From: a virus
Reading direction: 5' to 3' (one strand)
UHGV virus genome: UHGV-0248979
Length of the DNA stretch: 64,000 bases
How positions within the stretch are numbered: the first letter of the stretch is position 1; each line of letters begins with the position of its first letter. Made by a program: the position numbers and the translations under genes. The notes under the pieces are model-generated. The model was not told where the DNA came from. It worked only from the letters and a program-made list of their open reading frames with translations, and ran no database searches. Below, one piece after another: positions 1-64,000 of this stretch.

Positions 1-35
1 CGCTTAAAAAAAAGAAAAAAAAATAAGAAAGTTAA

Positions 36-57
36 CCTACCTCCGAAGGGAGGTAGG
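36..57. terminator. GC-rich hairpin (CCTACCTCC-GAAG-GGAGGTAGG) flanked by A-run upstream and T-run downstream; terminator-like
   Basis: Perfect 9-bp stem with GAAG tetraloop; poly-A at 6-27 and T-rich at 61-72. Confidence 0.5.
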
Positions 58-66
58 TGCTTTTAT

Positions 67-900
67 TTATTTCGCCAAGTCTGCTTCTTTTACAAAGATG
101 CCGTCGGCGTTCAGGTAACCTTTACGGTCTTTGATTTCATGCCAGGCTAAAGAGAAGCAATGGCGAATATCCAATTTATAATACAAGGCGATACGAGCAA
201 GATGGGCTAAACCCAGGCTAACGAAATCGAAACCATGATCTTTACCTTCCATAAAGGTTGTGGCAAAACTTTCAATAGCGTGAAGGTATTGTTGATGTGG
301 GTATCCAGCGTTGTTTAAATTTTCTTCAACTTCAGCTACATCTTCCACGTCTAAGCGTAGACCAGACTCGATGCAGTCTTCTGCCACTGTAAGGTAACCA
401 GAATTCGCATCCCCTAATTCGATGATGTTTACCAGAACCACCAACGCATCGCCGATACCATCCATGATCATTTCAGGTTTGTTTTTACTGATGCCCGCCG
501 CAATTTCACCTAACTCTTCAAAGAACTTCGTGATTTGGGTTTCCAGTTTGCCGTTATCGAGAATCCCACGTTCTTTAGACCAACCTTTAACGAGTTTTAC
601 ACATTTTGCGATCGTGCAAACTAGAACAGATTCTGTATGCATTACCGTACCGTTATAAACGGCATCGGTAAGCTTAATAGGCGCTACAATCGTTTCAATA
701 TCCAGTTCTTGATTACCGGTGTGGCGTTTACCTTCTACACGAATACGGCTGGTACCAGGGTTTACACCAATTGTGTAAATAGCGTCGAACTGTACTGCAT
801 TCTCATTCAGAGCGCGCAGTTGCGCGTTAACTTCTTCCAGGTGTTGGCCAGGATTAACCACGATGTTGTAAATAGTGTTGATGTCAAAACGTTCGCCCAT
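67..900 (-). CDS. MazG-like nucleoside triphosphate pyrophosphohydrolase domain protein (277 aa)
   Basis: Motif FFEELGEIAAG...DGIGDALVVLVNI resembles MazG/dCTPase EExxE...D metal-binding helices; start moved to ATG at 898-900 with GGAG 7 nt upstream. Confidence 0.5.
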   Translation of the reverse strand: MGERFDINTIYNIVVNPGQHLEEVNAQLRALNENAVQFDAIYTIGVNPGTSRIRVEGKRHTGNQELDIETIVAPIKLTDAVYNGTVMHTESVLVCTIAKCVKLVKGWSKERGILDNGKLETQITKFFEELGEIAAGISKNKPEMIMDGIGDALVVLVNIIELGDANSGYLTVAEDCIESGLRLDVEDVAEVEENLNNAGYPHQQYLHAIESFATTFMEGKDHGFDFVSLGLAHLARIALYYKLDIRHCFSLAWHEIKDRKGYLNADGIFVKEADLAK

Positions 901-969
901 TTTAAACTCCATTAGATTAAACAAAAAAGAATAAGGATTAGGGGTGCTACATAAGCACCCCGTGAACTG

Positions 970-1113
970 TTAAATTTTGCAAGCCCCGCCTGAGCAGTTA
1001 TCGTCTTCCGTAGTTGGGTCAGCACCCTTCTCTACGGTTGCTTCTGGGTCTAAGCCAGGGATTGCAAATTCGTCAGTTTCTTTAACGGTTTCTACTTTAA
1101 CTTCTTCAGTCAT
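970..1113 (-). CDS. small acidic hypothetical protein (47 aa, ends CSGGACKI), not in ORF track
   Basis: Manual translation of minus strand fills the gap between flanking genes; weak RBS. Confidence 0.25.
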   Translation of the reverse strand: MTEEVKVETVKETDEFAIPGLDPEATVEKGADPTTEDDNCSGGACKI

Positions 1114-1155
1114 TTTAGTTCCCAAATTTCTTACAAAGGTGTTAGCAGTTTTGAT

Positions 1156-1338
1156 TTAACGATGGCGAATGTGAGACAGAAGCAGGCCCATCCGTAATGG
1201 AACTGTCGCTGTCATTGCCTTTTTATACTGCACAGTGCGTACTTTCGATTTACCAGGTCCCTTACGTACGCGGTTGTAGCCAATAAAATATAGAGTACCT
1301 GTAAAGAATCTGAGGTTATGAAAATATGGCTTCTTCAT
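1156..1338 (-). CDS. small basic hypothetical protein (60 aa)
   Basis: ORF with strong SD AAGGAGGA upstream of ATG; start overlaps upstream gene stop (ATGA). Confidence 0.5.
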   Translation of the reverse strand: MKKPYFHNLRFFTGTLYFIGYNRVRKGPGKSKVRTVQYKKAMTATVPLRMGLLLSHIRHR

Positions 1339-1508
1339 TGTTCCTCCTTCTCGAATGGGTTAGCTTCAAGGAACTTGGAATAAGAAAATTGAATTACTTG
1401 GAAACGTTTACGTCCTTTACGTGGCCCTTTGCACCAACGTGTAACAATGGTACGGAACTTCTTCGGCTCGAAATACGTTATCGTGAAATTAAGAACATCG
1501 TCCAACAT
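1335..1508 (-). CDS. small basic hypothetical protein (57 aa), not in ORF track
   Basis: Manual translation; TGA stop overlaps ATG of the 1156-1338 gene (ATGA coupling); SD-like GGGGA upstream. Confidence 0.35.
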   Translation of the reverse strand: MLDDVLNFTITYFEPKKFRTIVTRWCKGPRKGRKRFQVIQFSYSKFLEANPFEKEEQ

Positions 1509-1529
1509 ATCAATTCCCCACAGGTTACC

Positions 1530-1919
1530 TTAATCGGTGTGGATAGTGAGATAATTGCTTTCAAAATCGAAGGTTTCGATTAGTTTTTGCAATTCTTCCA
1601 ACGCGCGCTGTTTCCATTCATCGCGTGGAATGAGCTGATCCAATTCTTCAATATATTGTTTAAAAGCGGTGAGTTGTTCTTTATTGATTGCGAACTCACT
1701 GCTACCGCATACCGTCGTTATATTGAATTCGGATTTAAGTTTGTTAAACGCGTTCCAACAAAACGACAGCCTTTCTGTCCACACCAACTCACCCTGATCA
1801 GATATTTCGCCGTGTATGTCGTCAACATGATCGACAAATTGTTGGTTGTCCCAAGCCTGACGCACGGATTCTTTTACAGCGGATTTTGAGTATGAATAAA
1901 CGTAGATATCGATTGACAT
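1530..1919 (-). CDS. hypothetical protein (129 aa)
   Basis: ORF with SD-like GGGAG upstream. Confidence 0.5.
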   Translation of the reverse strand: MSIDIYVYSYSKSAVKESVRQAWDNQQFVDHVDDIHGEISDQGELVWTERLSFCWNAFNKLKSEFNITTVCGSSEFAINKEQLTAFKQYIEELDQLIPRDEWKQRALEELQKLIETFDFESNYLTIHTD

Positions 1920-2135
1920 AATGAATTTACTCCCTGAGTTAATTTAATCAGTAAGGTCGGATTATAACCTTTTCGAAGTATTTATAAATAAATACCTTCT
2001 TGTTTTGATGTTTTCTTGGACCTTTCTTGATACGAGAGATCAAAATACGATCGATGTAACATTCTTTTATAACACGTCTTCTAGGAATGTAACAGGGAAC
2101 CGCCTCTAATTCTTCCATAGAACTAACCCCACTGA

Positions 2136-2582
2136 TTAACCCATTAAATGTATTACGACGTCTTTAGTTACTGAGTTTGCTAGTAAGCGGAAAAACTTCA
2201 TGTAACGGAAAATGCTAAAGAAAACCCCAGCGTCGTCTACAATAACAAGGCTGTATTTTTCTTTTTCTGTACCCATCTGATAACCGATGATTTGTGTGAT
2301 ATTCTCCGGTAAGTCTTCGAGACCCAAACGGAATAGCACATCGTCCTCTAAGAACCCTTTTGGATTAACGAATAATACCTTCCCTTTATGGTTCTTAGCT
2401 AACTCGACACCGAAGTCTGTAAGTCCTGTCTGCCTGCCCGTACCGTAACGAATAGTTCGAAATTCAGATAAGGCTTTGGGACCATAACGATCGGTAAACG
2501 GATTATCTTTGGAATCCAGATCAGTTAAACCTTTTGATAATTCTTCTACTACGATGTTATAGTTAACATGAGTTTTAGACAT
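2136..2582 (-). CDS. hypothetical protein (148 aa)
   Basis: ORF with SD AAAGGAA upstream. Confidence 0.5.
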   Translation of the reverse strand: MSKTHVNYNIVVEELSKGLTDLDSKDNPFTDRYGPKALSEFRTIRYGTGRQTGLTDFGVELAKNHKGKVLFVNPKGFLEDDVLFRLGLEDLPENITQIIGYQMGTEKEKYSLVIVDDAGVFFSIFRYMKFFRLLANSVTKDVVIHLMG

Positions 2583-2639
2583 TTCAATGTTCCTTTTAGT
2601 TTCGAGGTGGTTCAGATATAGATTGCATGTGAAACAACT

Positions 2640-2936
2640 TTACTGAAAATCACGTTTAGCCTTGCTAATGATTTGAGATATTCGGCTTGGCGTCACCCCG
2701 TGTATTTCGGCCAATTTCTTGTTACTTAGGCCACCCAATTTACCAACAAGAATGTTTAATAGACGCAAGTCTTTTAACGTTGCCGAAATCTTTTCTAAGA
2801 TCTCGATATCGTCTTGATCAAACTTACCTTTGGTCTGCAAAGCTATCCCAGCACGCTCGGTAATAGTTTTTAGCTCAGCTAATCGACTAATGCCGAAAGA
2901 AGTTAACTCCACGTACGATTTCTCATTAATCATCAT
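2640..2936 (-). CDS. small helix-turn-helix protein, sigma-70 region-4-like (98 aa); possible transcription regulator
   Basis: C-terminal LSNKKLAEIHGVTPSRISQIISKAKRDF resembles sigma region 4.2 / HTH. Confidence 0.4.
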   Translation of the reverse strand: MMINEKSYVELTSFGISRLAELKTITERAGIALQTKGKFDQDDIEILEKISATLKDLRLLNILVGKLGGLSNKKLAEIHGVTPSRISQIISKAKRDFQ

Positions 2937-2943
2937 GTACCCC

Positions 2944-3978
2944 TTAGACAGCTATGGGAGCTTTAATTGTGTCGTGTGATTGATACCCAACCAATTCGAA
3001 GTCTTCGTATTTGTAATCGAAGATAGAATCAGGTTTACGTTTGATAACCAGTTTAGGTAGCGGGTAAGGTTCGCGAGTAAGTTGAAGTTTTGCCTGCTCC
3101 AGATGGTTAGAGTAAAGATGAACGTCTACACCACTATAAACCAACTCGTCTGGAACCATATTCAACTGCTGTGCAATCATGTGGGTTAGCAACGCGTACG
3201 AAGCGACGTTAAACGGCGCGCCAAGTAGGTAATCGTTGCTCCGCATCATGTAAAAACATGAAAGCTTACGGCGTGGAATACCTTCACGATCTAAAGTTTC
3301 ATGAAGACGTTCTTCATCATCAATATCTTCGTGATTAATAAGCGGTGCGCTCGCAAATTTTTCCGGCTCGTTTATTTCGTACCAATCCAGTCGCTCAAGC
3401 AGTGTCATTTCTGTAGTGTAGAATTGGAAATAGTTGTGGCATGGGTTAAGTGCCATATCGTCCAGGTCACCTACATTCCAGGCACTAACAATAATACGAC
3501 GGGAGTCAGGGTCTTCACGAAGTTGTTGGATAACTTTACTGATCTGGTCATGTGCTTTCTCATAGACCAAATACGTCGTACCATCTTCCTTCATATTCCC
3601 AATATACTTGTAACCCCGCTGCATTAGTTGTTGTGTACGTCTTACGTCATGACACTCCACAACTTTACAGTCACGCCATTCGCGCCACTGTTTACCATAA
3701 ACTGGTCCTAAGTTCCCCTCCTCGTCACTCCATTCGTTCCAAATTTTTACCCCGTTCTCTTGCAGGTACTTCACGTTAGTGTCACCATTTAAGAACCACA
3801 GCAGTTCATGAATGATACTTTTCAGGTGAACCTTTTTCGTAGTAACTAATGGGAAACCTTCTTTTAGGTCGAAACGTAGTTGGCGACCAAATACAGAAAG
3901 TGTCCCTACGCCTGTACGGTCTTTCTTGACAACACCGTTATCTAGAATGTCTTGCATTAACGCTAAATACTGTTTCAT
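2944..3978 (-). CDS. thyA: thymidylate synthase family protein (344 aa) with large insertions
   Basis: Hallmark motifs [45 protein letters not shown] (catalytic Cys), [10 protein letters not shown]; SD GGAGA upstream. Confidence 0.85.
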
Positions 3979-4292
3979 TTGTTATTCTCCATACGTTTCG
4001 TTAAAATGTCTAAATTACGTTGCGCTTGCTCAGGACTAAAAATAATGTTTTCCTGGCTATACGTTACATGGAAATGTTTTTTGTTAACAATCTCAACCTT
4101 AAGGCCACGAACTTCGAATTGCCGTTTAGCCTCTTCAACCTTTTTTGGTGAGATTCTAAGAAGACCTGGAAATAGTTCGTCTGCAGGAACGTAGTATTTG
4201 ATTTCCTTAGTTTCGGGAATTAATTCGATCCTATCTAAACTGACGCTTATGATTTCGTCAATCTTTTTCTTTATATTGTCGTTCACAGTCAT
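3975..4292 (-). CDS. hypothetical protein (105 aa)
   Basis: ORF; start/stop overlap with neighbours. Confidence 0.5.
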
Positions 4293-4600
4293 CAGATTTT
4301 GTCCTTTTCGAGTTCAGTTAAAATTTCAAACAGGTCTGCGTTGGACTGCAGTACGATTTCACTGCCTTCTGCTACAACAGTAATTAAAGGCTTCTTACCA
4401 CGTAGCAAGAACTCCCAACGCATTGTTCTTACGTGGCTGTCGAGTAACTGTTTTAATTTGTGGTTAACTTCAACTTCCAATTTGCCCAGTAACTGTGGTG
4501 TAATGCTTTCACCTGAGTTTTTGTTATAAAGTGTACGCACTAAAGAACGTAAAGAATAGCCAATGCACTGCGAAATTGCCCAACCCGAATAGTTTTCCAT
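4292..4600 (-). CDS. hypothetical protein (102 aa)
   Basis: ORF in operon-like array. Confidence 0.5.
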   Translation of the reverse strand: MENYSGWAISQCIGYSLRSLVRTLYNKNSGESITPQLLGKLEVEVNHKLKQLLDSHVRTMRWEFLLRGKKPLITVVAEGSEIVLQSNADLFEILTELEKDKI

Positions 4601-4601
4601 G

Positions 4602-5147
4602 TTAATCCTTCAAAATGTCTTTAAGTTTTAGTTTTGTATAGAACGGAGAACTACTTAGTTCTTCTGTCCAACTTATACGTCCGTTCTGTAGAACCCGGTC
4701 GAAGATTAGGCCGTTCATCTTTATAATTCTGGCCAATTGATAAAAGAGCGTCGCGAGATGTAGACGTCGCTCCATTTGTGCGCGAGCGGTACAACTTCGT
4801 ACCGCTTTGATAGCAAGTACCGCTTCTGGCATCAACGTAACCGCGATTGACTCAGAATGTTCGTTTTTCCATTTCTTAATGGCTAGTAGTCGGTGTAGTG
4901 ATTTTTCAAGGGGACGTAAATCCCCGTTATTCATCACGTAAACTAGAGCAGCAATATCCCACAAGGCGTTACCCACCGCTTTAGCAACAAACAACCCGTC
5001 GTGTGATGTCGTGGATTCACAGACTTTGCCAATACTTCCATAAACACGTGCAGTCCATGCGTCTGTCTGTTCGCCGGGTTTTATACCCGCGTTATCCAGA
5101 AAGTGTTTAAACGCATTAACGTGATCAGTTAACTGTATTTGTTTCAT
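4602..5147 (-). CDS. hypothetical protein (181 aa)
   Basis: ORF. Confidence 0.5.
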   Translation of the reverse strand: MKQIQLTDHVNAFKHFLDNAGIKPGEQTDAWTARVYGSIGKVCESTTSHDGLFVAKAVGNALWDIAALVYVMNNGDLRPLEKSLHRLLAIKKWKNEHSESIAVTLMPEAVLAIKAVRSCTARAQMERRLHLATLFYQLARIIKMNGLIFDRVLQNGRISWTEELSSSPFYTKLKLKDILKD

Positions 5148-5161
5148 TTCCGATACCCGAT

Positions 5162-5626
5162 TTAGTCACGAGACTTTATTTTAAGGTACGCAACCGCAGC
5201 TCCCACGATTGCAATACCGGCGCCCCAACCTATCTTTTCTATTACACTCATATCGTCCCATCTTTTCTCTTCGTTACGTCGTTTGGCCTCGTCTGCCCGT
5301 TCTCTCCACATCGCTTCGCGTTCCAGACAGCTGGGATTTATTTCCTCTTCACAACGACGTTTCCGCTCTTCTTCCCTAACCAGTTCTTCTAAATAGAGCC
5401 TCGTTTCTTCCACAGCTTGTTCATAGACGTCTATGCGTTCGGGAAGAATTCTCCTGTGAGCGGCTTTGTTGCGAACGGAAGCAATCATGTGGAGTTTCCG
5501 TTCGTATTTTGGTTCGAGAAGATGAGCTATGCTTTTGGTCTTCCCATGAAGCCCATGACCGGTACCGCCGAGTTTTTCCACAAGTTCTTCTACAGAAATT
5601 GCAAGATCGAGAATATATCCACGCAT
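5162..5626 (-). CDS. HEPN-like protein with C-terminal transmembrane helix (154 aa)
   Basis: R-x4-H motif (SVRNKAAHRR), charged coiled region, then hydrophobic IGWGAGIAIVGAAVAYL; start moved to ATG at 5624-5626 with SD GGAGA. Confidence 0.35.
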   Translation of the reverse strand: MRGYILDLAISVEELVEKLGGTGHGLHGKTKSIAHLLEPKYERKLHMIASVRNKAAHRRILPERIDVYEQAVEETRLYLEELVREEERKRRCEEEINPSCLEREAMWRERADEAKRRNEEKRWDDMSVIEKIGWGAGIAIVGAAVAYLKIKSRD

Positions 5627-5686
5627 AATTGTTTCTCCGCTTAAACGCAGTCTTGGGAGACATAAGTCTGTTCCCAACTGTAAAAA

Positions 5687-6055
5687 TCATTTCAACAAAA
5701 CAAGATGAATTTGGTATTCGTCATCAGCAGGAGAAGAATAATCGCCAGCTTCAGGTAACGTTATATCTCCCAGTAGAGCGTGGAAGGGTAATCCACGAGC
5801 AGCCTCAACTATTCGTACAAGCGGAAAACCTGTTCTTTTAATCCAATTGTAATCAACAAACATAACACCACCAGGACTTCCCGAACCTTCCCACACACGA
5901 ATTTCCACAGTCTTTCCCGAAAAGTTGGCAAGTACGGTGCGTAGTCCTAATCGCACATAACTGGGAAAGGGTACTTCAATAACTTGTTTTGGTAAAACAA
6001 ATTCAGGGAATTTAAAACCGAAACCTTTGGGTGTACTAAAAAACTGAGCTTGCAT
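5687..6055 (-). CDS. hypothetical protein (122 aa)
   Basis: ORF with SD AAGGAGA. Confidence 0.55.
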   Translation of the reverse strand: MQAQFFSTPKGFGFKFPEFVLPKQVIEVPFPSYVRLGLRTVLANFSGKTVEIRVWEGSGSPGGVMFVDYNWIKRTGFPLVRIVEAARGLPFHALLGDITLPEAGDYSSPADDEYQIHLVLLK

Positions 6056-6087
6056 GATAATTCTCCTTTAGGGTAAAAAATGAAAAT

Positions 6088-6113
6088 ACCCTACTCCTGT
6101 CTAGGAGTAGGGT
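6088..6113 (-). terminator. intergenic hairpin CCCTACTCC...GGAGTAGGG (hairpin family member)
   Basis: 9-bp stem; A-rich on plus strand upstream = U-run for minus transcript. Confidence 0.45.
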
Positions 6114-6118
6114 AGGTA

Positions 6119-6778
6119 TTACATACGGGTAACTGAATCCCAGTAATCGCGAAGATATTCTTGATCTTCAGGATCTTTCGGTGTAGCCGGAATGTGGCCG
6201 TCAAACTCAAACGGAATTACAGACAGAACATCCGCAATCTCGTAACGCTCGACTTCCAGTTCAACTTTCACCCAGTCACCGACGCTGGTACTACTACGCA
6301 TCTCGGTGAGGAGATCGTTAAAGTCAGCCGAAACTTCAATTGCAGGGTGTCCGGTGGTGATAGTGAAAATATCAATATCCCAATGCTTAGCGCCTTTATC
6401 GGCTAATTCACCCGGTTCTAAGTGGATACGTTTCACCAGGTGAGCCAAATAACCGTCCTTGTAAAAAGAGAGTGCAGAACTAATACCGATATCCGAATTC
6501 TCTTCAACCTTTCCGTCCAGGAATTTACGCTTAAGCGTTAGCTGTGCTGTACCGTCTTCTTTAATACGGATACGACGACGCCCACCTTCTATCGGCATGA
6601 GAATGTCCATGAACATCTTAGTGGACTGTGCGTGTAGCCAATCCCATCCCGCTTGCGTGGGTTTTACCCAAACGCAATATTCCTTTTCCACTTCACGTTT
6701 AATGGATTCGCCTGCAACGCGAATAACTTCTTCTTCCTGCGCTTTTTCCAATTGCGCAAGGGTATCGAATAATCCCAT
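6119..6778 (-). CDS. hypothetical protein (219 aa)
   Basis: ORF; start overlaps upstream stop (TAATG). Confidence 0.5.
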   Translation of the reverse strand: MGLFDTLAQLEKAQEEEVIRVAGESIKREVEKEYCVWVKPTQAGWDWLHAQSTKMFMDILMPIEGGRRRIRIKEDGTAQLTLKRKFLDGKVEENSDIGISSALSFYKDGYLAHLVKRIHLEPGELADKGAKHWDIDIFTITTGHPAIEVSADFNDLLTEMRSSTSVGDWVKVELEVERYEIADVLSVIPFEFDGHIPATPKDPEDQEYLRDYWDSVTRM

Positions 6779-7620
6779 TAGATTAATCCCATACTTTCAC
6801 TGACGCTCGTAATGTCGAACGTTGTGTCGTTAAAGTCGATGTTTTCTACAATAGAAACCACCAGATTAGGAAGCCATTCTGAATGGGGTGGTGTAATAAC
6901 CCGGCCGTTCATAACGTAGTAATGCAAGAACGGTAGTCCCATCGAATGGCAGTACGATAACACATTACCTAAGCAACTCCCGTCAAACTTCAAGAGTCGG
7001 AGCTTACGCAGCAATGCGTTTTGAAATGCACCGTTCGCGTAATTGCTAAACTCGCCAGGTCGATAATCCGTGCCCCCGTAGATACTCGCCTTTAATCGCC
7101 GACCGCGTTGTATACATTCAGCCCCAGTCAGGGTTCGTAATAAACGAATGTCTGGATATTCAGTTTCCAAACGACCCAAAGCGTTTATTCCGTAGCCCTT
7201 GTAGAACAGATAGTCTACGATCCTTAAATAATGATAGTAACCTTCCAACGTTAAAAACTGACCGTGAATTGTGTCGAATTTAGCACCGTTAGGTTGCGCG
7301 TAGAAGTTACTGATCATTTTCCCTACGGTAGTGCGACCGTTAGAGTAAAGATTAAGATGGTTGATACCGTCGGTAAAAGGGAGTTTTTCGGGTAACGCAC
7401 AAACGTAGCCTAAACGACGAAGGTATAGGACATAAACAAAGCGCTCATCAGGAGTAAGCACAATGTTCGACGCGCTAACGTATGTATTAGGATTATTTCG
7501 GCCAGGCTGATAACCCAGCGTTAAAGCCAATGCTTGATTGTCTTCGCTCTGACTTTTGATCTTCTTTAATACGGAACGCAGTAATTGTGGTTCGGTCATA
7601 ACCGGCCTCTTAAATTGCAA
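6778..7620 (-). CDS. hypothetical protein (280 aa)
   Basis: ORF. Confidence 0.5.
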   Translation of the reverse strand: MQFKRPVMTEPQLLRSVLKKIKSQSEDNQALALTLGYQPGRNNPNTYVSASNIVLTPDERFVYVLYLRRLGYVCALPEKLPFTDGINHLNLYSNGRTTVGKMISNFYAQPNGAKFDTIHGQFLTLEGYYHYLRIVDYLFYKGYGINALGRLETEYPDIRLLRTLTGAECIQRGRRLKASIYGGTDYRPGEFSNYANGAFQNALLRKLRLLKFDGSCLGNVLSYCHSMGLPFLHYYVMNGRVITPPHSEWLPNLVVSIVENIDFNDTTFDITSVSESMGLI

Positions 7621-8884
7621 AATAGTCTTCCACGATTTTATCGGTAGACTGGTAACTTACACTGCCTGCAGCAATCACGTAATTACGTTTCTCAGTGGTC
7701 AGTAGTGCCTGAATCGCATTTACGCCCGCGTAGGTGTAAAGTTTAAGTTCAGTCATCTCCGGCGTGATGTTCTTCGCTTTGTCCCACTTTGCATCTAATC
7801 CTTTAAATAGCGTTAATAGGCGAGTACCATACGTTTTGAAACTGACACCAGGTTCAACCCGAAGGTTAGCCATGAGGTTTTGGATAACGGTGGTTGCGAT
7901 CTGGGTTCCTTGTCCTGGTTGGAGTTTATCCAGATAGTATTCCGTTGAATCCAGATTACCTGTCGCTGCCGCCTGAATCATCAACTCGCCGTACAGTACC
8001 TCTTTTGCTTGTGTGTCGGTAATCGCTTGAAGCATCGGTTCGATTTTAGCCGGTAAACCATAACTGTTCAGTTTGGTAGATAGGCCATAAATCAGTGCTG
8101 AAGAGGTATTAATGTCTAACGTGGAGAAACTGTCGCTGCCTTTAAAGCTGTTAATCAGGTTATCGATGGCTAAGAAGTCGTCTAAGTCTTTGTAGCTGTC
8201 GAAAGTATGTTGTACGTCATCAACGATCGAGGTGATTTGATAACGCATACTGTTGACTTCGGACATAAACCCGTTGACTTCTTGACTAACTTCCGAGGGG
8301 AGTTTAGCCAATTGCCCAGCAATGTTCATCGTCCCTTCGAGACGTTTTTTCACCGAGTTAAAGTCAGTACCGATACCGGATAAAACGGAGTCGGTTAAGC
8401 TGCCGATACTATCCCACCCTTTACCTAACAGCTTCCCCATCCCACCTGGACTTAGGTAGTCTAGTGCTTTTAGGCCATCTTCATCCTTTTTCTTAAAGGG
8501 TTCAGAAACGTCACGCTTTTGTGGGTCGAGGACAGGAAGCGTTTCTTTGGTATTAGATGCAAAACCGGGAACCTTTTGTCCTGGCGACACCCCGGAGGCT
8601 GAACTCCCCGCAGTCTTAGTTCCCCCAACACTGGCGGTATCGCTACCGCCAAAAAGGTTACCAATTTTACTGGTCAGCTCGTTGCCGCCGCTAATGAGTT
8701 TGTTGAAAGTTTCACCAGCGCGGTCTGATAGTCGGCTGACGCTATCGACCGTGTTCTTAATACCACGCTCCGCATTTTCCACTGTTGTTTGTACGCGGTT
8801 TGTGGCGCTCTTTGCCGTATTAACGGAATTATCGATTGCCGACTGACCTTTATTTATCTGACTGGTTATTTGGTCGATTTTCAT
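7610..8884 (-). CDS. hypothetical Ser/Thr/Gly-rich protein (424 aa)
   Basis: ORF; start moved to ATG with SD GGAGA. Confidence 0.5.
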   Translation of the reverse strand: MKIDQITSQINKGQSAIDNSVNTAKSATNRVQTTVENAERGIKNTVDSVSRLSDRAGETFNKLISGGNELTSKIGNLFGGSDTASVGGTKTAGSSASGVSPGQKVPGFASNTKETLPVLDPQKRDVSEPFKKKDEDGLKALDYLSPGGMGKLLGKGWDSIGSLTDSVLSGIGTDFNSVKKRLEGTMNIAGQLAKLPSEVSQEVNGFMSEVNSMRYQITSIVDDVQHTFDSYKDLDDFLAIDNLINSFKGSDSFSTLDINTSSALIYGLSTKLNSYGLPAKIEPMLQAITDTQAKEVLYGELMIQAAATGNLDSTEYYLDKLQPGQGTQIATTVIQNLMANLRVEPGVSFKTYGTRLLTLFKGLDAKWDKAKNITPEMTELKLYTYAGVNAIQALLTTEKRNYVIAAGSVSYQSTDKIVEDYFAI

Positions 8885-9695
8885 TCTGGTCTCCAATTTG
8901 GTATTCGTCAAGGTTTACCGTGACCTGAACTTCGTAGATCTTATTGTCTTTCTGACGCCTTAAGGTCAAAAGGATTTCGAAACTACGAACATCAATTGCC
9001 TTGAGTACCCTCATAAACCATTTCCAGGAAAACTTCTTTTTTAACCTTAGATTGTGCTGCATATTGTGCCGCAAATCATTTCGTTTCGACGGCGTCTGCT
9101 CACAGTTAGCGGGATCGTTAACGAAGTTTGTGGAAAGACGGTACCACCAATCCGCATTCATTTTCATGTTTGCGAAGATAGTCCAAGTTAACCGAGATAA
9201 CGGATGTACCATCATCTTTGCGGTCTCACCACAGTTCTGGAAATAACGGTTCAGTTGCGCCGTTGCAGACTCCTTAGGTCGTTCGTCGTTATCTTCGAAC
9301 AAATCCCGAGCGAGATCTTCACGCACGCGTGTGGTAACTTCAGATACGGTTTTTGTTTTGAAGTGTCCTCGGTAAGTGGTTACACAAATCCGCAGTGTTT
9401 CCACTCCGGTAATCACCAACCCTTCTGTAAAACCTCGCCAGGTAAGATCGACAGGTAGTGCAGGGATGTTACCTGAACTCAGCTTCGTGGAGATACGTTG
9501 TATTCGATCGTCCATCGTTGCTTTTGAACGTGTTTTAAATTCTGGAGACAGAATATGTTTGGCGACGGCGAGTTTGTAATCCGAAGGCTTCCATCCGATC
9601 AATTCTTTATAATTCCAATAAAGCGTTTGAAGTGGTCCGCCAGCACGTTCGTCTTCAGCGTCCACGACCACACTTACTTTTTTGCTATCCATCAC
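8850..9695 (-). CDS. hypothetical protein (281 aa)
   Basis: ORF. Confidence 0.5.
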   Translation of the reverse strand: MMDSKKVSVVVDAEDERAGGPLQTLYWNYKELIGWKPSDYKLAVAKHILSPEFKTRSKATMDDRIQRISTKLSSGNIPALPVDLTWRGFTEGLVITGVETLRICVTTYRGHFKTKTVSEVTTRVREDLARDLFEDNDERPKESATAQLNRYFQNCGETAKMMVHPLSRLTWTIFANMKMNADWWYRLSTNFVNDPANCEQTPSKRNDLRHNMQHNLRLKKKFSWKWFMRVLKAIDVRSFEILLTLRRQKDNKIYEVQVTVNLDEYQIGDQNENRPNNQSDK

Positions 9696-9725
9696 ATCAC
9701 CTTGTTACAAGGGGTTACTGGTTTG

Positions 9726-10274
9726 TTAAATAGGGCGTTCTAAAAGGTAGTGTTCGATCAGTGTTTCCAACTCCCGGAATAAATGCGCTGTTTGGTTTAC
9801 CAACGCTTTGTCTTCGTCGGACTCCGGTTTAAGGAACGTCGATTCATAAGGTTGAATTAGCGCGAGTAATTTACCCAATTTATAAGCGGCAACCTCAGGA
9901 CTGGACGTCCCAAAATAAGTGTCTAGCCATCGGTATTCTGCCAAGTCGTTTCGTTTATTTAAAGCATCGGGCAATGGTAGCCATTCAATTGAACTCCTGT
10001 TAATTGCTCGTTGGTATTCGTTAATGAGAAATGCTAAACGTTGATAAAGAATGTCAATGTTATTAACGCGCAATTCGAGGAAACCGCGAAGGCTGGGGCG
10101 AAAGGGTTCTTCATTTATGTTTAAAGGCAATGTAAGCAATTGTAAGCCGGTAAAGACTCTGACATAGGGGTTGTGGGTGTTCTTATGGAACTCCTGCTTC
10201 AAAGACTCTCTGAGGGCTTTTAAACGGTTATTCTCTAACCGTTGTTTAAAACGAGTTATTATTCCTGTTAACAT
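9726..10274 (-). CDS. hypothetical protein (182 aa)
   Basis: ORF. Confidence 0.5.
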   Translation of the reverse strand: MLTGIITRFKQRLENNRLKALRESLKQEFHKNTHNPYVRVFTGLQLLTLPLNINEEPFRPSLRGFLELRVNNIDILYQRLAFLINEYQRAINRSSIEWLPLPDALNKRNDLAEYRWLDTYFGTSSPEVAAYKLGKLLALIQPYESTFLKPESDEDKALVNQTAHLFRELETLIEHYLLERPI

Positions 10275-10345
10275 AATTCACTCCTAAAGAATGTCTCACG
10301 TAGATAATATCTGTCTGACTTCTTTTTGAAATTGAGGTAGTAAGA

Positions 10346-10810
10346 ATGGCTGACGAAGAAGTGAAATATCAGGCGTTTGATGGAGATGTGGACGACGAAG
10401 AATCGCTTCTCCGCCAAACGCAACAAGCCCGTGTACGGATTGTGAACCTCATCTTAGACGATCCACAAGCACACAAAGACTTGAAAACGGTAGACCGTCT
10501 AGGGTCTTTGCTTAACGACGTTGATAAACAAATCATTTCCAAACGTCGTGTCGCCGCTGCACAGAAAAACAGCGAAGCTAACCAAGATTTGGCGAATGCA
10601 CTTAATAGCATCCTCATGCAACGTGGTAATATCAAAATACGACGTCATGATGAGGAAATCGAAGAAACCCAGGGCTACCAGCCCCCCGTTCCTGCTATTC
10701 CCAATGTTGAGGTAACAGAAGGGGAGCTGGCACCAGTAGGTGAACAAATCGATGTTAAGTCCATTATGATGGCGGCGTTTGCACGTCCTGAACAGGACGA
10801 GCAAGACTAA
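10346..10810 (+). CDS. acidic hypothetical protein (154 aa)
   Basis: Lone plus-strand ORF in minus block; D/E-rich N- and C-termini; SD GAGG upstream. Confidence 0.5.
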   Translation: MADEEVKYQAFDGDVDDEESLLRQTQQARVRIVNLILDDPQAHKDLKTVDRLGSLLNDVDKQIISKRRVAAAQKNSEANQDLANALNSILMQRGNIKIRRHDEEIEETQGYQPPVPAIPNVEVTEGELAPVGEQIDVKSIMMAAFARPEQDEQD

Positions 10811-11486
10811 ATAAAGCAGCATCCCGTGGGTCGACACCGACCCACTCTGCCATAAACCGGATATGTTCCTTAAACGGGTTAACGCCGTCTTGTTTGATTT
10901 GTTCAACCAACACGCCGGTCAATTCTGGTGTGAGCATGGCAGGGTGTGTGATGGTAAAGCTTGGAATCGGTTTTTTCAAGTGCGAAGCGTTAAGCTTAAT
11001 CCACTCGAACCAATCGTACATTATCCAGCAATCCCACGCCAATGATAATCTCCCCGGTGTGAGGTCTTCTAACGACCAAGACACCAATTCGACTTGTACG
11101 TTATTGTAATACATCCGAAACAGATTCAAAAAGGCTTGAAGTTCTTCGCCTGTTAAATCCGTATAAGGCCATGTATTGATGGTCAGAGTAGGTTTTTCAA
11201 TTGGCGAATGCATTTCGATTTCAAGCATCATACACTCGAATTCGTTTTTCATCGTTGCCAATAATTCAGTAGGCTGCGCATTAATCAAAGCGCGCTTATC
11301 CCGCTTCCGCCACTCTTCATCCCATTTTTCAAACCCGAGTACACCCGCCCATGCTTCTGTATAGCGACGCCGATAAACATCGTAGTCTAGTAAGGCTAAG
11401 CTTTCAGGCTTAATGGCTTTTACCCAACCTAAACGCGTATCAAATAACGTATCAATATCGATTAAGAAACGTCGAGATAATCTCAT
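10764..11486 (-). CDS. hypothetical protein (240 aa)
   Basis: ORF; 3' end convergently overlaps the plus-strand gene. Confidence 0.45.
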   Translation of the reverse strand: MRLSRRFLIDIDTLFDTRLGWVKAIKPESLALLDYDVYRRRYTEAWAGVLGFEKWDEEWRKRDKRALINAQPTELLATMKNEFECMMLEIEMHSPIEKPTLTINTWPYTDLTGEELQAFLNLFRMYYNNVQVELVSWSLEDLTPGRLSLAWDCWIMYDWFEWIKLNASHLKKPIPSFTITHPAMLTPELTGVLVEQIKQDGVNPFKEHIRFMAEWVGVDPRDAALFSLARPVQDVQTPPS

Positions 11487-12151
11487 GACGGATGGCCTAT
11501 GTTGTTACCGATATGCATCGCTTTGAGGTACGCTGACCACGTCCGTGTTGCTTTAGAACTCGTTCGCTCAGCTCCAGGCAAATCGATACGTCCTTTACCG
11601 GTTTGGCGCAGCGACTGATAGAAAGCACGTTGTAGTGCGTCGTTACCACCACGCGCCCACAAGAACTCTTTCAGTGTCCAGTCGTGACCATCGGAATACA
11701 TGATGTATGCTTCTGGGAAGGAGACCCCGGATGCTTTGGAAGGACCGACAACTTGACCGGAGAGTTTATCGCGAACTTTGTCGTTCTTCGCAACCGCCAT
11801 TTTCTTCTCTTGCATCTGCGTCTGACGACGGACAGGCAAGCGTAAGACCAAGTGAGGGTAACGAGTACGGTGATAAACACCTGTTTTTGGTTCTGTTAGC
11901 CACAACCGTTGCTCCAGGTTTACCCCTAGGATTTTGCACACCTCGATATTGCGCAGGTGGTCAATTTCGACTTTACTTCCCACCGGGTTGTAAATAGGTA
12001 AACCGTTACGAAGTCGGTTAAACTGTTCGTCGGTCATTCGTGCGAAGGCTTTCTTCGCGGCTTCGGCATTAATGCCAGAAGGGTCTACCAACTTTAAGAT
12101 TTGTAAGGCGTAGGCTTCCGCCTTTTTACGCCGCGCTGGTTCGAGTTTCAT
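11483..12151 (-). CDS. hypothetical protein (222 aa)
   Basis: ORF. Confidence 0.5.
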   Translation of the reverse strand: MKLEPARRKKAEAYALQILKLVDPSGINAEAAKKAFARMTDEQFNRLRNGLPIYNPVGSKVEIDHLRNIEVCKILGVNLEQRLWLTEPKTGVYHRTRYPHLVLRLPVRRQTQMQEKKMAVAKNDKVRDKLSGQVVGPSKASGVSFPEAYIMYSDGHDWTLKEFLWARGGNDALQRAFYQSLRQTGKGRIDLPGAERTSSKATRTWSAYLKAMHIGNNIGHPS

Positions 12152-12425
12152 TGTCTACCGCCTTACGTAAATTGGATAACGTTTCTGCTTCAAGCAGGTC
12201 AATCCAGTAGCTGATAGCTTCCGTGTTTTCAGGAAGTTCGGAACGTACTGGCGCATACCCGTAACGTACTAATAGATTCGAGTAATACTCAGCGACCTTT
12301 AAACAAAAGGATTCCAGATCGGGAAACGGAAGAGTGAAGGCTTCACGAAATTCGGCCGCTGTTTCTAAATTAACACTTGCCAATCCTTCACTTAAGCGTT
12401 CCACAATCTCCGTTTGATAACGCAT
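12126..12425 (-). CDS. hypothetical protein (99 aa)
   Basis: ORF with SD AGGAG. Confidence 0.5.
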   Translation of the reverse strand: MRYQTEIVERLSEGLASVNLETAAEFREAFTLPFPDLESFCLKVAEYYSNLLVRYGYAPVRSELPENTEAISYWIDLLEAETLSNLRKAVDNETRTSAA

Positions 12426-12469
12426 GATGACTCCTTAGGTCGGGTAGGGTTTACCCTACCCGATCCTAT

Positions 12470-13966
12470 TTATTTCTTTTTCGTCAGGAACTTCGGTTCT
12501 AGTCCATCGACAGCCATACCCAGAATAGTACGTGCAGTCAGTGTACGTTTACCACCTTTGGTTTCCTGGTCTTTAAACATCCAGTATTCTACCGTGTTAT
12601 CCAGAATTTCATTCCAGTCCCACTTCTCGTCAATCAGTTTGTAAATCTCACCCATGCTGAGATGATACTTCATTTCAAGACGGTGGTAGTTGTTTTGCAT
12701 ATACGCGATTGCCGCCGTGATTTCTAAAGCGCGACGTAAGCGTGCGTTATCAGAAATCATATCACGGATTGTCGTACGTTGGAATTTCACACCAGGTAAA
12801 ATGTCCAGTTCTTTGATAGAACCGCCACTACCGCTTGACGTAAAACCAAAGTCTGACTTCTTCAGCGTGTCACTTAAATAGTGCCACAGGCTCAGGTGAT
12901 ATAACAGACCCATTTCCTGAGAGAAGATCATCTGGAATTTCACACCGGTGTGACCACCCTTCGCACGATACTGAGTAAAGGTGATAATCTTCAAGTCGTT
13001 TACCGAAGCATTCATCGCTTTAGAACGTGACGTCGGATAAAGTTCTTCGTTAACACCGGTCTGTGCGTTATAGCTCTGGTCTTTCTTCAACTCCCCTGAT
13101 TTCGTCGCGACGATAAAAGAGTTTGTTAAAAAGCTAAGCTGACGGCGAGGAATACCTGCGAATTTTAAATCGTCGTTGGCATCGTCAAGAATTTTCGCAT
13201 TTGCTTTTTGTGCCTGACGACCACCTGCCATCGCTTTCCCAGAGTCATCGGCCATCTGTGCCACGAAACCCATATAGAAACCACCGCGTGCAAACGCAGA
13301 CGGCCAGCGGCTCATCATGTTCGATTTTTGCAGTGCATCGTGGGCGTTCAGGATGTTCTGATCAGAATCACCGATATCTGTTTTTGCGTGTTTGTCTTCC
13401 AGCGAACTGGAATGCCACTCTGACAAAGAGTCGATAGAATAAAGCCAGGGGTCCAGGATTTCTTTTAACTTCCGACGAACCGGATCGGGGAACGGCGTTA
13501 CACGGGTTTTACCAGACATATACTGCTTGAAGCGTTTTTCAACTTCGTCACGAATATAATCACTGTAATACTGTTCCCCAGGCATTACATCAGAACCGAC
13601 CAGGTTATAACGACCTTCGTGGATGAGTTCCAATACGGACGTTCCGTCGTCGATACCGTTGGCGTTCATGGCAGAGATGTACCCAGTTTCTAAACGATCG
13701 AGGGCGGCGGACACTTCTGTATCGTACTTAGAACCCCACTCTGCTTTATAACGTTGCAGGATTTGGAAGATACAGAAATCTAACAAAGTGGATTTAAAGG
13801 TGTTACCGCGACCTGCGAAACCCATGATGTGGGCAAAACCACCGTTAAGGTAGTACAAACCATCTTCACCTTTTTCGTAGTTACCTAAGGCATGATCCAT
13901 GATGGTGTAAACGTTAAAACGTGGACGAATTACTTCACCGATAACTTGCTTAGTTGGGCCTGCCAT
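12470..13966 (-). CDS. hypothetical protein (498 aa)
   Basis: Long ORF; no motif recognised with confidence. Confidence 0.55.
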   Translation of the reverse strand: MAGPTKQVIGEVIRPRFNVYTIMDHALGNYEKGEDGLYYLNGGFAHIMGFAGRGNTFKSTLLDFCIFQILQRYKAEWGSKYDTEVSAALDRLETGYISAMNANGIDDGTSVLELIHEGRYNLVGSDVMPGEQYYSDYIRDEVEKRFKQYMSGKTRVTPFPDPVRRKLKEILDPWLYSIDSLSEWHSSSLEDKHAKTDIGDSDQNILNAHDALQKSNMMSRWPSAFARGGFYMGFVAQMADDSGKAMAGGRQAQKANAKILDDANDDLKFAGIPRRQLSFLTNSFIVATKSGELKKDQSYNAQTGVNEELYPTSRSKAMNASVNDLKIITFTQYRAKGGHTGVKFQMIFSQEMGLLYHLSLWHYLSDTLKKSDFGFTSSGSGGSIKELDILPGVKFQRTTIRDMISDNARLRRALEITAAIAYMQNNYHRLEMKYHLSMGEIYKLIDEKWDWNEILDNTVEYWMFKDQETKGGKRTLTARTILGMAVDGLEPKFLTKKK

Positions 13967-13981
13967 TTAGCGCTCCGATAA

Positions 13982-14281
13982 TTAACGATTCTTGGTCGGA
14001 AGAAGAAGACGGCGGTTGTGCCAGAATTCAAAGTAGGTCTCTACCCACTCAGTAACTTCTTCCGCATTTTCAGGATAAGGGTTTTCAATAGACTCGAAAC
14101 GGCGTTTGTTACGCTCGTCAATTTCCAGTTCCATAACACGTTTACCGCTCGGGCACGACGTTACGCTCAAGACTTTTCCAACTTGAATAGGCTTACCGTT
14201 CTGACCTTTTTTAACAGGGCTCAGATAAATTTCCGGTTCTAAACGCGGTGTGGTGTTTCGAGTCAGTAATTTGATTTTCAT
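13982..14281 (-). CDS. hypothetical protein (99 aa)
   Basis: ORF. Confidence 0.5.
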   Translation of the reverse strand: MKIKLLTRNTTPRLEPEIYLSPVKKGQNGKPIQVGKVLSVTSCPSGKRVMELEIDERNKRRFESIENPYPENAEEVTEWVETYFEFWHNRRLLLPTKNR

Positions 14282-14379
14282 CGAGCTTTACCTTTATGGA
14301 ATTGTCTCGGTCATAAGGTTTGGGTGAACTGTAAAAAGACTTTACTATGTAACCCTGACTTATAATCCGAGGTTTTAGA

Positions 14380-15135
14380 ATGAATGTAAATCCACTTGCA
14401 GCGTTATCTAGCTTCGCCGCTAAAGCGTCTGCAATCTTACCGAAAGGCTTTAGTGGCCCTCAACAAGAGATTGCATTAACCACTTATGACGAGATGTCGG
14501 ACGTTTCCAAGTGGATGCAACAAGAAAAATTCCTTCACTTTGCGGGAATGTTGGTTATCGTTCCACCTGGGTTTAATACCTACGTGATGGATCATTTGAA
14601 CCGCTTAGAATCCGTATGGAGTTCACTGCAAAACATTTATACGGGTATTCTGTTCCCGGTCGATAAACAACTTTCGGCCCTTACACATGATGTGGGTGTA
14701 CTGTCATTACCGATTGGTTTCCGTTACAAAAATGTTAATATACCTTTACGTAACGTTAACCCGAAAGATCTGGTTAACTTGTTAGCGAAATCGTACACTA
14801 ACAACGTTATTGACCAGCGACCAATCGAGAAGACGTATCACAGCGCGTCCGAAATTGATGTTGCGTTCAATCGTGCTAAGGCACTGAACGTTGAAATCAC
14901 AAAACGTCTACGGACAAACATCGACAAGTCAATCGAGTCTATTCGCACTACGTCAGAAATCTTGTCAGAACAAAACATTCATCCGAATGTAGCAAAAGAA
15001 CTGACGATGATGTTAGATTTTGCTTCCGATTGGGTGGAGCTGTTTGGTTTGTTCATGAAACAGGTTAACGAATTAATCGAATGCCTGAACGTTACTGCCG
15101 AACGCTTAAAAGCGCTTAAGGCAAACAAAAAATAA
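14380..15135 (+). CDS. hypothetical protein (251 aa)
   Basis: Plus-strand ORF with GAGG RBS, followed by bidirectional terminator. Confidence 0.55.
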   Translation: MNVNPLAALSSFAAKASAILPKGFSGPQQEIALTTYDEMSDVSKWMQQEKFLHFAGMLVIVPPGFNTYVMDHLNRLESVWSSLQNIYTGILFPVDKQLSALTHDVGVLSLPIGFRYKNVNIPLRNVNPKDLVNLLAKSYTNNVIDQRPIEKTYHSASEIDVAFNRAKALNVEITKRLRTNIDKSIESIRTTSEILSEQNIHPNVAKELTMMLDFASDWVELFGLFMKQVNELIECLNVTAERLKALKANKK

Positions 15136-15147
15136 AAAAGTAAAGCT

Positions 15148-15173
15148 ACCCCTAGACCACACGGTCTAGGGGT
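15148..15173. terminator. bidirectional hairpin terminator (CCCCTAGACC...GGTCTAGGGG)
   Basis: 10-bp stem between convergent genes; A-run upstream, T-run downstream. Confidence 0.6.
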
Positions 15174-15180
15174 AAACTAT

Positions 15181-16080
15181 TTATTTCCCACGATAAAATC
15201 CAGAGATGTAGCTTGGCGCTATCCATCGCCATTCGCGCCAACGCATTTCTGACATTTTACCACACCATACACGCTTCCAATGAGCACGACGGATATGTGC
15301 TGCGCAATAAATCGCCAAACAAACCTCGTGTCCCTCCTTGCGTTGTTGTTCTATATCTTCCCATTGTACCGGACTTACGTCTAAAACGACCGCTTCACTA
15401 CGTGGGCGAATCTCTGTATCAGGAACATAACGAATGGTCCTCCCGCGAAATTCTTTCTTCTCACGTTCAGTTCGTTTAATTCGCGATGAAAGATATAGTC
15501 CGATATAGACGGCGTCGAGTAGTCGTTGATTCTCCTTAACCGAAGTAAGGAGCGGCTTTAACTCCACGAAATCATCATTACTTTTATCGATCGTGTAAAT
15601 CTCAAACTCCATGTATACCGACTCGTCATGTTCTTCGCATGACATCACAAAGAGAACTTCTTCACCTTCGTAAAGACGTCTTCCGATAAATAACGTGATT
15701 GGACATTCGTCGAGATTTACGGTAACCGAGAAAGTAAATGAAGGGATGGTTTCTATCCAGAAGTACGGGATATTTTTTAGTCTCTCAGTTTTTGCTAAGA
15801 GCGCCATCAGTTCTTCATCCGAGATGATTTCAACAGCAGCGTATTGCCATCCTAGTCCCAGGGACTGCTTAATCAGTCTGGGAATCTGTTCGGTAACGCC
15901 ATATTCACGATAGGTCGGATCTTTAACTGGCATAAACGTTACGGGTATTTGTCGTTTATGCTCGTTAATGAACCGAATAAAACGGCACTGATCTAATCCG
16001 TGAATTGTTTGGTGTGCTTTTTCTATCTGTTCGCTCATGCGTCTTAGCGCTTTCCCGTAAAGTCTATTATTCGTTGTCAT
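15181..16080 (-). CDS. hypothetical protein, tandem paralog A (299 aa), conserved C-terminal AAHIRRAHWKRVW motif
   Basis: Shares C-terminal motif and internal blocks with the 16106-17032 gene; start moved to ATG with SD AGGAGC. Confidence 0.55.
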   Translation of the reverse strand: MTTNNRLYGKALRRMSEQIEKAHQTIHGLDQCRFIRFINEHKRQIPVTFMPVKDPTYREYGVTEQIPRLIKQSLGLGWQYAAVEIISDEELMALLAKTERLKNIPYFWIETIPSFTFSVTVNLDECPITLFIGRRLYEGEEVLFVMSCEEHDESVYMEFEIYTIDKSNDDFVELKPLLTSVKENQRLLDAVYIGLYLSSRIKRTEREKKEFRGRTIRYVPDTEIRPRSEAVVLDVSPVQWEDIEQQRKEGHEVCLAIYCAAHIRRAHWKRVWCGKMSEMRWREWRWIAPSYISGFYRGK

Positions 16081-16105
16081 TTTAATGCTCCTAAACACTT
16101 TTAGC

Positions 16106-17032
16106 TTAATTGTGGGGTACGTAGCCACGGACAAATGTAGGTGGAATCCAACAAAGTTTTCTTTTTCTTTCCCCATCTCTTGGACCGACCCAATATCTGC
16201 GCCAGTGCGCGCGACGAATATGTGCGGCCTTGGCGTGTTTGATACCTTCCATGGTTTTCAAGTCGGTGTTAAATCCCTTTAGATATTTCACTTGTTCTGG
16301 TGTGATGTCTATTTTAACGTCACGTTCACGAGGTTTGATTTCGTGACTTATGCTACCATTCTTTTTGATTTCTTTGAACTTAATGTCATTGAAAGACCCT
16401 CTGAGATTGGGCGGGATTAGCGTACAGAGAAATATCAACGATATGGCGGTTTTGGCCAGTGATAACCATAACGTCTTCTCTTGTTCGGTCTGTACGCCAG
16501 TTGTATAATCGATTTCAACAAGCCCGTTTCCAACACTACATATCTCTAACGAGCAGGTGGCGATTGTGGTAACGCCTTCTGTTAACCCGTAATCAGTATT
16601 TGTAGCAATTATAATAAACCTTCTATTCCCATTTTTTCGATAACCGAGAAAGAAAGTCTCATCTTCTTTACCTACATCGATTGCTACAGTCCAAGTAGGT
16701 ATAAAGTCTAACCACTCTTCAGGGAATTTACTGGGCATCTCAGTCTCGAAAACAAGTTCTCTAAGTGCTCGATCGGATATTAAGGAAGCACCACCGTATA
16801 GCCATCCAATTGCCAATGTTTGAGCGTGAAGAGAACGGGGATCTTTGAGACCTAACTCAGCGTCGTAGGGTATAAAGGCATTAGTTAAATGCTTACGATT
16901 CTTTTTTATCCATTTCGAGACGGGATTTTCTTTTGTTTGATTTTCTTCCATGACATTTTCTAGATGCTGACTCCCCATTTGTCTAAGGCAGTCTTTAACA
17001 CCTTTTACTTTTTTACTTTTGTACAAATACAC
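16106..17032 (-). CDS. hypothetical protein, tandem paralog B (308 aa), conserved C-terminal AAHIRRAHWRRYW motif
   Basis: Paralogy with the 15181-16080 gene. Confidence 0.55.
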   Translation of the reverse strand: MYLYKSKKVKGVKDCLRQMGSQHLENVMEENQTKENPVSKWIKKNRKHLTNAFIPYDAELGLKDPRSLHAQTLAIGWLYGGASLISDRALRELVFETEMPSKFPEEWLDFIPTWTVAIDVGKEDETFFLGYRKNGNRRFIIIATNTDYGLTEGVTTIATCSLEICSVGNGLVEIDYTTGVQTEQEKTLWLSLAKTAISLIFLCTLIPPNLRGSFNDIKFKEIKKNGSISHEIKPRERDVKIDITPEQVKYLKGFNTDLKTMEGIKHAKAAHIRRAHWRRYWVGPRDGERKRKLCWIPPTFVRGYVPHN

Positions 17033-17065
17033 GGTATATTCTCCTAAAATGGTTAAAAATAAAGT

Positions 17066-17085
17066 TACCCTAGCCGAAGCTAGGG
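17066..17085 (-). terminator. hairpin ACCCTAGC-CGAA-GCTAGGGT
   Basis: 8-bp stem with tetraloop, A-rich upstream on plus strand. Confidence 0.45.
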
Positions 17086-17091
17086 TGTCTA

Positions 17092-17580
17092 TTAGTCGAT
17101 TTTGACGTAGTCGGGATAGTTAGCTTTTAACCACTCCCATAGCTGTAAGGAAAGTAGGTTTTCACTACGTTCGATGATTTCCATGATATCTGCCACGTAA
17201 GACCCACCAATCCAAATTCGTCTATAAAAATTTTCCCATTCCGGTTCTGTATAGGGAACAATCGGTGTAGGAAATTTCTCTAAATTGTACGCATCGGTAA
17301 CTTTTCTTAAGAACTGATACCGGCAATCGCGAAGGCGTTGTCGAACGTCTGTTTCTGTTATGTGGTCGTTTGATGGATTGAAGAAATCAAACAGGTTAGC
17401 TGTGTATGCTATTATGCTCTGGCAACTGAAGTAGGCCGCAGCGTAATCTGCCATCCAAGGAGTGGAAGCAACCATTGGGGCCAACTTTTCTTCTATTTCT
17501 TTTCTTACACGCGCACCGTGATTGAGAAATTCATGCACAATATCACTTTTACTAAGATTGATAATATCATTTACGTTCAT
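17092..17580 (-). CDS. hypothetical protein (162 aa)
   Basis: ORF. Confidence 0.5.
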   Translation of the reverse strand: MNVNDIINLSKSDIVHEFLNHGARVRKEIEEKLAPMVASTPWMADYAAAYFSCQSIIAYTANLFDFFNPSNDHITETDVRQRLRDCRYQFLRKVTDAYNLEKFPTPIVPYTEPEWENFYRRIWIGGSYVADIMEIIERSENLLSLQLWEWLKANYPDYVKID

Positions 17581-17581
17581 T

Positions 17582-18106
17582 TTACTGTCCTAAAATTGGG
17601 GTGAGTCTGTCTGCGGTGTTTAACAATGCTTTTGTAATTTCGTGGTTGGTCTCTTTTAGGATGGCGCAGCAGAGAGTGGTATAAACCTCGATTGCTAAAC
17701 CGATTTCTTGTTCAGTCAGACACGGTTCGGTGCCGCCAATCCCGTAACGCTGCGCTGCATACTCAATTTCAAGTTTCAAACGTTTTCGTAGTGCCTCGTC
17801 ATCAGTTAAACGCGCGCACGCCCGATCGAAACGTCTATTGTAAGCCTCGATCTTGTGGACAATTTCGCGTCGCAGTTGGTCGACCTTTACGTTATCATCA
17901 AGAGTGATGGTGACGTTGTCAACTAAACAGTAATGCACCGCGTGTCGTAAGTTGTGTAATGTGGCGGCAGTAACGACCCGCTCCTGATGGTCGCTAAAGC
18001 CGTGGGCACCACAGAGCTTGCGTGCAACCGCGCCAGAGATTTTCTCCTCTAACGCTATCGGCGTGGCAATGGTTGTTTTCTTACGAAGCTGAATTAAAAT
18101 ATCCAC
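17582..18106 (-). CDS. hypothetical protein (174 aa)
   Basis: ORF. Confidence 0.5.
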   Translation of the reverse strand: MDILIQLRKKTTIATPIALEEKISGAVARKLCGAHGFSDHQERVVTAATLHNLRHAVHYCLVDNVTITLDDNVKVDQLRREIVHKIEAYNRRFDRACARLTDDEALRKRLKLEIEYAAQRYGIGGTEPCLTEQEIGLAIEVYTTLCCAILKETNHEITKALLNTADRLTPILGQ

Positions 18107-18108
18107 GG

Positions 18109-18651
18109 TTATACTCCTTTAGGTTGTCCGTATTTTGACGATAGGTAGATGAGTTCAGCATGGCAGATTTTCTCAACTAACCCGAGTGTCTCAAGGAAAA
18201 TATCCCGGATACGGGACATCGTTTCGTTGGTAAGAATATCGCTCCAACATGTTGTGTCTATTATATCCGTCGTTGAAGATTGGCGCTGCAATATTGCGAC
18301 ATACACTTCGTCGAGGCTATCTGGTGCATTATTCTGTAAGTAATGGGCGGCATGTAGAAAGGCTTTCTCAAGAATCAGCTGAATATCCGTATCGGGATCA
18401 GTTACCCGTACTAAATGCGGGTATGTCATAGCCGAACTGATTTTTATCACTAACTGCTCAACGAGGTTATTCACCATCGCTTCTGAATCCAGGATAGTAA
18501 TATCAGCTCCATCGTGTTCTTCAGAAATCTTATTCTCATGCACTGCTATCGCATCGTGTAATTCAAACGCAACGCGACTTCGCATCTCACTTAACACTTT
18601 GTTTAATTTGTCCCGTGACTCGCTGAGTGAGAAATCGATAAGTATTTTCAT
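18109..18651 (-). CDS. hypothetical protein (180 aa)
   Basis: ORF. Confidence 0.5.
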   Translation of the reverse strand: MKILIDFSLSESRDKLNKVLSEMRSRVAFELHDAIAVHENKISEEHDGADITILDSEAMVNNLVEQLVIKISSAMTYPHLVRVTDPDTDIQLILEKAFLHAAHYLQNNAPDSLDEVYVAILQRQSSTTDIIDTTCWSDILTNETMSRIRDIFLETLGLVEKICHAELIYLSSKYGQPKGV

Positions 18652-19394
18652 TATACGTACTCCTGATAAATTGGCCGACCCCGATCTTCTCGAATCTGGC
18701 AGTATGTTACAACAATACCGTTAGGGATTTGTGCGCCGCTGTCTTCAAGGTAAATAACGCCCGTAGCTTCACAGAGATAAAACGACCACAATCGTGAGAT
18801 ACCAAGCCGTGCGTTCTCGTAGTGACTGAATGGCCAGAAACCACAGTGAATCTCATCATAGTCTCCCCGTTCTATCCCGTAAGCAATCATTTCTTTTTCC
18901 CACAACGTACATTCAGCGTCGTAAGTCGAAAACCAGAAACCAACGAGATTCTTTGTCCGCTTAACGTTCATTAAGTCGTTATAAATGGGAAAGAGTGCTT
19001 TATTGAAATTTTCTAACATCTCTGGAGAGAATAGAAAATTCATGTAGTATTCTAGCCATTGATAAACGGCTTCCCAGACATCTTCAGAAGAGAAATGTTC
19101 GAATACGGCGTCATCGCAATCGTAGTTATCGAAGATCCCTGAGAGATCTATTTCGACGACGCCGCGAAGGTCAAAGTTTCTGTTGGTATTGACAGCGTCA
19201 ATAACCTCAGCGATGAGACGAGTAAAGACGATTGTGCAGGCGGTTTGTGCGGTATAAAAGAATTCTCCTTGTACGGTTGACCACTTCGGGTCCTTCAAAT
19301 GTTCATTGAAGTATTGTGGCCAAATTTTATAAAAGATTCCCTCGAACAACGAGGGATTGATACGTTGTAATTGAGGGACATAAACTTTTAGCAT
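18651..19394 (-). CDS. hypothetical protein (247 aa)
   Basis: ORF. Confidence 0.5.
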   Translation of the reverse strand: MLKVYVPQLQRINPSLFEGIFYKIWPQYFNEHLKDPKWSTVQGEFFYTAQTACTIVFTRLIAEVIDAVNTNRNFDLRGVVEIDLSGIFDNYDCDDAVFEHFSSEDVWEAVYQWLEYYMNFLFSPEMLENFNKALFPIYNDLMNVKRTKNLVGFWFSTYDAECTLWEKEMIAYGIERGDYDEIHCGFWPFSHYENARLGISRLWSFYLCEATGVIYLEDSGAQIPNGIVVTYCQIREDRGRPIYQEYV

Positions 19395-19430
19395 TCTAAT
19401 AACTCCAATGGTGTTACACCTGGATAATAT

Positions 19431-20099
19431 CTATCTAAGAATATTTTTAATGAAAAAAGGATCGGCTGTAAACTCCTTCACTTGTGAGTCATAACCCGAA
19501 TGTATTTGATCGCTACTGAGCAAATACTGGTCTAGGTCGTGCGGAAGAATCCAAGAATCACCTTGCTTAAAAATACCATAATCTGCTGTTCCTGCGGAAA
19601 AAATGATTTCCTCTGGAAACGAATAGACACGGCGTAAGGCAAGATCGGATGGCTTTAACACGATTAATCGAACGGGATGTTGACTGACTGCCTCTTTAAT
19701 AAACTGTTCACGATTAAACCAAATTATTTTTTCGGGGTAAGTTTCGAATTCAGCCCATGCCCGCGTGATAACTAATTTGGAAATCTTTCTCAATTCTTCA
19801 GAACGCTCTGCGTAGCCGATGCACTCCTTGCGTACTTCATGATTTTCTATCGATGTTGTGAATTTTTGGAATAGGTGTTGTTGGAAAAAGCCGTTCTCCG
19901 GGATATCACAACCCGCGTTGTATAGTGCAATGATCTCCCACAACAACGAAAGAGAAAACACAAATGCTAACTTTTCCACAACTTCCCAATCTTCGGAGTA
20001 AGGGGCTTTAAAGCCCCAATACTGCCGTGCGTTATACATAAAGTGAGTTTGTAAAAACCGAGGGGCTTTTGACAAGACCTCACTATAAACGATCAGCAT
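19431..20099 (-). CDS. hypothetical protein (222 aa)
   Basis: ORF. Confidence 0.5.
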   Translation of the reverse strand: MLIVYSEVLSKAPRFLQTHFMYNARQYWGFKAPYSEDWEVVEKLAFVFSLSLLWEIIALYNAGCDIPENGFFQQHLFQKFTTSIENHEVRKECIGYAERSEELRKISKLVITRAWAEFETYPEKIIWFNREQFIKEAVSQHPVRLIVLKPSDLALRRVYSFPEEIIFSAGTADYGIFKQGDSWILPHDLDQYLLSSDQIHSGYDSQVKEFTADPFFIKNILR

Positions 20100-21613
20100 T
20101 CAAGCTCCTTATCCGTCAATATTCGTTTGTTTGAATAATAGCCGCACCACAAACCATGATATTTTTCCCCGATATAAACCAACGCGTATTCGATATACTG
20201 CCGTTCTGGACGACGTACAGCCACGTAAAACCGCCCTTCCGGTTCTTTGATACGGTTGATTTCCGTACGCGTCGGTATGTCGATACCTCGAGTAAGGATA
20301 GCTTTAACCTTGTTTTTACTACCAGGGATCTTGATGGTTACGTCAAAACCTTTATCTACGTTACGATAAATGTCTTTCTTCGGCTTACCTTTCTCATCGT
20401 AAAGTACGTCAGTAATGTCATTCAACACTACTGAGTTTTTCCCTTCCATGGCATCGCGTAACCAACCTGCAAGCTCATCACGAATCGCAATACAACGATA
20501 AGATAATAGCGCAGGACGAAGAATTCGTGTAATCGAAAGATCTTCAAACATCCACAGGTTTTTGTCTTCACTAAAATGCATCCGATCGATAGGAATGCCG
20601 TTAGCAGCGGCTTCTGCGAACTTCTTGCGCTTTACGAATAAGTTAAAAACAACGGCGATTGGATCAAATTGACGTAAACGGGGCACCCCTTCCCACGCTT
20701 TCGCAGAATGGGTATTTACCAACTCGTATACGTTATCCCACGGTTCTTTGGTAAACATTACGCAGAATTGTGCATCTGGAATGTACTTACCAACGAAGAC
20801 GATATCATCCTTCTGTTTTGCGTGGTTTCCACCGAACATGTAATAAAGTTTATTACCGTTAACTGTAACAGTGGGGTGAGGCTCGTTCACCATCGGGTAA
20901 CAGAACTTCGTAACACAGATATCGGGAAAAGTGGACAAATTGACACCCTCACCAACAACTTCCGGTTGCTGTTCTTCCTCAGGCAGTTCGTCTTTTGACC
21001 AATACGGTGTATAGTCTAACCCCTCCCCTCGGGCAGAGATAATTGAGCCTTTCCGCGCTAACTCGTCTGCGCGTTCGTTTCCATAACGTCCAGAGTGGCC
21101 TTTAATTTTAAGGACACGAACACCTTTCCCTTCTTTCTTTAAGCGCTGTTTAACCACCCACATCCGTTGGATTAATTCCAGATTCGCAATAGGTGTACCG
21201 TCCGCACGACGCCAACCACGTGCTGCCCAACCATCAATCCAGTCGTTATACGTGTTGACAACGTAAGATGCGTCGATATAGATAACGTAGTTTTTGGCAA
21301 CGAAGGGGGCGTGTTCGAAGACGGTCAGGAAAGCCACGAGTTCTGCAACGTCGGAGTGTGACATTTTTGGTACAGGAACAACTCCGTCAATAAACTCCAC
21401 GGTTTCTGGTAAAGGCGGAAGTTTTTCATCTTTGTTTATCTGGCGGTATCCTGACGTCGTAATCCCCTCGGGAATAGTGGGATGGCGGTAAACCCGACCA
21501 TCCTCAATCGCTTCACGATTAAATAAGTATCCATGAATCCCCGCCCCTGTACCGAGCGGGGAAGTCAAATGGCTACCGTCCGTGTAAATTACTGCAACAT
21601 CAACGTTCTTCAT
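20093..21613 (-). CDS. RNase H (type 1) domain fused to a ~300-aa C-terminal domain of unknown function (506 aa)
   Basis: N-terminal VAVIYTDGS, conserved E, IYIDASYV, and KIKGHSGRYGNERADELARKG match RNase HI catalytic motifs. Confidence 0.75.
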   Translation of the reverse strand: MKNVDVAVIYTDGSHLTSPLGTGAGIHGYLFNREAIEDGRVYRHPTIPEGITTSGYRQINKDEKLPPLPETVEFIDGVVPVPKMSHSDVAELVAFLTVFEHAPFVAKNYVIYIDASYVVNTYNDWIDGWAARGWRRADGTPIANLELIQRMWVVKQRLKKEGKGVRVLKIKGHSGRYGNERADELARKGSIISARGEGLDYTPYWSKDELPEEEQQPEVVGEGVNLSTFPDICVTKFCYPMVNEPHPTVTVNGNKLYYMFGGNHAKQKDDIVFVGKYIPDAQFCVMFTKEPWDNVYELVNTHSAKAWEGVPRLRQFDPIAVVFNLFVKRKKFAEAAANGIPIDRMHFSEDKNLWMFEDLSITRILRPALLSYRCIAIRDELAGWLRDAMEGKNSVVLNDITDVLYDEKGKPKKDIYRNVDKGFDVTIKIPGSKNKVKAILTRGIDIPTRTEINRIKEPEGRFYVAVRRPERQYIEYALVYIGEKYHGLWCGYYSNKRILTDKELEC

Positions 21614-21615
21614 TC

Positions 21616-22350
21616 TTAATCCCTGGTTAATTGATCACGAATCTGCGGCGCAACATACTCGCCAGTTTTCAGTTCTTCGTGACAGGCTTTGGCGCGTTCA
21701 AACCCGTATTGGCGGGTGACCAAAGCGAGGTGATAAATACGTGCCGTGGTGTAGGCTTCTTTTGCTGCATCCCACATTGCGTGGTGCTCAAAAGCGGGCT
21801 TACCGCGTGTCCAATAAACTTGCTCTACCGTTAAGTCGGGTTCGAAACCAAACGCAAAAGCTAAACGCTCTGCGGTACGATCGCTATCCAACGCACTAAA
21901 TTTACGGAACTTCCCTGGCGGAATATCGCATTGTGCGAAAGCGTTTATGAAAATCGGCGCATCGAAGTCGGGACCGCGCATGGTAATAACAAACTCATGT
22001 TTTGCGGTGATCTCCCCGAGCCATTTTTGCATCGCCCACAGAGCATCAGGCAATGCTGTTGTTCCACCCCATGCTTCCGCATAGGCTTCACGAGACGGCG
22101 CGTATTCAGGTTCGCCTTTACCTTCCCACCATCCAACCGTTTGTGGGTCTTCGTGGAAAATAGCTTTTGCTTTAGGGTCATTAGGATCGATACGGATGTA
22201 TGAGGAACCAACCATTTTCAAGGTAGGGACGTCAAACGCCACTAAACCTGCACTCAACAGATAAGCGTCGGGACGTAACGATTTGGTTTCTGCATCGGCA
22301 CCAATAACCAACGTCGGTGTGTACGGGGTGATAATTTTTGGGTAGGTCAT
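21616..22350 (-). CDS. DEDDh-type 3'-5' exonuclease (DnaQ-like) (244 aa)
   Basis: Exo I-like LVIGADAET near N-terminus and Exo III-like HHAMWDA motif. Confidence 0.65.
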   Translation of the reverse strand: MTYPKIITPYTPTLVIGADAETKSLRPDAYLLSAGLVAFDVPTLKMVGSSYIRIDPNDPKAKAIFHEDPQTVGWWEGKGEPEYAPSREAYAEAWGGTTALPDALWAMQKWLGEITAKHEFVITMRGPDFDAPIFINAFAQCDIPPGKFRKFSALDSDRTAERLAFAFGFEPDLTVEQVYWTRGKPAFEHHAMWDAAKEAYTTARIYHLALVTRQYGFERAKACHEELKTGEYVAPQIRDQLTRD

Positions 22351-22405
22351 GTTGAATTCTCCTGTTAGTCTACATTAAAATAGTCGTAAACGTTAAAAAG
22401 AAAGG

Positions 22406-22434
22406 CCCTCCTGTACCTCGAAGGGTACAGGAGG
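22406..22434 (-). terminator. hairpin CCCTCCTGTACC...GGTACAGGAGGG
   Basis: 12-bp stem, A-rich upstream on plus strand. Confidence 0.5.
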
Positions 22435-22439
22435 GAGTG

Positions 22440-22898
22440 TCAGTACAAACACGATGTCAAGTATTGGTTATACGAATCGAGCAGTGCCTGACGGTCGGAA
22501 CGGTAATTCCACAACAAATTATTGAGTTTACGCGATAAATCACGGCTAATCTCCTGGGCCGTTAAAGAGCTCTCATCAAGAAACATGCGCTCAGGTACAA
22601 CGTGTAATTTCGGTAACTCATAGCGTTCACAAAGTGGAGCCAACATTGGTGGACTCCAGCCACGTTTAGCGGCTTGCTGGTTTAAATTTCGTGTGTAGAC
22701 ATAAACGTAATAAGCATAGGTGTTGACATCTGCAACATACTCACGCATTGCATTCTTGTCAATTTTCCAATTCACCATTATTGGCGGTTCAGGAGGAAGT
22801 TCCAGTGGTCTATAAGCTGGACGTTTAACTTCGTCACCGTAGCTATTACTCACCAACCCCACGAACACTACCATGATGAATAATAGCATTTTCATCAA
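22440..22898 (-). CDS. secreted hypothetical protein with signal peptide (152 aa)
   Basis: N-terminal MMKMLLFIMVVFVGLVSNSYG hydrophobic signal. Confidence 0.55.
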   Translation of the reverse strand: MMKMLLFIMVVFVGLVSNSYGDEVKRPAYRPLELPPEPPIMVNWKIDKNAMREYVADVNTYAYYVYVYTRNLNQQAAKRGWSPPMLAPLCERYELPKLHVVPERMFLDESSLTAQEISRDLSRKLNNLLWNYRSDRQALLDSYNQYLTSCLY

Positions 22899-23402
22899 TC
22901 ACTCCTTAGAAGACGATAGCGTCTTTATGATCTCCTGTCGAAAACTGTTCGCGTTTAAATTACCAACAGGTCTCGCCGAAGCCTCTTTACGTTGTTCTGG
23001 TGTTGAAGCCGGATTAACAGGAGTTTCTGGTTTTGCCGAGGACAGATCCTTCGTCGTACCGCTCGCTTTCGATGAATTAAACGTGCTTTCATATGGCGGT
23101 TTCTGGCCGAGGCAAACGAAGAGTCTGTCGTATAACTTATCATTATCTTCTTTTAGTTTATCTCGATCTTGTTTCATCTCTTGGTAAGACTGTGACATAT
23201 AAGTGTCATGAGACTGCACTGCAACGAGCGCGTGAAACTGTTGTACATAGGCGTAGGAGACGAAGCCAGAATACGACAACAAGATCGTGATGATTAAAGT
23301 CATTATCTTGCTTGCTCTTGATACGTTTTCTCCTTCTCCTGGTTTAAATGCTTCCATTAACATCTGAAGGAAGAACGGAAGCACTTTAAAAAATGAACCC
23401 AT
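22899..23402 (-). CDS. membrane protein (167 aa)
   Basis: Hydrophobic segment IMTLIITILLSYSGFVSYAYV followed by charged coiled region. Confidence 0.5.
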   Translation of the reverse strand: MGSFFKVLPFFLQMLMEAFKPGEGENVSRASKIMTLIITILLSYSGFVSYAYVQQFHALVAVQSHDTYMSQSYQEMKQDRDKLKEDNDKLYDRLFVCLGQKPPYESTFNSSKASGTTKDLSSAKPETPVNPASTPEQRKEASARPVGNLNANSFRQEIIKTLSSSKE

Positions 23403-23427
23403 TGCTCACCTCGGAGTATTTTTAATT

Positions 23428-24801
23428 ATGTTAGACTTACAAGGTTTTATTCAGATACCGGCACTGTTTGACAATCAGGACGGCGTCACCGCTCCGGTGG
23501 GCGAGCTGTCGGATTTGACACTCTCGTACGCGAAGAGTAAACAGACGTTTACCAAAACCAATTTGCAAGTTCAATTGGTGACTTTTACGTCTAAACGAGA
23601 AAAACAGACGGTTGTTGTACCAGCCGAATTTTCTGATCATATTCTAACCGTTTCTCAATGGATATACCAGCAAGCCATCTTGGGGAATCTGAGAAATGAC
23701 GAACTTGAATTCCAGCGCCTGTTACTAGGACAATTCCAATCAACCATTTCTGGCGTTCAGTCCGGTGCGATGATTCAGACGAACAGTAATTGGTTCCCAC
23801 GCTGGGTGAGCTGGAAATATGAAGCAACAGCAGATCAAGTACAAGATGACACTGATGTAGATAATCAGATCATTGTTTGGTTCTCGGATGAAGACTTCGA
23901 TCAAGATTACACAGGGTTCGAAATCGAAGTGCAGATGCCGATTTCACCAATCGACACATTTTTGTCGACCAAGTCAGTCGTTGAAAAGGCGATGGAAGGG
24001 TTTAACCTTACCGAACACCATAAGAAAATCAATGAGTTAATGGCAGGATTTCCTTACACCGCTATCCAAACCAACTACTATACTTGGCACGATAAAGAAA
24101 ACTACGAGTCCACCCTAGTTGTCCCAATGTCGGTTATTATTTACGGCCGCGCGGGAAAAAACCCAACGAAAATAAAGCAAGCATTGCGAGAACATATTCT
24201 TGCCAATTCTAGCTTTACTGTCCCCGTCGGGGTAAAGGTATTTCCTGAAATTTTCACTACCACGAAATTTACAATTGTTCCTGGATGGAAAATTCGTGGA
24301 ATACCTAATGAGGAAGACGTAGCGGCGCTTTATTCCCCTATCCTTCCATATGATTTCTGGGTCAAAGCTATCAGTCGGTTTGGAGAATGGGCAGACCTGA
24401 CGGTAGCGGAAAGAAATACTAAAACGATCAGTAAGCCTACGACAGATGTAACTGACTTACCAACCGTTTATAAATCATTAAACTGTGTTGTAATCAGTGG
24501 GCCGGAAAATGATACGCGGAAAGCGACCTTACACGAAACTATCCCGGATTATGCGTTAATTGCGACGACTAACCCTGATATTGCACGTATGTCGAAAACA
24601 ACGACCGAATGGTTGGCGTTATTCTTCCAGGCACTTATTGCTGCGGAAGAATACCACCCGTATCAAACCAGCTTAGACATTGTAAAACTGGTCGATGAGG
24701 CAGACCCTGATAACTATTTCTGGGTATTTGAGTACGATAATGTGGAATATCGAATCCTGTCTCGGAAAGCGAAATGGTACAGCGAGTTAGACAAGGAGTA
24801 A
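23428..24801 (+). CDS. hypothetical protein (457 aa), possibly structural
   Basis: Plus-strand ORF with GGAG RBS. Confidence 0.55.
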   Translation: MLDLQGFIQIPALFDNQDGVTAPVGELSDLTLSYAKSKQTFTKTNLQVQLVTFTSKREKQTVVVPAEFSDHILTVSQWIYQQAILGNLRNDELEFQRLLLGQFQSTISGVQSGAMIQTNSNWFPRWVSWKYEATADQVQDDTDVDNQIIVWFSDEDFDQDYTGFEIEVQMPISPIDTFLSTKSVVEKAMEGFNLTEHHKKINELMAGFPYTAIQTNYYTWHDKENYESTLVVPMSVIIYGRAGKNPTKIKQALREHILANSSFTVPVGVKVFPEIFTTTKFTIVPGWKIRGIPNEEDVAALYSPILPYDFWVKAISRFGEWADLTVAERNTKTISKPTTDVTDLPTVYKSLNCVVISGPENDTRKATLHETIPDYALIATTNPDIARMSKTTTEWLALFFQALIAAEEYHPYQTSLDIVKLVDEADPDNYFWVFEYDNVEYRILSRKAKWYSELDKE

Positions 24802-24804
24802 TGA

Positions 24805-25428
24805 ATGGCTACGCGTTTACCACTACAGGTACCAGTCAACACCACGGGTCTGTTTAAAGTAAAAACACCATTTACTTTAGCCGAGACAGTCATTTATACG
24901 GTAGAGGCATCGCGTACCTTCCCAGATTTAGTACGTCAGAATATCGACGTTTATAATTCGTATTACCAGCCAGCAGGGCTAGGGCGTGAAGAATATTTAG
25001 CAGATGCGAATGTTAGTGCGTCGATTTTGACATTTAAATCTCGTGATGGTCAAGTTGTATACATACCTGACACCTACCTGGAATCGTACCCAGGTTTATC
25101 CGGGATCACGTATCAACGAAATGTGTTAGTGGTAGATTTGGCACTAGTACCGGATTACGTGAAAGTGTCGTCTATAACAAAAGACGTTTCAGATATTCTC
25201 ACGCATACTCTGGGGATTGAACCGAAAGTTGAAATTACAACTCTCGAGTATGAGGGGAAGGTAACGGAGGAACAACACTTGCAGATGGAAGCGGCACGAA
25301 AAAATAAAATTCGTGAGTCTATTCCGTTGGGCGAGAAAGTTGCTGCGTTGACAGAAGAAAACAAAAAATTAAAAGAGTTAAACAACCAAATGTTAGAGAT
25401 TCTTAAAGCTAACGGGTTAGTTAACTAA
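24805..25428 (+). CDS. hypothetical protein with C-terminal coiled coil (207 aa)
   Basis: ORF immediately following previous gene; followed by terminator. Confidence 0.55.
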   Translation: MATRLPLQVPVNTTGLFKVKTPFTLAETVIYTVEASRTFPDLVRQNIDVYNSYYQPAGLGREEYLADANVSASILTFKSRDGQVVYIPDTYLESYPGLSGITYQRNVLVVDLALVPDYVKVSSITKDVSDILTHTLGIEPKVEITTLEYEGKVTEEQHLQMEAARKNKIRESIPLGEKVAALTEENKKLKELNNQMLEILKANGLVN

Positions 25429-25436
25429 AAAAGATT

Positions 25437-25460
25437 ACCCTACTCCTTCGGGAGTAGGGT
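25437..25460. terminator. bidirectional terminator hairpin CCCTACTCC-TTCG-GGAGTAGGG
   Basis: 9-bp stem with TTCG tetraloop; A-run upstream, T-run downstream. Confidence 0.65.
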
Positions 25461-25470
25461 AGCTTTTATT

Positions 25471-26019
25471 TTAAATGTCGACTTCTAGTTTACGGTAATC
25501 GATGACGCCTTGAGCAATCATAGCAGCAACATCGTTCCAAGTACGAAAAATGAAGTAAACGGTATCCCCGTTTAAATAGATATTGGATTCTTTATCCGGG
25601 AAATCATCTTCGCTAAGGTAATAGTAGGGCCTGTCGAATGGGAAGTCGCGTTCATCAGAGGAGCCAAGTACCGCATAACGATTGCCACAATCAAACAGAA
25701 TCTTCCAACCAGACATTTCACTATTAATGTCAATACGATCGGCGATTTCAACGGTAATAGGGGAATGATCAAGAAAACTGATTGTAATATCACCGTTATA
25801 ACGCTTGAATCGCCAAATATCTGTAGGTACGATTTCAGACGCCGCTATAAGGGAATAAAGTTGTGTTGAGGTGATCTTTTTGTAAACGTTAGTTCCATCT
25901 CCAAAATGGTTATATAAGAAATTAGCCAGGAAATTTATATCCTTTAAACGTGTGCGGAAAACAGAACCACGGCGAATACCGTAAGCCAGATGAGTTAAAT
26001 ATTCAGACGATGGAAACAT
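25471..26019 (-). CDS. hypothetical protein, paralog of the 26081-27025 gene (182 aa)
   Basis: N-termini alike: MFPSSEYLTHLAYGIRRGSVFRTRLKDINFLANFLYNHF vs MTFPSEVIYTLANIFRRSHNFPIFRKSVDVTADFLYNYL. Confidence 0.5.
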   Translation of the reverse strand: MFPSSEYLTHLAYGIRRGSVFRTRLKDINFLANFLYNHFGDGTNVYKKITSTQLYSLIAASEIVPTDIWRFKRYNGDITISFLDHSPITVEIADRIDINSEMSGWKILFDCGNRYAVLGSSDERDFPFDRPYYYLSEDDFPDKESNIYLNGDTVYFIFRTWNDVAAMIAQGVIDYRKLEVDI

Positions 26020-26049
26020 TTTAATACTCCTAAGATGGAAAAAGAATTA

Positions 26050-26073
26050 ACCCTACTCCCGGAGGAGTAGGGG
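26050..26073 (-). terminator. hairpin CCCTACTCC-CGGA-GGAGTAGGG (hairpin family member)
   Basis: 9-bp stem, between paralogous genes. Confidence 0.45.
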
Positions 26074-26080
26074 TCTTAGA

Positions 26081-27025
26081 TTATTTTTTGGTTTGGCCCA
26101 GCTTTTCAAGAACCAGTTCACGAATGTACTTTTGAGTACGTTTCTTCGGTGGTAAAGCCATAAGTGTGTCAACAATTTCCTGGCCACCGATAACCTTGCT
26201 GACGAGTTGTTGAACTTGGAAGAGTTCTGCTTCTTCGTCGCTAATTTCGTTAGCTTGGTCTTTCTGACACAATGCTTCTACCAGGTCAGCTACGGATATT
26301 TCATTTTCGTCACCAGGGAAATCCAGGTTTAACGATTCGAAAACATCGCGTTTAACGAGCACAGATTTCAGATCGTCGTAGTTTTCACAGACGGCGACTT
26401 CTGTGCCAGGTACCGCCGGTTCATTGTACGCAGCAAACAAATCTTCCATTACTTTCTGATTGTGCTCTACTTTCAAAGCGTGGAAAGTTTTGGAGGCGCT
26501 GGTTAAAACGTAACCAATTTGCGGCCAGCTGCTCAGAATGAAGCAAACCGTGTTTCCAGTTAGACCGATATTGCCCTGACGTGCGTCAAAAAAGATTTCT
26601 TCGGTGCGAGAAATCTGTCCAAGTTCGAAATAGGTTTCTTTTTTGGCCGCGACGACTTCATACTGATTCTTACCCTGCTCTACAACAACTAACCAGTTAC
26701 CAAGAATTTCGTGTTGGTAGTTTGATACGGAAAGTGACTCGTTGCCCGCGTGCGGCTTAATGTCAATGGACGCCCGACGCATACCCATTGAGAAGTTGAA
26801 CTTAACCCCGTCATGATACGCTGAGGCGTAGTCGATCGGGATAATTTCCGAGACACGTTCGATATCCATAATTGTTTCCTGCGTAACACATGCAGGATCG
26901 GTACCAATTAGATAATTATACAGAAAGTCGGCTGTAACATCTACTGATTTCCGGAAGATTGGGAAATTATGGCTGCGACGGAAAATGTTAGCCAGTGTGT
27001 AAATTACTTCAGATGGAAAAGTCAT
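26081..27025 (-). CDS. hypothetical protein, paralog of the 25471-26019 gene (314 aa)
   Basis: Shared N-terminal domain, acidic C-terminal extension. Confidence 0.5.
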   Translation of the reverse strand: MTFPSEVIYTLANIFRRSHNFPIFRKSVDVTADFLYNYLIGTDPACVTQETIMDIERVSEIIPIDYASAYHDGVKFNFSMGMRRASIDIKPHAGNESLSVSNYQHEILGNWLVVVEQGKNQYEVVAAKKETYFELGQISRTEEIFFDARQGNIGLTGNTVCFILSSWPQIGYVLTSASKTFHALKVEHNQKVMEDLFAAYNEPAVPGTEVAVCENYDDLKSVLVKRDVFESLNLDFPGDENEISVADLVEALCQKDQANEISDEEAELFQVQQLVSKVIGGQEIVDTLMALPPKKRTQKYIRELVLEKLGQTKK

Positions 27026-27078
27026 TTTAATAGTCCTCTTTTAGGTTTGTTCAAATCAACTAAGGGTTATGTAAAAAG

Positions 27079-27558
27079 TTAAAACAGTGGTAAGTTACGC
27101 CATTGACCTACCGAGTAAAAAGCTTTTGGATGTTTGCGGATATACGCTTTCGCTTCTTCTGGCAACCAACGATCGCCTACCAGTTTTTGTTGCGCAACAA
27201 TTACCGCCAACAGTAAATACGGGTTTTTCGCACCGGGGAACTTTGCATTGGTTTCTAGCGCAATATCTAACATTGACGACCAGCCCAGTAATTTACGTTG
27301 CGCCGGTAAACGTCCTTCAATAAACATTAGCCAGTCCATGATTTGTCTGGGTTTATACGGACACGTATAATTCGCCCAACTCACCATGGCGAACTTAATA
27401 GCCTTCGCAATAACCCATACAGGAACTGCCACGAAAAGACAGAAAATGGTCAACTGTGAGGCAGGTGCATCGATAAAAGTAACCGCTACAAGAACCATAC
27501 ACAGTTCAAGCACCACAAACCAAAAACGTGTTGGATAACGCCAAATGAATTTTATCAT
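27079..27558 (-). CDS. membrane protein, two N-terminal TM helices (159 aa)
   Basis: Hydrophobic stretches FWFVVLELCMVLVAVTFI and LTIFCLFVAVPVWVIA. Confidence 0.5.
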   Translation of the reverse strand: MIKFIWRYPTRFWFVVLELCMVLVAVTFIDAPASQLTIFCLFVAVPVWVIAKAIKFAMVSWANYTCPYKPRQIMDWLMFIEGRLPAQRKLLGWSSMLDIALETNAKFPGAKNPYLLLAVIVAQQKLVGDRWLPEEAKAYIRKHPKAFYSVGQWRNLPLF

Positions 27559-27593
27559 ATCTCTGTTCCTTTAGGGAATGAAAATAAAATTAC

Positions 27594-27620
27594 CCCTTAC
27601 TCCGTAAAGGGTAAGGGGTA
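27594..27620 (-). terminator. hairpin CCCCTTAC...GTAAGGGG
   Basis: 8-bp stem, A-rich upstream on plus strand. Confidence 0.45.
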
Positions 27621-27624
27621 GAGA

Positions 27625-28134
27625 TTAGAAGAACGGCCGATTTGGAATGACAGCGTACTCTAAAATGAACATGTGCTCTGGGGCGTCTTCTTTACGCCAG
27701 ACTTTGTGTGTTAACACAAGTTTTTCCAGAATCGTTAGAAAACTACGCTGGCAGTATGTGTTTTCGCCAAGTAGCAGTTTCTGAAGTTCTACAGTAGCGT
27801 CCATATACGCCTGTTTAAAGACTAGGCTACGGTTATACTGTCCGGTAAAATTCCAAAGCAAGACTTTCCCTTCTTCGGTTTCTTTTACCGTTGGACGTAA
27901 ACCACAAATCCACAGCAAGGCAAGGTTGACGTTCCAGTCAAACTCTAAACCTTCCTCTTCGTCATCACCGAATGCTGTAGGTAAAGCATCGTAAAATTCG
28001 TGTTTCTCTGCGAATTCTTCATCCGATTTAATCTCGTCTTCGATGCTGCTTCGGACGATACCGTAAATGTCTTTCGCGGTTAGTTGTGCGGCTTTTGTAA
28101 TGCCTTTATACCAATCGGTTACAACGATGCTCAA
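27625..28134 (-). CDS. hypothetical protein (169 aa)
   Basis: ORF; start overlaps upstream stop. Confidence 0.5.
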   Translation of the reverse strand: MSIVVTDWYKGITKAAQLTAKDIYGIVRSSIEDEIKSDEEFAEKHEFYDALPTAFGDDEEEGLEFDWNVNLALLWICGLRPTVKETEEGKVLLWNFTGQYNRSLVFKQAYMDATVELQKLLLGENTYCQRSFLTILEKLVLTHKVWRKEDAPEHMFILEYAVIPNRPFF

Positions 28135-28829
28135 AGGGTAACTCCTCTATTGATTGGAAAACTCGTGTTTATCGTATCCCAAATTTTACTAACTTCCGCC
28201 AATTGAATCTGACGTGATGTTTTCTTCGCAAACGCAAGCTGACGTGGGGCCGAGCCCACAACAACAGGCACATCGATTTTCGCGCTATAGAACGCGGCAT
28301 CTTTCATAAAGCCTGCCATTTCTCGTTGTGCTGCTCGAGATTTGCTTTTGATTCGCGTGTGAGCGCCACTTTCACCCCAGTGGTAAGCTAACGCAACTTC
28401 AGCCATGGTGGGCTTGCGTTTGAGTCGTTTGGTTAACCCCTTCTCAAGATGTTTAACATACGCGGTAGCCAGCAAAACAGCGTTACGCGGATTATACAAA
28501 TCGGCGTTCTGACTAAGACCTAATTCTTTTCCATAAAGCTTTAGCAGACTACGCTTGGTACTTGGAAGCATCTGTACCAGGCTGTGTGCCCGTGAGCTTT
28601 TGTTGTAAGCCTTGGGATCAAAACGTGATTCGCGATAAATCAGCGTAATCATCAGCTTAGGATCAACGCCTTGCTTTCGTGAGATTTCCACAATTAACGG
28701 ACTGACTTTTTCGAACCGATGTTGGATTTGTGTAAACTCACGCTGATGTTTAGTTTGTGGCGTTGACGTTGACGCCTGTGCGTTAAACGCGAAAAGTGTT
28801 ACCAGTAAAAGAAAGAAGATACGAAACAT
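28131..28829 (-). CDS. secreted lytic transglycosylase (SLT domain) with signal peptide (232 aa)
   Basis: Signal peptide MFRIFFLLLVTLFAFNAQAS; SLT-like YRESRFDPKAYNKSSRAHSLVQMLPST; start moved to ATG with SD GGAGA. Confidence 0.65.
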   Translation of the reverse strand: MFRIFFLLLVTLFAFNAQASTSTPQTKHQREFTQIQHRFEKVSPLIVEISRKQGVDPKLMITLIYRESRFDPKAYNKSSRAHSLVQMLPSTKRSLLKLYGKELGLSQNADLYNPRNAVLLATAYVKHLEKGLTKRLKRKPTMAEVALAYHWGESGAHTRIKSKSRAAQREMAGFMKDAAFYSAKIDVPVVVGSAPRQLAFAKKTSRQIQLAEVSKIWDTINTSFPINRGVTL

Positions 28830-28929
28830 TTTGTTTCTCCAGTTGGATTTATACATTTCCGTATTCCGTAAGACGAAATGACGGCGCGGACAGCTAATAC
28901 TCCTTTGTTGTGTGCCCTAATGATAATAT

Positions 28930-29490
28930 CTATTTAAAAGAGTTTGGAATTAATGACTCTGCTTCTCGGTACAGCTTATCGGGTAAGTATAACGTGTAGT
29001 GTTGCCTCCTCGGTTCAAGTTTTTTGTAAAGCCACAAGAAGATTTCTTGCCTTTCCCAGGAATCTAACCACCCATTTGCCATTCCCAGTGGAGGGATAGC
29101 AACGCTGGTATCCAGTTCCTCAACACAATCTGCTAATGCGGTAATGCCCGCAGTAACATAAGAAACCTTGGACTTTAAACGCCAATGTGTTTTCGTGGGG
29201 AGCAAGATGCACTTTTCATCAGGGTAAACGTAAACACTTCCAATCTTGATTTCGTCTTCGCGACACCGCTTACGGTAATCTTGATAAAGGTTGGGGTAGC
29301 GTTCACGGCACGCCAGTGCAATACCGCGACCCATTGCTCCTACACAGTTAATGGTAACGACTTTATAGTCTTCGGGCGCATTAAAAAGATCGTTACCAAT
29401 TTTAGATTCTTTACGTACCGTTAACATAACGAATCGGCCATAGTTGATGTGTAGTATTAAAACGTGTACCGCCGATTGATAGCTCGACAA
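28930..29490 (-). CDS. macro domain protein, TARG1/DarG-like (ADP-ribose glycohydrolase family) (up to 186 aa)
   Basis: Motifs TINCVGAMGRGIALACRERYP, LLPTKTHWRLKS, SVAIPPLGMANGWLDSWE match the TARG1-type macro domain pattern; start uncertain (M1 or M22). Confidence 0.55.
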   Translation of the reverse strand: MSSYQSAVHVLILHINYGRFVMLTVRKESKIGNDLFNAPEDYKVVTINCVGAMGRGIALACRERYPNLYQDYRKRCREDEIKIGSVYVYPDEKCILLPTKTHWRLKSKVSYVTAGITALADCVEELDTSVAIPPLGMANGWLDSWERQEIFLWLYKKLEPRRQHYTLYLPDKLYREAESLIPNSFK

Positions 29491-29514
29491 GTATAGCGAT
29501 ATATGTTTTACCCA

Positions 29515-29883
29515 TTAGCGATTTTTTGTAATCCATTGTTTGACCGCCGTTTCTAAACCTTCGTGTTGTAAGCCCAGGCGTTGCATAGTCAGTGCCAAGT
29601 TGAGCGTGTGGACAACCTGTTCACGGAACTGATGATCGTTCATGCGGTCCCAGACCTTTTCTACTGAAATATTGTGTTTCCACAGCAAATAAGCTTCGCG
29701 ACACGATGCACGACGAACCAAGCTGGGTTTAACAAAAGGTAGCTCGATTTCAGGTAAGTAACCTAAAAGCTTAACTAGCTCTGTTACCTGCGTCTTACCA
29801 AAGTCGTCGCACTGATAACAAATTTGTAGAATGTCAATTTCATTCAACGGTATGCCGTAAATTGATGGGTTCACTGTGAACAT
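29515..29883 (-). CDS. hypothetical protein (122 aa)
   Basis: ORF. Confidence 0.45.
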   Translation of the reverse strand: MFTVNPSIYGIPLNEIDILQICYQCDDFGKTQVTELVKLLGYLPEIELPFVKPSLVRRASCREAYLLWKHNISVEKVWDRMNDHQFREQVVHTLNLALTMQRLGLQHEGLETAVKQWITKNR

Positions 29884-30085
29884 TCGTATTCTCCTCAGGC
29901 TCGAAATATGGTTCGGGTGGCAACGTCCCTAAAGCCCCTTGGATACAAGCCGTCAATGAAGGTTTGCCGAAACAGACCTTACCTATTGTCCCTACATTGG
30001 GATGTTGTAAGAACGCTTTTGCACGTTCGTATTCTTTCCAACAAATACTCGTATCCAAACCACCCACTCCGTACGATTTTAACAT
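29840..30085 (-). CDS. hypothetical protein (81 aa)
   Basis: ORF truncated to ATG preceded by SD AGGAGA to avoid overlap with GNAT gene. Confidence 0.4.
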   Translation of the reverse strand: MLKSYGVGGLDTSICWKEYERAKAFLQHPNVGTIGKVCFGKPSLTACIQGALGTLPPEPYFEPEENTNVHSEPINLRHTVE

Positions 30086-30152
30086 AATTAGCTCTCCTGA
30101 CGTAAATTTCTCACACTCATAGTGAGGTACGCCAAGAGAGCTTTTATTGTTT

Positions 30153-30602
30153 TTAGAATGTTTTGCTAAAATCGACCCACTCACGATCGTGTGAGTAAAC
30201 CGCCTGATAGCCGCGTCGGATGAAATACTCTTTTGCTTCTTTACATTTCGCATACATGCCAGTAACAATTTCACCGAAAACTTCATCAGCGGCAATTGCT
30301 TTGAAAATCTCTTTCATTACACCCCGCTGACGATAGTCTGGGAGCACGTATACCGAACGTATCTTAAGTGAACCGTTACGATTCCGATAACTACAGTATC
30401 CTACCGCGACATCATCCTGATACACCAGAACTATGCAGTTACCTTCGATCAGTTGCCGAGCTTTTAATTTCGGTACCGACGTTTTTATTTTTAGTAATGT
30501 AGCCTGGTGGTCCAAGTAACGGTAGTGTAGTTTGAGTAAATCGGCAGCTTGTCGTTCGCCGACTTTAGAAGATGCGTTCAACAAATAAATTTCCATTTGC
30601 AA
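30153..30602 (-). CDS. GNAT family N-acetyltransferase (149 aa)
   Basis: Acetyl-CoA binding motif A-like VLPDYRQRGVMKEIFKA. Confidence 0.6.
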   Translation of the reverse strand: MQMEIYLLNASSKVGERQAADLLKLHYRYLDHQATLLKIKTSVPKLKARQLIEGNCIVLVYQDDVAVGYCSYRNRNGSLKIRSVYVLPDYRQRGVMKEIFKAIAADEVFGEIVTGMYAKCKEAKEYFIRRGYQAVYSHDREWVDFSKTF

Positions 30603-30923
30603 ACCTTAGAGACGCAAAAAAGTAAAATTAAAACCAACGCGCGATGACGAATGCCGCTGCGGCTAATATGGCCGTGGTGATTATCAACCCACCCCATGAA
30701 AGTTCCGCATCGTATAATGCGGATATCGCTACATTCGTAGTGTTTATCGAGGTCATTTTCTGCTCCTAGTAATACCCTCACGCCGGAGGGTATTTTCCGG
30801 ATTATTTGGGTGTTTAGTCTTCAAACGCCCATCTGTGTTGTTTAACCAGCAAGTTTAAACCTTTACCGATTAACCACATCGCACCAAGTGTTAACAGAAC
30901 CCCTTCAACCATATTCCCTTCTC

Positions 30924-31103
30924 CTAATTCCGCCATTCGCATTCACGTTGACGCCAAATTGAACCCCATGATAGTTTAATCAGATAAGATGAAACTACCC
31001 ATAAAATCATCACCACGCAAAACATGACATAAAGAACCGCTAGAATGGACATGAAACCAAACCCCGCCGCGTCCATAAAACGACGGAACCAATCAGTTTG
31101 CAT
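30924..31103 (-). CDS. small membrane protein (59 aa)
   Basis: Hydrophobic core FGFMSILAVLYVMFCVVMILWVV; SD AAGGAG upstream of the ATG. Confidence 0.4.
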   Translation of the reverse strand: MQTDWFRRFMDAAGFGFMSILAVLYVMFCVVMILWVVSSYLIKLSWGSIWRQRECEWRN

Positions 31104-33597
31104 AAACAATTTTTACTCCTTCGTTATACACCGCAGGCAATGTCACTCCTTCCGGTTCGATGACACAGTACGATGCTTCATTAAGTTTAGAATGGACCTC
31201 AGCTTCGTGGGAAACTACCAAGAGTTGTGAAAATTCTCCCGAGTTTGCTAACGTTTTAATAAAGCCGACCAGGTTATTACGGTGTTCCTCGTCCATGCCT
31301 TCCGAAGGCTCATCCAAAAGCAACGGAAACTGATGCAACTTCAGCGCTTTGTACGCAGTCAGTCTGAACATCAGATTAAATATAGCACGCTGTGCCTTAG
31401 ACCCTTTACGCACGTCAGGAACAGGCTCAGGGTGCGTTTTTAGCTGGACAGGAAAAGTATAATCCAAATCACCGTCAGTGAGATCACAGGGCATAACACG
31501 CATGGGGTACGTCCAGACCTGTTCGATATAACGCGTCATTAACTCTGTGATTCTAACGATAGCGTTGTAAAAATACTTTCTAAGTACACCCTTTTCTGGC
31601 GAGAAGGCTTGAATCATCAGTTTGTTATTGAACTGTTGGGCTTGTAAGTCTGTAAGTTCGCGCTCCAAACTGTTGAGCTGATTCAATTCATTTTCCATCT
31701 GACGATAACGTTCGCGTGCAGTTGTAAAAGCATCCAGCTTCCCTTCCCGCACTCGTAAGAGTTCCTCGACGACCGTATTTGTCAACGTAACCTTAACATC
31801 ACTCTCTAACCGTTCGAATAACGCACTGAAATCATCTACAGCACGTTTAACATTCACTAGATAGGTAAGTGTCGTGTTAGCCAGTTCGTGCTCTCTACGA
31901 CGCATTGAGAGCATCTCTGTGGCTTTACCTAACCGTGACTGTTGGAAGGCGATCTTTTGTTGTAAAGCACCATCGACGTTACCAACGGCCGCCACGGCAT
32001 CCTGCCATTCTTTTTCCGCTTTCACTAACCGTTGTCGGGTTTCATGGTACTCAATAGCAGAGTACAACTCACCGTCAAACGCTGCGCATAGACTCCCGAA
32101 CTGCTCGCGAGACTCTGTGAAAACGTTACGTTCTTGCAAACGCTTAAAGAACATACTCAATACAGGGTCCTTTGAATACGTCAGTACAATCTCACGAACC
32201 TGCCGCATATAAGTTACATCAGATTCTAATTCAACACGATCGCGTAATAAGGTCTCTAGCTGTGTTTGAAGTTCCGTCCGTTGCTGCTGTTGACCACGAA
32301 TCGATGACTCGAGTTCAGGTAAAGAACGCGTAACACCTGGCCGAAACTTAAACCGACACTGCGGACAATCCACTTCTGCTGTTTCTAAGTAGTGGTTACG
32401 TTCGTGATTTAAATTCTGTAAAACGTTCTCCACTCGCTGGAGTCTATCCCGTAATCCTGCGGTTTTTTGATCCATCACCAGAAGGCGTTCTTCCAAAACA
32501 TTGAGTTTCTCGGTTGAATGAATAGCGTCCAGTGTTGTTCCCAACCGTTGTCCCCAAACACGCGCATCGGTAGCCGCACGAAGTTGGTCTAAACTGACGT
32601 TATCGTTAAATAAACCCGGAAAGAGATGCTCGGTGTCCCATTTGGTAAGTAACTCACGTAAACGTGCCAGTGTATTCTTGAGACCTTCGTGGTTCCGCAT
32701 CAGGTAGTCTTGTCGTGTTGACTCATCCATCAATAACGACAAGTCTTTATTCAACATCGATACCTCTGTTTCGGTAGAAACGACGGCTTCGCGGGCTGTC
32801 GCTTCATTTTGTCGGGCGGCCAGTATCTGTTCATCAGTAGGCAACCCACCACGATGTTGTAATATTGCGTCGATGGTTGGACCCAAGCCGTTTAATAAGG
32901 CTTGGATTGTTTCGATCGTGACGGCACGATTTAATCCTGGCAACTGTTCGATTTCTCGGTTCAGTTCACGTAAATCCGATTCCAAACCTTTTAATCTCGT
33001 TGCTAATTGTTGTCGTTCTTCCTCGTTCTCAATAACGCGCGTCCGTAATTCGGCAATCTTACGACTGGTGATTTCAATACCCCCATTTAAGGCGGTAAGG
33101 TTTTTACGCAAACGTTGATAAAACCCTAACGCGTATGTAAGATCAGAGGTACTTAAACGGTAAAACCATTTACGGCGTAATTCGGTTCCCGCATCGGTTA
33201 ACAAAACCTCACCATTTAATAGTTCTTTAATTTCTTTCGTAATACCCGTGATTTCTTCAACACGGGAGTTGTAGACCTTCGCATTACCTTGCTCGACGAT
33301 CTTTGCTCCCGTGGTCAGATTTTCAATATCGCAAACCAAAGAGTTACCTTTACGGGCAACTTTGAATCGATACCGTTGATCACCAACTAAACAGTAGTTC
33401 GTGTAAGAACCGCCGTCTCTGAATTCAGTTTTAGCCGGTGCTAAGGGTAAGAATACAGACAGTAGACTGGTTTTCCCGCAACCGTTCCCACCCAGGATAA
33501 TTGTTGTTGGAGACTGGATAGTGAAATCGAAAGTTTCAATTTCATGTAATCCCATCCCCGTAAAACCTTTGAGTATAATGCGTTCAACTTTTAGCAT
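31093..33597 (-). CDS. sbcC: SbcC/Rad50-like ATPase with coiled coil and CxxC zinc hook (834 aa)
   Basis: N-terminal Walker A GGNGCGKTSLL, central coiled coil with CPQC hook, C-terminal LLLDEPSEGMD Walker B and SHE H-loop; start moved to ATG with SD GGAGGTG. Confidence 0.85.
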   Translation of the reverse strand: MLKVERIILKGFTGMGLHEIETFDFTIQSPTTIILGGNGCGKTSLLSVFLPLAPAKTEFRDGGSYTNYCLVGDQRYRFKVARKGNSLVCDIENLTTGAKIVEQGNAKVYNSRVEEITGITKEIKELLNGEVLLTDAGTELRRKWFYRLSTSDLTYALGFYQRLRKNLTALNGGIEITSRKIAELRTRVIENEEERQQLATRLKGLESDLRELNREIEQLPGLNRAVTIETIQALLNGLGPTIDAILQHRGGLPTDEQILAARQNEATAREAVVSTETEVSMLNKDLSLLMDESTRQDYLMRNHEGLKNTLARLRELLTKWDTEHLFPGLFNDNVSLDQLRAATDARVWGQRLGTTLDAIHSTEKLNVLEERLLVMDQKTAGLRDRLQRVENVLQNLNHERNHYLETAEVDCPQCRFKFRPGVTRSLPELESSIRGQQQQRTELQTQLETLLRDRVELESDVTYMRQVREIVLTYSKDPVLSMFFKRLQERNVFTESREQFGSLCAAFDGELYSAIEYHETRQRLVKAEKEWQDAVAAVGNVDGALQQKIAFQQSRLGKATEMLSMRRREHELANTTLTYLVNVKRAVDDFSALFERLESDVKVTLTNTVVEELLRVREGKLDAFTTARERYRQMENELNQLNSLERELTDLQAQQFNNKLMIQAFSPEKGVLRKYFYNAIVRITELMTRYIEQVWTYPMRVMPCDLTDGDLDYTFPVQLKTHPEPVPDVRKGSKAQRAIFNLMFRLTAYKALKLHQFPLLLDEPSEGMDEEHRNNLVGFIKTLANSGEFSQLLVVSHEAEVHSKLNEASYCVIEPEGVTLPAVYNEGVKIVYAN

Positions 33598-33651
33598 ACC
33601 CACCTCCATAAAGACGGAGTGTGGTGTAAAAAGAAAAAAAAAACAGAGAAA

Positions 33652-33673
33652 GGGAGAACCCGAAGGTTCTCCC
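33652..33673 (-). terminator. hairpin GGGAGAACC-CGAA-GGTTCTCCC
   Basis: 9-bp stem with tetraloop; long A-run upstream on plus strand. Confidence 0.55.
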
Positions 33674-33678
33674 AAACG

Positions 33679-34287
33679 TTATTTGGTATACGGCTGATAA
33701 CCCATTGAAGTCCAATAATCGATATTCTTCGCGTTTTCTACCCAAACCTGTCCCGCCTTTGTGGCTAAGACTTCCATTGTCAGTGCACAGATCAGGTTTG
33801 TTACCGGAATGCAATTTCCTGGCGTAACGTCGTCCAGATAAACCGGGTATAAAAACGGTGATTTAATGGATTGGTACGGATAAGAATAGTGATTGCCGAC
33901 CTTCCACCCTTCCTCTACAGGACAGAGATTAAACGTACGTGTTTCTGGAACTGCGTTTTCAGAGATCCAGTTAACAACATCGGCTTTAATTCGGTCGTGG
34001 TCGATATAGTAGAACACGACACGTTGTGGGATACTTGTGGTACCAGCCGGGTCTAAAGCCTCCAACGCCTTGAAAGGCGTCGTTAACAATGTTGAACTGT
34101 TCTCAAGTGCGTAAACCAATTTTTCGTAAGCAGTCGGCGTTTTACGTTTAAAATACTCCCGTAAGCGTGGATACGCCAGGAAGCCCTCTACTTCCTCTTC
34201 CATTAAGTCGATGAATAAAGGCGTATGCGAATAACGCTCTGCATTTTGCATCGCTTCAAGAAAACGAACTAATGTAATTTCGTTCAT
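33679..34287 (-). CDS. hypothetical protein (202 aa)
   Basis: ORF; no Mre11/SbcD phosphoesterase motifs seen. Confidence 0.5.
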   Translation of the reverse strand: MNEITLVRFLEAMQNAERYSHTPLFIDLMEEEVEGFLAYPRLREYFKRKTPTAYEKLVYALENSSTLLTTPFKALEALDPAGTTSIPQRVVFYYIDHDRIKADVVNWISENAVPETRTFNLCPVEEGWKVGNHYSYPYQSIKSPFLYPVYLDDVTPGNCIPVTNLICALTMEVLATKAGQVWVENAKNIDYWTSMGYQPYTK

Positions 34288-34316
34288 CTGGTCTTTCCTT
34301 TTAGATCAAAAAAAGA

Positions 34317-34336
34317 AGCCCCGAATAAACGGGGCC
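34317..34336 (-). terminator. hairpin GCCCCG...CGGGGC
   Basis: 6-bp GC stem, A-run upstream on plus strand. Confidence 0.4.
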
Positions 34337-34343
34337 GGGCTAA

Positions 34344-34820
34344 TTATAGCCCTAAGTGCGTGAGTGATAAAATAGGCTGTGTTTCACCTTTAATCGTCGC
34401 GAAGGAACGATACATTTCTGCGTTACTTGAAAAAACTTCGTTAGCAACGATACATTCACCCGTCTCTAAAGAAAGGAGATAAATGTAGTCGCTCCATACG
34501 CTTTGTACCAATACCCATTCGAGCGCGGTGTCATTTTCGCGTGTTGTCCGCAGGTGGTGAAAGTAAGGCCGGATTGCGTCGACCGCTGCATTAAAACGGC
34601 GATGATAAATTCGGGTTAAATCAAATGTCCAGATTGTTTCCAGGTCAACTGGGTGTAATGTGCGCACAGTGTCGATAATCGTCGACTGATCGTTAAGGCG
34701 TGCGGCTTCAGCGATGCGCAGCAGTTTCCAGGCCACCGTTAAGTTGTGACGAATTTGTTCAGGTTTAGCCGACAGGTCATGATGAAATTGCGCAGCTTGA
34801 TAGACGTTAGATAATTGCAT
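34344..34820 (-). CDS. hypothetical protein (158 aa)
   Basis: ORF. Confidence 0.5.
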   Translation of the reverse strand: MQLSNVYQAAQFHHDLSAKPEQIRHNLTVAWKLLRIAEAARLNDQSTIIDTVRTLHPVDLETIWTFDLTRIYHRRFNAAVDAIRPYFHHLRTTRENDTALEWVLVQSVWSDYIYLLSLETGECIVANEVFSSNAEMYRSFATIKGETQPILSLTHLGL

Positions 34821-34857
34821 TTTAATACTCCTTTAGGTAAAACATGTCGTAAAAAAG

Positions 34858-34878
34858 GACCCCGGACATTCCGGGGTC
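34858..34878 (-). terminator. hairpin GACCCCGGA...CCGGGGTC
   Basis: 8-9 bp GC stem, A-run upstream on plus strand. Confidence 0.5.
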
Positions 34879-34888
34879 AAGACTACAC

Positions 34889-35278
34889 TCAATGATCTAA
34901 TTCGATAGCGCCAGCCATCTTGCCCCGTTCTTCGATAACGATCAGATAACGGTCGCGAGATTTGCTTTTAGCGAGAGTTAAGACAACAGTAGGGTCGCAC
35001 GTTTTCGTGGTGATAGGAAGAACCTCTCTTGCAACGGAATCGAGTAGAAAGTAATAACCTGCGGGACACATTGTGCCACCATCAGCTTTTACCAGAATAT
35101 AGCGCCCGTCTGCGCCGACTTCTTGGCAGATTGTTTCACCGACTTCACAAACTTCAAACCCCGGGGGATTATACTGATAATCGGTATTGTTGTTTGAGGT
35201 TAGCAGTAAATCATTAACCTGGGTAGATGCCGCTACACTCAGGGAGAAGAAGAATGCTAAAGCGCAGATGAGACGCAT
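34889..35278 (-). CDS. secreted Cys-containing small protein with signal peptide (129 aa)
   Basis: Signal MRLICALAFFFSLSVAAS; several Cys in mature part. Confidence 0.55.
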   Translation of the reverse strand: MRLICALAFFFSLSVAASTQVNDLLLTSNNNTDYQYNPPGFEVCEVGETICQEVGADGRYILVKADGGTMCPAGYYFLLDSVAREVLPITTKTCDPTVVLTLAKSKSRDRYLIVIEERGKMAGAIELDH

Positions 35279-35288
35279 GAGTTACTCC

Positions 35289-35699
35289 TTAAATTTTAAG
35301 TTTATCCATAGCTACAACGATAGGTTTTTCCGAAGTGTCTAATATCCCTACCATCGGTACACCATTTTTGATTTCGAAGAACGGTTTGTTATTGCCAGAG
35401 CACAAACGTTTGTCGTTGTATTCGAGACGTTGTGCCTTCCACGTTTCGAGGTTGAGTACGGACATAGGGCTGTCGTAGCACCAGGCCCCACCCTGCTCAA
35501 CGATGAACACGTATCTGCTACCTTTGTATTTAAACAGGCTCTTCGCCTGACAGTACAGGCCGTCAATTTCTGTACAGTAGAAATCGTCGGCACTATTGAC
35601 GTACTTAATTCCAGCTGGCAACTGTGTTATTTTTGCTGATACGTTAACAGAGAACAGAATAGCAATTGCAATGAGAAGAGTGTTGATGATAGTTTTCAT
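35289..35699 (-). CDS. secreted small protein with signal peptide (136 aa)
   Basis: Signal MKTIINTLLIAIAILFSVNVSA. Confidence 0.55.
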   Translation of the reverse strand: MKTIINTLLIAIAILFSVNVSAKITQLPAGIKYVNSADDFYCTEIDGLYCQAKSLFKYKGSRYVFIVEQGGAWCYDSPMSVLNLETWKAQRLEYNDKRLCSGNNKPFFEIKNGVPMVGILDTSEKPIVVAMDKLKI

Positions 35700-35709
35700 G
35701 ATAAACTCC

Positions 35710-36195
35710 TTAGTATTTAGATTGTTCTACGTACTTCTTAACCAGATAACCGAATTCAGCAACGCCGATTTCGCCGAACCAAACCAGATAACCGGGGTCG
35801 ATGTTGTAGTAATAACCGACGAGTTTCTTGGTGTGTGGGTTGTATAGCGTTACGATATATTCCCAGCCACAAGCGTTAGCTTTACAACCACCACTTTCAA
35901 TCCAGATTTTGTTGTTGATATTTACCGGATACATGTTACCGCCAGGGCCATCCATGTAACCTTTAGAGCCGAACATTCCATCCAGTCCCACCGGATCTAG
36001 TGTTTTATCAACAACACCTTTAAATGACTTATCGGTATCGTACAAGTCGTTGATGTTTGGACACGCATTTGGCTGACCTTCCCGAGCGTTCCCATCGCAG
36101 GTAAGCAATTCGTCTACGGAGGCCGCATCTACAGTAGGTGTGGCACCGATAAACAAGAAAACCAGAAAGAACATCAGTGTATGTAAACGTTTCAT
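35710..36195 (-). CDS. secreted small protein with signal peptide (161 aa)
   Basis: Signal MKRLHTLMFFLVFLFIGATPTVDA. Confidence 0.55.
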   Translation of the reverse strand: MKRLHTLMFFLVFLFIGATPTVDAASVDELLTCDGNAREGQPNACPNINDLYDTDKSFKGVVDKTLDPVGLDGMFGSKGYMDGPGGNMYPVNINNKIWIESGGCKANACGWEYIVTLYNPHTKKLVGYYYNIDPGYLVWFGEIGVAEFGYLVKKYVEQSKY

Positions 36196-36213
36196 TGTGA
36201 CTACTCCTTTAGA

Positions 36214-36606
36214 TTATTCAGCAGGACGATTTAAAGTAACACGGCCAATTAATTCGGCGTTATGAAAGAAGTCCACAGCGGTATAGTTACCAACTGATAA
36301 CGGATGTATGCTAACCGACATGACTTTTGGTTGTTCACAGGCGATATCGGTCAAACGTTGGTAGACTTGTGCACGGGTGTCAGCAATGAGTAATCCTGTA
36401 CATGTTTCACCACGTACTAAACGATAAACTTGCAGTTTACCGAAACTGCGCATTAACGTAGGTGTCTCATCCGGGTTGATAATCGGTGAGTCAGGAGCGG
36501 GTTCGTAATGGTTGACATCCGAACCGCCGAAAGCGTAAGTGCCAGTAATGCCGATTGCACAGAAAACAATGATAGTATAAAGTATAGTTCTAATATTCAT
36601 TTTCAC
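36214..36606 (-). CDS. secreted small protein with signal peptide (130 aa)
   Basis: Signal MKMNIRTILYTIIVFCAIGITGTYA. Confidence 0.55.
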   Translation of the reverse strand: MKMNIRTILYTIIVFCAIGITGTYAFGGSDVNHYEPAPDSPIINPDETPTLMRSFGKLQVYRLVRGETCTGLLIADTRAQVYQRLTDIACEQPKVMSVSIHPLSVGNYTAVDFFHNAELIGRVTLNRPAE

Positions 36607-36628
36607 GCACTCTAAAAAAGATTAATAC

Positions 36629-37090
36629 TTATTTGTTAGGACGGGTGTGTCCACAGTTCTGGAAGAAAGTTTCAGATAGACGTTCGCCTTCTACGGTAAA
36701 GTTAGCGGCGTCATTACCATTGATACTCACGCTGAAATTTTTGGCATTACCGATAGCATTAACGAAAGCAACCCAAGCGAGTTCTGCTTTGTCACTACCA
36801 TCCACGGTAGGGATGTTATAGGTTTTGCCGTTTACGACAATATCCATCGTGTTATCTTCAGCGTTAGTTGCACCTACAGGTTCCCCGTAATACCAAACCA
36901 TGCGACCGTAAAATTTGCGATTCGCGGTTTCAGTGTCACAGTTGATAGACAGTCCGTTTCCGGTGGTGTCTTCGATTTCGTAAACTGCCTGACCAGGGTT
37001 CTGTATTTGTTCCCAGCTGTTGATAGCGGCGTGTGCAGTATTGAATCCGAAAGTTAAAATGGTTACTAAGAACGCGATAAAAGTTTTCAT
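36629..37090 (-). CDS. secreted small protein with signal peptide (153 aa)
   Basis: Start moved to ATG with SD AAGGAG giving signal MKTFIAFLVTILTFGFNTAHA. Confidence 0.55.
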   Translation of the reverse strand: MKTFIAFLVTILTFGFNTAHAAINSWEQIQNPGQAVYEIEDTTGNGLSINCDTETANRKFYGRMVWYYGEPVGATNAEDNTMDIVVNGKTYNIPTVDGSDKAELAWVAFVNAIGNAKNFSVSINGNDAANFTVEGERLSETFFQNCGHTRPNK

Positions 37091-37136
37091 TGAAATGCTC
37101 CTTCGGGTTATGGGAAAGTTCCCACAAATCATGAAA

Positions 37137-37508
37137 TTAAATGAGAAAGTGGGCAACTCTTTTAATCTGTCTATAACTATCATCGATACCTCTTATTATT
37201 TCCAGACGTTCTTCTGAAGAAAGGCATTGGTTAATGTCTTTGTCAAGATTGAACAATGTCATGAGTTTTGCAATCGAAACTGCCAGGTTGTCCGATAGCT
37301 CGTTGTTTTTACGCCATTCTTCGTTACGGAAAATACAGATAAGGTCTTTCACCTGGTTTTCAGCGAGCGGTTTGGCTAACTGTGCGTCGCGCTGTTCGAG
37401 AAGGTATGCTTCGTTGGTAAGTAATTGTTTCAGGTCTTCTGGGTAAAGGGCAGCGCGAGTAACGATCAGTAATACAACAAACGGGTCTTTGAACAATTCG
37501 TTTTTCAT
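37137..37508 (-). CDS. hypothetical protein (123 aa)
   Basis: Start moved to ATG with SD AGGAGA. Confidence 0.5.
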   Translation of the reverse strand: MKNELFKDPFVVLLIVTRAALYPEDLKQLLTNEAYLLEQRDAQLAKPLAENQVKDLICIFRNEEWRKNNELSDNLAVSIAKLMTLFNLDKDINQCLSSEERLEIIRGIDDSYRQIKRVAHFLI

Positions 37509-37546
37509 CTTTAGTTCTCCTAAAATGGTTTCGTTAAGTGAGAGTA

Positions 37547-37571
37547 ACTGAACTCTCACCTAAGTAATATA
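37547..37571. promoter_or_regulatory. conserved 25-nt AT-rich element CACCTAAGTAATATATATCTGAAAT (copy 1), promoter-like
   Basis: Near-identical (24/25) to copy at 41946-41970; 39 nt upstream of the minus gene start at 37508. Confidence 0.4.
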
Positions 37572-37612
37572 TATCTGAAATTATTTTTAATGTTGACGAA
37601 CAAAAAATAAAA

Positions 37613-37632
37613 GGTGGGGGTAAACCCCCACC
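37613..37632 (-). terminator. hairpin GGTGGGGG-TAAA-CCCCCACC
   Basis: 8-bp stem, A-run upstream on plus strand. Confidence 0.55.
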
Positions 37633-37636
37633 GACG

Positions 37637-38215
37637 TTATACATCGAACCGATACTGCCGGGAGTTAATGAGGAACTCAGTATTCAGCTCAATCCATTCG
37701 AGTAAATCCCCCAACGGTAATCGGTTTGGGTTTTCTAACTCGATAGATGCAACCGGATAAGAGTTTACTAATTCCGTAATCGCCTCAATGCCCTCTTGCG
37801 TTCCATCGTCTTCTAAGGTGATTGTAAACGGCATATCGGTACGTTCCGCATTAGGATTGTACAAACTGACTTTCGTTGCTTGCACAAACGCAGTCAGGTC
37901 GTCTCGCATAATGCGAATATCTGGCGCTAGAACTACCCAGAGATGTTGCCCTGGCTGGAGTTTACGTTTTGCGTAGTTTACGAAAGGACTTGCCGTCAAG
38001 TTATCTAAACCACAACAGATGTTACGTAAACGAATTCCGCGCGGATCTTTGTAATCCACGTCGAAAATCCCCACAGGTTCATTCGCTGCCCGCTTTATCA
38101 GAAAGGCTAATACCGTGTCCGCTCTTTCTGGTAAGGAAAGCTCTATTCCCTCAAGCTCCCCATCGACGAGATTTTCTAACCAAACGTCTTTTCGCATTTC
38201 TATTAATCGGTACAC
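37637..38215 (-). CDS. hypothetical protein (192 aa)
   Basis: ORF. Confidence 0.5.
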   Translation of the reverse strand: MYRLIEMRKDVWLENLVDGELEGIELSLPERADTVLAFLIKRAANEPVGIFDVDYKDPRGIRLRNICCGLDNLTASPFVNYAKRKLQPGQHLWVVLAPDIRIMRDDLTAFVQATKVSLYNPNAERTDMPFTITLEDDGTQEGIEAITELVNSYPVASIELENPNRLPLGDLLEWIELNTEFLINSRQYRFDV

Positions 38216-38227
38216 GGTTCCACCTCA

Positions 38228-39001
38228 CTAATAATTAAGTTTTACATCGGCAATAAACAGCAACTGTTTACCGTGTTGCTGCACTTCTTTCCAACCTAGT
38301 TTCATAGCAGCGTCAACAACATCTATCATGCTGTAACGAGACATCAACGCGGTTGATTTTGTTCCTGACATTAAGTAAAGCGGCTCGTTGGGGCAACGGT
38401 CGCGTGCATCAGGAAGTTCCCGAGAGACTGCTGAGCCTTCGGGTACGGTAACAACATGAATCACGGTAAATGGTCTTTTGTGGGTTAAATAAATACGAAA
38501 CCCAACGTGTTCAGACTCATGAAAGACTTTCTTTACAACCACATCTTTTAGTGTCGTCTGAACATCAATCCCAGGTAATATCGTGGATTCGCGAGAAACA
38601 AAACAACGACTATTTTCAACCATGGAGAAATAATTACGTATCGGTAAACTGGCGTTATGATCGCGCAGTTTTTTGCTCAGTAGATCGAAGTTCAGTTCTT
38701 TAACTTTCTCTAGCCATTCTTTGGCTTGTTGTATGTAATAACTACCAACGGTGCGATAAGTCAATACCTTGCCTGTGCTTACTTTCCAAAGTTTAACGCT
38801 TAGTGAATTCGGCTTATAGCGACGATACTCACCCCGCGTATAGTTGATGCGCTCGTAACGCTCTACATCGTCAACGGGCGCAGATTCGATCGATTGTAAT
38901 TGCAACGTACGATCTAATCTATCGGCGAATAGTAGTGATGTTAGCGGACCTTCGATCAAATACGGTTCGGTTTTAAAGATATCATCTAGATGGATTTTCA
39001 T
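38228..39001 (-). CDS. hypothetical protein, GW...QLLF C-terminal motif family member 1 (257 aa)
   Basis: C-terminus LGWKEVQQHGKQLLFIADV shared with three neighbours. Confidence 0.55.
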   Translation of the reverse strand: MKIHLDDIFKTEPYLIEGPLTSLLFADRLDRTLQLQSIESAPVDDVERYERINYTRGEYRRYKPNSLSVKLWKVSTGKVLTYRTVGSYYIQQAKEWLEKVKELNFDLLSKKLRDHNASLPIRNYFSMVENSRCFVSRESTILPGIDVQTTLKDVVVKKVFHESEHVGFRIYLTHKRPFTVIHVVTVPEGSAVSRELPDARDRCPNEPLYLMSGTKSTALMSRYSMIDVVDAAMKLGWKEVQQHGKQLLFIADVKLNY

Positions 39002-39022
39002 TTCTATTTCCTTCTTAACAAA

Positions 39023-39041
39023 AGCCGCGACTAAAGCGCGG
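39023..39041 (-). terminator. hairpin GCCGCG...CGCGGC
   Basis: 6-bp GC stem. Confidence 0.35.
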
Positions 39042-39068
39042 CAGTTAGAGAAAGTCTATTTTTACTTA

Positions 39069-40220
39069 TTAGAGGTCAGCAACAAACAACAGCTGGCAGC
39101 CGTACTTTTGTACGTCCGCCCAACCGTAGTCTTTTCCGATTATAGGTAGATGTAAAAAATCCAGCTTCTCGTCTTTCGCTTTTAGTTTCGCCATTAACGT
39201 ATTGGACTCCTCAGCACTGAGCAGTAATGCGGGCTCTTTTTCAGTACGTCCTTCTGCGGTTGGGAAGAAATTGTAATAGCTGCGAGTAGGTAAATCGACA
39301 GAAAAACTACGATTGCCTATTCTGGCGATGAACGCAACTCCTTCACAGTTAGCATCTACACTACACGACCATCCCGCCTCCGTTAAAAGGTCTTTTAACA
39401 GACACCACACTTTAAGTTGGTTCTTAGAAACTGTACGGTAAATAGCAAGATGTTCAGGAAGTAAATGTACGCCCATAACCACGTTTTCAGATTTCTCGTC
39501 AAGCAACTCTGGATGCTGTATCGGGAACAATAATTCAGTGATACCCACGTTATCAATTTTGTTAACAAAATCAGTTAATTCATCTTTTAAGGTACACACG
39601 GATTTTTCTCCTTTGTCTTCAATAATCAGGTGGGGTTCGCCGCTAATTAAAATGTGGTAAACGAGATCGTCAGTAGAACGGTAAGTGAGCTTGATTGCTT
39701 TATCACTTAATATTTCGTAGCGGAAGAAACTTTCGTACCAACTTGAGCCGAAATCGTTTTGTGTGAGTTCCTGCTCAACTTTGATGGTTTTTGCTTCAAA
39801 GCCGATTAACTCGCTTAATAACGCGAGTTCTTGTTTAGTTAAAATAGTTACACCGTGAAAGGGCACTTGTTCAAGCTGAAAACATAACTTAGTGACTTCA
39901 CCATTTGGGAAGACCTTAAACATAATCTTCCGGTTGCTACTCTTTTCCCTAACAACAAGTTTACGGTAATTTAGTCCACAATTTGTGTAAGACGTGAACT
40001 GGTAACCTTCAATTTCTTCATCGAAAGTACAGACATCGACAGGCGCGATAATCTCATTGTATTCACTAAGTACACAGCAGCCCAATTTATAACCAAACAA
40101 CGTATGTTGTAAAAAATAGTCGAGGGTTAAGCTTGGTAGTGGCCAAGCCCGATTATAGCATCTGTCCATCAGTTCTTTTAGGTACTTGGCATGTCTTGGT
40201 TTAGAAATAATATTTCGCAT
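39069..40220 (-). CDS. hypothetical protein, GW...QLLF family member 2 (383 aa)
   Basis: C-terminus YGWADVQKYGCQLLFVADL. Confidence 0.55.
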   Translation of the reverse strand: MRNIISKPRHAKYLKELMDRCYNRAWPLPSLTLDYFLQHTLFGYKLGCCVLSEYNEIIAPVDVCTFDEEIEGYQFTSYTNCGLNYRKLVVREKSSNRKIMFKVFPNGEVTKLCFQLEQVPFHGVTILTKQELALLSELIGFEAKTIKVEQELTQNDFGSSWYESFFRYEILSDKAIKLTYRSTDDLVYHILISGEPHLIIEDKGEKSVCTLKDELTDFVNKIDNVGITELLFPIQHPELLDEKSENVVMGVHLLPEHLAIYRTVSKNQLKVWCLLKDLLTEAGWSCSVDANCEGVAFIARIGNRSFSVDLPTRSYYNFFPTAEGRTEKEPALLLSAEESNTLMAKLKAKDEKLDFLHLPIIGKDYGWADVQKYGCQLLFVADL

Positions 40221-40252
40221 TTTTACTCTCCTTTAGGGGGTTTTTTCGTTAC

Positions 40253-40807
40253 TTAAGCAGGGCAAGCTAAGAACAACAACTGCTGACCGATTTTACGTAC
40301 GGTATACCAACCGTGGGCTTTAGCGACCGCGATCAACGTTTCCCAGTCATCAACATCACATTGCTCGTTCCGAAGTTTTGTAAAGAGTGCTTCGGCTTCG
40401 TCTTGGTTTAATAACTTACCTGGATTATCAGGGGTGGTGCCAGAAGGGGTTGGAAAGAAATCGTATTGACGCGCTAAGAGAAAATCAACCAGATACTTGG
40501 TGTTCTCTTTATAAACCAGCGTGGAAGTCTTCCCTTCGTGGAAGAAGCTGCCTGTTTTCCAAACGCTATCTTTCAGTAAGCTCTGAAGGTAATCTGTAAA
40601 GCCCGTTCTAAATGGGATATGCGTTTTACGCGTGATGTTGCGACGCAGCGGGGTTTCCTCTACAGCTTGTACACTTACCCCTACTATCATCGCACCTGGC
40701 TGGATAATGGTATTGGTCAGTACGGTATAAGGACGGACAAAGAAATGTTCGCCTACGCCTTTTTCAAGGGTTTGGATAATTTCATTTTTCAGTTCAGTTT
40801 GAAACAT
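40253..40807 (-). CDS. hypothetical protein, GW...QLLF family member 3 (184 aa)
   Basis: C-terminus HGWYTVRKIGQQLLFLACPA. Confidence 0.55.
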   Translation of the reverse strand: MFQTELKNEIIQTLEKGVGEHFFVRPYTVLTNTIIQPGAMIVGVSVQAVEETPLRRNITRKTHIPFRTGFTDYLQSLLKDSVWKTGSFFHEGKTSTLVYKENTKYLVDFLLARQYDFFPTPSGTTPDNPGKLLNQDEAEALFTKLRNEQCDVDDWETLIAVAKAHGWYTVRKIGQQLLFLACPA

Positions 40808-40838
40808 GGTATATTCTCCTTTTTTTCGGTTTTCTTAA

Positions 40839-41576
40839 TTACGCGGTTTTAATTAACAGCAGATAGTCCTTCGTAATCTCAGCACAACTCCACCCTCTCA
40901 TCGTGGCGATTTTACGAAGATCAATTTTCTCGTGATATTTCAATAAGGGATCGTCTGAGTTAATCTCAACCAGGTGGGTGGCTTTAGAAATCGTTTCCAC
41001 ATCTGGGATCTGTTTTGCTAAGTCGGATGCAATCAGTTCAATAACGCGGTAACCCTTTAACACAGAAACATAGATGCGCAAACCATATAGCGTGCCCTCG
41101 TCTTCTAATGGACAAAGATCGATGCCGGGTCCAAGCAGTGATAACTCGACGTTATCGGGAAGGTTTTCTGCATTTCGGAGTAACCCTATCCCATTTCTAA
41201 ACAGAGGGAAGTAAGAGAATAGTGGTGGTAAAGCCCAACCGTTCCCAATAAGCACATCATCGATACTAGTAGGCGTGTTCGCAAGAAGACGAATGTGGTC
41301 AGCCACAACTTCAAGTTCGGCATCACTGATCAACTTATAGATTAACATGACACTGGTTTCGGTATTAATAACGAAGAAGACGCGGTTGGCGTAACTGCCT
41401 ATCACGTATTCGTCAATCATACAGTCGATAACGTCAGTGTCTGGATAATCTTCAGGTTTAATTGTTCCAGCATCGATTAACTTAGCAGGTTGCGATTGTT
41501 TTAATAGTTCGTTAACAACAGTAGAAGAAAGTTCTAAACTGGTGTTAGTAAAGATATCGTCTAATAATTCTCTCAT
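40839..41576 (-). CDS. hypothetical protein, divergent GW...LLL family member 4 (245 aa)
   Basis: C-terminus RGWSCAEITKDYLLLIKTA. Confidence 0.5.
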   Translation of the reverse strand: MRELLDDIFTNTSLELSSTVVNELLKQSQPAKLIDAGTIKPEDYPDTDVIDCMIDEYVIGSYANRVFFVINTETSVMLIYKLISDAELEVVADHIRLLANTPTSIDDVLIGNGWALPPLFSYFPLFRNGIGLLRNAENLPDNVELSLLGPGIDLCPLEDEGTLYGLRIYVSVLKGYRVIELIASDLAKQIPDVETISKATHLVEINSDDPLLKYHEKIDLRKIATMRGWSCAEITKDYLLLIKTA

Positions 41577-41945
41577 GATTTACTCGCTAATCTCAATAAA
41601 GGGAAGTCTATTATTATGGATTGTAAAAGAGGTATAAGGAAGTCACTACGTTCCTCTGGGAAGAGTATGTCGGTATACTACGTATACCTCCGCTATTTAT
41701 ATCCGTATACATAATGCCCCCTACCCCCTACCGGTATCCCGAGTAGCAGAATAAAGGGACAGACTGTAAAATTTTAGTACCTGTTATCGGAAGGTACTAA
41801 ATGGAGTGTAGTCTTTAAGCCGTTTGTGCAGCTCATTGAGACTTTCTTTTTTTAGTAGACATGATCTGTCTCCCCAAATGGTTTAATCAATCCGTTTCGA
41901 ATGAAACGTGTCCGTAGGGGCTGAACTGGCACTTCAGTCCCTATT

Positions 41946-41970
41946 CACTTAAGTAATATATATCTGAAAT
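41946..41970 (+). promoter_or_regulatory. conserved 25-nt AT-rich element CACTTAAGTAATATATATCTGAAAT (copy 2), candidate promoter for the virion gene block
   Basis: 26 nt upstream of the ATG at 41996; contains TATATAT -10-like core. Confidence 0.4.
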
Positions 41971-41995
41971 CAATTCCGATCTAAGGAACGTCCCG

Positions 41996-42961
41996 ATGGA
42001 GAAATCCAGTGTTGATTTTTTCTCAATTGGTATCGTCGCGGAAGACAAACCCCGTGGTACAGATCGGGTAAAAGTGATACCAATTGAAACTAATTTTGCT
42101 AACCCTACCGTGGTGCAATCTGTTTCTTCAGCAACTGAAAAGACACATGAAACATCTGGTGCAACAGATAACCTAACCATTAAGACGGGTAACACGATAA
42201 CAGCAAAGTGGTGGAAGTTTAACTCCAACCGAATTAATTCCCCTGACGTTAAACGAGAAGATTACGTTATCTTGTTACGTTTGGGGAAAACCGATATTTA
42301 TTTTTGGATTGATCTGAACTTCGCTAACGTTAAGCGATTAGAGGATGCGGTTTACGCGTGGTCTGCTGACCCTGAAAACCAGATGGCGGATGACCTGTCC
42401 AATGCGTATGTGTTGAATATCTCGACGATTGACAAACATATCACGCTAAGAACAAGTATGGTGAACGGTGAGAAAGCGGCGTGGTTATTTCAGTTTGATA
42501 ATGCAAATGGCACGTGGCAGTGTGTTGACCACAAAGGGAATAAGTATTACATTAACTCGGTGGAAGACGATTTAGGTTTTGAGAATGCGATGCTCTCAAA
42601 AGTGAACATCAACAAAGAAGATGCGTTCATTTATTCAAAGCGTTCTATTAACCTGGAAACGAAAACGATTAATGAAAAATGCGAAGTTCGCAATACGGAA
42701 GCAGCGAAATCCGTTACGTTTAAAACACAAACCTGGTTAACGGAAGCAGGGAGTTCGACAACATTTAAAACGCCGAACTTTAAACAAGAAGGGAATGAAG
42801 CGATGTTCACCGGTAATCTGGAAATCGCTAAGAACTTCAAATACGGTGGTACGGGCAAAGGCGTCGGTGTCTTTACGGTTAAAGATGCGGTTATTTCTGG
42901 CATTACCTTTAGCGTTCACATTCACCAAGGTAAACATGGCCCGACATCACCTCCACAGTAA
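41996..42961 (+). CDS. hypothetical protein, likely virion/baseplate-associated (321 aa)
   Basis: First gene of plus-strand block, SD AAGGA; no motif recognised. Confidence 0.5.
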   Translation: MEKSSVDFFSIGIVAEDKPRGTDRVKVIPIETNFANPTVVQSVSSATEKTHETSGATDNLTIKTGNTITAKWWKFNSNRINSPDVKREDYVILLRLGKTDIYFWIDLNFANVKRLEDAVYAWSADPENQMADDLSNAYVLNISTIDKHITLRTSMVNGEKAAWLFQFDNANGTWQCVDHKGNKYYINSVEDDLGFENAMLSKVNINKEDAFIYSKRSINLETKTINEKCEVRNTEAAKSVTFKTQTWLTEAGSSTTFKTPNFKQEGNEAMFTGNLEIAKNFKYGGTGKGVGVFTVKDAVISGITFSVHIHQGKHGPTSPPQ

Positions 42962-43167
42962 TTCCCCTTTTTCTTACGTTGTTTTTATATATTGTGACCT
43001 GACGTTGGTAAAACTTTTTATCAACACTTTTCTTAAACCCATCGTTTAGTTAAGCAGGCCACTTTTTTCGCGCACTCTACTCCTCCCTACGGGGAGGAGC
43101 TATCTTATGCTTCGGTTGTAACACACGTCGGTCTTAGACCACTAACCTTTTGAAATGGAGAGCTGTT

Positions 43168-43377
43168 ATGTCTATTAAAGAGTTCTCTTCTGCTGAGCAT
43201 ATTCCAGAAGAGTTTAAGAAAATCGGTAACGTTAGCGCTTTCGGCGATACCGTTGATCATGTAACTGGTAAACTGGCTGCTGAAGCCGAAAAAATTGGCG
43301 GCGACGCATTCAAAGTTATCGGTATTTCCGGCAACAACAAACTGCACGGTAACGCGATTGTCTACAAAAAAGACTAA
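43168..43377 (+). CDS. DUF1471 (YdgH/BhsA/McbA-like) domain small protein lacking a signal peptide (69 aa)
   Basis: Pattern EF...G.VS...DTVDHVTGKLAAEAEKIGGDAFKVIGISGNNKLHGNAIVYKK matches the BhsA-family fold signature; SD GGAG. Confidence 0.6.
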   Translation: MSIKEFSSAEHIPEEFKKIGNVSAFGDTVDHVTGKLAAEAEKIGGDAFKVIGISGNNKLHGNAIVYKKD

Positions 43378-43396
43378 GCGAAAAAAAAACGTGCTA

Positions 43397-43421
43397 CTCC
43401 TACCCTCTAAGAGGGTAGGAG
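43397..43421. terminator. bidirectional terminator hairpin CTCCTACCCTC-TAA-GAGGGTAGGAG
   Basis: 11-bp stem; A9 upstream, T7 downstream; between convergent genes. Confidence 0.7.
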
Positions 43422-43427
43422 GTTACT

Positions 43428-44690
43428 TTATTTTTTTCGTGCTCTAAAGCGATGCATTTCTAAATACACTTTTTCCCAGGGACCGAATGGACCAACGATT
43501 GCTTGAGCATCGTTAATCTTCTTCTGATTATACCACCGGGCTTCACGAAAGACGTAGTTTTGACTGTCGAATTCGGTGGTGTTAAATACCCACTCACCTT
43601 CCTCCCACGTAGGCCAATAACCTACCGTCTTTCCAAATCGATTATTTAAGTACCCTAATGGTTTTTCAGAATCAGGATCGGTGGGGTCCTTGAGATAACA
43701 ACGTCCCCAAACTGCGTTATGCGAAACACCCACAACTTCTTCTTCTAAATACGGATTATCTACCGTAAAGATAAAAGAGGATTCGTGCAGTAAAAGCGCT
43801 TTCAGTGTTTCAGGGTTACGAATACGTTGAACGTTGGTAGGCGATGATAAATCCCCCACACCGATGCTATCCCAGTCGTAATAACGTCGGGTCTCCAGAA
43901 CGGTCCGTGCAAGATCAAAATTCGGTAAAGAAATCATGATCGCACGGTCAGAGAAATAACCGTCCGGTGGCAACCAACGTAGCAATCCGCCTATGACGAA
44001 ACCCACGGTTTTCCCCGTAATAGACTCAGGCAGCGATATCATTAACGTGGAGTAATAGTCGCGTGTAGTGTCGAGCTTGTTTAGCGTAAGGTTGGCGATT
44101 GGATAGGTTTTAACATTCCCTAGCTGACCAAAAACCATACAGCCAATATCTGGCGTACATGCTCTCCGTACGATTTTACCGGCCCCAGGCAATCGCACAC
44201 CTACGGTATCCGTCTGGTGTGGTACCCATTGACCGTTAATGTTGTACAGCACACTATTACGGTATTTGTCTTTCCACTTGTCCTCACAAACGACGACAAC
44301 GTCATCAGCATCGTCTAAGCTGAAATCTTGACTGTGATGGTACCCTGGTGGACACAGATATGTTTCGACAGGTACATCGGCATTAATTGATTGGTAATGT
44401 GCCCAACTGAATTCCAGTTTCGGCAATCCGGTCTTTAGAGTGGGAATGACGTTTCCGGCTTTTTCGTTTAACCAATCTTGTAAAGTGTCTGTTCGGTTTT
44501 GTAGTTCGGCAAGATGGTATTGACTGACTAACGTATAGTCTTTACCAAGTGCACTTAAACCGATCTCAAAGGTGTGGTAGTCTGAACACAACGTAGTTAA
44601 AGGTTGCGTGACATCGATGGCTCCCCAGGTACGGGACTCTCGAGAGAAGCCAAAAGCGCTGTCGGGTCGCACTTGATAAGCAGTAGTCAC
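43428..44690 (-). CDS. hypothetical protein (420 aa)
   Basis: Long minus ORF divergent from tail fiber genes. Confidence 0.55.
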   Translation of the reverse strand: MTTAYQVRPDSAFGFSRESRTWGAIDVTQPLTTLCSDYHTFEIGLSALGKDYTLVSQYHLAELQNRTDTLQDWLNEKAGNVIPTLKTGLPKLEFSWAHYQSINADVPVETYLCPPGYHHSQDFSLDDADDVVVVCEDKWKDKYRNSVLYNINGQWVPHQTDTVGVRLPGAGKIVRRACTPDIGCMVFGQLGNVKTYPIANLTLNKLDTTRDYYSTLMISLPESITGKTVGFVIGGLLRWLPPDGYFSDRAIMISLPNFDLARTVLETRRYYDWDSIGVGDLSSPTNVQRIRNPETLKALLLHESSFIFTVDNPYLEEEVVGVSHNAVWGRCYLKDPTDPDSEKPLGYLNNRFGKTVGYWPTWEEGEWVFNTTEFDSQNYVFREARWYNQKKINDAQAIVGPFGPWEKVYLEMHRFRARKK

Positions 44691-44759
44691 AGCTCTTTTT
44701 CCTCTATAGATTCAAGTCATAGTATGAACTTCGACGCCCACGGACTATAGGAGTAGATA

Positions 44760-47700
44760 ATGGCTGTCGTCTTAGACCCACACTTCAAAAAACCGGGGAA
44801 TAAAATAACCGGTGAAGCGGTCGCCGTCATTGGTACGAAATACCGAATGTTGGTACCTGCCCACGCCCCTTTTTTCACCACATCCCTGGTGGTCAAGAGC
44901 GGCGGCAAAATACTGACCTTAGGCGACGATTACGTTATTACACACCCGTACGAGACTGGTATGTTGCGCACAGCCTATCTCATTCACGGGATGATTTGGA
45001 TTGTTAATGACAAATACAAATCGAACTTTACTGTAGATTACCATGCCGTTGGTTGTGGTGAAGCAACCCAAGAGCAGATTACCGCAGAGCGCGAGCTTAA
45101 TAAAGGTAAATACCCCTCCGCGTGTCAGTGGGACACCGTCATCGGAGACGTTTACTTTCCACCGGTCGATATCCAGTTCGATTGGGAGAATTGGAAAGGT
45201 GAACTGGAGCTAATGCAGGCCATTGCTGGGGTAGGCGATTCGTTAGGGGAAGTCGTGAGTCGTCTTAACCCAATCGCACGCAATACACTGGATTTGGAAT
45301 ATCGTGCTAATAGCAAGGTTATCACTTCCGAGCAGTATGCTGCGTACGATAATAAAGGCGGTTTCACCTACAACACAGCTCGCCACCGTTATAGCCTGAG
45401 TTATAAAGCGACAACCTTTAACAACTATTCCCTGTCGGTGAAACACAGAATTCCTGCTATTCTGCCGGACATGACAAAGTTGAATCCGAACGAGCAGATC
45501 GATTGGATGCTCTGTTATGCCAACGGTGGTGCAAGCATTCTACGGTTGCAGCTAAAACAGCGCAAAATCTCACTGGTCTTAACTGTCGCTATTGGAAGCG
45601 GTTCATCAAACTACGATTATACTTTAATCAACGGTTTAACTGACGATGAGTTAAAAAACGATATCGATTTTAGTGTAACCCGACAACCCGGAAACGGCGT
45701 TTACGTAATCGTAGTAAAAACAAATAAACAGACCATGGATTATACGTTCAACGTCGATACGCCACCTGATGAGTTCTCGGCAGGGTATTCGAAAACGGAT
45801 GTAGCCAAATGGTTGAAGTCTAAAACGAACATTAACCTGAACTGGTATGCGGCTGAAAACGATAATGTTCAAATTCGTTCTTTACCCGGTGCGCCGGAGC
45901 CTGACGTTGATAACGATGTTTACCAGTTAATAGTTAAGTATCATCAGTTGGTTGAGCAGCTGTATCGTAATGCGCCTGCGCACGAACACGTTACACGTAA
46001 GGACAACCCACACACAGATACGTGGGGTCCGATCCGTGCGTTAGAGTTGAACGGTATTGCGTCGGATGCAGCATTAGCTTACGGAAAAACGAAGCCGCAG
46101 TTAACGGATTATGTTAATGCTAAGTATCCAACACAAGCGACGCTGACAGCACAAAAGAAACTATTGCGCACGTCAGCTACGAAAACGGCTAACGGAACTA
46201 TTGGAACGCTGCCCGGTTTTACTTCGTTCACGACGGAAGTTGACCCGGTGTCAATGTCGAAATACGTGAGTCCTCGTTTTAGCGAAAGCTACGTTAGTAA
46301 TGGTCACAGGTATCACGGTGCGCTTCGTTACACAGGAACGAAGAGTGGATTCGCCACTTCTTTTAATGCGGTACCTGCTAACCTGCAAGATATTGACTTT
46401 ATTGTTACCGGACGTAAAACAGCGTCTGGTAATGAAGCTGTCGGTACGGTTAGCCTACGTTTCTATCAGAAACCTGGTACTAACTCTGGAAAATTTATCC
46501 AGCTTACAGGTGAAATTTCTGCGGGTAAAGTCGGCGTTAAGTTGGAACTGAACGGTTTTTCGAATCCCACACCGGAAGTTCAGTATCTTTCCCAAGCTCC
46601 TAATCCAGCAATACCGGATGGGGATTTTACGCTGCGTTTTCAACTGAAACGCACAGGGAACGTGTTTGATGTCGTTATTACCATAAACGGCAAGACATAC
46701 AGTGCACGTGTTAACTTCACTAACATGGACGCTGCACTAGAAGCATTGGAGAATAGCCACCACTTTAAATCATTGATCAGTAATGTTGCTGACAATGTCA
46801 CTATTAGCTCGGGGAATAAAGGTAACACGGTTACCATTAAGAAAGCGCCCGACGTCGTTGACGGGACCCGTTTAGGTGCCCAGTTTGTCGTTGACCCGAA
46901 ATCCATTAAGTTTATTGGACAAGGTTCAACCGAGGTTAATGCGGGGAATAACCCTGTAACGTTTCAAGCAGGTACTAACCAACTTATATTGTATCCTGAT
47001 GATCGTGGGTTACAGTGGCGTGGTAAGAAACTCTTAGACCCCACTACCGTGGCTCCGTATCTGCCAGGCAATACCGCGGGCGGTACGGGATTATTCTACG
47101 GTACATCTACAACCACGGTAGAACTTACCGGTAGCGGGATAAAAGCATCGCCGTTCGTAGCGACTTTTATTCTCCCTACCGCGACTGATACAACAGCCCT
47201 GGCAGCTTGGCAGTTGACCGATGAGTTTGGTACCGCTGAAAACCTTGCAGCAACGCCAGCACTGATTGAAAAACTCGATGCGGAGTTCACCGGTAAATTA
47301 GTTGCGGTTAAATCGTACATTAACGACATGCAACTTACCAGCTCGGTCACTATCGACAAAATTACCTTTGGTTTAGGTAACGTTGCGAATACACCCGATG
47401 TCAATTTACCGATTTCTACAGCACAACGTGCGGAGTTAGATAAATACTCGCCTAAAGTTCACCAACACCCGTTTACCGCTTTTGGTACTGGGAACGCAAC
47501 CACAGCGAAACGTGGTCTGATTAAATTTGGTCTGGATGTGGATGATGCGACTTTAGCACTCGATGGGAGTGTGGTAATGGCGCAGACTTCCCAGATTGAA
47601 AAATTGGAAAATGCTGTCGGTGGCGTTGACTCGGGTGCTCGCGTTGACATTATTCGTTTCGGCAAGTCTGGTGACGACTTAATTAACGTTACGGTTAAAG

Positions 47701-49082
47701 ACAAAATTCTGGCTATGCTCCCCGCTTCAACGTACTTTGTTGGTGGTGAGACGTATGACGTACCGTTAATGTCGGTTAACGTCACTGAACGTTTCCCGAA
47801 TCCGAAAACGTTGATCTACGCAGGAATTTTTGTTGATATTGTTGACAACAAAGCGAAGTATGTTATCCACGACAGCTACAATCAGGCTGAAACGGATACC
47901 ATGACGCGCGTGGGAAGACTCGTTGTCAATGAGCTTTCCGAAGTGGACGTAGTGGAATTGCGTAACGTGACACGATTAGGCGAATTCCACGAGCTGAAAG
48001 ACCACATCGCTAATGACAACGCACACATTCAACGTTCTGCTTCGCGTGCAGTATTGGGGTTAAGTGATTTAACAGTAGGTGCACCTTGCTGGGCTTCTGG
48101 ACTCCAGGCAGTAGTGCGTGGTGAAGCAGATTGGCGTTATGTTGTTCGTGGACAGTATAAAGCCTTAGACGGGGTGAAATACGACCAGATCGCATCAAAG
48201 TGGATTTTCGATGCGAAAGGGGTAAGTGACAACGTTCACGGGTTTATTCACAACTTATTCCCGACTTTCAAAAACGCAGGAATGCGGGTAAGTTGGGAAA
48301 CAGAAAGCAACGCAAAAACCGGAACAGTGTTAGAAACTGTTTTAGGTTGTTGGAAGAACACCGACGGCGAGTTTATGCGGTTGTCATTACTTATCACTCG
48401 CGGTTATCGTTTAACTGACAGTAACGGTGAATATTGTTACGCAGGGTTCGGTTTGAACTTCGGTAGCGGGAAATCGGTAGTGGTAGGTTTCACACCAACG
48501 AAGCGTGTTACGCCTGCACCGTGGAGTTCATTACGACCTGACGTAACGTTTACCCACACCCGTGGTGCAAACAACGCAATAACGTTTAATGCATCGCTGA
48601 CTTTAGCTGGCACTGTGTATACTATCGTGGTGTTTTTATCCGCGACAGATAAATACGTAAGCTGTACGGCGGCAGGGGGAACTACGCAGAAAATCCCATT
48701 AGCCGACCGTTTAACCGGGTTCAATATCGAACCTATCGTTAATGATCCGTATACCCCTATTTACTACGGTTTAGGGGGACTTTATGAGGATGAGGTTCGT
48801 GCCAACATCCGCTCTACAGCAGACAGCGCAACTGCGAACAAAGTCTACGGTACGTTGTTGGACTATGTTAGCAACTATTCCTCATTAAATCGAGTACGCG
48901 TCATGGAATTGTCCGGTGTCAGCTCAGACCCCGAAACGCTTAATGCGTTAGTGGCAACTGAATTTAATAACAACCTGGCAGATTACGCTGCGTTACCGAT
49001 ACCTCCTTATCTTAACAAGGAGCGCGTAATGTCGTTTATCGACACCGACAATAAAGTGCAGGCGGTAATCATTCGCGATTAA
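44760..49082 (+). CDS. tail fiber-like / receptor-binding protein 1 (1440 aa)
   Basis: Giant Thr/Gly/Ser/Asn/Val-rich ORF, SD AGGAG; N-terminal domain shared with the next three genes. Confidence 0.55.
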   Translation: MAVVLDPHFKKPGNKITGEAVAVIGTKYRMLVPAHAPFFTTSLVVKSGGKILTLGDDYVITHPYETGMLRTAYLIHGMIWIVNDKYKSNFTVDYHAVGCGEATQEQITAERELNKGKYPSACQWDTVIGDVYFPPVDIQFDWENWKGELELMQAIAGVGDSLGEVVSRLNPIARNTLDLEYRANSKVITSEQYAAYDNKGGFTYNTARHRYSLSYKATTFNNYSLSVKHRIPAILPDMTKLNPNEQIDWMLCYANGGASILRLQLKQRKISLVLTVAIGSGSSNYDYTLINGLTDDELKNDIDFSVTRQPGNGVYVIVVKTNKQTMDYTFNVDTPPDEFSAGYSKTDVAKWLKSKTNINLNWYAAENDNVQIRSLPGAPEPDVDNDVYQLIVKYHQLVEQLYRNAPAHEHVTRKDNPHTDTWGPIRALELNGIASDAALAYGKTKPQLTDYVNAKYPTQATLTAQKKLLRTSATKTANGTIGTLPGFTSFTTEVDPVSMSKYVSPRFSESYVSNGHRYHGALRYTGTKSGFATSFNAVPANLQDIDFIVTGRKTASGNEAVGTVSLRFYQKPGTNSGKFIQLTGEISAGKVGVKLELNGFSNPTPEVQYLSQAPNPAIPDGDFTLRFQLKRTGNVFDVVITINGKTYSARVNFTNMDAALEALENSHHFKSLISNVADNVTISSGNKGNTVTIKKAPDVVDGTRLGAQFVVDPKSIKFIGQGSTEVNAGNNPVTFQAGTNQLILYPDDRGLQWRGKKLLDPTTVAPYLPGNTAGGTGLFYGTSTTTVELTGSGIKASPFVATFILPTATDTTALAAWQLTDEFGTAENLAATPALIEKLDAEFTGKLVAVKSYINDMQLTSSVTIDKITFGLGNVANTPDVNLPISTAQRAELDKYSPKVHQHPFTAFGTGNATTAKRGLIKFGLDVDDATLALDGSVVMAQTSQIEKLENAVGGVDSGARVDIIRFGKSGDDLINVTVKDKILAMLPASTYFVGGETYDVPLMSVNVTERFPNPKTLIYAGIFVDIVDNKAKYVIHDSYNQAETDTMTRVGRLVVNELSEVDVVELRNVTRLGEFHELKDHIANDNAHIQRSASRAVLGLSDLTVGAPCWASGLQAVVRGEADWRYVVRGQYKALDGVKYDQIASKWIFDAKGVSDNVHGFIHNLFPTFKNAGMRVSWETESNAKTGTVLETVLGCWKNTDGEFMRLSLLITRGYRLTDSNGEYCYAGFGLNFGSGKSVVVGFTPTKRVTPAPWSSLRPDVTFTHTRGANNAITFNASLTLAGTVYTIVVFLSATDKYVSCTAAGGTTQKIPLADRLTGFNIEPIVNDPYTPIYYGLGGLYEDEVRANIRSTADSATANKVYGTLLDYVSNYSSLNRVRVMELSGVSSDPETLNALVATEFNNNLADYAALPIPPYLNKERVMSFIDTDNKVQAVIIRD

Positions 49083-49095
49083 GGAGAATTTTTTG

Positions 49096-52000
49096 ATGAA
49101 AGCGTATCCTTACGATCCTCGGGGGACGAAAACCGAGAATCACTTCTTAGAGGAGCGTATCATCGGGTCAGAAAACAACAACGATCGGGTGGTGATTTTA
49201 GACCATCGCCCGTTCTTTGAAGATTTAGTCGTCAGACAACCAGGTTCAACCACCCCACTGAGTCGTGGGGTGGACTACGAACTGCAATATCAGCTGACGG
49301 AACTGGATGACTCGGTAGCAGCCAACGTGTATTGTGGGGTACACCTTATCAACCCTTCCATCAAAGGCATCGTAACCTTTGAAGGACAAATGCTCGGCGG
49401 TACGTTCTACGACCCGTTTGTTGATATTCTCGATGAGCTGGTGAAATATTTGAATAACCCAGTCAGCGCTGACTGGTTGTTATTAGAAGGCAGACCGTCG
49501 TTATACCCGGCTACGCCTGCGGCAACGTCTTGGGCGGATTTGCTAAACAAAAAATATTTAGCGTCGGCAGTCCACGATGTTGAATTGAAAACCGATGACG
49601 CTAACCAGTTAATTAAAGATAAATTAGCCGAAGTTAAAGCGTTAGTCGCCGCGCTGGGTAAAGAAATCGAGACATTTAACTACCCGGCACACATCGCGGA
49701 AACCAACCCGCACCAAACCACTTCTGCACAGATTAACGCACATCCTGTTAACTTGAAAACACCCGACACCTTTATGGCGTACGGGTTAAAGTTGAAAGCA
49801 TTGACGGATGAGCTGAAAGCGTTTCGTTTACCACAGTCAGTTATTGACACGTATATCTCCCACTGGATTTCTTCAGAAGTACGGGGTGTGTTTAACTGTA
49901 CGGTGTCAGGAAACCGTGCACAGTTCCGCTCAAAAAACGGTGAGTCAGAAATCATTTTTGCGAATGATGGCTTTACGTTAAAATCCAACGGTTCTGTAGT
50001 GTTAGCGGTAGGGCATCTGGAAGGAACGGGTGCAGGACGTTACATTAACTGGCGTGCTGGTAAAAACATCCTACGTATCGAGTCAACAGGCGATGCTTTA
50101 GGGATGAACAAACTCACCCTAAACGGTAACCCGTTACTGACCACCACAGCATTGATGGAATACCAACAAGATCCTGATGCTGGCGGGAGCGGTGGCGGTG
50201 ACCCCGACGACTCAAAGGTGTACATCGAAGGCCGTAATGGGATTAGCTTCACCGGTAAAGGCTCTCGGACCGATCCTATCGTGGGTACTATCGACCCGAC
50301 GAAAGCGACAACCACTGAAAAAGGTGTTGTTAAGCTTAAAACTGGTAAAGGTACAGAAATCGTTGGGGTTGCAGCAACTCCGGCTTCGTTAGCGCCATAT
50401 GCGACCGACCTATCGGGGTATGTGGCTAAAACGACCATGATTAACGGTAAGCCAATGAATGACGGCTCCAGGACAATCACGAAAGCTGACCTGGGGTTAG
50501 GGCAAGCGGATAATACCGCAGATCTTGACAAACCGTTGTCAACCAAGTTAACTGAGGCGGTTAGCGGTCTAGCAGATGTGGGCCATCATCACGATTGGTC
50601 GGAGTTAGGTATTTATAAAGCTTCTCAATCTGTTTACGGTATTGGTCGTTATGCAACTAACCAGAACGGTTTGGTTGAAAACCGTGCAGTGGTACCGAAC
50701 ATCCTAAAAGAGCTTTCGGCACGTTTAAGTGTGGTCGCTGCGGCAATTGCAAATGCGAAAGAAGGAACAGTCACGGATTTCGCTGCTGTAAAAGGCGCAG
50801 ACTGGCGATTTAATAGCCAGGGTACGGCAATCTCCGTTCAGGATTTGAAATATTTCTATTTGCTGGACGGCACGAAAGGTGACAGTACCGTTACCGGTGC
50901 GATTGACCTGCAAACCACTCCGATGTTTAACTGGTTCTCACCGAACAACCAACTTGAGCTGACTTGGCCTACGGGTAAGGTGAGTAAAGGTACCGGGATT
51001 AGTTGGGATGGAATTGTTGATCCCCCAACAATGGGGTTTCAGTCAGTTCCGGTAGGTAAAAGCGCCACCCAGATGGGCGTTCAGTCCGTTGTATCGGTAC
51101 TGGCTAAAACGCGCGTCAAAGCTCGTCAGAAAAGGCTGTTTGTTTATGCCGCTGGCGGTGGGACAATAACCGTTTATGTAAATGGTGTTGTAGGCGCTAC
51201 TGGTGCGTCGCCATTGTTAATGAACTATGGAACGTCTCCAGATGTTGAAAACTACACAATTGCTGTTAAAGCAGAGTGTAGTGACACGGCTAAATCTGCA
51301 GCGGTACAGTTCGAAGTTTACGATGGTGACTACCCCGTTTATTTCAGTGGTCCTGAAACGCGTGTAGAGCTTCTCCAGGAGTTTGTCACAACGCATGTAG
51401 GTATTCGTCATTATTTGTACGTTAACATGCTCACAGGCTCTCTGTATTCGCGTGCTGAACCAGTTCAAGGATTTGAGGTCGATCCAGAACGCGGATATAT
51501 CGGTTATGTTGATATCGTTCCTGGTCAGTCTTACGCGAATAAAACCGTGGGATTTGAAACCACGTTTGATTTCGGGAAAAGTGCGGAAGTTAGCGAGCAT
51601 AATAGTATTCGTAAGGCACACGGTCTCAACGCTGCGGACTGGTCACTGACGGATAACCCACGGTTGCCGTTATTAAACCGTGCTATTGCCGAACCAAGAG
51701 CGTGTATCTTTAGGAAACCGTTAGCAACCGCTACAGGGGATGTTTTCCATCTTGTCAGTCGTGGTCTTTATACTTACGCACACAACCAAAACGTGAAGTC
51801 GAGTCTTCAATACGTTGTGATACCTGAAGGTGCTACGCCGTATTGTTGGTTTACACCATTTAACCCGAAAGAAAACAACGCACCGACATTCGAAGGCTCG
51901 TTTGCGTTCGATGTTGACGATGTTGGTGGAACGCAAGCCCTTGCTGCTGCGCCGGATTTGGTTCTATGCACGTCAACGCAAGGTAGCAGCGTTAAACGTC

Positions 52001-53277
52001 GCTATCTGCGCATTGACCTAACTACCAAAACCTGTAAGTTGGGGATTGGTTCCCGTTCAGATTCTGCTGTTACGGATATTCCGTTAGTGATGGAGGAGTC
52101 TGGGGAAACGGCAGTGGCCGCAACGTTTAAGGATGTGTTGTTCAACGGTGAGGAAACCAACGCGGCGACGCTCGACTTGATAGGTTGGGGTGCCAGCCGA
52201 GATAAAATTTCTGCAAACCATGCACCTCGTGGCATGATTCGCTATCGTTACAACGTAAACAGTCGGGTATTACGTTTAGCACTGACGTTCTCACAGTTCG
52301 GAACGACAACAGTTAAACATCGACAGCTGGAGATTCAATTCCCGTTCGATTTAGTGGATTATTTCACTGGCGACGGTGTGGGATTGTCGTTTAAAGAACT
52401 GTCTGCGAAATGCCGTGTAACGATTAGTCACGCGCTGATTGATCCGGCTACGAGTAACGTCGACATTGATAAGTACCATTACTTACGTTCGTTGTTCGAA
52501 TCGTATCTGGATTCGTCCGTTGGGTATTTGGCTGATACCAAAGACGTTGATTTTAGTCAGACTGTGATTGACCCCGCGACTTATGAGATTAGTCAGAAAT
52601 ACCGCGTTACAGAAAGCATCGCGCTGCCAACCGGCCAGGGAAGTGTTGCTGTTTCACATGACGGTCAGTTGCCTGCGCAGTTCTTTGACCGTAAGCTGTC
52701 TCGTGGTGCCTTGATGGCCAAGAAAGGTGAACTCAACGCTTCCTGGAATAATGAGTGGAGCACGACTAAAGCTGCTGCGAGTCGTTATCGCCATAAACTC
52801 ATTCTACGCTTTGCACAAGGTGCTGATAAACAGCAGTATCGCGTTGCAAAAGTGGCCGGGACGGTGAAGTCTAACTGGCCGGGTAAAGTGATTATCGGTG
52901 ATGCCGGGAAGGACCCGTATGTATCGGCTATTGATAGCGTATCTTTTGCGCTTTCGACCGCCTCTGATACAGGTAAAGCGATTACTCTTACGCCAAAGGA
53001 CTTACGTGTAGGTCAGGACATTTATATTGTCTTAGAACCGCCCGGCAATAATCCGGAAGGTTATGAACTTAACTTTACCTGTTCGTTAGATGTCACTGAC
53101 GAGAAAAGTGTCCGTCAAGATCAACTCAATGCACAGAGTTTCGAACTCCGTAGCGGCGAAAGTCAGTTCTTAATGGAGAAACGCAACCCGTACCACATCA
53201 CGAGTAAAGCGTGGAAGTGGATTCTGGCTGTACTGAAACGAGAACTTAACGGGAAGCAGTTAGGGGATCGTACTTAG
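49096..53277 (+). CDS. tail fiber-like / receptor-binding protein 2 (1393 aa)
   Basis: SD AAGGAG overlapping upstream stop; shared N-terminal motif PFFEDLVV...GVDYEL; contains HHHDW. Confidence 0.55.
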   Translation: MKAYPYDPRGTKTENHFLEERIIGSENNNDRVVILDHRPFFEDLVVRQPGSTTPLSRGVDYELQYQLTELDDSVAANVYCGVHLINPSIKGIVTFEGQMLGGTFYDPFVDILDELVKYLNNPVSADWLLLEGRPSLYPATPAATSWADLLNKKYLASAVHDVELKTDDANQLIKDKLAEVKALVAALGKEIETFNYPAHIAETNPHQTTSAQINAHPVNLKTPDTFMAYGLKLKALTDELKAFRLPQSVIDTYISHWISSEVRGVFNCTVSGNRAQFRSKNGESEIIFANDGFTLKSNGSVVLAVGHLEGTGAGRYINWRAGKNILRIESTGDALGMNKLTLNGNPLLTTTALMEYQQDPDAGGSGGGDPDDSKVYIEGRNGISFTGKGSRTDPIVGTIDPTKATTTEKGVVKLKTGKGTEIVGVAATPASLAPYATDLSGYVAKTTMINGKPMNDGSRTITKADLGLGQADNTADLDKPLSTKLTEAVSGLADVGHHHDWSELGIYKASQSVYGIGRYATNQNGLVENRAVVPNILKELSARLSVVAAAIANAKEGTVTDFAAVKGADWRFNSQGTAISVQDLKYFYLLDGTKGDSTVTGAIDLQTTPMFNWFSPNNQLELTWPTGKVSKGTGISWDGIVDPPTMGFQSVPVGKSATQMGVQSVVSVLAKTRVKARQKRLFVYAAGGGTITVYVNGVVGATGASPLLMNYGTSPDVENYTIAVKAECSDTAKSAAVQFEVYDGDYPVYFSGPETRVELLQEFVTTHVGIRHYLYVNMLTGSLYSRAEPVQGFEVDPERGYIGYVDIVPGQSYANKTVGFETTFDFGKSAEVSEHNSIRKAHGLNAADWSLTDNPRLPLLNRAIAEPRACIFRKPLATATGDVFHLVSRGLYTYAHNQNVKSSLQYVVIPEGATPYCWFTPFNPKENNAPTFEGSFAFDVDDVGGTQALAAAPDLVLCTSTQGSSVKRRYLRIDLTTKTCKLGIGSRSDSAVTDIPLVMEESGETAVAATFKDVLFNGEETNAATLDLIGWGASRDKISANHAPRGMIRYRYNVNSRVLRLALTFSQFGTTTVKHRQLEIQFPFDLVDYFTGDGVGLSFKELSAKCRVTISHALIDPATSNVDIDKYHYLRSLFESYLDSSVGYLADTKDVDFSQTVIDPATYEISQKYRVTESIALPTGQGSVAVSHDGQLPAQFFDRKLSRGALMAKKGELNASWNNEWSTTKAAASRYRHKLILRFAQGADKQQYRVAKVAGTVKSNWPGKVIIGDAGKDPYVSAIDSVSFALSTASDTGKAITLTPKDLRVGQDIYIVLEPPGNNPEGYELNFTCSLDVTDEKSVRQDQLNAQSFELRSGESQFLMEKRNPYHITSKAWKWILAVLKRELNGKQLGDRT

Positions 53278-53315
53278 GACAGACTGCCTGCGGGCAGTTG
53301 TGTGTCCGTAGGTAA

Positions 53316-53339
53316 CCCCTCCCTGTAATGGGGAGGGGT
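53316..53339 (+). terminator. hairpin CCCCTCCC...GGGAGGGG followed by T-run
   Basis: 8-bp stem then TATCCATTTTATTT. Confidence 0.55.
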
Positions 53340-53371
53340 ATCCATTTTATTTAAAAGTAGGAGTCTTTACG

Positions 53372-56300
53372 ATGCCGAGAGAAGACGCGGCGCAGTTTAA
53401 CGGTACGCTAAGCACAACGACGTACCCTAACCGATTTAACGTGGTCATTCCGCCTGAAGGACCTTTTTATCGTATCGGATTAAAACTCACAGTAGCCGAC
53501 GATACCGCGCCTAACGGACGTCGTACTCTGATTGAGGGGTTGGACTACTATTTAGGCTATTACTTTAAAGAACTCGCAGAAGCTGAACAAGATCAGATTT
53601 ATGGCGGGTTTATGTTGCTTACTGCAACAGAAATCGAATATGAGATTTTAGGGGTAGCACGGCAGTATCGTGTACCGCAATCTGAAATCGGGAAGTTCTT
53701 AGTTCGTACTGACCTGAAAGACCCGCGTAACGTGGACTGGTCGGAGTTAATGGCGTACGCGCCGGTTATTCAACCAATCGACCCCCCTGCTAACTTAGAA
53801 GAAGCTATTCTGAGGGACGAGGTCGTTAAAGCGTTGAACGATATCCGTAAGAAAATCGTTCAGCGTTCAACAGAGTTAGATGCGGCCTTCACCGAAGTCA
53901 CTAACCTGATTTACGAGAACGGTAAAAAGATTTTCGATGAAGAACTATACCAACACCACCTTAATCCTAACGCTCACCAGTATACGACCAATGACGTTGG
54001 GGCCCTTCCGGTTTTAGGACGTGCTGTTGACGCTACAAAAGCGTTTGGGTTGACAATTGACCAACTGGCTACGCTGATGGGTTCGGCGGGCATTGAGCAA
54101 TCAGACGTTGAACAGCTAATGGGTGAAGCCCTCGGTACCGTTTACGGTCGTTGGGGCACCACGAACGGTAACGAACTAACGTTTAAAACACCGGGTGGAC
54201 ACATCATCAGCATCCGTGGTGATAAGTGGTTAATTACCTCCCCGCAACCGTTAGTGATTAAAGCAGACCAAGACAACAACGAATCCGGTTTGGCGGTTGA
54301 GTTTAGTGCGGGACTGAATACGCTTTGGGTACACTCTGGGTCAGAACAGGATGTATTAGCACCGGTCTATAACTCTGTGTATCTCGTTACACCAGAAATG
54401 GTGAACATGTACCTGACGTCTGTAACGTTACTTGAAGCGAATGCCTATTTCAAACCGTCAGACACCGTAAAACCGTACGGTACAGCGAAGCAGTCTAACC
54501 CACTAACGTTGAACGCGAATATTCCCACAGCAACCGAGTCGGTTTATGGGGTGTTTTCGATTACGAATATCGCAACCTCTGTAGCGCTAGGCACTGCTAT
54601 TTCCCAAAAGGCTGTGACCGAGTTAAAAAACCGGTTGGACTTGTACGTTGACGACGACTACACGGTTAACGGTAAAGGGTTTGTTAAGACAGGCGACAAC
54701 ATGGTGTTAACCTTAACGAAGGCCGATTTCGGTATCGATAAGATGAATAACACCGCACCCATCGCTAAACCGGTAACAAAAGCGTTAGCGAACGTGCTGA
54801 AAAATAAAAGTTTGAAGGTACACACGCACACTACCGCTGATTTGGATAATGTCCCGATTGGTAGCGCAACAGTGGACGGTATCTTACAGCTGTGGGATGC
54901 GATTGATACCACGAATGATAAAGCCGTCACATCACGCCAAGGGTGGCTGTTCGCAAAAGAGATTAAGAAGGTCTCTGATAAACTGAATACCCTCTTGCCC
55001 GCATGGACAACGGCCGGGAGCAAATATACCAACAATTCGATATTGCCGATCTTGTCGATGGGTAATTACGAAGGTTATGGTAAAAACATGGATGCGCTCC
55101 AGATGGTTATAGGGGTACAACAAGGTAAGCTTTATGCTTTAATTAGCTCTAAATCCGCCCTTCCGGGAACTGAGGGTATTTATTACGCTGTTGCTGGGTT
55201 AAAAAACGACAAAAGTCTCGGTGAAATTTACAAAACAACTTTCCGTTATAAGCCGAAAGGGTTAGAGACGAATTATCCGGGGGTGGAACTAAAAGAAATT
55301 ACCGTTACTGGTACCGAAGCATTTATAGCGAAGGGCAGCGACGATAATTATTATTTAGTTAAACTGAACGGTTCAATGGATTACACCAAACATACCGATG
55401 TCAGGTTGGTAACTTTCTCAGAATTTGTTTCAGAAACAACATGGGAATTTGTGCCGAATATGTTCATGGATCGTGTGGTCATAGCCGATAACGGCGTCTA
55501 TGTTTTGCGTACGATGCTAATGGCCGATCTGAAAAACAATAGTCTGGTGGACTACATTAAGGATACTCCGCAACCTATGTTCCGTGTTGGGTTATTGCGA
55601 CTTAATAAAACCGATCGGTTTGAACAGGTTGATTTAAGCTCTACACGAAAAATCGGTAAGTGTGCCGATTTGGTTGAACCTGGCGCGTTCGATGTAGATA
55701 ATCCGAATACGAAGCGTCTTGCCTACTTCACTGCGGAAGGCAAAGCGTTGTGGACAGTGAATTTACAATTAACTAGAGGGGTGTCAAGATGGATAACGCC
55801 CGTTGTTAAGGACGGTCACTTGTTAACCGTCGGCGTGTCTGGCGTTTGTCTTGGTTTTTCTTCAACGAAAGGTACCACATTCGGGCCATGGAATGGTGCT
55901 TATCGTCTCGACCTATTAACCGGGGAGGTTGGGTTAGAGACAACTAACATCTTCCCAATCAAAATCGATACTACAGGTTGCTACTTAAAAGACGGAACAA
56001 AAATAGAGCTGAAATGGAAATGGGCTACTCGAAGTTCTGGCTATATGGCCGACAATAGAATCTGTGTCGGTGATATGGTTTATTCTTGCTGCTGTTCGAC
56101 AGAAAAACAACTTGCACCATCTCTCCATTACCAGAAACTCCCAGAAGGAGTTAGTTATCTGGACTATGTTAAGTTGAGTGTGGGGTATGAGGGGCAATCT
56201 ACGTTTGAAAATCGGATAAATCCTGTGGTGGGTTCGGTGTGGAAACCGTCTATGACCTTCCCATTGTTCTTCCCAGGAACAAACAAAGTATGGCTTAAAC

Positions 56301-58558
56301 ATCAAAAATCGGCTTATTTCATCGAAGCCGAATATGATAAAAATACGACCTATGGTTATCCTGGATACGCTGGTTTTGGACCAACATCCCGCCGTGTTGA
56401 AAAAACAGCGAACGAATACGGCATATTGACAAATATACCGCTGGTTGTTACGCCAGAAATACCGAAAGGTCTACTAGATGGGGCTTACTTTATCGGTGCT
56501 GAAAGTAAACCATGTAAAGTTGTTTACGGTACCACTACGGTGGCTAGTGATCGGTTGTCTATCGATGCGGCAGAATGGGCGAAGTTGACTAATATTGTTC
56601 AGTCCAGCCAGTTCTCTGGGGCATCTAACGGCAACGCCTATGAGCGGATTAGCGTAGCTAAGACCAAAAAGAACAACTACAGTTTGTCCTTTTGGGTGCT
56701 TGGTCAAACGATGTCTGGTGGTCCGCTTTGTATCGCGATAGTGAGTCTTATCTATAAAGACACTGACGGGGTAAATAAGTTTGCTTTTTACTTCTTTCAG
56801 GTAAAACCGACTATAACCAACGGGGTCATAAGGTTCGTTAGTTCGGAAGCGAGAATGATGACGTTCAGGGAAAAAGTGGCCAGTAACGCCATTAATCTCT
56901 CACCCACAGCTTTTAATGGTGAACTTAAACAACGCTCCGGTCAAGTTTTCCTTTATTCGCAAGACGGACAAAAGTTCAGATTCTCAATACATAACCTGGT
57001 TGGCGGGAATCTTGTAGGATCAGAGATTTCTTTTGCTTTTGGGATAAACTTGACTAAAAAAGGCGAATGGTTTACCGGCGAAATTCATCGGGCGTGGGGC
57101 TATACGTATACGCTGAATAATACATCTGAAGTCTATATACCCGATCTCTCGGGCATCGCGCTATTGACTTGTAACTCGGAAGATTTAAACGAGTTGTATC
57201 TCGGTGGCGAACAGTATAGAATCTCTGATTTGTTTAACAAAAAATATACTGTTATCGATAAGATTATTATTGGTGGCGTACAAACACAGAGCGGTTGGAA
57301 TTTCTATCTGACGGAGGAAACCGAGTTAAGTTTTGGAAATAAAAGATATACCGTTCCAAGATGGTCCGTTGATTTAAGCGATGAATTCCCGACCAATCAC
57401 GCTAACCAGACGTTCTACGTTTATGCTGAAGTGGTCGGTTCTACTGCCCAATACCGCATCGGTTTAGAGCAGTTAGCTGATACCTCGTCGAGACTGTTTG
57501 TTGGGACAGTAACCACTGATTCGAACCGTATTACGGATATCAGTATCGATAAAGTAAAACGGTTAGGTCGCGTAAAAGAGCTGGAAAATCATGCCTCGAT
57601 TGTTGATCAGCATGATGTGGCGCAGGCGTTCGACAGGAAAACTGGCCCACTATTAACGCTGGTTAATAAACCCGTTAAAGTCGTTACAGCATCTGCGAGC
57701 AAGGGTGCTGGGTATGTCGATGGTCAGAAATGGAATACGTTGTCCGGGATTACAACACGTTCCAGGTTGCCGGTACAGGAAACCTATTCAGGTTATAAAA
57801 GTATCAGCAGGGTGGCGTATGAGAACTGCGCTGACCAGTTCTGGCAGAAAGCGGTTGCTGCGAACGTTGCAGCGGCTACTGCTTCTGAGAACAAACAAGC
57901 AGCAACCGCGAACATGAAGTGGTTGGGCGCGTATACGAAACCGACTACTGGCGAGTATGCATATCTGGCATTGAGTCTGCGTGTTAAAGTACCTGGCGAT
58001 CCTGGTACTACTAATCGTCGACTGAAAATCAGGCTTGCGGCCCCGACAGGTATAACTCAAGTTCGTTACGGGCTAAATCAGTCTGGCGGTACGATGACTG
58101 AACAGACAGTAACGCTAACTGCTAACAGTTACCTGGAAAAAGAACACGCGGGATTTAAGCCAGCCGCCGAAGTCCGCCTTCATGCTACGTTTGTCATTCC
58201 AAAAAATGAATACGATAGTTACCGGACCAAATTTGGTGCTGTTCAGCTGATTGACGTTGAGACGAACACTGTCATTAAACAGACAGATATCGACACACCG
58301 TTTATCGTGTACACCGCCACAGAGCAAGCGGCACAATCTGGTTTGGTGTATAAAGCGGTTAAGAGTCAGTTTCGTCAACTCCCGGCTCAACCTGTCGTCA
58401 TTGTAACTGATGGACAGACAGGGACTACACCACCGGTGAAAACCGCGTTTTCTGACGGGACATTAACGGTCTACGTGGCAACCACGTACGATGCGGTTAA
58501 CCCAGCACAAACTCGCGATATCGATAAGCTCCAGTTCAATCTTATGTTTACATCTTAA
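53372..58558 (+). CDS. tail fiber-like / receptor-binding protein 3 (1728 aa)
   Basis: SD AGGAG; shared N-terminal motif GPFYRIGL...GLDYYL. Confidence 0.55.
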   Translation: MPREDAAQFNGTLSTTTYPNRFNVVIPPEGPFYRIGLKLTVADDTAPNGRRTLIEGLDYYLGYYFKELAEAEQDQIYGGFMLLTATEIEYEILGVARQYRVPQSEIGKFLVRTDLKDPRNVDWSELMAYAPVIQPIDPPANLEEAILRDEVVKALNDIRKKIVQRSTELDAAFTEVTNLIYENGKKIFDEELYQHHLNPNAHQYTTNDVGALPVLGRAVDATKAFGLTIDQLATLMGSAGIEQSDVEQLMGEALGTVYGRWGTTNGNELTFKTPGGHIISIRGDKWLITSPQPLVIKADQDNNESGLAVEFSAGLNTLWVHSGSEQDVLAPVYNSVYLVTPEMVNMYLTSVTLLEANAYFKPSDTVKPYGTAKQSNPLTLNANIPTATESVYGVFSITNIATSVALGTAISQKAVTELKNRLDLYVDDDYTVNGKGFVKTGDNMVLTLTKADFGIDKMNNTAPIAKPVTKALANVLKNKSLKVHTHTTADLDNVPIGSATVDGILQLWDAIDTTNDKAVTSRQGWLFAKEIKKVSDKLNTLLPAWTTAGSKYTNNSILPILSMGNYEGYGKNMDALQMVIGVQQGKLYALISSKSALPGTEGIYYAVAGLKNDKSLGEIYKTTFRYKPKGLETNYPGVELKEITVTGTEAFIAKGSDDNYYLVKLNGSMDYTKHTDVRLVTFSEFVSETTWEFVPNMFMDRVVIADNGVYVLRTMLMADLKNNSLVDYIKDTPQPMFRVGLLRLNKTDRFEQVDLSSTRKIGKCADLVEPGAFDVDNPNTKRLAYFTAEGKALWTVNLQLTRGVSRWITPVVKDGHLLTVGVSGVCLGFSSTKGTTFGPWNGAYRLDLLTGEVGLETTNIFPIKIDTTGCYLKDGTKIELKWKWATRSSGYMADNRICVGDMVYSCCCSTEKQLAPSLHYQKLPEGVSYLDYVKLSVGYEGQSTFENRINPVVGSVWKPSMTFPLFFPGTNKVWLKHQKSAYFIEAEYDKNTTYGYPGYAGFGPTSRRVEKTANEYGILTNIPLVVTPEIPKGLLDGAYFIGAESKPCKVVYGTTTVASDRLSIDAAEWAKLTNIVQSSQFSGASNGNAYERISVAKTKKNNYSLSFWVLGQTMSGGPLCIAIVSLIYKDTDGVNKFAFYFFQVKPTITNGVIRFVSSEARMMTFREKVASNAINLSPTAFNGELKQRSGQVFLYSQDGQKFRFSIHNLVGGNLVGSEISFAFGINLTKKGEWFTGEIHRAWGYTYTLNNTSEVYIPDLSGIALLTCNSEDLNELYLGGEQYRISDLFNKKYTVIDKIIIGGVQTQSGWNFYLTEETELSFGNKRYTVPRWSVDLSDEFPTNHANQTFYVYAEVVGSTAQYRIGLEQLADTSSRLFVGTVTTDSNRITDISIDKVKRLGRVKELENHASIVDQHDVAQAFDRKTGPLLTLVNKPVKVVTASASKGAGYVDGQKWNTLSGITTRSRLPVQETYSGYKSISRVAYENCADQFWQKAVAANVAAATASENKQAATANMKWLGAYTKPTTGEYAYLALSLRVKVPGDPGTTNRRLKIRLAAPTGITQVRYGLNQSGGTMTEQTVTLTANSYLEKEHAGFKPAAEVRLHATFVIPKNEYDSYRTKFGAVQLIDVETNTVIKQTDIDTPFIVYTATEQAAQSGLVYKAVKSQFRQLPAQPVVIVTDGQTGTTPPVKTAFSDGTLTVYVATTYDAVNPAQTRDIDKLQFNLMFTS

Positions 58559-58598
58559 CGCCACGAGACAAGGACGTCTCGGATTAAGGAGAGTGGCC

Positions 58599-59798
58599 AT
58601 GGCCTCCATTGTATACCAATACCCTTTAGATTTAACGGGAACCCTAACCTCTAACGCCGTGGAGCGTCAGATTACGTTAGGTACAGGCAAAGTTAACCGT
58701 GCGTTTGCTTTCCCTGATGGTCCGTTTTATGCCGATACGTTCCGCTTGCGGGTTGCCAATCGACCTGGAGCGACATATGAGCGTGGAACGGACTATGAAC
58801 TGATTTTTGCACACCCGGCTTATGAGAAATTGACGAAGAACCGGGAAGTGGTAATGGCGGTTGTTGTAACGAACACCGCGATTCCGACCGATATCACGGT
58901 ATCGGCGCAAGTAGTTGGTGGTCCGCAGTCTGCAAATGTGACCGCGATTGAGCAAGCGATTGCCGAGTTGAAACTCGATAATCGAACTGTTGGCTTTAAA
59001 GACTTGCGAAATGTGCCGGACACGTTTCCTTCAGCACCAACGTATAAAGACGTCGGTGATATTTACGGCTTCGAATATATCATTACAGTGCTCGCTGGCA
59101 TTAAAGATGCGATAACTGCGGGTGATGCTGTACAGCTTGAGAACATCAAAGCGATTCTCGAAAGCCTGAAAAACGATTTCCTGGACGCGCTGAACGCGCA
59201 CATTAACTCCACTGGTAACGTCCACCATCTGGATATTCATCAGGTTAACGGGTTAACAGAAACGGAAATCCGCGCTTTAATTCGCAGTGTTCAGACAGCC
59301 ATTGATGCAACGATTGCCGATATCAATGCATTGAAGAAAGCGGACGTAGCGTTAGGAAAACGTATTGATGCCGTTGTCAAATCTCTGGAAGCGTGGAACG
59401 ACCAACTTAACGTCGTTGCACAAAACTACCAGAAAATGGCACTGGCAATGGCGAACCTAAACTCGTTAGTGTTACAGTTACAGAAAAATATCAACGATCT
59501 GAGCACCAAACTCAACCAAGCGATTCAACGTATTGCTGCGTTAGAGCAACGGGGTAATGAGACTGATCAGAAAATTGATAAACTGCAACAAAACCTGGAT
59601 GCGCTTAAACAACAGGTTGCGAATAACACGAACGCTATTAGTCAGGCGAATCAGAACCTACAAAACCACATTGCGGCGGATAATCCACACACAGGTTACC
59701 TGCACAAGAAATACGGTGGCGTGGTTCAGGCTTCAGTACACGTTAACGCTAACTTGACGTCCCGTGATGACGTTCAGGCAGAAGCAGGTACGAAATAA
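58599..59798 (+). CDS. short fiber-like protein with shared N-terminal domain and long coiled coil (399 aa)
   Basis: Start moved to ATG with SD AAGGAGAG; N-terminal GPFYADTFRL...GTDYEL; heptad-rich central region. Confidence 0.55.
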   Translation: MASIVYQYPLDLTGTLTSNAVERQITLGTGKVNRAFAFPDGPFYADTFRLRVANRPGATYERGTDYELIFAHPAYEKLTKNREVVMAVVVTNTAIPTDITVSAQVVGGPQSANVTAIEQAIAELKLDNRTVGFKDLRNVPDTFPSAPTYKDVGDIYGFEYIITVLAGIKDAITAGDAVQLENIKAILESLKNDFLDALNAHINSTGNVHHLDIHQVNGLTETEIRALIRSVQTAIDATIADINALKKADVALGKRIDAVVKSLEAWNDQLNVVAQNYQKMALAMANLNSLVLQLQKNINDLSTKLNQAIQRIAALEQRGNETDQKIDKLQQNLDALKQQVANNTNAISQANQNLQNHIAADNPHTGYLHKKYGGVVQASVHVNANLTSRDDVQAEAGTK

Positions 59799-59808
59799 TT
59801 TAATTACA

Positions 59809-59839
59809 GGAGGAACTATGTTTATGGACGTAGTCCTCC
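59809..59839 (+). terminator. hairpin GGAGGAACTA...TAGTCCTCC followed by T-run
   Basis: Approx. 9-bp stem, then ATTCTTTTTTATTTT. Confidence 0.5.
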
Positions 59840-59865
59840 ATTCTTTTTTATTTTAAGGATACGTG

Positions 59866-60258
59866 ATGGCGATCAGTGTTAAAAATGTGCGTGACCGAAT
59901 CACCAACGTAGAGAACCAAATGGCAACTGGCCCACGTGTTGATCCGCAAGTTGCGTCGAAAGCACATAACGCTGCTGATTCATTTTCAGGTTGGACACCC
60001 GGTCGATTAGATTGTGGAGGTAGCTGTAGCTGGACATGCTCAAACGGTTGTACGCATGGTTGTACGAGTTGTTCAGGTACATGTACATCGGTGTGCGTAG
60101 GAAGCTGTTCCTCTGCGTGTGGTAATCAATGCAGTGGTTGTAGCGGAACGTGTTCGGGTGGTTGTTCAGGATGTAGTGGGACTTGTAGTGGGGGATGTGC
60201 TGGACGTTGTTCCTCGGGGTGTAGTGGTTCTTGTGCAGGTGGTTGTTCTAACCCATAA
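59866..60258 (+). CDS. cysteine-rich leader+core small protein 1 (130 aa), candidate radical SAM substrate
   Basis: N-terminal ~55 aa non-Cys leader, then CGGSCSWTCS and ~26 Cys in CxxC/CxxxC repeats rich in Ser/Gly/Thr; SD AAGGA. Confidence 0.6.
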   Translation: MAISVKNVRDRITNVENQMATGPRVDPQVASKAHNAADSFSGWTPGRLDCGGSCSWTCSNGCTHGCTSCSGTCTSVCVGSCSSACGNQCSGCSGTCSGGCSGCSGTCSGGCAGRCSSGCSGSCAGGCSNP

Positions 60259-60277
60259 AAAATAAGGATCAATTCGA

Positions 60278-61192
60278 ATGGAAGAACTTACTAGACCGAC
60301 GGTATCCGATAAGCTTTACAGTAATCCGAGAACGTTAAACGTGATTACAACATCCAAATGTAATCTGGACTGTAGCTTCTGCGGCGGAGCCTATTACATG
60401 CATAGAGAGGATACAACCGCAGAAGTACAAAAGGAAAGTATTATCGAGGCGCTGGAAAATAACCCGACTATCACAAATATCCAATGGTCAGGGGGCGAAC
60501 CATTACTTGCCACGCGTAAAATTGATACCCTTATAGAAGAGATAAGGGAGAAGTATCCTCGTTGCGAACATTACCTGTATACCAATGGTTTAAAAATGCG
60601 TAAATCGCATCTACCGTTGTTAAAGGGTTTTGATAGTATCTTTTTTAGCATGGATGGATTCAAAGAATCAGAGCGTCCGTTCATGCGGATTATCGAAGAA
60701 AAACAATACGAGGTTTTGGAGACAATTTACGAATTGAAAAATATTCGTACTTGGGCGGTTTTGACACGCGAGCGTATTGGGGATAAACGTTGGTACGAAG
60801 ATATAATTGCGTTACATAACCACATTTACCATTATGGTTTTTGTGAGATGTCGCTGGTTTTGGACAAAAACATGCCAAAACCGTTATCTCCCGATCACGT
60901 TATGAACTTTATTTACGGGTATTTTAGAATTCAGGAGAATATAGAAAGACTGAATTCGTCCAATCGAAGTGAATGTGCGTTTACGCTAAATGCGTTATTT
61001 GATGAACCCTGTAACACATGTAGTCGTTGTTTTCGCATTGAGTCTGACGGTGCCCAGAACCAAGTAAAGAACGTTGAAATCGTAACGCAACACGGCTGTA
61101 GTGACTTGGCCAGAAAGGTTGGATTAGATGCTTACGACTATATACGTCGTGTGGTAGGGGCTAAGAATAGAGTCTCAGAAAAACTACGATAA
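60278..61192 (+). CDS. radical SAM enzyme, paralog 1 (304 aa)
   Basis: CNLDCSFC (CX3CX2C) Fe-S motif at residues 28-35, GGEPLL SAM-binding motif, extra C-terminal Cys cluster CNTCSRC. Confidence 0.8.
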   Translation: MEELTRPTVSDKLYSNPRTLNVITTSKCNLDCSFCGGAYYMHREDTTAEVQKESIIEALENNPTITNIQWSGGEPLLATRKIDTLIEEIREKYPRCEHYLYTNGLKMRKSHLPLLKGFDSIFFSMDGFKESERPFMRIIEEKQYEVLETIYELKNIRTWAVLTRERIGDKRWYEDIIALHNHIYHYGFCEMSLVLDKNMPKPLSPDHVMNFIYGYFRIQENIERLNSSNRSECAFTLNALFDEPCNTCSRCFRIESDGAQNQVKNVEIVTQHGCSDLARKVGLDAYDYIRRVVGAKNRVSEKLR

Positions 61193-61250
61193 TTTTACAG
61201 AAAGTGAATTATAATGTGTCCTAGGGGGCACTAAACCAGTAGGTATTAAA

Positions 61251-61649
61251 ATGGCGATTGGTTTATCTTCTTTAAAGGCCCGGCTAGATAACATAGACTC
61301 TACTGCATTAAAAAATACAGGTGCGGTGCAGAACTATATTCGTGGTAAAGCCACTAATAATAGCGATCTGTTTGGAGGACAGCCGAGAAATCACTATGAC
61401 TGTGGGGGTAGCTGTAGCTGGACGTGCTCAAGTTGTTCGGGCGGCTGTACCGGCAACGCCTCCGGCGGCTGCGGTTCTTCCTGTTCAGCGAACTGTGTTT
61501 CAGGATGTAGTACAGGTTGCACAGGTTGTAGCAGTACCTGCTCAGGAGGGTGCACAGGTAATTGCTCGGGCGGTTGTTCAAGTAGTTGCACCGGAACATG
61601 TTCAGGTTCATGTCGAGGCGGATGTCAGCAATCGTGTACTGGAAGATAA
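61251..61649 (+). CDS. cysteine-rich leader+core small protein 2 (132 aa), candidate radical SAM substrate
   Basis: Leader SLKARLDNIDST..., then HYDCGGSCSWTCSSCSGGC and long Cys-rich core. Confidence 0.6.
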   Translation: MAIGLSSLKARLDNIDSTALKNTGAVQNYIRGKATNNSDLFGGQPRNHYDCGGSCSWTCSSCSGGCTGNASGGCGSSCSANCVSGCSTGCTGCSSTCSGGCTGNCSGGCSSSCTGTCSGSCRGGCQQSCTGR

Positions 61650-61652
61650 GAA

Positions 61653-61862
61653 ATGATAAGTCTTAAAAACATACGCGACAGATTAGTAACGGCGGAGGGA
61701 TATATCACCACCGCTAATGCAAACAACTATATTGCAAACCAAGGAACGGTTTCCTCAACCAACAATCTCGCAGGATTACCTTTAAGTCATTATAATTGTA
61801 ATGGCGGATGTAGTTGGTCGTGCAGCGGTAGCTGTAGTAAGGGGGCGGGGGGGGGTAAGTAA
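61653..61862 (+). CDS. cysteine-rich leader+short-core protein 3 (69 aa as read); likely continues into next frame via G-tract slippage
   Basis: Leader ISLKNIRDRL..., HYNCNGGCSWSCSGSCS, terminates right after G5CG9 tract. Confidence 0.5.
   Translation: MISLKNIRDRLVTAEGYITTANANNYIANQGTVSSTNNLAGLPLSHYNCNGGCSWSCSGSCSKGAGGGK
61841..61855 (+). repeat. G5-C-G9 homopolymeric tract (slippage/frameshift-prone)
   Basis: GGGGGCGGGGGGGGG seen directly; removing one G joins the peptide-3 frame to the downstream 61863-62319 frame. Confidence 0.9.
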
Positions 61863-62319
61863 GCCCTCTAGCGGTGGTTCTACGCCAACCCCTTCAAGAC
61901 CAACCTACGACAACAAAGCCGTTGTTTATGTTGAGTCTAAGCTACACGCTAAAGATACTGTTCGTATCAATTTCTCTACTGGGGCTGTCTTTATTCAATG
62001 CGTAACGTTAACCGGTAGAGAGAAACCGATAAGGGTCTTTAAATCGTTACTGTCTGGAAAGTCCTACGCCTACCCTCAAGTTGCAATGGGTAATGGTATC
62101 ACTGTTAATTTTACAGACGCGGCTAGTTTTAAGATAGACTCTATCGGTAATGCATCTTCTGCTTCTATCTCATTAGAAGTATTAAGTAATTCCGGCGGAA
62201 GCATGGCGATTAAGCAGCAACCGAGTAAATCAAACGGCTTTACTGCAGAATTTGAAGTTACCGGCAGGCAATGGCGTGGCGGGTTCTATACCTTGAACGT
62301 CAGATTGACCGTAAAATAA
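61863..62319 (+). other. out-of-frame continuation ORF encoding a ~150-aa Ser/Pro/Thr-linker plus globular domain, reachable from peptide 3 by 1-nt frameshift
   Basis: +1 frame is open from 61801 through the G tract to the stop at 62317-62319. Confidence 0.5.
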
Positions 62320-62331
62320 TTGGAGTAATCA

Positions 62332-63219
62332 ATGAAAAACGATTTGCATTTAGCCTATAAAACAATTTTCAACCACCCACTTCATATTTCTTCCCCCGAT
62401 TCAATACGCGCTCATTTGGAAGATAAAGTTCGTTTGTTAACCCAGTTACCTGGCGAATGGCCCAAAGTGCGTGGTCGTTTTTTTACCGATCGCAATAACT
62501 ATTCAGTAGAAAACACTTTTAAAATACGCGATCTGACAGCAGAAAGCGTAGTGGTGTTTACCGGTGATTCAGATTTACGCGGTAAATTGGTTGACGGTAA
62601 ATATTTCTTTAGTGACGGTATTCTGAATAATTCTGTAGATTTGGAATTGTTCTTTACGCCATTTAAAGAGTTGAATGCGAAGCCTGTAGCACGACGTTGG
62701 TGGTCTCCAGACTATCTTGGTTCATTCCCGTACTTTTATGCCCTGGTTCCTGTAGAAACAAAAAACTATGTTGATACTGAACCGTATATTGAAATAGAAG
62801 GTTACGAGGAACTTGGCATCAACTGTTTAGCAGATCTGATGGCGTACAGTTACAAATTTATGTGGGATCGTGAACGTTCAGTATGGGTTGCCCTTACAGA
62901 TGAACATGAAATCACAAAACGTATTCGTAAACCATGGATGCAGCATTTAATTCAAACACGTATTGGTGAACATCCGTCATCGGAAGCAGATTTAGCGAAA
63001 CTTGTTAGTTTCTTAATGACGAAAGTCACGTTAACTGATGAAGAAAAAGCGGCAGTGTCGGCGGTATTGGAACGTAACGTAACGTTAGCGGATCTAGAAC
63101 GTTTAAACGTGCGTTATAAAGACCTTAATCGTATTATTGAGGCTTACAATTCACCGTTTGTATTAAAACCTGGAGTTAACGCTTACGACGATCCTTTGTT
63201 ATCCATTGGCTATATTTAA
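62332..63219 (+). CDS. hypothetical protein (295 aa) inside the radical SAM cassette
   Basis: ORF with SD-like GGAG upstream; no motif recognised. Confidence 0.55.
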   Translation: MKNDLHLAYKTIFNHPLHISSPDSIRAHLEDKVRLLTQLPGEWPKVRGRFFTDRNNYSVENTFKIRDLTAESVVVFTGDSDLRGKLVDGKYFFSDGILNNSVDLELFFTPFKELNAKPVARRWWSPDYLGSFPYFYALVPVETKNYVDTEPYIEIEGYEELGINCLADLMAYSYKFMWDRERSVWVALTDEHEITKRIRKPWMQHLIQTRIGEHPSSEADLAKLVSFLMTKVTLTDEEKAAVSAVLERNVTLADLERLNVRYKDLNRIIEAYNSPFVLKPGVNAYDDPLLSIGYI

Positions 63220-63241
63220 AAAATAGATGGACTCACCTGCA

Positions 63242-64000
63242 ATGACAACCGACGTAGAGCCAAGGTTATCGAATCGTTTATACAATAAACCCACCGTATT
63301 GTCCGTAGTTGCTACATCCAAATGTAATCTGGACTGTAGCTTCTGCGGCGGAGCCTATTACATGCATCGTGAAGATTCTCCGCGAGAGTTTCAACGTGAA
63401 CGAATTTTGAAAGCGTTGGCGTCTAACCCAACCATTACTGAAATTCAGTGGACTGGCGGTGAACCGCTACTGGCAACTCGAAAGATTGAGGCGTTTGTCG
63501 ACGAATTAAAAACGATCCGTCCTGAACTCAAACACCAGATGTTCACGAACGGTTTAAAAATGCGTAAATCGCATCTACCGTTGTTAAAACAATTCGATGG
63601 TATATATGTTAGCATCGATGGGTTTAATCTTTCTGAACGGCCTTTTAAGCGCTTTATTGATGATAATTGTCATGAAGCGTTAGAAGTAATTTACAGCTTG
63701 AATAATGTTAACACCTGGGCTGTTGTTACGAGGGAGAATTTATCCAATAAAAGATGGCATGAAGATATCATTCAATTACATACTGCTATCTATCATTACG
63801 GTTTTCGTTCCATGTCCTTATTACTAGATAAAAACATGCCAAAACCGTTATCTCCCGATCACGTTATGAACTTTATTTACGGGTATTTTAGAATTCAGGA
63901 GAATATAGAAAGATTAAACGTTCTAAATTCTAGAGACTGCGGTTTTATTGTAAACAGATTCTTCGATCATGCTTGTAATGTCTGTAGCGAAAGTCTCAGG
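63242..64000 (+). CDS. radical SAM enzyme, paralog 2 (3' partial, 253 aa in window)
   Basis: Manual translation (not in ORF track because no stop in window): SKCNLDCSFCGG, GGEPLL, C-terminal CNVCSE; blocks of nucleotide identity with paralog 1. Confidence 0.75.
   Translation, partial: MTTDVEPRLSNRLYNKPTVLSVVATSKCNLDCSFCGGAYYMHREDSPREFQRERILKALASNPTITEIQWTGGEPLLATRKIEAFVDELKTIRPELKHQMFTNGLKMRKSHLPLLKQFDGIYVSIDGFNLSERPFKRFIDDNCHEALEVIYSLNNVNTWAVVTRENLSNKRWHEDIIQLHTAIYHYGFRSMSLLLDKNMPKPLSPDHVMNFIYGYFRIQENIERLNVLNSRDCGFIVNRFFDHACNVCSESLR

What the first reader, a model, noticed from the sequence alone, without database searches (positions are those of the whole stretch)
59866..64000. Radical SAM / cysteine-rich peptide cassette directly downstream of the tail fiber genes
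Three small proteins (59866-60258, 61251-61649, 61653-61862) share a leader-like N-terminal region (VKNVRDRI / SLKARLDNI / LKNIRDRL, then D/N-C-G/N-GG-CSW-T/S-CS) followed, in peptides 1 and 2, by an ~80-aa core with about 26 Cys in CxxC/CxxxC spacing embedded in Ser/Gly/Thr. They are interleaved with two paralogous radical SAM genes (60278-61192 and 63242 to window end) that carry a canonical CX3CX2C motif (CNLDCSFC), a GGEPLL motif and additional C-terminal cysteines that could hold an auxiliary cluster. Leader plus Cys-rich core beside a radical SAM enzyme is the layout of sactipeptide/ranthipeptide-type RiPP systems, yet here it is embedded in a phage virion module. Possibilities: a phage-encoded cross-linked peptide (toxin, signal or anti-defence); Cys-rich fibre-tip modules that need radical-SAM cross-linking; or metal-binding modules. 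I know of no described system of this kind in this context, but I cannot search databases.
Basis: partly seen in the sequence, partly recalled or inferred. Interest (0 to 1): 0.92.

Follow-up and report, generated by a model that had tools for sequence, protein, structure and literature searches.

The report
Radical-SAM-matured cysteine-rich phage tail-fibre module
A giant phage encodes three small cysteine-ladder proteins beside radical SAM enzymes of the peptide-cross-linking type, and in other phages the same cysteine-rich domain is the C-terminal end of tail-fibre proteins. This points to an undescribed enzymatic hardening or maturation of phage fibres rather than a secreted peptide.

Summary
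Three paralogous ORFs (59866-60258, 61251-61649, 61653-61862) share an N-terminal region and a C..xCSW[TS]C motif. Two of them continue into 81-82-aa CXXX-repeat cores with 21 and 20 Cys, not 26. They are interleaved with two 63%-identical short radical SAM genes. Codon-level comparison shows purifying selection in the Cys frame, although gene callers and GenBank records miss or mis-frame these ORFs.

The window is a Salmonella phage SPN3US-like jumbo phage. The cassette is conserved in about 62 sequenced relatives: three peptides, a 295-aa accessory protein with no fold match in the PDB, a short rSAM, and a long SPASM-type rSAM just past the window end.

The same four gene families recur next to tail-fibre genes in T7-like, lambda-like and P2-like phages. 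There the Cys-rich domain is the C-terminal part of proteins with tail-fibre domains, including a 401-aa collagen-like fibre. The long rSAM is closest to the PapB, TIGR04115 and CteB thioether-forming maturases.

Best reading: a mobile, RiPP-like module that covalently cross-links a Cys-ladder domain of tail-fibre-associated proteins. Modification and virion incorporation are inferred, not shown. I found no published description.

The parts
53372..58558 (+). Context: 1728-aa tail/baseplate-periphery fibre protein, homolog of SPN3US gp168
   Evidence: Collinear with the SPN3US 1727-aa CDS and shares its N-terminus. SPN3US gp168 is reported as a tail protein similar to phiKZ gp131 (PMC5105663).
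58596..59798 (+). Context: 400-aa coiled-coil virion structural (fibre-like) protein, homolog of SPN3US gp167
   Evidence: phrog_2163 'virion structural protein' at E 6.5e-104, plus weaker tail-fibre phrogs. Coiled-coil Pfam matches. Annotated as a virion structural protein in relatives.
59809..59854 (+). Terminator-like hairpin plus T-run between the fibre gene and pep1
   Evidence: RNA fold of -17.7 kcal/mol, z = -3.79, with 0 of 200 shuffles folding as well; followed by UUCUUUUUUAUUUU.
59866..60258 (+). pep1: 130-aa protein with a 49-aa N-terminal region, a CGGSCSWTC motif and an 81-aa CXXX-repeat core (21 Cys)
   Evidence: phrog_6085 at E 3e-40. TIGR04114 at 20.1 bits against a cutoff of 20. 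Cys frame under purifying selection. 21 Cys in the window and all seven SPN3US-group relatives compared.
60278..61192 (+). rSAM-A: short (304 aa) radical SAM enzyme with a CX3CX2C motif and three invariant C-terminal Cys. It is a lineage-specific extra copy inserted between pep1 and pep2.
   Evidence: Pfam PF04055 and Fer4_12. Invariant C28, C32, C35, C245, C248 and C274. AF2 pLDDT 81.7, with top PDB matches SuiB and CteB. The insertion is present in L005-8, L020 and L021, and absent in L025, L022 and SPN3US.
61251..61649 (+). pep2: 132-aa paralog with a 50-aa N-terminal region, a CGGSCSWTC motif and an 82-aa CXXX-repeat core (20 Cys)
   Evidence: phrog_6085 at E 3e-39. TIGR04114 at 22.3 bits. 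The N-terminal 50 aa are found in 62 phage genomes. Frame test. Gene callers call it in the wrong frame.
61653..61862 (+). pep3: 69-aa paralog with the same N-terminal region and only the CNGGCSWSCSGSC motif (4 Cys, no long repeat)
   Evidence: phrog_6085 at E 8e-25. Conserved as the third member of the trio in SPN3US, CR5, the Erwinia phages and the distant L011.
61842..61857 (+). Poly-G tract (G5CG9) at the pep3 stop / ORF172 junction; its length is polymorphic among near-identical contigs
   Evidence: G9 in the window, L005 and L007 versus G10 in L006 and L008.
61801..62319 (+). ORF172: lineage-specific ORF of unknown function, off-frame to pep3 and overlapping it. It is possibly expressed as a pep3 fusion by slippage.
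   Evidence: No Pfam, PHROG or NCBIfam hit. Absent from SPN3US, L020 and L021; deletion relics in L025 and L022.
62332..63219 (+). Accessory protein (295 aa, phrog_8030): the non-enzymatic conserved member of the module
63242..64000 (+). rSAM-B: short radical SAM enzyme, the ortholog of SPN3US gp164. It is truncated by the window end (307 aa in full).
   Evidence: 63% identical to rSAM-A. It is followed outside the window by a 440-aa SPASM-type rSAM, a 190-aa protein and a DUF4376 protein.

Best explanation
This is a phage-encoded, RiPP-like maturation module for tail-fibre-associated proteins.

Proposed mechanism:
1. The substrates are proteins that end in a Cys-ladder domain. A conserved junction, (N/D)-A-x-x-L-x-G-Q-x4-Y-x-C-x2-3-C-S-W-T-C, is followed by about 20 CXXX units rich in Ser, Thr and Gly.
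2. In the host cytoplasm, a SPASM-type radical SAM enzyme related to PapB, TIGR04115 and CteB installs covalent cross-links between the Cys sulfurs and neighbouring residues. These are most likely thioethers.
3. It works together with a short radical SAM enzyme that has a 3-Cys auxiliary site, and with a roughly 240-300-aa accessory protein with no fold match in the PDB.
4. The result is a redox-insensitive, rigid domain.
5. The product is not cleaved and exported. It stays attached to its N-terminal part and becomes part of the tail-fibre apparatus, or docks onto it.

In T7-like, lambda-like and P2-like phages the N-terminal part is a recognisable fibre domain. In SPN3US-like jumbo phages, including this window, it is a short shared roughly 50-aa module on three paralogous small proteins (pep1, pep2, pep3).

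Shown here: the genes are real and under selection; the four gene families co-occur; the domain is fused to fibre domains; the enzymes' family affinities.

Inferred: that the peptides are the enzymes' substrates; the thioether chemistry; virion incorporation.
For: 1. Real, selected genes. 66% of differing core codons are synonymous in the Cys frame, against 1-10% in four other frames and 44% in the wobble-sharing antisense frame. The Cys number is fixed at 21 for pep1 in the window and all seven relatives compared.

2. Link to rSAM target families. pep1 and pep2 reach the TIGR04114 cutoff. Distant homologs carry Pfam PF27846 tSAM_targ_Cxxx_rpt.

3. Enzyme affinities.
- The long rSAMs of every module best-hit PapB (NF047865) and TIGR04115 over their full length. 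Scores are 117.6/113.4, 152.6/153.2 and 178/205 bits.
- The best PDB sequence hit of the long rSAM is the thioether-forming CteB, E 7e-12, including the C-terminal CX2CX5CX2C.
- The short rSAM model is closest to SuiB (2e-11) and CteB (1.7e-10).

4. Co-occurrence. The peptide leader and the short and long rSAMs are found in the same roughly 62 SPN3US-group genomes.
- A Cys-rich gene with the signature motif is followed directly by an rSAM gene in 8 of 8 independent lineages examined: the SPN3US group, L011, L009/10, L012/13, L035, L052, L053 and L054.
- In three of these the two genes overlap by 4 nt.
- The accessory protein is homologous across the modules.

5. Fibre link.
- The cassette follows the fibre genes here and in SPN3US.
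- In T7-like phages it follows the PF03906 tail-fibre adaptor, and the Cys-rich protein's N-terminus matches tail-fibre phrog_5073.
- In lambda-like phages it follows gpJ.
- In a P2-like phage the domain is the C-terminus of a 401-aa collagen-like fibre protein lying between the baseplate and sheath genes.
- Of 40 signature-bearing proteins, 34 hit phrog_6085, and every other annotated family among the top families listed is a tail or tail-fibre family.

6. No peptidase or transporter family was detected in the cassette.
Against: - There is no direct evidence of any modification or of virion incorporation.
- Published SPN3US virion proteomics could not have detected these ORFs, because they are unannotated or annotated in the wrong frame.
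- In the jumbo phages and in L011 the substrates are small stand-alone proteins with a leader-like N-terminus. That is the classical RiPP precursor format. No recognised tail gene adjoins the module in L011.
- A strong terminator-like hairpin separates the fibre genes from pep1.
- PapB-type enzymes use Asp or Glu as acceptors, and these are nearly absent from the cores. The chemistry may therefore differ.
- All rSAM matches fall far below the family cutoffs.
- The accessory protein shows no RRE-like or other known fold.
Confidence: 0.6

Rival explanations
1. A free RiPP. pep1 and pep2 are precursors whose roughly 50-aa leader is removed. The cross-linked Cys-rich cores are released at lysis as a toxin, signal or anti-defence molecule. 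The location next to fibre genes is incidental.
For: The format is leader-plus-core, with small stand-alone genes and adjacent RiPP-type rSAMs. The bacterial relatives retrieved by the profile are small Tat/leader-type CXXX peptides (P0052, P0201, P0233; the last hits TIGR04117 above its cutoff). The L011 copy has no recognised tail gene adjoining it.
Against: No protease or exporter family was found in any phage module. The same domain, with the same junction motif, is fused C-terminally to 200-560-aa proteins with tail-fibre domains. In 7 of 8 lineages the module sits directly after the tail-fibre or tip genes.
Confidence: 0.15
2. A metal- or Fe-S-binding Cys domain, resembling metallothionein or a cluster carrier. 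The Cys-rich tails chelate metals, either structurally or as a sulfur or iron reservoir for the neighbouring rSAMs. The rSAMs act on another target, such as the large fibre proteins, a nucleotide or a lipid.
For: The cores have 20-21 Cys in about 80 residues, with no aromatic or charged core residues. The short rSAM also resembles viperin and MoaA at the fold level.
Against: The spacing is a regular CXXX pattern, unlike the CxC, CC or CxxC clusters of metallothioneins (recalled from my own knowledge). The cores match the rSAM-target families TIGR04114 and PF27846. The long rSAM is consistently nearest to peptide thioether maturases. Gene overlap between the Cys-rich gene and the rSAM gene suggests an enzyme-substrate pair.
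Confidence: 0.1
3. A non-virion assembly factor. The Cys-rich proteins and enzymes act as a chaperone or scaffold needed to fold or attach the giant fibre proteins, and are not retained in the particle. This would be analogous to tail-fibre assembly chaperones.
For: The module lies among the fibre genes and near genes annotated as tail assembly chaperone and DUF4376. The trio with a shared N-terminal module could transiently bind fibres.
Against: C-terminal fusion to fibre proteins in other phages means the domain is made as part of the fibre polypeptide. However, cleavable C-terminal chaperone domains do exist in other fibres (recalled from my own knowledge), so this rival is not excluded.
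Confidence: 0.1

Closest known systems
CXXX-repeat peptide / radical SAM maturase system of bacteria (NCBIfam TIGR04114 target, TIGR04115 rSAM, TIGR04116 associated protein; Pfam PF27846). Defined bioinformatically; I recall no published chemistry.
   Same: The target has Cys every fourth residue in a Ser/Gly/Thr matrix. pep1 and pep2 reach the TIGR04114 cutoff. The long rSAM's best or second-best NCBIfam hit is TIGR04115 over its full length. The profile built from the phage domain retrieves bacterial TIGR04117-type peptides.
   Different: The rSAM scores are 118-178 bits against a cutoff of 350. There is no TIGR04116 match for the accessory protein. The phage module adds a second, short rSAM and an invariant CSWTC junction motif. 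The domain is attached to phage fibre or docking modules instead of a Tat-type leader.
PapB / freyrasin (ranthipeptide) and CteB / SCIFF thioether-forming rSAM-SPASM maturases
   Same: The long rSAM aligns over its full length to the PapB model and to CteB (PDB 5WGG/5WHY), including a CX2CX5CX2C auxiliary-cluster motif. The substrates are repeated short Cys-containing units.
   Different: All scores are below the equivalog cutoffs (113-205 bits against 340). The Asp/Glu acceptors of PapB substrates are almost absent. There are about 20 units rather than 6. No leader peptidase or exporter is present. The setting is a phage structural gene cluster.
QhpD / QhpC (quinohemoprotein amine dehydrogenase maturation)
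   Same: An rSAM-SPASM enzyme installs Cys thioether cross-links in a small protein that stays as a structural subunit of a larger assembly rather than being secreted (recalled from my own knowledge). TIGR03906 is among the long rSAM's hits at 58-132 bits.
   Different: Scores are far below the cutoff of 453. QhpC has only a few cross-links and a quinone cofactor. There are no CXXX repeats and no phage context.
His-Xaa-Ser system (HxsA target, HxsB long rSAM-SPASM, HxsC short rSAM, HxsD accessory)
   Same: The four-part architecture is the same: a repeat-containing target, a paired long and short rSAM, and an accessory protein. HxsB and HxsC are among the hits of the long and short enzymes respectively.
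   Different: Scores are 40-75 bits against cutoffs of 268-370 (the L009 fusion reaches 138 bits for HxsB, still below its cutoff). The repeat is Cys-based rather than His-x-Ser. The accessory protein is unrelated.
Covalently stabilised virion proteins (for example HK97 capsid isopeptide chainmail) and C-terminal tail-fibre tip or chaperone domains
   Same: Conceptually this is covalent reinforcement of a virion component made in the reducing cytoplasm, and the domain sits at the C-terminal end of fibre proteins.
   Different: Known cases are autocatalytic or chaperone-based (recalled from my own knowledge). None uses dedicated radical SAM enzymes.

Membership tests
Radical SAM superfamily (Pfam PF04055) | CX3CX2C cluster motif and a score above the Pfam gathering threshold | tested here: met
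   CNLDCSFC is present in both enzymes. Scores are 52.6 and 49.7 bits against 29.5. Fer4_12 scores 34.7 and 32.3 against 22.
SPASM / twitch auxiliary-cluster domain (short rSAM-A and rSAM-B) | A 7-8-Cys SPASM motif (CX9-15GX4C ... CX2CX5CX3C ... C), or a 4-Cys twitch motif, C-terminal to the rSAM core | tested here: not met
   Only three C-terminal Cys are invariant (C245, C248, C274, i.e. CX2CX25C) across 21 homologs. There is no SPASM Pfam hit at E<=1. NF033640 (twitch) scores 38.7 bits against 170. A 3-Cys auxiliary site of the MoaA type remains possible; this is an inference.
SPASM domain (long rSAM, outside the window, L005 13871-15193) | A C-terminal multi-Cys motif that binds two auxiliary clusters | tested here: inconclusive
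   The sequence has C-x7-C-x9-C, then CLGCPMKHACGSC, then a later Cys. It aligns to the C-terminal motif of CteB and over its full length to TIGR04115 (10-371 versus 3-345 of 359). No PF13186 hit was reported.
TIGR04114 / PF27846 CXXX-repeat rSAM target | A score at or above the curated cutoff of 20 bits for the Cys-rich repeat | tested here: met
   pep1 scores 20.1 and pep2 22.3 bits, both marginal. pep3 scores 13.7 and does not pass. The SPN3US orthologs score 19.6 and 17.1, just below. Distant homologs carry precomputed PF27846 hits.
TIGR04115 rSAM maturase, CXXX-repeat target family | Equivalog cutoff of 350 bits | tested here: not met
   It is the best or second-best hit, but scores only 117.6 (window phage), 125.6 (SPN3US), 152.6 (L035) and 178.1 (L009) bits.
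TIGR04116 CXXX-repeat system associated protein | The accessory protein matches the model | tested here: not met
   No NCBIfam hit at E<=1 for ORF295, nor at E<=0.001 for the L035 accessory protein.
PapB-family ranthipeptide maturase (NF047865) | Equivalog cutoff of 340 bits; Cys-X3-Asp/Glu substrate motifs | tested here: not met
   Scores are 113-205 bits. Asp and Glu make up only a few percent of the repeat positions.
Sactipeptide / ranthipeptide RiPP | Thioether (S-C alpha, beta or gamma) cross-links in the mature product, and removal of a leader peptide | not testable with these tools
   This needs mass spectrometry or NMR. No peptidase or transporter gene was found in the cassette.
   NrdG2 scores 36 against 131, QueE 38.6 against 260, MoaA 45.6 against 284, and viperin 45.1 against 180.
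Phage tail-fibre protein | A recognisable tail-fibre domain in the same polypeptide, or demonstrated presence in the virion | tested here: inconclusive
   The window peptides hit only phrog_6085. Homologs of the domain are fused to tail-fibre phrogs or collagen repeats in other phages. Virion presence was not tested.

The most novel reading that the evidence does not exclude
This would be the first case of dedicated radical SAM (RiPP-type) post-translational cross-linking of a virion structural protein. A horizontally mobile 'fibre-hardening' module, consisting of a Cys-ladder domain, two rSAMs and an accessory protein with no fold match in the PDB, would be shared by jumbo, T7-like, lambda-like and P2-like phages. 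It would build a thioether-stapled rod or knot at the end of tail-fibre proteins, providing covalent stabilisation that disulfides cannot give in the reducing cytoplasm. In SPN3US-like phages the three paralogs may form a heterotrimeric mini-fibre.
Probability: 0.45. Interest if true: 0.9.

Novelty: new variant of a known kind. Interest (0 to 1): 0.8.

Why it matters
If this reading is right, several things follow.

- RiPP-style radical SAM chemistry would extend from secreted peptides to the construction of virus particles.
- It would explain why radical SAM genes sit inside the structural gene clusters of jumbo phages. That has been remarked on as 'highly unusual' without explanation (PMC12390700).
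- It would reveal three conserved genes that are missing or mis-framed in the reference annotations of SPN3US, a genetic model phage, and of dozens of relatives.
- It would give an experimentally tractable system, in Salmonella and Erwinia phages with amber-mutant genetics, for the still uncharacterised CXXX-repeat maturase family.
- It could matter for fibre stability, host range and phage engineering.

Tried and rejected
- Megablast of the cassette against the phage collection found nothing. Only protein-level searches identified the SPN3US group.
- Eight full-text literature searches found no description of the cassette. One search, on SPN3US tail gene products, did locate PMC5105663, which supplied the gp168 tail-protein citation. 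The Haft & Basu paper (PMC3133131) is not held.
- The search for related loci with the accessory-protein alignment failed for lack of a conserved stretch.
- A degenerate DNA pattern for CxxGCSWTCxxxC in viral contigs returned 15 loci, of which 14 were chance matches.
- Tandem Repeats Finder and tRNA scans were empty.
- I considered that the Cys-rich ORFs are non-coding artefacts of a GC-skewed repeat, and rejected this on the frame test.
- I considered that the rSAMs are NrdG, QueE, MoaA or viperin, and rejected this on scores far below the cutoffs.
- I considered that the accessory protein is an RRE/PqqD-like leader binder. No supporting fold or profile match was found.

Full report
**Observation.**
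- pep1 is 59866-60258 (130 aa from the ATG, with a GTG three bases upstream).
- rSAM-A is 60278-61192 (304 aa).
- pep2 is 61251-61649 (132 aa) and pep3 is 61653-61862 (69 aa).
- rSAM-B starts at 63242 and runs off the window.
- Both enzymes have CNLDCSFC and GGEPLL and pass Pfam Radical_SAM and Fer4_12. They are 63% identical to each other.
- The peptides share an N-terminal region of about 50 aa and a C-x3-C-S-W-[TS]-C motif. All three match one PHROG of unknown function, phrog_6085 (E 3e-40, 3e-39, 8e-25).

The Cys count was overstated. pep1 has 21 Cys in an 81-aa core (26% Cys), pep2 has 20 in 82 aa, and pep3 has 4. The spacing is predominantly CxxxC.

**Are the Cys-rich ORFs genes?** All six frames are open across these low-complexity stretches, and automatic gene callers fail on them.
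- In the public contigs of this very phage, pep1 is not called and pep2 is called in another frame.
- In SPN3US, only a wrong-frame ORF (SPN3US_0166 / gp100) is annotated.
- In Proteus phage 7, SPAsTU, Phobos and Huxley, the region is empty or carries ORFs on the wrong strand.

I aligned the window cores with five relatives at 61-83% nucleotide identity and classified each differing codon in every frame. In the Cys frame 66% are synonymous (337 of 512). In four other frames the figure is 1-10%, and it is 44% in the antisense frame that shares the wobble position.

There is no DNA-level tandem repeat, so the periodicity is maintained at the protein level. pep1 has exactly 21 Cys in the window and all seven SPN3US-group relatives compared. 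A conserved CxxC sits at the fifth gap, despite only about 50% sequence identity. These are translated genes under purifying selection.

**What the window is.** rSAM-A finds about 65 phage records by tblastn. All are SPN3US-like jumbo phages: Seoulvirus, the Erwinia genera Erskinevirus, Machinavirus, Wellingtonvirus and Derbicusvirus, and Cronobacter CR5. Identity is 39-56%.

The exact phage is public. A 100%-identical protein occurs on 222-230-kb contigs from NCBI assembly GCA_015624795.1 and from ENA metagenomes. Those contigs show what lies beyond the window:
- the rest of rSAM-B (307 aa);
- a 440-aa long rSAM;
- a 190-aa protein (phrog_7988);
- a DUF4376 protein with weak tail-fibre similarity.

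SPN3US, CR5 and the Erwinia phages share the same order: fibre genes, pep1, pep2, pep3, a roughly 295-aa protein (phrog_8030), a short rSAM, a long rSAM, the 190-aa protein and DUF4376.

The upstream genes are homologs of SPN3US gp168, reported as a tail protein similar to phiKZ gp131 at the baseplate periphery (PMC5105663), and of gp167, a virion structural coiled-coil protein.

The window lineage differs from SPN3US in two ways. It has an extra short rSAM (rSAM-A) inserted between pep1 and pep2. This insertion is present in L005-8, L020 and L021 and absent in L025 and L022. It also has an extra ORF, 61801-62319.

**The enzymes.** The short rSAM family has only six invariant Cys: the CX3CX2C triad plus C245, C248 and C274. 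It therefore has no full SPASM domain, but a 3-Cys auxiliary site is plausible.
- Its AlphaFold model (pLDDT 81.7) is closest to the RiPP maturases SuiB (E 2e-11) and CteB (1.7e-10). Viperins, MoaA, DesII, TigE, anSME and EpeE follow.
- No NCBIfam family is reached. NrdG, QueE, MoaA and viperin all score far below their cutoffs.

The long rSAM has a multi-Cys C-terminal region.
- Its best PDB sequence match is the thioether-forming SCIFF maturase CteB (5WGG/5WHY, E 7e-12), including the CX2CX5CX2C motif.
- Its best NCBIfam matches, in every phage lineage tested, are TIGR04115 ('radical SAM peptide maturase, CXXX-repeat target family') and the PapB ranthipeptide maturase. Both align over the full length but score below the cutoffs: 118-178 and 113-205 bits against 350 and 340.

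**The substrates and their relatives.** pep1 and pep2 just reach the cutoff of TIGR04114, the CXXX-repeat rSAM-target model.

A homolog search with pep2 found, besides SPN3US-group orthologs, proteins of 119-226 aa. These have longer N-terminal parts, a conserved junction motif (N/D)AxxLxGQxxxxY(R/D)CxxGCSWTC, and a CXXX ladder. Several carry Pfam PF27846 tSAM_targ_Cxxx_rpt.

A profile of the domain searched against 1.84 billion representative proteins gave 336 hits at E<=1e-3 and 63 at E<=1e-10.
- Across the peptide-search and profile-search hits examined (the profile search listed only its best 150) together with the three window peptides, 91 sequences carry the CSW signature. The domain is almost always the C-terminal end of proteins of 120-560 aa.
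- I scanned 40 of them against PHROGs. 34 hit phrog_6085. Every other annotated family among the top families listed is a tail or tail-fibre family: phrog_910 in 5, phrog_5073 in 4, phrog_972 in 3, phrog_7389 in 2, plus collagen-like minor tail families.
- The same profile also retrieves small bacterial proteins with Tat-type leaders. They match TIGR04117, P0233 above its cutoff. The phage domain is therefore related to the bacterial CXXX rSAM targets.

**Genomic contexts outside the jumbo phages.**
- T7-like podophages (L009/L010, L012/L013, L052). The order is tube, nozzle, a PF03906 tail-fibre N-terminal adaptor, and in L009/L010 and L052 a small collagen-like fibre piece; in L012/L013 the collagen repeats are part of the same 526-aa fibre protein. 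Then comes the Cys-rich protein, whose N-terminus matches tail-fibre phrog_5073, followed by the accessory protein and two rSAMs, which are fused into one 668-aa protein in L009.
- Lambda-like siphophages (L053, L054). The order is gpM-L-K-I-J, then the Cys-rich protein, then an rSAM.
- A P2-like myophage or prophage (L035). After the baseplate wedge and fibre genes comes a 401-aa collagen-like fibre protein whose C-terminal 130 aa are the Cys-rich domain. The short rSAM, accessory protein and long rSAM follow, then the tail sheath.
- L011, a distant large phage, repeats the whole jumbo-phage layout. It has a trio that includes a pep3 with only CGGSCSW, then the accessory protein, short rSAM, long rSAM and a homolog of the 190-aa protein. 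No recognised tail gene adjoins it.
- A gut phage (L055) has a variant with 22 Cys, no CSW motif and only the long rSAM, again among tail genes.

The accessory proteins of these modules are homologous to one another. In all 8 independent lineages with the signature, an rSAM gene follows the Cys-rich gene directly. In three of them the two genes overlap by 4 nt.

**Interpretation.** Three lines of evidence point the same way: the strict co-occurrence, the family affinities of the enzymes, and the match of the cores to rSAM-target families. Together they make it likely that the Cys-rich domains are the substrates of the adjacent rSAMs.

The repeated fusion of the domain to fibre domains, and its placement after the fibre or tip genes in four unrelated tail architectures, argue that the modified domain is part of the fibre apparatus or attaches to it. 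No peptidase or exporter was found. On this evidence a released peptide is less likely.

By analogy with CteB, PapB and QhpD, the likely chemistry is iterative thioether formation along the CXXX ladder. Ser or Thr occupies position +1 in about 51% of units, Gly position +2 in 38%, and Gly, Thr or Ser position +3 in 75%. The near absence of Asp and Glu means the acceptor must differ from PapB's.

The invariant CSWTC motif is retained even in pep3 orthologs that have lost all the other Cys. It may be the recognition site or a special cross-link site for the short rSAM, whose nearest fold is SuiB, an enzyme that cross-links Trp. This is speculation.

A plausible rationale is that phages assemble in a reducing cytoplasm, where disulfides cannot form, whereas rSAM-made thioethers provide redox-independent covalent stabilisation. 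None of the chemistry or the virion location is demonstrated.

**Counter-evidence.**
- In the jumbo phages the substrates look like classical small precursors.
- A strong terminator-like hairpin (-17.7 kcal/mol, z = -3.79) followed by a U-run lies between the fibre gene and pep1.
- The L011 module is not next to recognised tail genes.
- All enzyme matches are sub-threshold.

**Comparison and novelty.** The closest known systems are:
- the bioinformatically defined bacterial CXXX-repeat peptide system (TIGR04114/5/6);
- the PapB and CteB ranthipeptide maturases;
- QhpD/QhpC, as a precedent for rSAM cross-linking of a retained protein subunit;
- HxsABCD, for the architecture of two rSAMs plus an accessory protein.

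Membership in the enzyme equivalogs is not met. Only the target-repeat model is marginally met.

I found no paper describing the cassette. One 2025 paper notes that eight rSAM genes in the structural cluster of an Aeromonas chimallivirus are 'highly unusual' and offers no explanation (PMC12390700).

I rate this a new variant of a known kind: RiPP-type rSAM maturation applied to phage tail-fibre proteins. Interest is high because it is conserved, mobile, overlooked by annotation and directly testable in SPN3US.

Noticed in passing
window 61842-61862 and 61801-62319; L005/L006 11503-11784: A G5CG9 tract sits at the pep3 stop. ORF172 lies off-frame to pep3, and for its first roughly 75 codons the only start codon is an ATG inside pep3. 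Near-identical contigs differ in tract length, G9 versus G10. With G10, the ORF172 frame has no start codon and is -1 relative to pep3. L025 and L022 keep in-frame deletion relics of ORF172 in the same off-frame. This may reflect slippage or a phase-variable pep3-ORF172 fusion.
   Followed up: partly
L001 7040-8069 (SPN3US); L003; L016 5589-6410; L018 5700-6437; L019 5533-6648; L014: The Cys-rich genes are missing, in the wrong frame or on the wrong strand in GenBank and RefSeq records of SPN3US (gp100 / SPN3US_0166), Proteus phage 7, SPAsTU, Phobos (gp167, gp168), Huxley (gp176, gp177) and phiEaH2. The true start of the short rSAM in SPN3US also appears to lie 120 nt upstream of the annotated one.
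   Followed up: yes
window 59809-59854: A strong terminator-like hairpin (13-bp stem, -17.7 kcal/mol, z = -3.79) plus a U-run lies between the fibre gene stop and pep1. Only about 10 nt separate it from the pep1 ribosome-binding site.
   Followed up: partly
window 60278-61192 versus L020, L021, L025, L022: The extra short rSAM (rSAM-A) between pep1 and pep2 is an insertion polymorphism among close relatives. One metagenomic protein, P0003, looks like a mosaic of rSAM-A and rSAM-B segments, which suggests recombination between the paralogs.
   Followed up: partly
L011 9220-9441: In the distant phage L011, a 73-aa gene with a precomputed Pfam 'Acb2_Tad1_hairpin' hit (an anti-defence sponge family) lies just upstream of the Cys-rich/rSAM module. 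The same contig holds another rSAM gene (4271-5455) and a Cpn60 gene.
   Followed up: no
L055 5448-8251 (MT835573.1, human gut phage): This is a variant module among tail genes: a 193-aa protein with a 22-Cys CXXX/CXX C-terminal domain lacking the CSW motif, two small ORFs, and only a long phrog_1802 rSAM, with no short rSAM.
   Followed up: partly
whole window: The window has no tRNA genes. Nearly all genes from 44760 onward are on the + strand and are very large fibre-like ORFs of 1440, 1394 and 1728 aa. The exact phage occurs in NCBI assembly GCA_015624795.1 and in several ENA metagenomes.
   Followed up: no

What the first reader, a model, noticed from the sequence alone, without database searches (positions are those of the whole stretch)
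60350..63913. Mosaic blocks of perfect nucleotide identity between the two radical SAM paralogs
The two radical SAM genes are clearly diverged overall (many amino acid differences) yet contain stretches of exact nucleotide identity: 54 nt (60350-60403 vs 63314-63367, covering the CNLDCSFCGGAYYMH cluster motif), 38 nt (60587-60624 vs 63551-63588) and 84 nt (60866-60949 vs 63830-63913). Exact identity including synonymous positions within diverged paralogs suggests recent gene conversion or recombination between the copies, or an unusual nucleotide-level constraint.
Basis: seen in the sequence. Interest (0 to 1): 0.45.

Follow-up and report, generated by a model that had tools for sequence, protein, structure and literature searches.

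The report
Gene-conversion patches between phage enzyme paralogs
Two old, diverged copies of a radical SAM enzyme gene in a giant SPN3US-like phage keep three short stretches letter-for-letter identical because the copies repeatedly overwrite each other there, which is a clean but ordinary case of gene conversion.

Summary
rSAM A (60278-61192) and rSAM B (63242 to beyond 64000) align without gaps at an offset of 2964 nt. They share perfect runs of 84, 54 and 38 nt, and the next longest run is 8 nt. Outside the runs synonymous sites are saturated (pS about 0.8; 4 of 28 fourfold sites identical). Inside them, 54 of 54 degenerate codons are identical (Fisher p = 3e-18).

Related two-copy phage genomes from independent assemblies have identical runs at the same three places, but with shifted ends. 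All 6 substitutions that distinguish these genomes inside the blocks occur in both paralogs of the same genome. Single-copy relatives (SPN3US, L004) show normal synonymous divergence in the same segments, so the sequence itself is not under nucleotide-level constraint.

The blocks are therefore islands of ongoing, short-tract, bidirectional gene conversion. They sit in the three longest conserved peptide motifs, including the CX3CX2C cluster loop. They also coincide with breakpoints of exchange between phages, and with A/B chimeric ORFs on short metagenomic contigs; those chimeras could be real recombinants or assembler artefacts.

This is a new example of a known process, of moderate interest. 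The genes lie in a virion-fibre module that also encodes CXXX-repeat cysteine-rich proteins and a third radical SAM maturase.

The parts
60278..61192 (+). Radical SAM paralog A (304 aa). It is an extra copy, absent from SPN3US and other single-copy relatives, inserted between the first and second Cys-rich genes.
   Evidence: ORF. Pfam PF04055 at 52.6 bits against a cut-off of 29.5. CX3CX2C motif plus invariant C245, C248 and C274. The model's best Foldseek matches are SuiB, CteB and anSME. Synteny with SPN3US.
63242..64000 (+). Radical SAM paralog B, cut by the window end. It is 307 aa in sister genomes, or 312 aa from the upstream ATG at 63227. It is the positional ortholog of the SPN3US small rSAM.
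   Evidence: B is 66% aa-identical to the SPN3US protein and A is 56%.
60350..60403 (+). Block 1, copy A (54 nt, TSKCNLDCSFCGGAYYMH): the [4Fe-4S] cluster-binding CX3CX2C loop.
   Evidence: Exact identity with 63314-63367.
63314..63367 (+). Block 1, copy B.
   Evidence: The H codon at gene position 124 is A-type in this lineage and B-type (N) in L002, L003 and L004.
60587..60624 (+). Block 2, copy A (38 nt, GLKMRKSHLPLLK).
   Evidence: Exact identity with 63551-63588. In L002, L006 and L003 the tract is 47 nt long, and 4 sites that differ between L002 and L003 are mirrored in both paralogs.
63551..63588 (+). Block 2, copy B.
60866..60949 (+). Block 3, copy A (84 nt, KNMPKPLSPDHVMNFIYGYFRIQENIER).
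   Evidence: Exact identity with 63830-63913. It is the junction of every A/B chimeric contig.
63830..63913 (+). Block 3, copy B. Its 5' edge (the KN codons) is A-type in this lineage only.
   Evidence: Three scaffolds of about 225 kb end exactly at its last base.
59863..60258 (+). CXXX-repeat Cys-rich protein 1 (131 aa), the presumed rSAM substrate, directly upstream of A.
   Evidence: phrog_6085 at 3e-40. TIGR04114 at 20.1 bits against a cut-off of 20.
61251..61649 (+). CXXX-repeat Cys-rich protein 2 (132 aa).
   Evidence: phrog_6085 at 3e-39. TIGR04114 at 22.3 bits.
61653..61862 (+). Short Cys-rich protein 3 (69 aa), ending in a variable G run at 61847-61855.
   Evidence: phrog_6085 at 8e-25. 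G-run lengths of 9, 10 and 11 in otherwise identical genomes.
62332..63219 (+). Conserved 295-aa protein of unknown function (phrog_8030) directly upstream of B. It is part of the 2.9 kb that separates the direct repeats.

Best explanation
A and B are old paralogs of a small twitch/SPASM-like radical SAM enzyme in the virion-fibre module of an SPN3US-like jumbo phage. Homologous recombination between the two direct copies, 2.96 kb apart, repeatedly copies short tracts (about 40-95 nt) from one gene into the other. This is ectopic gene conversion.

It persists only in the three longest stretches where protein-level purifying selection has kept the two genes alike. Those stretches are 21, 15 and 32 conserved residues, and they include the CX3CX2C cluster loop. 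There, enough uninterrupted identity remains for strand invasion, and each conversion restores perfect identity. These segments therefore evolve in concert while the rest of the genes have diverged to saturation.

Shown: the identity, the saturation of the flanks, the repetition of the pattern in other genomes, the shared lineage-specific substitutions, the shifting tract ends, and the lack of constraint in single-copy genomes.

Inferred: the molecular route (heteroduplex formation and repair, or double crossover, during phage replication), and the idea that a minimum length of identity explains why an 11-residue conserved motif (GGEPLLATRKI) is not converted.
For: (1) Flank synonymous divergence between A and B is saturated (pS 0.73-0.82, dN about 0.41), against pS = 0 over 32 synonymous sites inside the blocks, in each of four lineages.

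(2) The two-copy genomes L005, L002 (= L006) and L003 have exact A-vs-B runs at the same three places with different ends. In gene coordinates: window 73-126, 310-347, 589-672; L005 76-126, 310-347, 584-678; L002 64-123, 301-347, 595-678.

(3) Inside the core blocks (167 nt) there are no A-vs-B differences in four of the five genomes and one in L005. The window differs from L002 at 5 sites, identically in both paralogs. All 6 polymorphic core sites are concordant between paralogs.

(4) Edges give direction. B of the window lineage carries A-type KN (589-594) and H (124). B of the L002 lineage carries A-type ITT (67, 70). These are A-to-B events, independent in each lineage. The in-block tree nests A inside the B clade, which suggests B-to-A for the cores.

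(5) Outside the blocks A is sister to all B and SPN3US-like proteins. Inside the blocks it clusters with the B of its own lineage.

(6) The single-copy genomes L004 and SPN3US differ from the blocks at 23 and 32 of 167 sites, with in-block pS equal to flank pS.

(7) The three blocks lie within the three longest conserved amino-acid stretches. The fourth longest (11 aa) has 9 of 11 codons different.

(8) The same sequence was recovered by different assemblers and from different samples.
Against: No reads or experiments are available, so the recombination itself is inferred from its products.

Short-read assemblers can erase a few real differences between near-identical repeats by bubble popping. 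The word 'perfect' could therefore be slightly overstated, although L005 retains one A/B difference.

Between lineages the blocks are less diverged (pS 0.125) than either flank (A 0.41, B 0.74; binomial p = 4e-4). Neutral conversion within a genome does not predict this. It needs an extra factor, most simply exchange between phages focused on the blocks.
Confidence: 0.88

Rival explanations
1. The blocks are selected recombination 'linkers'. Their identity is maintained because it lets the phage, or co-infecting phages, shuffle the four variable segments between the two maturase paralogs. This would generate chimeric enzymes with new substrate preferences for the fibre proteins.
For: Chimeric ORFs with junctions exactly in the blocks exist in metagenomes: A-block3-B (P0002, P0058; 5 contigs from 5 samples), B-block3-A (P0004, on a MEGAHIT k141 contig) and A-block1-B-block3-A (P0003). 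The segments between blocks have different histories between phages: A_win/A_L002 is 30% diverged before block 1 and 8-9% after it; B_win/B_L004 is 8-13% diverged before block 2 and 31-33% after it. Blocks are less diverged between lineages than their flanks.
Against: All of this is also expected as a passive by-product of identity. The chimeras sit on short contigs from the same projects in which 225-kb scaffolds break exactly at block 3, so they may be assembler paths. Selection for evolvability is a second-order effect, and nothing here shows that it acts.
Confidence: 0.1
2. A nucleotide-level functional element (RNA structure, regulatory site, or target of a common guide or antisense RNA) is embedded in the blocks and must be identical in both genes.
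For: The blocks are perfectly conserved, and they diverge less between lineages than their flanks do. Block 2 contains a 5-bp palindrome (ATGCG-N5-CGCAT), with a minus-strand fold z-score of -3.3.
Against: Single-copy relatives change the same codons freely. The palindrome is broken in SPN3US. There is no Rfam hit. Fold z-scores for blocks 1 and 3 are not significant. There is no promoter or terminator signal inside the blocks and no third copy in the window. Tract ends move between lineages.
Confidence: 0.03
3. A single historical event produced the pattern. Either A was created or acquired as a chimera carrying B-derived patches, or one conversion occurred in the common ancestor. There is no ongoing process.
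For: The in-block amino-acid tree places A inside the B clade.
Against: After a single event, later substitutions would be private to one copy. Instead, 6 of 6 core polymorphisms are shared by both paralogs. Tract ends differ even between the window and L005, which are only 1-2% diverged. At least 4-5 separate events are needed.
Confidence: 0.04
4. Assembly artefact: collapse or chimerism of two strains or two repeats created the identical stretches.
For: The window and its relatives are short-read metagenome assemblies. Assemblers visibly struggle at block 3, with scaffold ends and chimeric contigs.
Against: The identical two-copy structure appears in more than 10 samples, in NCBI, ENA and IMG/VR records, and in a k141 MEGAHIT contig. 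Collapse cannot turn 57%-identical sequence into identical sequence. The flanks on both sides of every block are copy-specific.
Confidence: 0.02

Closest known systems
Ectopic (interlocus) gene conversion and concerted evolution of bacterial paralogs, for example tufA/tufB in Salmonella and the rRNA operons of E. coli (PMC8022953 surfaced; the rest is from general knowledge)
   Same: There is non-reciprocal homogenisation between dispersed copies in one genome. Paralogs cluster by genome rather than by orthology, and lineage-specific substitutions are shared by both copies.
   Different: Here the homogenised part is not the whole gene. It is three islands of 38-95 nt within genes that are otherwise saturated at synonymous sites. 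The genome is a jumbo phage, and the tract ends can be seen moving between very close strains.
Recombination at short conserved motifs that swaps segments of T-even phage tail-fibre adhesin genes (the 'His boxes' of gene 37/38; Tetart, Desplats and Krisch 1998, from memory), and the classical modular or 'linker' view of phage mosaicism
   Same: Short conserved stretches inside otherwise diverged phage genes act as crossover points. The segments between them have different histories.
   Different: The partners here are two paralogs in the same genome as well as different phages. The genes encode enzymes rather than adhesins. The conserved stretches are catalytic-core motifs.
CXXX-repeat peptide and radical SAM maturase systems (NCBIfam TIGR04114 target, TIGR04115 maturase; PapB-type ranthipeptide maturases)
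   Same: The neighbourhood has Cys-rich CXXX-repeat proteins and a 440-aa SPASM-type rSAM whose best hits are TIGR04115 (8e-34) and PapB (1e-32). The small paralogs A and B resemble peptide-modifying rSAM enzymes in fold.
   Different: The maturase scores far below the equivalog cut-off (118 vs 350 bits). The system sits in a phage virion-fibre module. The 'peptides' are 69-132-aa proteins with a conserved N-terminal domain. There are two or three rSAM genes. No chemistry is known.

Membership tests
Interlocus gene conversion / concerted evolution | Identity tracts significantly longer than the flanking divergence allows, including at synonymous sites | tested here: met
   54/54 vs 33/97 codons identical, p = 3e-18. 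No permutation out of 200,000 reached the observed runs.
Interlocus gene conversion / concerted evolution | Phylogenetic incongruence: paralogs group by genome inside the tracts and by orthology outside them | tested here: met
   Difference matrices and NJ trees.
Interlocus gene conversion / concerted evolution | Lineage-specific substitutions shared by both copies of the same genome | tested here: met
   6 of 6 core polymorphic sites are concordant. Four L002/L003 differences in block 2 are mirrored in both paralogs.
Interlocus gene conversion / concerted evolution | Independent events: tract end points differ among lineages | tested here: met
   (L024 block 2 spans 307-347).
Interlocus gene conversion / concerted evolution | Direct observation of conversion or recombinant molecules | not testable with these tools
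   Only assembled contigs are available. The chimeric contigs are ambiguous.
Radical SAM superfamily (PF04055) | CX3CX2C cluster motif and a Pfam score above the gathering threshold | tested here: met
   C28, C32 and C35 are invariant. Scores are 52.6 and 49.7 bits against a threshold of 29.5.
SPASM/twitch peptide-modifying rSAM maturases | C-terminal auxiliary-cluster cysteines and fold similarity to SuiB, CteB or anSME | tested here: inconclusive
   Three invariant C-terminal Cys (C245, C248, C274). Top Foldseek matches are SuiB, CteB and anSME, with E 3e-11 to 3e-8 and TM 0.53-0.61. No NCBIfam model reaches its cut-off.
CXXX-repeat rSAM target/maturase system (TIGR04114/TIGR04115) | The target protein matches TIGR04114 and the maturase matches TIGR04115, both above cut-off | tested here: not met
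   The targets are marginal, at 20.1 and 22.3 bits against a cut-off of 20. The 440-aa maturase scores 117.6 bits against 350. The system works like this family, but membership is not shown.
Site-specific or programmed diversification (shufflon, DGR) | Inverted repeats with a recombinase, or a template/variable repeat pair with a reverse transcriptase | tested here: not met
   The repeats are direct. There are no inverted repeats in the window. The blocks are invariant rather than variable.

The most novel reading that the evidence does not exclude
The three identical blocks may be more than passive conversion islands. They may act as maintained crossover sites that let this phage lineage recombine the variable segments of two fibre-protein maturases, both within a genome and between co-infecting phages. 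On this reading the A/B chimeric genes seen in metagenomes are real variants that alter how the CXXX-repeat virion proteins are cross-linked.
Probability: 0.1. Interest if true: 0.6.

Novelty: new member of a known kind. Interest (0 to 1): 0.35.

Why it matters
It is an unusually clean natural record of short-tract gene conversion in a phage. The tracts are 38-95 nt, their ends move between strains only 1-2% apart, and every new substitution in them has been copied to the other paralog. That sets a practical bound on how much uninterrupted identity this phage's recombination needs: about 38 nt is enough, while a 33-nt conserved motif was not homogenised.

It also shows how conserved catalytic motifs become crossover points for exchange within a gene.

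There is a practical consequence too. The blocks break or mislead short-read assemblers at this locus, so chimeric 'radical SAM' proteins in public protein sets should be treated with caution.

The biology around the finding may deserve more attention than the conversion itself. Cys-rich CXXX-repeat proteins and up to three radical SAM enzymes sit inside a jumbo-phage virion-fibre module, and this is essentially unstudied.

Tried and rejected
- Megablast of 59800-64000 against cultured phages found nothing. All 65 tblastn-positive cultured phages have one copy only, so two-copy comparisons had to come from IMG/VR and metagenome scans.
- An Rfam scan, RNA folding of each block on both strands and a promoter/terminator scan gave no support for a nucleotide-level element.
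- A search for a third copy of block 3 in the window found none. A search for its 62-nt core in IMG/VR found only the two known two-copy contigs.
- Literature searches for SPN3US or Seoulvirus radical SAM, jumbo-phage Cys-rich proteins, CXXX repeats and phage paralog conversion found nothing specific.
- I tried to use the chimeric proteins P0002, P0003, P0004 and P0058 as proof of recombination and rejected them as decisive. Their contigs are short. Both halves are 97-100% identical to one strain, which fits either recombination within a genome or misassembly. Sister scaffolds from the same project end exactly at block 3.
- Recent duplication followed by diversifying selection is rejected because the flank dS is saturated.
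Full report
**What is there.** The window is part of an SPN3US-like jumbo phage. tblastn of the first radical SAM (rSAM) gene finds 65 cultured phages of Salmonella, Erwinia, Escherichia, Cronobacter and Proteus, the best at 56% identity and each with a single copy. The finding lies at the end of a block of very large virion-structural genes encoding proteins of 1440, 1394, 1728 and 435 aa. The gene order is:
- Cys-rich 131 aa (59863-60258)
- rSAM A (60278-61192)
- Cys-rich 132 aa (61251-61649)
- Cys-rich 69 aa (61653-61862)
- a 172-aa ORF
- a conserved 295-aa protein (62332-63219)
- rSAM B (63242 to beyond the window end)

In sister genomes B is 307 aa and is followed by a 440-aa SPASM-type rSAM. 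SPN3US has the same order but lacks A and the 172-aa ORF. B is therefore the positional ortholog, and A is an extra copy found only in one sub-lineage.

**Checking the observation.** A and B align without gaps at offset 2964. They are 67.2% identical in nucleotides and 63.6% in amino acids.
- Outside the blocks, identity is 57% overall and 35% at third codon positions. Only 4 of 28 fourfold sites and 33 of 97 same-amino-acid degenerate codons are identical.
- Inside the blocks, 54 of 54 codons and 17 of 17 fourfold sites are identical. Fisher p = 3.4e-18.
- None of 200,000 permutations of synonymous states reached the observed runs of 28, 18 and 12 codons.
- Nei-Gojobori pS outside the blocks is 0.73-0.82, which is saturated, with dN about 0.41. 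Inside the blocks pS is 0.

The genes are old paralogs, and the blocks are a real anomaly.

**Related genomes.** Scans of IMG/VR and metagenomes gave four further two-copy genomes:
- L005, a sister strain
- L002 and L006, which are identical to each other
- L003

They also gave four single-copy genomes, L004 and L007-L009. In every two-copy genome A and B are identical at the same three places, but the ends differ. In gene coordinates:
- window: 73-126, 310-347, 589-672
- L005: 76-126, 310-347, 584-678
- L002: 64-123, 301-347, 595-678

Inside the 167-nt core, A equals B in each genome, apart from one pending difference in L005. The window differs from L002 at 5 sites, from L004 at 23 and from SPN3US at 32.

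All 6 sites that vary among two-copy genomes inside the core have the same state in A and B of each genome. This includes an S-to-T amino-acid replacement. Four differences between L002 and L003 in block 2 are mirrored in both paralogs.

In single-copy lineages, in-block synonymous divergence equals flank divergence: 0.57 vs 0.60 and 0.73 vs 0.77. The sequence as such is therefore not constrained. Its identity depends on there being two copies. This is the signature of repeated gene conversion, and it needs at least four or five separate events.

**Direction and limits of the conversions.** The edges of the tracts show direction. In the window lineage, B carries A-type KN (589-594) and H (124). 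In the L002 lineage, B carries A-type ITT (67, 70). These are A-to-B events.

Outside the blocks the A clade is sister to all B and SPN3US-like proteins. Inside the blocks A nests with the B of its own lineage, within the B clade. This suggests B-to-A for the cores. Conversion therefore appears to run in both directions.

The blocks lie within the three longest conserved amino-acid stretches, of 21, 15 and 32 residues. The next longest is GGEPLLATRKI (11 residues, 33 nt), and it has 9 of 11 codons different. My inference is that conversion survives only where protein-level selection has kept enough uninterrupted identity, and that about 38 nt is sufficient. On the AlphaFold model (pLDDT 79), the blocks map to three elements:
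- the cluster-binding loop
- the loop and helix after strand 97-102
- the loop and helix after strand 190-195

These are barrel-core elements.

**Exchange between phages.** The segments between blocks have different histories.
- A_win vs A_L002 is 30% diverged before block 1 and 8-9% after it.
- B_win vs B_L004 is 8-13% diverged before block 2 and 31-33% after it.
- The differences between B_L002 and B_L003 cluster around block 2.

The blocks are also less diverged between lineages (pS 0.125) than either flank (0.41 for A, 0.74 for B; p = 4e-4). Neutral conversion within a genome does not predict this. The simplest reading, which is an inference, is that the blocks are also the preferred crossover points between co-infecting phages.

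**Chimeras.** The protein search returned four ORFs that are exact mosaics with junctions in the blocks:
- P0002 and P0058: A up to block 3, then B
- P0004: B up to block 3, then A
- P0003: A, then B from block 1 to block 3, then A

Their contigs are 1.4-8.4 kb and come from seven samples. The A-then-B form is a deletion product that joins the Cys-rich 131 gene, the chimera and the 440-aa rSAM. Both halves are 97-100% identical to one strain.

These could be real recombinants. However, three scaffolds of about 225 kb from the same project end exactly at the last base of block 3 in B. Assemblers clearly treat the block as a repeat, and I cannot decide between the two readings without reads. The two-copy structure itself is secure. 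Ten further genomes, one of them a MEGAHIT k141 contig, carry A and B with 0-3 differences from the window over the 759 nt compared, and the same blocks.

**Rivals rejected.** A functional nucleotide element is not supported:
- no Rfam match
- no significant fold for blocks 1 and 3, and a small palindrome in block 2 that is broken in SPN3US
- no promoter or terminator signal in the blocks
- no third copy

Recent duplication is excluded by the saturated flank dS. A single ancestral event is excluded by the concordant substitutions and the moving tract ends.

**What the genes are.**
- A and B are rSAM proteins (Pfam PF04055 above threshold) with invariant CX3CX2C and three invariant C-terminal cysteines.
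- The nearest solved folds are the peptide-modifying enzymes SuiB, CteB and anSME.
- The three Cys-rich proteins form phrog_6085 and marginally match the CXXX-repeat rSAM target model TIGR04114.
- The best hits of the 440-aa enzyme are the CXXX-repeat maturase TIGR04115 and PapB, far below cut-off.

The locus therefore works like a RiPP-type Cys-rich-protein maturation system embedded in a virion-fibre module. Membership of those families is not shown, and I found no literature on it.

**Verdict.** This is a well-resolved new example of a known process, of moderate interest.

Noticed in passing
window 61847-61855 (G9), with ORFs 61653-61862 and 61801-62319: A homopolymeric G run ends the 69-aa Cys-rich ORF. 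In otherwise identical genomes it is G9, G10, G11 or interrupted by an A. G11 (L026) fuses the Cys-rich ORF to the 172-aa ORF, giving a 222-aa product. This could be phase variation, slippage or homopolymer sequencing error. The 172-aa segment is an insertion specific to this lineage and is absent from L002, L004 and SPN3US.
   Followed up: partly
window 59863-63219 and L005 9871-11193: The virion-fibre module encodes three CXXX-repeat Cys-rich proteins (phrog_6085) that share an N-terminal domain and a DCGGSCSW motif. It also encodes two small twitch-like rSAM enzymes and a 440-aa SPASM rSAM related to CXXX-repeat and PapB maturases. This points to RiPP-like chemistry applied to phage structural proteins. 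I found no publication on it.
   Followed up: partly
L001 (SPN3US NC_027402) 7040-8069 and 9001-9915: The RefSeq annotation misses the Cys-rich genes. The 130-aa and 68-aa ORFs are unannotated, and the 134-aa ORF is replaced by gp100, called in another frame. The small rSAM gp102 is started 120 nt downstream of the conserved ATG.
   Followed up: partly
L010-L012 and L015-L018; L026-L028 (contig ends): Public protein collections contain A/B chimeric rSAM ORFs whose junctions are the identical blocks. Three scaffolds of about 225 kb end exactly at the last base of block 3 in copy B. The blocks are a hazard for short-read assembly at this locus.
   Followed up: yes
window 60010-60043 vs 61398-61431: A 34-nt patch is 91% identical between the first two Cys-rich genes, over the DCGGSCSWTCS motif. 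It may be a decayed or weaker conversion island between those paralogs.
   Followed up: no
window 10296-10326, 19416-19446, 37556-37586, 41945-41975: A 31-nt AT-rich motif (TCACCTAAGTAATATATATCTGAAAT...) recurs four times at 71-100% identity, at or beside ORF boundaries. It is possibly a phage promoter or regulatory motif.
   Followed up: no
A vs B orthologs across genomes (L002, L003, L005 vs window): Divergence is strongly uneven between neighbouring genes of the same genome pair. A_win/A_L002 has pS 0.41 while B_win/B_L002 has pS 0.74. L002/L003 shows the reverse, with A at 0.17 and B at 0.07. This indicates frequent mosaic exchange in the module.
   Followed up: partly

What the first reader, a model, noticed from the sequence alone, without database searches (positions are those of the whole stretch)
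61653..62319. G5-C-G9 homopolymer at the junction of peptide 3 and a downstream 150-aa domain: frameshift or phase-variation switch
Peptide 3 terminates (KGAGGGK-stop) immediately after the tract GGGGGCGGGGGGGGG (61841-61855). The +1 frame is open across the tract and continues to 62319, encoding a Ser/Pro/Thr linker (KPSSGGSTPTPSRPTYDNK) and a ~130-aa domain. Loss of a single G (G9 to G8), or ribosomal slippage, yields a ~222-aa fusion of leader, short Cys motif, linker and C-terminal domain. A 9-G run is a classic slipped-strand site, so the locus may toggle between a short peptide and a domain-bearing fusion, or the break may be a homopolymer sequencing error.
Basis: seen in the sequence. 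Interest (0 to 1): 0.7.

Follow-up and report, generated by a model that had tools for sequence, protein, structure and literature searches.

The report
Poly-G switch on phage peptide gene
A run of nine Gs in a giant Salmonella-type phage sits exactly where a small cysteine-rich peptide gene meets an out-of-frame 150-residue domain. Related genomes carry 9, 10 or 11 Gs there, so the phage can make either the short peptide or a peptide-plus-domain fusion.

Summary
G5-C-G9 lies at 61841-61855, peptide 3 stops at 61860-62, and the +1 frame stays open to 62319.

The window belongs to an unnamed SPN3US-like jumbo phage. Peptide 3 is the third of three CXXX-repeat peptides that sit beside radical-SAM maturases, just downstream of the baseplate/tail-fibre genes.

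- **Named relatives lack the feature.** SPN3US, Machina, Asesino and the others have a 68-aa peptide 3 ending GAGNR*, with no G tract and no domain.
- **The tract length varies.** In about 225-kb metagenome and isolate contigs of the window's own lineage it is G9 (37 contigs), G10 (38) or, rarely, G11. G11 gives a called 222-aa in-frame fusion. Four scaffolds that are otherwise almost identical over 3.3 kb differ mainly at the tract.
- **The domain is a real coding sequence.** dN/dS in the domain frame is about 0.09. This holds even for the 78 codons that have no in-frame start codon. The +1 frame upstream of the tract shows no coding constraint.
- **The fusion exists elsewhere.** A second, unrelated domain allele occupies the same junction in another lineage, where one sub-lineage has a fixed in-frame 226-aa fusion.
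- **Both OFF frames end cleanly.** The TAAGTAAG motif stops both at once, so the canonical short peptide is still made.

The most likely mechanism is slipped-strand variation in the DNA. Transcriptional or ribosomal slippage is not excluded.

The parts
61653..61862 (+). Peptide 3, short form in the window's G9 state: 69 aa with a conserved 48-aa N-terminal region, four CXXX repeats (CNGGCSWSCSGSCS) and the tail KGAGGGK*.
   Evidence: ORF. It matches phrog_6085 at 7.9e-25. It is 85-90% identical to the 68-aa peptide 3 of SPN3US, Machina and Asesino, which ends GAGNR*.
61841..61855 (+). The G5-C-G9 tract. The long run (61847-61855) is the slip site.
   Evidence: Sequence. The run is G9, G10 or G11 in contigs that are otherwise near-identical. 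Exact-sequence look-ups find G9 on 37 contigs, G10 on 38 and G11 on at least 2.
61856..61863 (+). TAAGTAAG. It supplies a stop codon in both non-fusion frames: TAA at 61860-62 for the G9 class and TAA at 61856-58 for the G10 class. In the fusion frame the last tract G plus this motif reads GTA AGT AAG (V-S-K).
   Evidence: Read directly from the sequence and checked on in-silico tract variants. The motif is conserved in L003, L013, L020 and L021.
61855..61917 (+). Ser/Pro/Thr/Gly linker in the domain frame (VSKPSSGGSTPTPSRPTYDNK).
   Evidence: Translation. dN/dS is 0.07-0.15 against L003, L009 and L020.
61918..62319 (+). C-terminal domain of about 133 aa, predicted to be all-beta, including the stop codon at 62317-62319. 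There is no in-frame start codon before the ATG at about 62086-62088.
   Evidence: dN/dS is 0.089 against L003 (47 synonymous, 19 non-synonymous), and the other two frames score above 1. Codons 22-78, which have no start codon available, give 0.06-0.11 against L003 and L009 and 0.24 against L020. The AlphaFold2 model shows beta strands only, but its pLDDT is 48.9. There is no Pfam, PHROG, NCBIfam or PDB match.
59863..60258 (+). Peptide 1, a CXXX-repeat peptide (context).
   Evidence: phrog_6085 at 3.1e-40. TIGR04114 at 20.1 bits against a cut-off of 20.
60278..61192 (+). Radical-SAM enzyme of 304 aa. SPN3US has no gene at this position; it is an extra paralogue (context).
   Evidence: PF04055 at 8e-14. 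SPN3US gene order.
61251..61649 (+). Peptide 2, a CXXX-repeat peptide (context).
   Evidence: phrog_6085 at 3.2e-39. TIGR04114 at 22.3 bits.
62332..63219 (+). Conserved 295-aa protein of unknown function (phrog_8030). In all named relatives it follows peptide 3 directly.
   Evidence: phrog_8030 at 1.6e-138. Gene order.
63227..64000 (+). Radical-SAM enzyme, cut off by the end of the window. It is 307 aa in relatives and is followed there by a 440-aa rSAM/SPASM-type maturase.
   Evidence: PF04055 at 6.7e-13. Gene tables for L005. The SPN3US 442-aa homologue hits TIGR04115 at 3e-36 and PapB at 1.1e-32.

Best explanation
The G tract is a genuine hypermutable slip site. It decides whether peptide 3, a CXXX-repeat peptide that is a putative radical-SAM substrate, is made alone or with a C-terminal linker and a beta-rich domain attached. 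That domain is swappable between lineages.

Tract lengths of 3n (G9, G12) and 3n+1 (G10, G13) end translation immediately in the TAAGTAAG double stop. They give the canonical 68-70-aa peptide. Lengths of 3n+2 (G8, G11) read through as ...GAGG(G)-VSKPSS... into the domain.

The most likely route is slipped-strand mispairing during phage DNA replication. Each phage population would then be a mixture in which a minority of genomes, and through phenotypic mixing some virions or infected cells, carry the fusion.

What is shown:
- The tract length is polymorphic on identical haplotypes.
- The fused ORF exists in relatives.
- The domain frame is under purifying selection, and in the G10 state it has no start codon of its own.

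What is inferred:
- The switching happens mainly at the DNA level.
- The domain is a surface or binding module whose stochastic display changes adsorption or host range. This rests on its position next to the tail-fibre genes, its Ser/Pro/Thr linker, its beta-rich prediction, and the replacement of the whole domain by a different allele in a sister lineage.
For: 1. Tract length differs among contigs that encode the identical 295-aa neighbour. It is G9 in the window, L004, L005, L008, L009 and L014. It is G10 in L006, L010, L011 and L012. It is G11 in L013, where a 222-aa fused gene is called. L005-L008 differ from one another at the tract and at one other position over about 3.3 kb.

2. Exact-sequence counts for the window's leader type are G9 on 37 contigs, G10 on 38, and the G11 fusion on at least 2. 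G6-8 and G12-14 were not found. In lineage B every leader haplotype occurs with two to four tract classes.

3. dN/dS in the domain frame is 0.089, 0.095 and 0.08 against L003, L009 and L013, while the alternative frames score above 1. Selection extends to the linker and to codons 22-78, which have no in-frame start codon.

4. Upstream of the tract, substitutions are synonymous in the peptide frame (3 synonymous, 0 non-synonymous) and non-synonymous in the +1 frame (0 synonymous, 3 non-synonymous). L020 lacks the ATG that corresponds to 61801.

5. In the G10 state the domain frame opens only inside the tract.

6. Seven named relatives from three genera have neither a tract nor a domain. L021 has an interrupted tract (G6CGG) together with a truncated, frameshifted domain. 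Tract purity therefore tracks domain integrity.

7. A second domain allele sits at the same junction. It occurs with an uninterrupted G10 (L029, L030). It also occurs as a fixed in-frame 226-aa fusion with an interrupted tract (P0081/L031, 10 contigs).

8. An isolate assembly breaks exactly at the tract.

9. Another long homopolymer, the terminator T-run at 33634-33643, also varies (T8, T9, T10) among relatives. This is consistent with generally unrepaired replication slippage.

10. There is a precedent in Campylobacter phages, which use hypermutable polyG tracts (Sorensen 2021, cited in PMC10877375).
Against: - No reads were available, so heterogeneity within a population and reversibility are not shown. 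Consensus differences could partly reflect poly-G sequencing or assembly noise.
- The in-frame class is rare at consensus level: at least 4 against about 146 out-of-frame contigs in the window-type and B lineages. In lineage B it is rarer than its neighbouring length classes. Either ON is usually selected against, or expression does not depend on ON genomes at all.
- Fused variants are spread over many distinct exact sequences, so the count is a lower bound.
- The domain's function is unknown. The structure model is of low confidence and there is no informative homologue.
- In the sister lineage L026, the domain has an ATG in its linker and might be made as a separate protein.
Confidence: 0.6

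Rival explanations
1. Recoding happens during gene expression. The phage or host RNA polymerase stutters on the G9-11 run, or ribosomes shift on it. In the G10 state this would be a -1 shift at G GGG UAA, a slippery run followed by a 'shifty stop'. In the G9 state it would be a +1 shift. An upstream Shine-Dalgarno-like UAAGGGGG could help. Every infection would then yield a fixed minority of fusion protein, and the DNA length polymorphism would be incidental.
For: - Both out-of-frame classes are equally common, and the in-frame class is rare in consensus genomes. Yet the domain is under strong purifying selection, which is easiest to explain if OFF genomes still express it.
- Within a G run, tRNA-Gly can re-pair in any frame. 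In the G10 state a stop codon sits in the A site, and UAAGGGGG at 61838-61845 can pair with the anti-SD (read from the sequence).
- Phage structural proteins often gain C-terminal Ig-like domains by +1 or -1 frameshifting (T3, A2, A118, A500, PSA). A G7 run in HSV thymidine kinase supports low-level compensatory frameshifting (PMC5009743).
- The 120 nt downstream fold better than shuffled sequence (z = -2.98).
Against: - A ribosomal shift in one direction requires one fixed frame relationship. Here the G9 class would need +1 and the G10 class -1, and both are frequent.
- The predicted hairpin starts about 40 nt after the tract, too far away for a classical -1 stimulator, and its conservation is confounded by coding.
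- Well-documented transcriptional slippage in bacteria is on A or T runs (own knowledge).
- Nothing here measures RNA or protein.
Confidence: 0.25
2. The domain is a decaying remnant. An ancestral in-frame fusion was broken by a slip in the tract, and in the window's phage the domain is no longer made. The locus would be a pseudogene on its way to the domain-less state seen in SPN3US.
For: - Named relatives lack the domain.
- L021 shows exactly such decay: an interrupted tract, deletion of about 75 codons, and a C-terminal frameshift.
- P0035 is another frameshifted fragment.
- In the sister allele the out-of-frame lineage L026 carries 7 non-synonymous and 1 synonymous unique changes. The in-frame L031 carries 2 non-synonymous and 4 synonymous (small numbers).
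- ON genomes are rare.
Against: - Within the window-type clade the domain frame shows dN/dS of about 0.09 at dS up to 0.63, and it has no stop codon or indel in any of 13 loci read. A broken gene would not stay intact over that divergence.
- The uninterrupted tract is itself maintained across lineages, although Gly could be encoded by other codons. GGG makes up only 20% of Gly codons here.
Confidence: 0.07
3. Sequencing or assembly artefact. The true gene is in frame (G8 or G11) and homopolymer miscalling produces the apparent break.
For: Poly-G runs are error-prone on Illumina instruments. One isolate assembly breaks at the tract, and L007 shows an odd GGGGAGGGGG.
Against: - More than 140 independent contigs from isolates and metagenomes, built with different assemblers, give out-of-frame consensus lengths.
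- In lineage B the in-frame length is the least frequent class, although it lies between frequent ones. That is the opposite of scatter around a true in-frame length.
- The double stop TAAGTAAG, which gives a clean 68-70-aa peptide like that of all relatives, argues for a designed arrangement.
Confidence: 0.04
4. The domain is a separate protein, started at the ATG at 61801 inside peptide 3 (172 aa), as gene callers annotate it.
For: The ORF 61801-62319 begins with ATG. Gene callers report 172/173-aa products.
Against: - There is no Shine-Dalgarno sequence upstream (agtcattataattgta).
- The ATG is a by-product of the conserved Cys-Asn-Gly codons. It is also present in SPN3US, which has no domain, and it is absent in L020.
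- The +1 frame between 61801 and the tract evolves without coding constraint.
- In G10 genomes the ATG is not in the domain frame at all.
Confidence: 0.03

Closest known systems
Hypermutable polyG tracts in Campylobacter phages (Fletchervirus/Firehammervirus; Sorensen et al. 2021, Cell Rep 35:109214, cited in PMC10877375)
   Same: A homopolymeric G run inside a phage ORF changes length and switches the reading frame. This creates subpopulations that differ in a host-interaction protein.
   Different: Those phages infect a host known for polyG phase variation, and to my knowledge they carry several tracts. Here there is a single tract in an enterobacterial SPN3US-like jumbo phage. It lies exactly at a domain junction, both OFF frames stop at once and still yield a conserved functional-length peptide, and the protein concerned is a putative radical-SAM substrate.
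C-terminal Ig-like domain extensions of phage structural proteins made by programmed +1 or -1 ribosomal frameshifting (T3 capsid, Lactobacillus A2, Listeria A118, A500, PSA; reviewed in PMC5009743)
   Same: Short and long products share an N-terminus. The long form adds a beta-rich domain encoded in another frame at the 3' end of the gene. The domain appears to have landed there by recombination, and whether it is in or out of frame differs between relatives.
   Different: Those cases use defined ribosomal shift sites with a fixed frame relationship. Here the junction is a 9-11-nt homopolymer whose DNA length itself varies, and all three frame relationships are seen among close relatives. An Ig-like fold is not established.
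CXXX-repeat peptide and radical-SAM maturase systems (TIGR04114/TIGR04115) and PapB-type ranthipeptide maturases
   Same: Peptides with Cys at every fourth residue lie next to rSAM enzymes. Peptides 1 and 2 reach the TIGR04114 cut-off. The relatives' 440-aa enzyme is most similar to TIGR04115 and PapB.
   Different: This system is encoded by a virulent-type jumbo phage beside its tail-fibre genes. The enzymes score far below the equivalog cut-offs. Peptide 3 has only four repeats and can carry a folded domain. No chemistry has been shown.
Bacterial contingency loci (polyG/polyC phase variation in Neisseria, Haemophilus, Campylobacter)
   Same: A simple-sequence tract in the coding sequence, length polymorphism between close isolates, and frame-dependent ON and OFF states.
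   Different: This is a viral genome. The OFF state is not a null allele but the ancestral short product. Switching rates and phenotype are unknown.
Herpes simplex thymidine kinase G7 run with 'saviour' indels and compensatory frameshifting (PMC5009743)
   Same: A G run in a viral gene where indels occur and low-level frameshifting can restore some full-length product.
   Different: That is a drug-selected loss-of-function situation, not a conserved junction between two modules.

Membership tests
Simple-sequence (homopolymer) phase-variable locus | Homopolymer tract of about 8 nt or more within the coding sequence | tested here: met
   G9 at 61847-61855. G9-G11 in relatives.
Simple-sequence (homopolymer) phase-variable locus | Tract length differs between otherwise near-identical genomes (recurrent, homoplastic change) | tested here: met
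   L005-L008 differ from one another at the tract and at one other position over about 3.3 kb. Each leader haplotype occurs with several lengths.
Simple-sequence (homopolymer) phase-variable locus | Length change switches between alternative translation products | tested here: met
   In-silico variants. Real called genes of 68, 69 and 222 aa.
Simple-sequence (homopolymer) phase-variable locus | High-frequency, reversible switching within a clonal population, with a phenotype | not testable with these tools
   No read-level or experimental data were available.
Programmed ribosomal frameshift site | Slippery sequence that allows tRNA re-pairing in the new frame | tested here: met
   GGG codons re-pair in any frame within the run (read from the sequence).
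Programmed ribosomal frameshift site | Fixed frame relationship between the upstream and downstream ORFs, conserved among relatives | tested here: not met
   The +1, -1 and in-frame relationships all occur among close relatives.
Programmed ribosomal frameshift site | Stimulatory element at the proper spacing (SD-like sequence, A-site stop or rare codon, downstream structure) | tested here: inconclusive
   An SD-like UAAGGGGG lies upstream, and a stop codon is adjacent in the G10 state. The hairpin has z = -2.98 but starts about 40 nt downstream.
CXXX-repeat radical-SAM target peptides (TIGR04114) | Match to the repeat model above its cut-off | tested here: not met
   Peptide 3 has no NCBIfam hit. 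Peptides 1 and 2 reach 20.1 and 22.3 bits against a cut-off of 20. Peptide 3 does have four CXXX units by eye and belongs to the same PHROG, 6085.
CXXX-repeat radical-SAM target peptides (TIGR04114) | Adjacent cognate rSAM/SPASM maturase (TIGR04115) | tested here: inconclusive
   The SPN3US 442-aa homologue scores 125.6 bits against a cut-off of 350. The window's 304-aa and 307-aa rSAMs give only generic rSAM hits.
Ig-like / beta-sandwich decoration domain | Recognisable Ig-like fold or family match | tested here: inconclusive
   AlphaFold2 predicts only beta strands, but mean pLDDT is 48.9. There is no Pfam or PDB match. The only match is a 35-aa motif shared with secreted repeat proteins P0036 and P0037.

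The most novel reading that the evidence does not exclude
SPN3US-like jumbo phages may use radical-SAM-modified CXXX peptides as small virion or tail-fibre-associated components. In one Salmonella-associated clade, peptide 3 would then have become the anchor for an exchangeable receptor-binding domain whose display is stochastic and set by a poly-G tract. That would be a RiPP-like precursor serving as a structural adaptor for a phase-variable host-range module in a nucleus-forming jumbo phage. In such a phage, slippage errors could escape host mismatch repair.
Probability: 0.2. Interest if true: 0.85.

Novelty: new variant of a known kind. Interest (0 to 1): 0.62.

Why it matters
- **Reach of polyG switching.** PolyG-driven diversity in phage genes has, as far as I know, been described only for Campylobacter phages. 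Finding it in an enterobacterial jumbo phage would extend it to a very different phage-host system. The phage lineage appears in well over a hundred Salmonella, E. coli and Shigella isolate assemblies and in gut-type metagenomes.
- **An unstudied locus.** The tract marks a conserved locus of three Cys-rich peptides and two to three radical-SAM enzymes beside the tail-fibre genes. No paper in the searched library addresses it.
- **A ready-made experiment.** The natural ON, OFF and locked variants can be used to ask what these peptides and the appended domain do.
- **Annotation.** Gene callers currently report a spurious 172-aa ORF or 77/96-aa fragments here. RefSeq SPN3US misses or mis-frames the peptides.

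Tried and rejected
- **Nucleotide searches found nothing useful.**
  - Megablast of the locus against INPHARED phages, PLSDB plasmids and complete E. coli genomes gave no match.
  - A 13-kb conserved stretch gave only 57-60-nt matches.
  - This lineage is therefore absent from those collections at the nucleotide level.
- **Junction pattern scans were nearly empty.** IMG/VR and the GTDB genomes gave 0 hits. JGI metagenomes gave one hit, L020, with G9.
- **The domain matched no known family.** Pfam, PHROG and NCBIfam gave no hit, and PDB sequence searches gave nothing credible.
- **The exhaustive HMMER search was barely informative.** It found only the domain's own family plus a weak 35-aa motif match to secreted repeat proteins that have no Pfam match.
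- **The AlphaFold2 model was too poor to use.** Mean pLDDT was 48.9, so I ran no fold search.
- **The independent start at ATG 61801 was considered and rejected**.
- **Cluster members could not be inspected as DNA.** L021 later supplied the P0018-type junction.
- **Literature searches found no paper on the locus.** Searches for SPN3US with radical SAM, and for jumbo phage with cysteine-rich peptides, returned nothing on it.
Full report
**1. Observation**

The sequence reads ...AGC TGT AGT AAG GGG GCG GGG GGG GGT AAG TAA GCC.... G5 occupies 61841-61845, C is at 61846 and G9 occupies 61847-61855. Peptide 3 (61653-61862, 69 aa) ends KGAGGGK*. The +1-frame ORF 61801-62319 is open across the tract.

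Rebuilding the tract in silico gives fusions of 221 aa (G8) and 222 aa (G11), and short peptides of 69 aa (G9) and 68 aa (G10).

A G9 run is expected 0.16 times per window in shuffles. It is the only G or C run longer than 6 in the 64 kb. It is also the only homopolymer of 8 or more that lies in coding sequence; the A/T runs of 8-10 are all intergenic. GGG makes up only 20% of Gly codons in neighbouring genes.

**2. Context**

The window comes from an SPN3US-like jumbo phage.
- The 1440-, 1394- and 1728-aa ORFs upstream match, by size and PHROG, SPN3US gp170, gp169 and gp168. Those are its 'baseplate/tail fibre candidates' (PMC5694885).
- Next comes a coiled-coil virion protein.
- Then come three Cys-rich peptides of phrog_6085, a conserved 295-aa protein (phrog_8030) and radical-SAM enzymes.

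Peptides 1 and 2 reach the cut-off of TIGR04114, the model for CXXX-repeat rSAM targets. The 442-aa rSAM of SPN3US is most similar to the CXXX-repeat maturase TIGR04115 and to PapB ranthipeptide maturases, although well below their cut-offs. Peptide 3 has four CXXX units: C-NGG-C-SWS-C-SGS-C.

At the nucleotide level the lineage is absent from the INPHARED, PLSDB and complete E. coli genome collections.

**3. Relatives without the feature**

I read peptide 3 in seven named relatives:
- Seoulvirus: SPN3US, Lh1B, SPAsTU and pEa_SNUABM_29.
- Machinavirus: Huxley.
- Erskinevirus: Asesino and phiEaH2.

In all seven, peptide 3 is 68-69 aa and ends in an invariant GAGNR*. The gene has no G tract and is followed 13-30 nt later by the phrog_8030 gene. 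The short peptide is therefore the ancestral, conserved product. The window's lineage has replaced ...GAG-NR* with ...GAG-Gn, followed by about 460 nt that encode a linker and a domain.

**4. Relatives with the feature**

The domain has homologues only in three protein clusters and in nothing annotated.

Looking up the window's phrog_8030 protein returned ten metagenome scaffolds of about 225 kb. The tract in these and the other loci read is as follows:
- G9 in the window, L004, L005, L008, L009, L014 and L020.
- G10 in L006, L010, L011 and L012.
- G11 in L013, where the gene caller reports one fused 222-aa gene.
- GGGGAGGGGG in L007.

L005-L008 differ from one another at the tract and at one other position over about 3.3 kb. 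Tract length does not follow the flanking haplotypes.

Exact-sequence look-ups gave these counts:
- G9 peptide: 37 contigs.
- G10 peptide: 38 contigs.
- G11 fusions: at least 2.
- G6-G8 and G12-G14: none.

In a second lineage (L003 type, junction GGA GCA Gn) each leader haplotype occurs with two to four tract classes. Leader RDRMGQ gives 19, 10 and 2 contigs; leader RDRIGQ gives 6, 25, 2 and 2. Fused 222-aa proteins also exist there (P0016, P0017).

A Shigella flexneri isolate assembly breaks seven nucleotides before the tract.

**5. Is the domain translated, and from where?**

dN/dS in the domain frame is 0.089 against L003 (47 synonymous, 19 non-synonymous, dS 0.63). It is 0.095 against L009 and 0.08 against L013. 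The other two frames score above 1.

The constraint covers the linker (0.07-0.15). It also covers codons 22-78, which lie before the first in-frame ATG, GTG or TTG: 0.06-0.11 against L003 and L009, and 0.24 against L020.

Upstream of the tract the pattern reverses. Changes there are synonymous in the peptide frame and non-synonymous in the +1 frame.

The ATG at 61801 is not a credible start:
- It has no Shine-Dalgarno sequence.
- It is a by-product of the Cys-Asn-Gly codons, and SPN3US has it too.
- It is missing in L020.
- In G10 genomes it is not in the domain frame, which then opens only inside the tract.

The domain can therefore only be made as a continuation of peptide 3.

**6. A second domain allele at the same junction**

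Searching with peptide 3 and then with the new domain revealed a different module of about 150 aa at the same place. It reads ...RPIRTTRTYTKF...FPSEQNGWWGVI...KIGLF. Three states were found:
- L029 and L030 have an uninterrupted G10, and the domain is out of frame.
- L026 and L027 (at least 24 contigs) have an interrupted G-rich junction, the domain in the +1 frame, and an ATG in the linker.
- L031 (P0081; 10 contigs, eight of them in the 0.2-1 Mb length class) is a fixed in-frame 226-aa fusion with the non-slippery junction GGAGGGGGAGGGG.

So the leader-CXXX-linker-domain fusion is a real gene in relatives, and the junction behaves as a docking point for exchangeable domains.

Changes unique to the out-of-frame L026 are 7 non-synonymous to 1 synonymous. 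Those unique to the in-frame L031 are 2 to 4. This is suggestive only.

In contrast, L021 combines an interrupted tract (G6CGG) with a deleted and frameshifted domain remnant. Tract purity and domain integrity go together.

**7. Anatomy of the switch**

After the run comes T-AAG-TAA-G.
- In the 3n class the peptide ends ...GGT AAG TAA.
- In the 3n+1 class it ends ...GGG TAA.
- In the 3n+2 class the same bases read GTA AGT AAG (V-S-K) and continue into the linker.

Both OFF states therefore give a peptide of nearly the ancestral length rather than a long out-of-frame tail. The D-type G10 allele lacks the second stop and produces a 38-aa junk tail.

**8. Mechanism**

DNA-level length polymorphism is directly observed, and it is the simplest route to the fusion. 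This matches the hypermutable polyG tracts described for Campylobacter phages (reference in PMC10877375).

A terminator T-run elsewhere in the genome also varies (T8, T9, T10) among relatives. That suggests replication slippage generally goes uncorrected in this phage. It is my inference, not tested here, that replication inside a phage nucleus would shield the DNA from host mismatch repair.

The in-frame class is rare in consensus genomes: at least 4 contigs against about 146. The count is a lower bound, because fused proteins split into many distinct exact sequences. Either ON is usually disadvantageous, or OFF genomes still produce some fusion by transcriptional or ribosomal slippage.

A ribosomal shift in a single direction is disfavoured, because the G9 and G10 classes need opposite shifts and are equally common. 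Bidirectional RNA polymerase stuttering would fit the data, as would a combination of mechanisms.

C-terminal beta-domain extensions added by frameshifting are well known on phage structural proteins, as is low-level frameshifting on a G7 run in HSV thymidine kinase (PMC5009743).

I put about 0.6 on DNA slippage as the main route, 0.25 on expression-level recoding, and the remainder on a remnant, an artefact or an independent start.

**9. Function**

Function is unknown. These points fit a surface-exposed binding module:
- the position beside the tail-fibre candidate genes;
- the Ser/Pro/Thr linker;
- the all-beta prediction, which is of low confidence;
- a motif shared with secreted repeat proteins;
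- replacement of the whole domain by a different allele in a sister lineage.

No direct evidence supports this.

**10. Verdict**

The feature is a new variant of known kinds, namely homopolymer phase variation and frameshift-added C-terminal domains in phages. It sits in an unstudied peptide and radical-SAM locus of jumbo phages.

Noticed in passing
L001 (SPN3US NC_027402.1) 3178-4207; window 59863-61862: RefSeq SPN3US annotates none of the three Cys-rich peptides correctly. Peptides 1 and 3 are missing, and gp100 (L001 3654-3989) is the wrong frame over peptide 2. Several Erwinia phage records annotate opposite-strand ORFs over these genes.
   Followed up: partly
window 60278-61192 and 63227-64000: The window has an extra radical-SAM paralogue between peptides 1 and 2 that SPN3US lacks. 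It shares a near-identical stretch of about 88 nt with the downstream rSAM (about 60868-60955 against 63833-63920, ...aaaaacatgccaaaaccgttatctcccgatcacgttatgaac...). This suggests recent duplication or gene conversion.
   Followed up: no
window 33634-33643 (minus strand): A T10 run forms the tail of an intrinsic terminator hairpin upstream of an 834-aa SMC_N-like gene. The run is T8 or T9 in near-identical scaffolds (L023-L025). Long homopolymers therefore vary generally in this phage lineage.
   Followed up: partly
whole window; clusters: This phage lineage is absent from the phage, plasmid and complete E. coli collections. It nevertheless appears as contigs of about 220-230 kb in many NCBI isolate assemblies (Salmonella serovars, E. 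coli, Shigella flexneri) and in gut-type metagenomes. That hints at carriage with the isolates, as a carrier state or pseudolysogeny.
   Followed up: no
L026-L031 (junction after peptide 3): A second, essentially unrelated domain allele of about 150 aa occupies the same junction in a sister lineage. It occurs in locked-ON, OFF and G10 versions. In L026 a Val-to-Met change creates an ATG in the linker, which might allow the domain to be expressed on its own.
   Followed up: partly
L021 700-1030: This is a decayed version of the locus. The tract is interrupted (G6CGG), about 75 codons of the domain are deleted between short AAGTC repeats, and the domain's C-terminal end carries a frameshift.
   Followed up: yes
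L022 (GCA_013957665.1 contig end) / P0021: A Shigella flexneri isolate assembly ends one contig 7 nt before the G tract. Another contig of the same assembly begins just after it.
   Followed up: yes
window 63213-63223: The intergenic poly-A run between the phrog_8030 stop codon and the rSAM start codon is one base shorter in half of the related scaffolds.
   Followed up: no
P0036, P0037: These are secreted proteins of about 550 aa from unknown bacteria, each with four repeats. The repeats share the motif G-x-phi-x-phi-x-QQP-xxx-NG-[FWY]-TA with the phage domain. They have no Pfam family and may represent an undescribed beta-sandwich repeat family.
   Followed up: partly
window 58491-59798: The listed 435-aa ORF probably starts at the internal Met (MASIVYQYPLDL...), as in SPN3US and L003 (399-401 aa), and not at 58491, which lies inside the end of the 1728-aa gene.
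   Followed up: no
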